20,274 nt of DNA from Azolla caroliniana. Its lineage: Eukaryota; Plantae; Polypodiophyta. A program made the position numbers and the translations under genes. Each line of letters starts with the position of its first letter. The stretch's first letter is position 1. A model generated the notes under the pieces. It saw only the letters and a program-made list of their open reading frames with translations, was not told where the DNA came from and ran no database searches. Below are positions 1-20,274 of the stretch, in pieces. Location of the stretch: NCBI GenBank assembly GCA_043228905.1, contig JBHGNT010000574.1, positions 1-20,274 of the forward strand. Reading direction: 5' to 3'.

Positions 1-127
1 AATAGTTTCATGGTTTGATTCAAGTTTCAAATTTTTTAATGGTTCGGTTTTGACACTTTCGAACCAAACCAAACCGTGGCCGATTGTTAAATGTAGGTGA
101 CCTTTGTTGTAACTCATCGAGGGGTGA

Positions 128-527
128 ATGCTTGGGGTTGTTTCAAACCATATTCGAATATTGTTGACAATATCTACTGTCTTTGAATCCTCTCAAATGT
201 CAAATTTGAGTAAAACATGGGTTAATGCTCGGTCATGTAGTACCCAAAGATGGCATACCAATGAACAAATCCAAAGTCCTCTCAAATGTCAAATTTGGAT
301 AAAACATGGGTTAATGCATGGTCATGTAGTACCCAAAGATGGCATATCAATGAAAAAATACAAAGTCAAATTAATTCATCAAATTTCCCCACTAAATAAT
401 GAAAAGGCATTACAAGTACTCATGGGGTGTGTTGGTTACTACGAACAATTTAAACAAACTTTTAAAAGAATTCAAACGGACATGTTGGTGTAAGCAATCA
501 TTTGAATTAATTAAAGAATGTCTAGCT
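128..527 (+). mobile_element. Degenerate Ty3/gypsy LTR-retrotransposon pol fragment (RT C-terminus/connection), left part
   Basis: Translation PLKCQIW...GHVVPKDGISMKKYKVKLIHQISPLNNEKALQVLMGCVGYY resembles the gypsy RT end (KC.F....LGHVVS.DGI.....KV..I.......K.L..FLG..GYY). It continues as KECLAKVPI up to the LINE insertion site. Stops and frameshifts are present. Confidence 0.75.
188..365 (+). repeat. 89-bp tandem duplication inside the gypsy RT fragment (188-276, 277-365)
   Basis: tcctctcaaatgtcaaatttg...catgggttaatgc...ggtcatgtagtacccaaagatggcata.caatgaa.aaat.caaag occurs twice with a few substitutions. Confidence 0.9.
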
Positions 528-548
528 AAAGTCCCAATTTTCAGATTC

Positions 549-2060
549 AAGGGGTTTTCTGCTTGGTAGCCGTCCTCGATTGAATTGGGCTTCTATGGAT
601 GCATCAATAGCAGGTAATGTTCTATCATGGGGATGATATGTCATGAATCAACCGTTACAATCTTTGTCGAGGTTTTCAGTTCGAGGAAGAGCTATTATGT
701 GCAATGATATGCAAGTGGCATTGGGACAATTTATGGCTTCATGGTCCACCTCTAGAAATTAGATTTGGATTGGTTATTTCTCTCATTTAAAAGTTATTTT
801 AGGAGTTAAAGTAATTAACACTACGGGTGATGTAATATACTTTAATGTGGATGATGATGGTAGGTTGTGGCATGTATTTTCTTAATCAAATGTGTGGATG
901 TATGCCAATGTTTTAGCGATTCGAGTAGTTGCAAAATCTAGAAAAAAATGGTTCTTCAATCCACCCTTTCAAGAATGTTTACGGTGTTGTTCATTGTGGG
1001 TTTTTCAAAAAAAGCCTCTTTATAATTTGGATTGGGATCCAACTGATTATCAATGGAAAAAACCGAATGCTAGTGGAAATGGTAAACACTTGGAGTTTTT
1101 CCAATATTCAGTTAAGCTAGGTAGAAATTTATTATTGCAATAAAAGTATAAATGCCCTGCTGCCATGAAGCATTGGATTGCAAATAATGTGAATGCATTG
1201 CAACTTACAAAATTTTGGAAATGGTTGTGGAGTATGCAGTTGCCGAAAAATGTGATTTGTTTTCGTTGGTTGTTGATGCATTATGCTCTTCCTGTTGGTG
1301 ATTGGTTGAGGCAAAATCAACAATATGCTTGTGGAATGCATTGTGGTGCATCTACATAATCTATTTTGCATTTGTTTTGGTTATGTCCCAAAATCAATCA
1401 ATTCTAGAGTAAGTTGTTTTTATTACTGAGACACCATTATGCTCATTCTATCTTCTCGTGGGGTGCAGTATTATGGGGTGTCCTTCATGGAGATGTTATG
1501 AAGTATGAAAGTATGCATGCTTCTCATGTTTTTCACTTTTCCAATGGGTACATTTATCTCACTTCATTTCCATCTTTTATTCCTCGGTTTAGAACTGAAA
1601 ATTTGGTTATTTGGCGTACTATTACGTCATTAGCTCTTTGGACAATATGGAAAATGAGATGCAAGGCTGTTTTTAATAATGCTCACATACATCTCAGTAC
1701 TATGCTTATTGAATTTTGGTTGTTATTTGTCCATACCATACGTGGACAATATGATGATCTGCAGGGTTCAATTGATGCTCAAAGGCACATTCAAGTGGAC
1801 TTTAAGAAACGACGACGAGGGCTTCACTTATTTTCAGATACAACTTATGGTATGAAGTGGAATTATGCCATACCTTCTTTTTTATTGCATAGCTTGTAGA
1901 TTGTGCTCCATTTGTTCCTTATATGATATCATCTGTTTGATCAGATGTTGGTATTAGCTTTTGTATTACAATAGAGGCGAGATGAAATGTCTCATTCTGT
2001 TTTCTATATGTACATTTCTCAAGTAATATACTAAGGTGTATCTTTCTTAAAATAAAATAA
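549..2060 (+). mobile_element. 5'-truncated, degenerate LINE (L1-like non-LTR retrotransposon, ORF2 C-terminal zf-RVT region)
   Basis: Broken frames give FWKWLWSMQLPKNVICFRWLLMHYALPVG...CGMHC...SILHLFWLCP...LWTIWKMRCKAVF, the typical zf-RVT and downstream LW.IW..R motif. It has an A-rich 3' tail (aaaataaaataaaaa, ~2049-2063). The TSD AAAGTCCCAATTTTCA lies at 528-543 and 2061-2076, extending to 21 bp with 1 mismatch. Confidence 0.9.
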
Positions 2061-2081
2061 AAAGTCCCAATTTTCAAATTC

Positions 2082-2150
2082 CCCATATTGCACCAATGAA
2101 TTTCACCTTCATATAGATGAATCAACCTTCACATTAGGTGTGAATCGTGA
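2082..2150 (+). mobile_element. Ty3/gypsy RNase H start, right part of the element interrupted by the LINE
   Basis: tttcaccttcatatagatgaatcaaccttcacattaggtgtg translates as FHLHIDESTFTLGV, matching the gypsy RNase H F.L..DAS...LG motif. It is collinear with the RT fragment left of the LINE. Confidence 0.65.
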
Positions 2151-2910
2151 TATTATGCCCAATGATGAAGCACAACGTGAATATGAAAGGGTGAGTTGTA
2201 GGTGTTGTGAGCAAGGGATGTGGATGTGTAATGTATTTTTACTCATGGGTACTACTCAAGAACCACCTTGAGGATGGTGCGCAAGGACATATACTATCTA
2301 CCCTTTTGTTGGTAGTAGTCAGGACAATCGAGAGTGAGTGTCGATCACCGCCAAGCTACTTACAAGTTACTACTAAAGCAAACTCTAATCTCACACTAAG
2401 AATTAATCCCTTATTCAAGACAATACTTTACCACTCAATAATGAAGAGCCCTTACCACATTTACATCCCATTCCATGCACTCAATAGAATAACGAAGAGA
2501 CAAGAAATCAATAGCTTGATATAGCTTCCATTAGCCCACTTAATGCAAAAAATGAAAGCTTTGGGGCTAATTATACAAATATGTACTACATATAAAACAT
2601 ATTTATATGATTAATTCTATCTTCTCACCCATTGCCATGGATGTGGTGTTTATGGGATTTTGTAACACACTTAAGAGTTAGCTTGGGGCGATTTTGGCTT
2701 TGAATGGGTGTGCACATGCTTGGGAAGCCATATTTGTGTCTTCTCTTCATGGAACCACTGAACAATCGTCAACTACCTTTGTGTGGGCCTTCAACAATAA
2801 CTCATGCATGTTCGCTCATGGTTGGCACATAGTCTTTGAGGTAATTTAAATGACTTGTCATTCCAACTTAATAATGTAAAGGGTTTTCATACAATGGCAA
2901 ACATTTTGGG

Positions 2911-3120
2911 TTGGTAAGGTTTTATGAACAAATGGCTAAACCAAAATACGTCATTGATATGGGAGCTTGCACAATTACACGAGATAAGTTCTCCCACAAC
3001 ATTATTTGTGAGATGGATAAAATAAATTCCTTTATATATTTATTTGTAGGGTTATTCACCTAGAGTTGAAGCTATTATTGATGTTGTGGGGAAACATTGC
3101 AAAAAAGTGACTTGAGAGAA
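2911..3120 (+). pseudogene. ndhK: Plastid-derived ndhK fragment (old NUPT; NDH subunit K / NuoB family), with frameshift and stops
   Basis: From 2911 it reads [28 protein letters not shown]...EMDKI, then after a +1 shift [29 protein letters not shown]. This matches plastid NdhK [28 protein letters not shown]...VDKLIPVD.YLPGCPP.PEA.IDA..KLRKK. YEQM/GACTIT indicate the plastid type rather than mitochondrial PSST. Confidence 0.85.
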
Positions 3121-3394
3121 TAAGGATTGCGCTTCTAGTTCTACTCGAAATTACCTTGGTATGAATAATCATCTCCATTAGACTTCCTTTTGGGGGCCAA
3201 ACTTGGACCACGACAATGTGATGTGCTTGAAGTTGATATATTAAGACTTACAATGGTAGCCAATGGAGTCCCTTCTGAAAGGGAAGTTAAGGTAGGCAAT
3301 GGGCACGTTGAACCTAAGAATTTCATGGTTTAACTTGAGCATTGCCACCGAAGGAGATGATTGGCTCAAGTTTACATTCTTCTCTAGGATTGTA

Positions 3395-4430
3395 GTGCAG
3401 AAACCATCGAACATTGGGAAGTACTCCTATTGTGCATTTGAAAAAATCATATATTTACTTGCAACACGTGTTAAGTATCTAACACCTGAGACACTTGTTG
3501 TGGAGATTGCAGTACCAATAAGGGACACCGAGCTCAACTAACCATAGGAACAAGAGATAGAAAAAAGCAAATATAAAGCAATGTAAGCCAATGGGCAACC
3601 TAGTGTGAAAGGAACTCACTTAGTACCTTGTTAAAAGCTATAAAAGCCACTTTTGAGTGACTTTTGTAGCTCTTCTCCAATCTTAGGTTTTTTCCTTCTC
3701 ATTAATGCAATAGAGCTCTTACTCTAATCCCCTAATATTCTATTAGAGCTATGGGAGATTAGGGTTAAGAGCTAAGTAAGACAAACTCTAATCTCCTCCT
3801 CTTCTACGGTGCTAAACCTCTTTGCGTAAGAATTGGTGTATTTGATTATATCTTATTTGTCTCTACATTCACGTTCATGTGCAAGAGATAATAAAGTGTG
3901 AGAGAGAGAGAGTGAGTGTGTGTTTGTGAGCTTAACTACTAATAATCATAGTTAAGTAGGCTAGTAGCTCCAAGGTGCTTGATAACCAAAATGGCCTAGT
4001 TCACCACCAAAAGGGCATATGCCAGTCCAAATCCTAGGCCAACGACATTGATAGAAGGGATAACTTCATCGATCCATAGATGTGTTTCGGTGTATTACAC
4101 GGAAATGACACCACATGACATGGAATACATGGTTTTGGAAGGTTCCCCTAGGCATTACCAGGGTTGCAATGTATCATGTGAGTAAAGGTTTTAATCTCAC
4201 ATGGGAATGACTCCAAACATTTGAAGGAAAACCACACAATAGGATTTTAGTGCATTAACCATCAAACATTGGGAAGTACACCAATGCTCTCAAAGAAATA
4301 ATACATTTACTTGCACCACACCAATATTTACTTGGAATACATGGTTTTGGAAGGGTTCCCTAGGCCTCAACACATGTCATGCCACTAAAGGTTTTAATAT
4401 CACGTGGGAATGACCCCACACATTGGATGA
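3395..4430. repeat. Diverged local direct repeats in TE debris (3395-3467 ~ 4250-4320; 4121-4230 ~ 4333-4430)
   Basis: aaccatc.aacattgggaagtac...atttacttgca.cac occurs twice. tggaatacatggttttggaagg.t.ccctaggc...taaaggttttaat.tcac.tgggaatgac.cca.acatt occurs twice, about 212 bp apart. Confidence 0.75.
3600..4060 (+). mobile_element. Possible degenerate LTR-like segment, related to 6618-7060
   Basis: Both segments share motifs in the same order: tgtgaaa.gg, tataaa.g.cactttt, ctccaat, a CT-rich tract, and gtgct.gat.acca...aaaagg.atatg. Identity is low and no PBS or PPT was recognised. Confidence 0.3.
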
Positions 4431-4784
4431 TCACCACCTAGAGGCTTGAGAGTTGTTCATTACATTCCATAGGAGTATTGTGACAATGGTTTGTCTGTCA
4501 ATTGAGGCGATCGTATCTCTAATTATATATTTCACATGAGAGGTAGAGTTGTCAACTATCTTCAAGGTTATATTTCATAATATCTATATGATGGTGGGTC
4601 ACTAGCTCGAATGGTACAACCATGTAGCAATTTTTGGTCCAACCATTGTTGTCACAACTTTGTGGACCAATCATGTGCATGTTGTTGACCATCACCGACA
4701 TATGGCTAGTCTTAAAGGATGAGTGATGTTGTGAGTCGAACCATAGTCTTTTTTCTCTATCATAATCTTAATTGTTAAATGGGT

Positions 4785-6497
4785 CACCCTCTTTAAAATG
4801 GTTATTCTTGAATGATGTACAAACACCAAGGCAGGATCTTGCATCCAATAGATTTTTGCTAGGAATCATAGAGGCATGGGATGTGATTAAGTCATTCTTG
4901 CTTAAGGACAAGCCTTCTACGTGGGATGCGCTACTTAATCAACCTCTTCTTGCCAAATCTTTATTTCTGGATAATGCAGGAAAAGTGTTGGTCTTGAGAA
5001 CTCACCTTGCATGGGGAAAATTGGATAATGGGCCTGCTGCATCTGTAAGAATGTGGAATCATTTTTAGCAAATGTCATAAGAAGATCGTCTTGCACAATT
5101 ACAATCAGTTTATGGTGCCAAGATAATGATCGCTAGTATATCAACAACATATTCTTTGTTTTCTACAACCTTTCAACCCACAAAGGAACATATGTGGTTT
5201 GGATGCTTCATAAATGACACATTGGTGGCTGTCAAGGCAGTTTCACCTAACGGGTGTGCTTAATACTTTAAGGTCCTAGACAATCATACATTACAACCTT
5301 ATACCTTAGAGTGCAGTTATCTACAACACTTGCGAAAGTGCTAAATTTGGAAAGAAATGGATGCTCGATCCTTATCCTTCAATTGCGTATACGTGTGATA
5401 TGTTGTGGCTATATGCAAAAGACCCGGTTGCAAGATTAACATGGGATCCGAGGGGCTGGTTTTGGTCACATTCCTTGGGGGAATAGATCATAAAGGTTCC
5501 TTTCTTTCAATACTTAGTAAAACTTGGAAGAGCACTATTGCTTTCTCAGAATGCAAGGATACCAACAACTTAGAAACATTGGACCACTTGGGGGATCTCA
5601 ACTTTGCATTTGAAAACCTATTGGAAATGGATTTGGTCATTCAAGGGGCCAACTAAATTTATTCTCTTCAGATGGCTATTAGTGCATATGACCTTACCAG
5701 TTGATCACTCATTGAAAGGGAATGTAACACCTAATATTCAACAATGTGGCTTTTGCCACAAAGCGCAAGAGACTATCAAGCATGCCCTTTGGTCATGTTC
5801 CTTGGCTCAACAAGTACGGAATAAAGTTCTTTCGTTATTTTTAACAATCAATGTTGGTTGCTTATTTTCATGGGGATCAACAATGTGGGGAGTGTTACAT
5901 TCCAGTTTGATGTTGTATGAGGCAAACGATGTTCAAGAGTCAATGATGGTACATAATAGAAGATTGATATTGGTCAGCCCCTTTCAACAACCTCAAAAGT
6001 AGGCGCGATTTGCCCATATACGAAAAACAGTGACTACAATAACGTTATGGGCATTATGGAAATGTCGATGCAATTGACGTTATGATGCGACATATCAATG
6101 TCTCTCAGATGTCTTACGTGAGATATGGGAGAACTTGGTGGCAGTAGTCCGCGACCAGTATGACAACATGCAGGGTTCACCAAAGACTGTGAACAAGAGA
6201 AAGAAGAAGCACCTTCACTTATGGAAAAAGTTACCCCTATTCTCTGAGTCAACTCAAGGGCCTCAATGGAACCATCAACTTCCTTGGACCCTTTCTTGAT
6301 TAACAGTGAAGCACGACAGAATGCAAAAAAATAACATTTTACAAAGTTCTAGCTTTGGTGTTAGGATTATTGTATATCATTGTACATGAAAATTGTAAGG
6401 TTTTCGCCAGATAAGCTTAAGTTGTAGCATTCACATGTTTTTCTTAATACTAATGAGGAAAATCTTTGAAGAAAAAGAAAAATAAATAAAAATAAAA
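4785..6497 (+). mobile_element. 5'-truncated, degenerate LINE (zf-RVT region) with perfect 15-bp TSD
   Basis: Translation YWKWIWSFKGPTKFILFRWLLVHMTLPV...CGFCHKAQETIKHALWSCSLAQQV is a zf-RVT, homologous to the LINE at 549-2060. It has an A-rich tail at ~6469-6497. The TSD AATTGTTAAATGGGT lies at 4770-4784 and 6498-6512. Confidence 0.9.
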
Positions 6498-8710
6498 AAT
6501 TGTTAAATGGGTGACATTGTTAAGTACCTATTATAATAATGTGCCCAACGATAATATCAACATCAATACTAAGGTCACAAGTGATGTATTGTAAAGCTAG
6601 AGCCTTAGGGTCACCCAATGTGAAAAGGGACAAAACTTTTTTGTTAAATTAATAATAATAACTATAAAGGTCACTTTTAGACCTTTTGAATGCTTCTATT
6701 GATCTCCAATTTAAGCCAAACCTCCCTCTCTCTCATACATTTAGAGAGATTGGTGTTACGTATTGTTTGAGCCTCTCATTCTCATTCTCTTGTATGTGTG
6801 TTGGTGATTCTCATTAATTGAAGTGTGGTTAGTCAATGTGTTCATGTTCATTTGCTTGACTACATTGTTTAACGAATAAACCTTGAAAGGGCATTGGCAA
6901 GCTTCTGGGTTAGGATAACCTTGAAGAGAGGTGAGTTAGTGTTCGGTTAGTTTAGGTACACAAAGTTAGTTACTCTAGAGTGCTCGATGACCACACCCAC
7001 TTGACTCCCCATTAAAAGGTATATGAAAGTATGGATTCCTTGTCAAATCGCTCTCAAGATTATAATCGTAACCTTATGAACCGATTCTATAATTAATACG
7101 AGTAGGATAGTCGGAAAACTGATTATCCCAAGAACTCGGACAAACCCATATAGACCTATGACCTATGGGAACATGTGGTGGTTTGGGAGGCATGCCTTTC
7201 ATATCCACAACTCCATGCAAACACGTCTATGAACTCCTAGAGTAGAGCAACAAAACTTGAATCTTCTTCTAGTTTTAGTTCTATTGCTACGTAAACGAGT
7301 TTTGGGGATTCTCTATCGCCCAAGTTTATTTCCTTAACTTGAGTTCATTCGTCACATGCGAGTCATTCCATGTTTGTTTAAGACAATCCACCCAATGTGT
7401 TCCAAACTTGTAGAGCTCGAACTTTACATATATCTAGCTCTTTCAAACTTGCTGACATTTTTATCATCATTTTTTTTAGCGTTTGTAATAATTCCCTCTT
7501 CCACACATTGCAAGTGTTGTGAGGGATGACATGTTGGAATCTTATCTCCACCTCAACATTATTCAACCATTTTTTTCACCTGGCCTTATTTTTTTCATAT
7601 GATCTAACAAAGTAAACTGATTTATACCATAAAGTAATTGATGATGACCCCATCCTCATTGACACTTTCAATATTGAAGGATACATACTATTGACGATGG
7701 CTAGAGTATGAGTGATCTTTTCATTGTTTGATGTTTCACTATATTGTTTGTATGCCTCAAATCACATTTTTTTTCCGCTTTGAGCTATTTCTTGAGCTCA
7801 AGTGACCAATTGTACACATTTTTTGAATGCACAACTAATAACAAGTTTATATCTACCTTCTTTTCTCACTTGGGCACTTTGAGATGATATGTTCATAATT
7901 GCAAGATTCACGCAAAAACCATGCTAGTACTCTTGTGCATTTTGGCCAGTAGATGTCATTAGTTTGTTTATCAATTAGACTTCCCTTTGGTTACATACAT
8001 ATATCATTGTTTTGGGTTACAATCGTAATATCCCTGTTTGTTTGGGCATTCAATCAATTAGCGAGGTTCTTGACACTAAAACATTCTATTGTAGAATGTC
8101 TGGATGCACCATTGTCTCTGTCATAATTTTTGAGAGCATATATTGGTGTACAAGTACCTTTTGAGACAACATAATGCAACAAACTTTCATTCTTCTAGCT
8201 CTTAGCCCATCAATTTCATCTATTCCTTCTCTTGAGTAGTACGACAACTCATTGTCTTGAGCCCCCACGATGAAGCTCTTCTCTAAGATGGTAATATATT
8301 TCCATTAGTCTACTACCTACCTAAGGGTGTGTGTTTGGAATGTGTTGAGGATGTGTTTGGTGGTGTTTGTCACGTGGAGGTTGTCTAGATAACCCAATTG
8401 GCGTCTTTCAACAATCTTCTCGACGATGTGTTGCAAAATATTTACATTAAGTGGGTTCCACAGACACACACATGTAGAAGACAAATGATATCGATGAATA
8501 GAACAAAAATAAATAAATCAAGAGACTCATGATGAACAATAAGAGATCAAATGCAAATTGAGGTAACCCAAAGGAACGAAAACACACGAACTAGAAACAA
8601 AAGGTTCCGGAAATGAAATGACACAAGACAATGGAATGAATGGTAAAGAGGAGAAACAGAACACAAAACCAACAAAAAAACAAGAGGTTTGTGTGTTGTG
8701 CGTGGGGGGC

Positions 8711-8880
8711 GATCCGGAGAAGAACCAATCAGAAACGAGGGAGCGGATCGCTGATGGAGAGCCGTTGGATGAAGAGGAGGAAGGGGGGGGGGCGATAGTG
8801 GACCGTTGGATCTCAAGGAAAGGAAAAAGAAGGCGGGAGAAAGACGAACGAATTTTGAACTCGCCTCTCTTCTTTAAATA
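8711..8880 (+). promoter_or_regulatory. Histone gene proximal promoter (CCAAT box, octamer-like, nonamer/MSA-like, E2F-like, TATA-like)
   Basis: AACCAATCAG at 8723-8732. AGCGGATC at 8742-8749 (1 mismatch to the plant histone octamer CGCGGATC). Reverse-strand nonamer CATCCAACG at 8763-8771. A second reverse-strand TCCAACGGTC at 8801-8810. GGCGGGAGA at 8832-8840 (E2F-like). TTTAAATA at 8873-8880. The region is locally GC/CpG-rich. Confidence 0.7.
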
Positions 8881-8918
8881 TCTAACCGCCGCAGCTCTCA
8901 GATCTCAGACTCAGATAA

Positions 8919-9416
<498 letters not shown>

Positions 9417-9452
9417 AAGATAAATGTTTTTTTTAAAAAAAGATTCGTTACT

Positions 9453-9477
9453 AAAACGGTGTATTTATACACCACCA
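9453..9477 (+). promoter_or_regulatory. Histone mRNA 3'-end stem-loop (histone3/SLBP-type element)
   Basis: AAAAC GGTGTA TTTA TACACC ACCA. The 6-bp stem (9458-9463/9468-9473) is perfect and opens with GG/CC. It has a 4-nt U-rich loop, an A-rich 5' flank and an ACCA 3' flank, and starts 42 nt after the H3 stop codon. Confidence 0.85.
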
Positions 9478-10394
9478 TTATTCTGATAATGGATTACTCT
9501 TACCTTCTGCGTTTGGAAATTCCTTTATATCTTTGTGTTTGAGTGTGGTATGAGCTTGGGAGCTGTTGCTCTCGAAACCTCCTGATAGAGAGGTGTTTTG
9601 GTAGTAAACACATTTGAACCTTTTATGACGGACGACAATATAGTAATATGTTTCAATGCTTTGCTCTCAGAATTTTCTTGACATTGTTTTGTATTAATTT
9701 AGGGTAACTGTAAAATTTTAGCAATTGAGGTTTGCACAGGTTCAAATATGGACTGTTTAGGGTTTGTCTTGTGGCTGCAATAAAATTGTTGAAGTAGATA
9801 TTATTTTGGCGAATGGCTTGCAATTGTTGTGATTCTTATTACGTAGATAGTTGAACACTAATCCAAATGTAACATGATAGTTAGCTAATACTTACCAAGA
9901 GTTTAGTCTGTTTTTTGGCTGTGTTAAATTTGATGCTTTCCATCAGTCGCCCTGAATTACAGTTGTGGCTTAAAATGTTTCAGTGGCAATAACATTTCTT
10001 AGTCGTTAGGTAGTTTCAAATTCTGCCTGAAATGTAGTATTTCTTGTCTGCCAATGTTTACTCATGATGGCTGTGATAAATAGATTGCCTGTTTTTCATC
10101 AGCGTCCATATTAGTATTTTTTTGGTGCAAAATGCTTCAATTTCTTACAACCTTTCCTTTTCATTATGTATTTGCAAACTCTGCCACATATTTACCATAA
10201 TAGTTTGGTAACGAATAGTCTTGATGTCTGTAATTAATTACTTGTTTTTCGGCAGTGTCTTTGCAAATATTATGGTGGCTTAGATAATTGCAAATTCTAA
10301 GTTAACTTGTGAATTGCTAATGCTCAATTCTACCATTACTGGTGTTCTAAAATTAATTGTGTTTTCTTGTTAATGAAATAGACGATGTCATCAT

Positions 10395-10668
10395 TTGTTT
10401 TGCATTCTTACCTATCCTCTATTGACAGTCATGGATGAAAAGAAAGTATATTGATCACTGCAGATTACCCAAAAAAACCTTGGGCAAATCAAAGTATTTG
10501 CTCAACCTGAGGCAATTATGAATAGACTATGTTATTGCCTTTTGTTTACTTTCTTACTCATCCACTACTTACATAGTGATGGATGAAAACATATGTTGAT
10601 CACTAAAGATTACCCAAAGAACTTTAGGCAAACTAAAGTATCTGCCCAACCTAAGACAATTATGAATA
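10395..10668. repeat. Diverged ~145-bp tandem duplication between the convergent H3 and HPt genes
   Basis: gt.atggatgaaaa...ta.ttgatcact..agattacccaaa.aac.tt.ggcaaa..aaagtat.tgc.caacct.ag.caattatgaata occurs at ~10428-10523 and ~10576-10668, with similar upstream flanks. Confidence 0.85.
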
Positions 10669-11264
10669 TTCGTGATGTGCATGAATACCAAGAGGTCATA
10701 GCTCTCTCTATGTTGAATGCTTCTATTCTTCTTATAGTTGGCCCTTTACTCATTGCCATTCAATCTTGACATATATTATAAATGTCTAAACGTGCATTTG
10801 CAATGGAACCTATGAATCTATGGGCTGCTTCTAATGTTTCTTCAGATGTAGCATAGAAATATGAATTCTATATTTTGAGTTCAAAGCTTTTTTCTATTAT
10901 ATAATTTTAAGGATACACTGATATTTGGCAACTGCAACATTGAATTACTGAAACATGATGTTTATCAGTTAATTAATGGTGAAAAGAATAAACACCGTCA
11001 CTGATGTTATACCAATTTCTACACTATTGTCAGTAGTATCACACAATCACATCAGATTTAATGAACCTCCTTGATTGTTATGTGCTGTCATTGCAATAAT
11101 CTGCACAATCAACAGTTTCTATGATTAATGCCACAGGTGATGGTATTATTATGTTGTCATGGTTTCTGCAGTGTCCATTGTAACGGGATGCTCTTTCTGC
11201 TGTCATTGGCCAAAACGTTTTGTAAGCCAATCTTTAGAGAAAGATAGAAATATAAACATTCCAA

Positions 11265-13143
11265 CTAACATGATTTAAGAGCAGAAACCTGGCTACTTAA
11301 AGTCCATGGATCAAATTGGCATGAAAGAGTGCTGCTGTTTATAAGCTCCTCCAATTTATGCTTAGATACACTATACTCTTGTTTGAGTTGTTGGAATGCT
11401 TGCCAACATCTGCTCACATCAAAATATCATACCCTATTGGTTATTTTAAAACATCCAGGTAAACAGCAAGTAAGAATATTCTCTTACTCTACTATAATCT
11501 ATGTTGCTTCAAATTTCCACACTATGTTTTCAGAGCTTAATGTTTTCTTACCCTTGCAAATCACCCAAATCACAAAAGCTGCGGAAAGCAACGCAACAAT
11601 TCTTCATCCTGAGAACTCCTAGACTGCGAACCCTCGATGATAAAACAAGTTACTTCCCTAATCAGCTTGCGGAATCACAGGGTAATCATTGAAAATGCTT
11701 GTTCGACACATCAAAATTCATTTCAAGATTGTTATAGCATTATGCACTTTAAGCTTAAGTACACCATTATGCGTTACTGCCAGAGCAGGTTCACTATCGA
11801 TAGCCTATAGGCCATGATCTGGACATAAACTTTAAAATATATAATGAAGTGATTGTAATCCTACATATTTATCAGTGATGTGATCTTTAATCACTAATTT
11901 ATTTGATTGTTTTTTACATGCCATCCTCAGTTAAACAAATGAAGATATCAAACCAACCTTGCACTACTTCCTTTTAACTGATGCACACATGCATCCACGA
12001 CTTTGAAGTCGACCGGATCTTGGGTTCTGCATGACCATAAGCAGCATGAGCATTCAATACACATATGCATACGATGCAATTGAAATGTAATAGATCTTCA
12101 TCCTCTTCAGATAAGGGGTTCAGGTTTATTTTAAGTTTCCAAGTTCCAATTACTTGAAGAAACATAGGTATTCATGGTCACATGGGTGTGTATGTGAAAC
12201 TTTAAATTAGGAAATTGGGCCACATTCCCATGCATGGAAACTCTATTGGTATGTGCGATGAGTACACGAAGTCCCCTTTTAGGATTATTTCTCAAATTCC
12301 TACTGCTTGAAGAACCTATTGGTATTCTCATGTTTCATAGATAAAGCTGCGACTGAGTTTACAATTTCATGAAGAACCTACGATTATCTTATTAGTATGG
12401 CATACGCATGTTATGTAGGTTACATCACAAATTAGGATTAACAACTTTCAATTACTTGAAGAAACCCATTCGTATTTACAGGTAAATGCCACCATTTAGA
12501 GATTGGGATTTGTGTAGGTCCAATGCAAAAAAAAAAAACCATGAGAATGTAGCATATATATTTGTATACGATTAAATACTATGTATATGTAGAAGACATA
12601 CAGAGCCTTCATAAGTTCATTGATAAGCCTCTCCGAGTCTTCAAAGTAAAGCCCAACAACCTCCACCAGAAAGTCAGGGTTGCTCTCGTCTTGAAGTTGA
12701 TGAAGTTGAATGAATTGGTCGTCAATAAAACCCTAAAAAAGCCAGGCTCATTTTGTTCATTGAGGCCAATGGTACCGATGACAAACCTCTCTCATAAAAA
12801 TAAACCATATTTAGATCTCTCTTTCTCTGTCTCCATGTCATGGTGCTAAGGTTTCAACATAGAAAGAAACGTATATCTTCTTCTTTTCTCTTGCCTCTTT
12901 TTATGTGAAAAAACAAAGCAAAAGTAGAAATACTATATTTTCATGGAAAAATAAATCCTGAAGGATTAGAGACCATTTGTTATGCACACACAAAACAAAG
13001 TTAGGGTTTCATCCACAAACACAAGTTTTGTGTTGACGCACACATGATCAGAAAACAAGCGAGGAAATAAAACAAATGAAGAGAGACATTACCTGTTGAA
13101 AGAGAGAGGTGAGAAGTTCTGCGGTGTTTTTAGGGACCTCCAT
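11265..13143 (-). CDS. AHP: Histidine-containing phosphotransfer protein (AHP/HPt, cytokinin two-component relay), spliced
   Basis: GT-AG exons in consistent phase: 13143-13093 (MEVPKNTAELLTSLFQQ), 12732-12602 (GFIDDQFIQLHQLQDESNPDFLVEVVGLYFEDSERLINELMKAL), 12026-11958 (TQDPVDFKVVDACVHQLKGSSAS), 11623-11552 (LGVLRMKNCCVAFRSFCDLGDLQG), 11409-11265 (CWQAFQQLKQEYSVSKHKLEELI...stop). The HQLKGSS motif carrying the phospho-accepting His is intact. The 3' end is uncertain; a possible extra exon lies at 11231-11157. Confidence 0.93.
12147..12478. repeat. Four degenerate short repeats in HPt intron 2
   Basis: caattacttgaagaaac at 12147 and 12449; related ctgcttgaagaacctatt at ~12303 and caatttcatgaagaacctac at ~12362. 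Confidence 0.55.
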
Positions 13144-13492
13144 ATCCTCCAAAAACAGAAACAAATAACAGAAAGACTTTTTCAACCAGAGGAAGAAGGA
13201 ATAGAGAATGAAGGAAAGAACAAACTTTGATTTAGTGCCATCAAATCTTGTCAGAATATTGGAGGTAAAGAGAGATTCTGGACCGTGATGATGATGGGTC
13301 TCTTTCCCTTCCTCTGATTATATTCCATAGTGGACACGCCCCCATCATTATCTTCTTCATGACCATGACTCTGTTCTGACTTTCTACTTACCCATGTACT
13401 CTATCTACCATTAAAAATACTAGTAGCAAGCAACGCTTCATTCACATAAGAGTCCTCTTCAATTATTAGTACAAGCCATGACTATATTCCCA

Positions 13493-13731
13493 CTCTCGAA
13501 GTTCTCGACACACACAAATTCACACACACACTCTCTCTTAATGCTCTCGACACACGCATTCACACTCATTGCCAATGCTCTCGACACACGCATTCACACA
13601 CTCACTCTTGATGTTCTTCATACACACATTCACACACTTGCTCTCGATATTCTCGACACACGCATTCACACTCGATCTTGATATTCTCGACACACGCATT
13701 CACACTCGATCTTGATATTCTTGATACACAC
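13493..13731. repeat. Minisatellite, ~7 units of ~34-40 bp (core TCTCGACACACGCATTCACAC)
   Basis: Exact 34-bp units gatattctcgacacacgcattcacactcgatctt at 13646-13679 and 13680-13713, with more diverged units either side. It lies ~350 bp upstream of the HPt start codon. Confidence 0.9.
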
Positions 13732-14868
13732 TTTTCGTGCCTTAGCTCCGTCTCGCTACCAAGAGGCACATCAAAGCTCCCTTCACACCTTGGGATGAGA
13801 GTCCCACTTCTTCTGGACTCATGTTTACATACAAGGTCATGGATTCAACTCTGTACTTTTTCTCAAATCTTTGCTACTCCATATATCACACTGCTCGTAG
13901 ACTACTTGTGCCATTAGTGCATCAAAGTGGCATCACCATCTCAAATATGGTCTTTTAGCAAGAATTGAAGCATATTAAAACAAAATGACAATACAAAATT
14001 TGCTTGTTGTTGCTATTGCATCAATGAGTATTTCTCAACAAATGTTCATGTAAATCAAAACAATATTACAACACAAAAAGCTCAAGTTGTCTTAATTACA
14101 ACAATGAGCACCTTGTGCCAAGGTAAACCAAAAAAGTATTGTGAGTTTTAGTTAAATAAAAACAACTCCTTTCAAGATAAGGTTGGGAAAAATTGTCAAC
14201 TAATATTCCATGCAGATTATCAAACAAAAATTAATTTCTTATACTAAATATCCAAATATCTAAGGCAATCAAACACAACTTTACATGACAGAGAGGGTAA
14301 AACTCAGAGTCCATGAGCAAAAACCCTATGAAAGGATAACATTTTTGAAGATAACATTGCCCAAATTAACAATTGTTTGCCACTTTCAACACTAGGCATT
14401 GAAATCTGAAAATGTAGACACTCCTTGGAATCATAGTCCCCCAATTACCAAGCACTTCCACCTTACACATCACCAACTCATAACAATCAATTGGTTTACC
14501 AAAAAATACAATCTTGTGATCCACTTAAGAAAAATAACACAATAGTTTTTTCAAAATTGTTAATTGATCTCCCATCTAATACTTACAAATTAATCACTAC
14601 AAATTTACCACAAACTTGTAAAAGCGCTTATAAAAGTTCTATGGTTGTATATGAACAAGAAGACAAGCTTGATGTCCATTACTTGGAACTACTTATGATC
14701 ATCATTTCATTCTTTGGATTTTAGTCCACATATATGTTCTCATTGTACGAAAACAAAAAAACATCCCATCAAGTTAGTAATGGTACGCTTACTATCTTAA
14801 ATTAAACTTTTCAAAAAGAAGCAAGGCTGATCATACAATGTAGTGAGAGTAGCTATATATGTGGAAAC

Positions 14869-17800
14869 CTAGGAGTTGCATGCTCTTTCATATTTGCTTC
14901 GTAACTTCTCCAGCTTCTTTTTTAAAGTTATGCATTTGTCAACCAAAACTCTCCTTTCCTTTTGTTCCTTCTGTAACAAGTAAAAGTAAATTGCTAAGTT
15001 TGATTCATAATGTTTTTACGATACATGCTTATATTACTTTTTGTATCTGACGATTCCATAAAAACATTTAGTTAGGGCCTTAAAGATAAAGGGAATAGAC
15101 CATTTAATTATTTTGTTTTGAAAATAGTGTAGCCTTTTCTATTTACAGTACAAAGCCAAAAATGTGGCATTCTATAGCGCACATGTAAAATGTAATGCAA
15201 CTTCATGGAGCAACTCAGATAGAATTGAATTTTGATTGCCTCGAAAGTTATAACTTCTTTGTACCTCATAGGCAAACTCAAATTGTGCTGATCTATTTAC
15301 AGTAGCAATCAGAACCCTTGATTGTTTGTTCAACAAATCCTCTAAACTGTCAATCTTTTGTTGGAGCTCAATCGTTTTGGTTGCTTCGTTCTTTGCAAGT
15401 GTTTCTATACACATTCTCTGCACATCTATTTTCCAACAGAAACAATGCTATGAGAGAAAGAGAAGAATATATGAATACTATGAAATCAACATGCATTAGC
15501 ATCCAGAATGATAAGGTAACCAAAAGAATGATCATGATCAGTGCACTAAGCCCTCTAGTTAGGTTTTATCTCATACCTAAACCAAAATCAATGGTTTGAA
15601 TCCATTCCAATTCTGCAATTTAGGTTTTAAATAAACAATTACAATAACTTTAAACTTATGAAAGATATAGGCAGTAGAATTCCCTGATATTTGGTAGTAT
15701 ATCATCTCCAGTCTCCTGGTTAGATAAGTTCCCATATAAAACAGAAAGTCAAGTGTGAAATTCTGTTTCAACCCTTTCACAAAAGAGTATTTTCCATTGC
15801 ACCATTATACGCACAGATTTATACTTATCTGACAGCACACTTTTAAGAGATGATCTTTGGCTGTACGATTCTATGTTTGGATCATATTATACCCCTATCA
15901 TGGTTTTCCATTTTGGCTGCTTCAAGGCATTATTCATGTTGCACTCAATCATCTCTAACATGAAACAAAATTGAGTTCATGCTCAGCCCATCTTTCTTCC
16001 TTTATCGTCTTTGATGTTCTCAGTTATTGTTCTATTACCATCTTTGACATAGACTCATCCCAAACCTAACATGAAAGAGTTATCCTGTGAGAGGCTACAG
16101 TTCTCAACCTCTAATGAAATGCTTTCACAGATTTTCCACTCGTAGCCATCCTCAGAAGACACATATATGCCTCGAAATTTCAGATTCTACAGCAGCTCAG
16201 AGGCGAGATATCTAATGTGGTGCAAGACATGCCATCAAGAATGTGACAGCATCAGGTCTCGTTTAATTAATGAACGGACTCACAATATGTAAACACCTTG
16301 ATTACTGTGAGCCACCTGATATACATCTTGTATATGTATTTATACAATTCTAAAACTTTAATTATATGTCTGAAATAAAAAATAATATATGATGGCTTTA
16401 ATAATGTACTATAAATATACAGGACAAGAACCTTGGCATAAATTTAACTTCTAAGGATTCTTAGAACAAATTGAGGTTTCAACAATCTCTTACCAGCGAC
16501 ACTTTCTAAACAAAGCACATCTTGCAAAGATCCTCCACCATGGACACCACCGAAAACAATTAGGCGCCTTTTATGAAATGTCATTGTGTGTAGAGATCGT
16601 CCAATCATTGTTCCATTTCCTCCAATATTATTTGACGAACTGATACATGGTCTCAATACGTGCCAACATGTCCAAATATTTCTTTTGACATCAAAACTAT
16701 AGACATCTTCAAGGTATTTCTCTCCATCAAATCCTCCGTAAACCACTATATGCTCTCCAACAACTTCCATTACATGATGCCTTCTTGGTGATGGTCCTCC
16801 CTTCGTGTCAAGGAGAACCCAACTCAAACTCTGTAAGTCTATACAATGAAGATCATTTAAATGCAAAGTACCATCAAAGCCACCAAAAATGTACATTTTG
16901 TCTCCAACAATAGCAGCTCCATGACCACGGCGTTTTGAGGGAGGAGTTCCAAAATATTCAGGACAGGACCATGACAAAACGTGCAAATCAAATATCCAAA
17001 CCTCATTCAAATGGCCATTAGATGTACTATAGCCACCAAAGACTACCATGTATCGTCCTTGATAAAGGCAACTCGTATGTTGAGATAATGGACATGGTTT
17101 TGAACCTATTGAATATCTGGGCTGAGACCACCTACAAGAGTCTGAAAATATCGTGAGCATCCATGTTTTTCATGTATATTAAAAATAGATGACTACAAAG
17201 AAATTAAAATCAACAAAGACTCACTTCCATCATCTGAGAAGGATAGGATCGAAAGGTCACATGATTGCAAACTTCCATTAAAGCCACCAAACACAATCAT
17301 TTTATTCTCAAATGCACATGCTGTGTGGTTCCATATTGGTCCAGTACATGCACTTCCCATCTCCGCAGAAATAACAGGAACTCTCCATTTACCAGTTTCT
17401 ATGCAAGAAACAGAAATCGTATCAAATAAAATAATTCAATCTGTGATTCACAAGTAAATCTAAACTATCGATCTGTCATAAGTCAGTGGCACGAGCACAA
17501 GCAAGCCTGATCTAGAACCTCTAGCAAAGCAGCATCATAATAGAAGATATAAGTCGGTCTTATAGATGGAATTTGGTCTAAGTTTTATAGTTGGGTATCC
17601 CCATTATCTGTACTTTGGTTTCAAAGACACTTAAAAGAACACCATGTTACTATAATGAAAAACAAAATCCTTTTTATGGGCTTGGTACCTACAAAATTTA
17701 AAAGTAATATTGTTACCTGTATCAAAAATATATACATCATCGAATGAAGTTTCTCCATTATAACCACCAAATATAACAATGAATGTCGATAATTTATGAC

Positions 17801-18200
17801 CAGAAAAGCAGGAAATAGGTACACTAGTATGTCCAGCACGAGATAAAGGTCCATCCTCAGCTTCATGAAAGATAGGAGTCCATTGCAAGTTGACTGTACA
17901 AACCCATTACAAAATCTTGATTCCAACTAATTCTTAAAGATAGACAGTACAAAAACCAGAATATCATATTTTCCCTTTCTTACAGACACACCTTCCAGAA
18001 AAGACAGGTTATGCTGCAGTAAAGATGCAGTATTGTCTATAATTTTCTGAGAAGCATCTGCTGACCCATCTTTTCCATTGTCAAATGATGAATAGAGCTG
18101 CTCCTTCTCAACATTCAGTTTTTGACATTCTCTCAACTGCACATCAATTAGCTTCATTTTCTCTTCCAAAAGATGCATACTCCGTTGAGCACTATGGGTC
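14869..18200 (-). CDS. Kelch-repeat (beta-propeller) protein with flanking coiled coils, spliced; probably the 3' half of the Sfi1-repeat gene
   Basis: Phase-consistent GT-AG exons: 18200-17992 (coiled coil MHLLEEKMKLIDVQLRECQKL), 17893-17717 (LQWTP...RAGHTS...IFGGYNG...DDVYIFDT), 17398-17225 (GKWR...WNHTACAFENKMIVFGGFNG), 17141-16494 (four Kelch GG repeats), 15425-15265 (TIELQQKIDSLEDLL), 14970-14869 (KEQKERR...LEKLRSKYERACNS*). There are six F/YGG motifs in total. Confidence 0.88.
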
Positions 18201-19302
18201 CTATCGAAAGGAAAAGAAGAAAGTTCAAATAACTTCAAAATTTGCTAAAGGTAATAGATTCTAGGATAGTCAACAATTCCACGAATAAAATTTTGAAACA
18301 CATATGCAATACCCATTTCTAGCAAAATATGCTACATGGTGCTCTAGTTTAGAGTGCTAAGAACATAAATGATACACAATTTCTGTGAATTTGATCATGG
18401 GCGACCAGCTTCATGAGATATCATATAGTGGCACTGGCATATAGTCATCCGACTTGATGTTTACATACCCTATTGTTTCAAGCTCATACATCTATCATCT
18501 TTAGTTTTGTCAACATCATATACAGCTTTACACCTACAGTAAGGGTCAAGAACAATTTCTGCAGGCAATGGGTTTTATGCATATGTCAATCAGTGATACA
18601 ATTTTTTGCGTAAAAAATACACTCTTTGCTGTGACGGTGATACTATTTTGGGAACCAAAGGGAGGGCTTTGTTGCCTCTGAGACTTGATGCTCATGCTTC
18701 TTCTTTCAGGGGAATCACTATACTCTTCCAGCTTGAATTTTTCATTATGAGACCCCAGCGAGTCACTTCCATTAGAGAGCGCTACCCAGAAGTGAGGCCT
18801 AATGTCCATGAATTTACCTTTCCACGTCCATGGATTGAAATCATTGTTGGGTCTGAGCTGTGGTAAAGGAACCAATACATGAGTAATTACTTCAAGGCTT
18901 GTTTCTCTGCCTCGAATTTTGATAAAATATTTAAGAATACACCAAAGACTCAGAGTTAAGAATCCACTTCTAGAGAAGAACACTAAAAATTGGGACAAAA
19001 AAGTGAGACACCATTTTCTCATAAATTTGAAAACGTAAATAAATGTTGGGTTGATGAGCAGCAATGCAAATTTGAAGACGTAGATAAATTTTGTAAATCT
19101 TTTGGGCTAAAGCTATGACACAAGATTGTCCACCCTTAGCCTCCACCTCCTTACTGTTTAGCTTGATTAGGGAATTTCAAATTTAGTGAGCTAGGAAAGA
19201 AATATAAATGTAAAGAATATTGTAATCAAGACTAGAATCAAATCAGAACGAAGTATTGGTGGAAAGATATACATTCCAAAACTGGCTAAATCTTTATATC
19301 AC

Positions 19303-20274
19303 CTGCTCATTTCATGATATAGCAACCAGGAAAATAATGCCTTTTTTAAACTTTGAATGTCTCTTTGTTTTTGCCTATAGAGAGCCCATGATTTAAACTT
19401 TATAGTTTGAACAACATGCAACCGCCATCCATTCAAAGCAGCTAATCTGCAGACCATTGCAAAAGAAATATTCATACCAAAAATGAGAGAACCTTCAACT
19501 AGGTTTAAGAAGAAATAATTCTGAGCTGCATTTATTTTGCACAATAAGAACTTTTTACCCTCTTTTTGATGATTGAACTAGTATGAAATTGTTAATTAGT
19601 TTTTTCTGCAACGTTCGAGATGCCAAATGTGAAAAAACTACTTGTTTGCTGTGCCTTTCCTTCTTCATTATCAAAAATGTCCTGAAATCCCTTTTTCTTT
19701 TATTTCTACTTGCTCCCTGGAACAAATGTTGGAAACATTTTCTCTTGATCTTGTAAAGGCTACGATGTATAAATGACATACTTCTTTCAGATATTGTTCG
19801 CTTATTTTTGGTGAGCGTATACCAGCACTTAAATGACATTTGACTCAATATGGTCTCCCTCTGCTTGCTGCTTGCAAGTAAATGTGTAGCCTTTTCAACA
19901 GTTTTTCTATGAAAAAATATCCATCTAGATAAAATTGTGCATTTAACCTTGTTGGCGTAGAATTGCCCAGCCAAATATTGGTAATTTGCAGCTGTCTCTG
20001 CAAGTTGCAACCATCGATTCCATGCTTTTCTAAAATAACATCTAAACCATGCCATCTTAGCTCTATTATATTGCCGCTTTCTATATAGTGCTTTGCTACA
20101 AGCCAGCCTCCAAAAACTGTTCAATTTTCTAATCACTCCTTGAGTTCTCATTCGCAAAACAACCTTGGACACTGTCTGGGCAATCCTTTCCCTTCTGGAA
20201 AATTGGTGCCACCAATAAATACTTTGAGACATAATCCATTTCCTTCTATGAGTTAGGCATCTTTGTAATACCTG
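19303..20274 (-). CDS. Sfi1-like (centrin-binding) repeat protein exons; gene enters from beyond the window edge
   Basis: Exons >=20271-19559 and 19446-19303 are joined by a phase-2 GT-AG intron. The sequence is basic and helical, with F/L-x-x-W(L) recurring at residues 8, 41, 74, 104, 137, 170, 203, 232 and 265 (numbered from the ORF Met at 20232), mostly 33 apart. Ala sits at W-16 in two repeats, as in the Sfi1 consensus A-x7-LL-x3-F/L-x2-W. Confidence 0.75.

Follow-up and report, generated by a model that had tools for sequence, protein, structure and literature searches.

Histone mRNA 3' ends in animals, green algae and land plants

In the earlier textbook view, plant histone messages end with a poly(A) tail. 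The reference for histone messages that end in a hairpin is the metazoan system of the RF00032 element, SLBP, the U7 snRNP and CPSF73, whose 16-nt hairpin is built from a 6-bp stem with two basal G-C pairs (GGCYCU/AGRGCC) and a 4-nt loop with U at positions 1 and 3, is flanked by an A-rich stretch on the 5' side and by ACC(C)A on the 3' side, and is found some tens of nucleotides past the stop codon of intronless core histone genes. A purine-rich downstream element at a fixed distance pairs with U7 snRNA in this system, and the mature message, which has no poly(A), ends 4-5 nt past the stem. Histone 3' palindromes with a GGUGU...ACACC-ACC core are described in the literature for the green algae Volvox and Chlamydomonas.

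A study using poly(A)-inclusive long reads identified histone genes that are more than 80% poly(A)-less in Chlamydomonas, Physcomitrium patens, Adiantum capillus-veneris and Cycas debaoensis (Genome Biol 2026;27:146, PMC13130582), and RF00032 motifs were present in 33 of 51 such genes. The same study located SLBP genes in the lineages of the moss, the fern A. capillus-veneris and the cycad C. debaoensis, reported that Selaginella and angiosperms have lost SLBP, and observed that some moss, fern and cycad histone genes yield poly(A)-less as well as polyadenylated forms (PMC13130582). The wide distribution of stem-loops, SLBP, LSM10 and LSM11 among plants is charted in an October 2026 preprint that does not name ferns (10.64898/2026.10.14.759114), and our literature search returned no paper naming both SLBP and Ceratopteris.

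The locus described here was first noticed in a sequence-only reading, which started from the premise that land plants are generally described as lacking the histone stem-loop, a premise that has been outdated since March 2026 (PMC13130582). Since that paper already covers the fern, moss and cycad system, the claim of novelty fails, and the stem-loop is a correct rediscovery: a further example, in further fern genomes, of a system already known in ferns. The suggestion that the SLBP pathway persists in seed-free plants is supported by the results below and agrees with the published long-read data (PMC13130582).

The histone H3 gene and its promoter

The window, that is the whole stretch of 20,274 nucleotides of Azolla caroliniana DNA analysed here, contains an intronless H3 gene with the following features.

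8725-8811, + strand: overall span of the histone-promoter-like motifs upstream of H3, assigned by motif resemblance
8725-8729, + strand: CCAAT, promoter-like motif upstream of H3
8743-8749, + strand: octamer-like GCGGATC, promoter-like motif upstream of H3
8763-8770 and 8804-8811, + strand: nonamer-like CGTTGGAT in two copies, promoter-like motifs upstream of H3
9006-9416, + strand: intronless histone H3 gene of the replication-dependent type, 136 aa (open reading frame; Pfam Histone, 7e-49)

The encoded protein carries the residues A31, F41, S87, L90 and S96 of the replication-dependent type, and at least 10 genes of Ceratopteris richardii (GCA_020310875.1) encode exactly the same protein. 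The G+C content at third codon positions is 0.81 in the H3 coding sequence of the window; the corresponding values are 0.53-0.59 for the ten paralogs of Ceratopteris and 0.68-0.71 for Adiantum nelumboides. The best match to the coding sequence is an ENA metagenome contig (locus L028) with 89.5% identity, and a comparison of the window with 220 kb of Ceratopteris DNA found no repeats in common. Motifs of the CCAAT, octamer and nonamer type are S-phase elements of plant histone promoters, and their likenesses upstream of the window gene would fit an S-phase expression of this H3. The nonamer core also occurs 144-167 nt upstream in five of the ten Ceratopteris paralogs and in one H3.1 gene of Arabidopsis halleri.

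The stem-loop behind the H3 gene

The hairpin AAAAC-GGTGTA-TTTA-TACACC-ACCA downstream of the H3 gene is made up of the following parts.

9453-9457, + strand: A-rich 5' flank AAAAC, with A positions that are conserved in ferns
9458-9463, + strand: 5' arm GGTGTA of the 6-bp stem
9464-9467, + strand: 4-nt loop TTTA, with U at positions 1 and 3
9468-9473, + strand: 3' arm TACACC of the 6-bp stem
9474-9477, + strand: 3' flank ACCA; cleavage and mature 3' end predicted at about 9477-9479 on the model of the animal system

The sequence-only reading had placed this hairpin at 9453-9477, 42 nt past the H3 stop, and both its sequence and its position proved exact, with 41 nt lying between the stop and the stem and the first stem base being the 42nd base past the stop. 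The geometry claimed for it, a GG-based 6-bp stem, a loop with U1 and U3, an A-rich 5' flank and an ACCA 3' flank, is likewise present in full and is accompanied by a match to RF00032. The 6-bp stem and 4-nt loop appear in both the minimum free energy and the centroid structure computed by RNAfold (-5.6 kcal/mol). The element thus has the length, the stem and loop sizes, the two basal G-C pairs, the loop uridines, the kind of flanks and the distance from the stop of an intronless core histone gene that characterize the metazoan hairpin, from which it differs in the sequence of the stem (GGUGUA/UACACC in ferns), in a top pair that is A-U in ferns and U-A in metazoans, and in a 3' flank that reads ACCA in the window and ACCCA in metazoans.

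In a local search the Rfam model RF00032 (Histone3) aligns with positions 9453-9498 at 26.9 bits (E 6e-6), which falls short of the gathering score of 34 bits, and a whole-window Rfam search at the gathering score returned no match. About 20 of the 46 positions of the model belong to the part downstream of stem and ACCCA flank, which was shaped by animal sequences, and the window element stays below the cut-off because the model was trained on animals rather than because the element is weak. Four Chlorella histone stem-loops, undoubted members of the family, reach 20.1-24.8 bits with the same model and that of Physcomitrium 14.6 bits, all less than the window element, so that the Chlorella hairpins, like the fern element, score below the gathering cut-off.

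Taken by itself, a hairpin of this kind could have arisen by chance in an AT-rich 3' UTR. The loose pattern GG-N4-TNT-N5-CCA was observed four times in the window against 2.4 expected, such GG...CC patterns thus being about as frequent as expected; as the loose pattern is not rare in 20 kb, a lone hairpin is weak evidence. The strict fern consensus derived below occurs once in the whole window.

Recurrence and conservation in ferns

The question of chance is settled by comparison with other fern genes, for which a sample of 13 H3 genes was assembled, consisting of the window gene, ten genes of C. richardii and two of A. nelumboides. The same element follows the H3 gene in all ten sampled Ceratopteris loci encoding the identical protein, and both Adiantum genes carry the same hairpin with the 3' flank ACCA. 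In these two ferns the element reads (A)A(C/T)-GGTGTA-TYTN-TACACC-ACC and lies on the sense strand 18-40 nt past the stop; across 14 genes the distance from stop to stem-loop is 18-41 nt. The sequence-only reading had named as a weakness that it rested on a single copy, which the ten of ten Ceratopteris and two of two Adiantum genes remove. Within about 330 kb of fetched loci the strict consensus is found solely just behind H3 stops and on the sense strand. The recurrence behind 12 of 12 other fern H3 genes therefore means that the hairpin of the window is not a product of chance, and with its 22-nt block nowhere else in the roughly 330 kb, an origin by chance is refuted by the comparison of paralogs and orthologs and retains a practically negligible probability.

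The coding sequences of the Ceratopteris paralogs are 76-82% identical to one another and to that of the window, and synonymous sites are therefore essentially saturated. Outside the element the fern 3' UTRs show background information content and no alignment, while positions -3 to +19 hardly vary. On the 5' side, all 13 fern genes have A at -2 and nearly all have it at -3; on the 3' side, 18 plant sequences all begin with AC and 16 of them continue with C, conservation ending after +3/+4. Within the fern loop, U1 is present in 12 and U3 in all of the 13 genes. The A-U top pair, which the sequence-only reading had pointed out as unusual, is real and typical of ferns (12/13 genes), the exception being one Ceratopteris paralog in which GGTGTG-TATA-CACACC represents a compensatory change of the top pair. 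In an alignment of 18 plant sequences (A1), 108 of 108 stem positions are paired, five pairs are invariant, the GG...CC base is kept in 18 of 18, and the top pair is A-U in 12 sequences, U-A in five and G-C in one, so that compensatory change, expected in the sequence-only reading, was found in this pair.

The hairpin is under strong, strand-specific purifying selection across paralogs and species. Such selection could in principle act on DNA, where the palindrome might, for instance, bind a dimeric protein or signal replication or termination and would have no more than the look of an RNA hairpin, and the stem arms do form a perfect inverted repeat whose opposite-strand hairpin is equally good. 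The 5' flank AAC, the 3' flank ACC and the loop uridines U1 and U3 are, however, asymmetric and keep a constant orientation relative to the gene. In addition, a protein partner is known for the RNA family that the element matches, and the top pair of the element shows a compensatory substitution. Asymmetric flanks and constant sense orientation imply that the constraint acts on RNA, and a palindrome acting as DNA, rejected on asymmetry, orientation and covariation, is highly improbable.

The H3 genes sampled in the three fern genomes yield a sharp consensus, AAC-GGUGUA-UYUN-UACACC-ACC(A), which should be useful for annotating replication-dependent histone genes in ferns, for adjusting expression values that were obtained by poly(A)-selected RNA-seq and for the design of binding and processing assays. 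Searches for other histone genes or further stem-loops found none within 10 kb of the ten Ceratopteris H3 genes and none within 6 kb of the two Adiantum H3 genes.

Other lineages and genes lacking the element

Outside ferns, an H3 gene of P. patens is followed by ACGGTGTT-TCAC-AACACC-ACCA with the stem GGUGU/ACACC. In a histone cluster of Chlorella ohadii (L027:900-4800), the H2A, H2B and H3 genes and a fourth gene, probably H4, share CAACT-GGTGTT-ATTC-AACACC-ACC. The resemblance of the stem to a green-algal version, seen in the sequence-only reading, is thereby borne out by the GGUGU/ACACC of four Chlorella histone genes, and the fern element, the Chlorella hairpins and the palindromes of Volvox and Chlamydomonas have the GGUGU...ACACC-ACC core in common. 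The Chlorella hairpins are set apart from those of ferns by a U-A top pair, the loop AUUC, the 5' flank CAACU and a CACGGAA that is conserved about 12 nt past each of the four hairpins and is likely a downstream element for U7, whereas the fern genes have no such downstream element. The moss loop UCAC and the Chlorella loop AUUC each miss one of U1 and U3.

A hairpin of the GG...CC type, with one mismatch allowed, was found neither within 300 nt of two H3.1 genes of A. halleri nor within 300 nt of two divergent, intron-containing H3 variant genes of Ceratopteris, the latter having AATAAA about 210 nt downstream. The absence from variant histones that the sequence-only reading had led one to expect is confirmed for these two Ceratopteris genes. 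They are located at L025:6001-6539 and L025:18509-19047 (C. richardii MU261891.1) and are annotated as a single fused 237-aa protein; the N-terminal tail of the variant lacks about nine residues of the K9-K18 stretch and starts with MARTKQTTRKQLAS.

Decayed look-alikes stand behind two further H3 genes. In Sphagnum magellanicum (L024:6735-6760) the sequence GGTCCA-TTTG-TAAACC contains two C-A mismatches, and the ENA contig that provides the best coding match to the window has GGTATA-CGTG-TATGGT at L028:780-805 and no intact hairpin. Judged by their sequences, these look-alikes suggest a loss of the element in single genes or lineages. P0115, a 5-kb animal-type tandem histone repeat, was rejected as a relevant comparison.

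The region downstream of the stem-loop

Two features were recorded downstream of the hairpin in the window.

9475-9492, + strand: second small hairpin CCAUUAU-UCUG-AUAAUGG, overlapping ACCA (-5.5 kcal/mol; reached by 0.7% of shuffles)
9779-9784, + strand: AATAAA, 306 nt past the stem; read-through transcripts might use it as an alternative poly(A) signal

The sequence-only reading saw no purine-rich downstream element in the window, and this holds for all 13 fern genes, in none of which a purine-rich histone downstream element was found at a fixed distance; in this respect, and in the score of the window element below the RF00032 gathering cut-off, the ferns are unlike the metazoan system. The region past the fern stem-loops is T-rich (41% T). 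Its best fixed-position signal is a G at +12 in nine of the 13 genes, which is weak (Bonferroni 0.056). An unbiased motif search returned a weak motif, YCUG(A/C/G), which is enriched within 30 nt past the fern stem-loops, beats 40 of 40 shuffles and takes variable positions, a placement unlike that of a U7 ruler element; its instances in the window at 9477-9510 are TTCTGAT and CTTCTGCG, and it is found in the same region of the loci L001-L010, L021 and L022. The 32 nt past the stem-loop in 14 genes fold better than mononucleotide shuffles (p 0.003) but only slightly better than genomic control windows (p of about 0.05), and the significance of the second hairpin is doubtful. As signals, the G at +12, the YCUG motif and the tendency towards a second hairpin are unproven.

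In a search of RNA runs, none contained more than 13% of the sampled words of the locus. The contigs obtained from four RNA runs comprise conserved H3 coding sequences of relatives and one low-depth contig covering 9502-9669, the 3' end lying outside this coverage.

Formation of the mRNA 3' end

The window element is very probably a histone 3' stem-loop of the SLBP/RF00032 kind belonging to a replication-type H3, for which we propose poly(A)-less processing. The structure of the element, its position and the selection on it are shown by the comparisons above; that SLBP binds it, where the transcript is cut and that the message of the window gene lacks poly(A) are inferences. On the model of the animal and green-algal systems, the nascent H3 transcript would fold into the hairpin, and SLBP would recognise the second G of the stem, the loop uridines U1 and U3 and the flanks. 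The pre-mRNA would then be cut a few nucleotides past the stem, at about 9477-9479, leaving a poly(A)-less message that would rely on the complex of SLBP and hairpin for its export, its translation and its degradation after S phase. Some of the transcripts may escape this cut and receive a poly(A) tail at a site further downstream. The likeness to the moss, fern and cycad system is one of motif type, RF00032-type hairpins standing behind fern core histone genes in both cases (PMC13130582); C. richardii and A. nelumboides belong to the same family as A. capillus-veneris, and their hairpin is identical to that of the window. Compared with the species of that study, which have transcript-end data and an SLBP gene, the window is known from sequence alone (PMC13130582).

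Poly(A)-less processing has to be weighed against a reading in which SLBP or some other factor binds a conserved hairpin while the mRNA is mainly polyadenylated downstream; the hairpin would then influence stability or translation from within the 3' UTR, or provide a second, little-used site of processing. The AATAAA at 9779-9784 and the lack of a recognisable U7 downstream element would agree with mainly downstream polyadenylation, as would those moss, fern and cycad genes from which both forms arise and the case of a cycad that keeps an SLBP gene and has solely polyadenylated histone mRNAs (PMC13130582). Yet just four of the 13 fern stem-loop genes have AATAAA within 600 nt past the stem-loop, and conservation ends exactly at ACC(A), which is the mature end in animals. 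We regard predominant polyadenylation of the window message as distinctly unlikely, and cleavage next to the hairpin as the preferred reading.

A purine-rich element at a fixed distance, so plain in Chlorella, is missing from the 13 fern genes, which have no more than the weak YCUG motif and the slight tendency towards a second hairpin. It may therefore be speculated that fern histone pre-mRNAs are processed through the SLBP hairpin with no downstream element for U7 to pair with, the cut being positioned by SLBP together with general cleavage factors, or by a very divergent U7. This proposal is tentative, and on balance we consider it unlikely; if true, U7-less processing in ferns would be an intermediate between the animal type and ordinary polyadenylation.

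Other features in the window

Two further features of the window lie on either side of the H3 gene.

5604-6002, + strand: open reading frame with a zf-RVT domain, remnant of a non-LTR retroelement
16444-17888, - strand: exons of a Kelch-repeat gene

The best matches of the Kelch exon are ENA proteins, with 93% and 79% identity.
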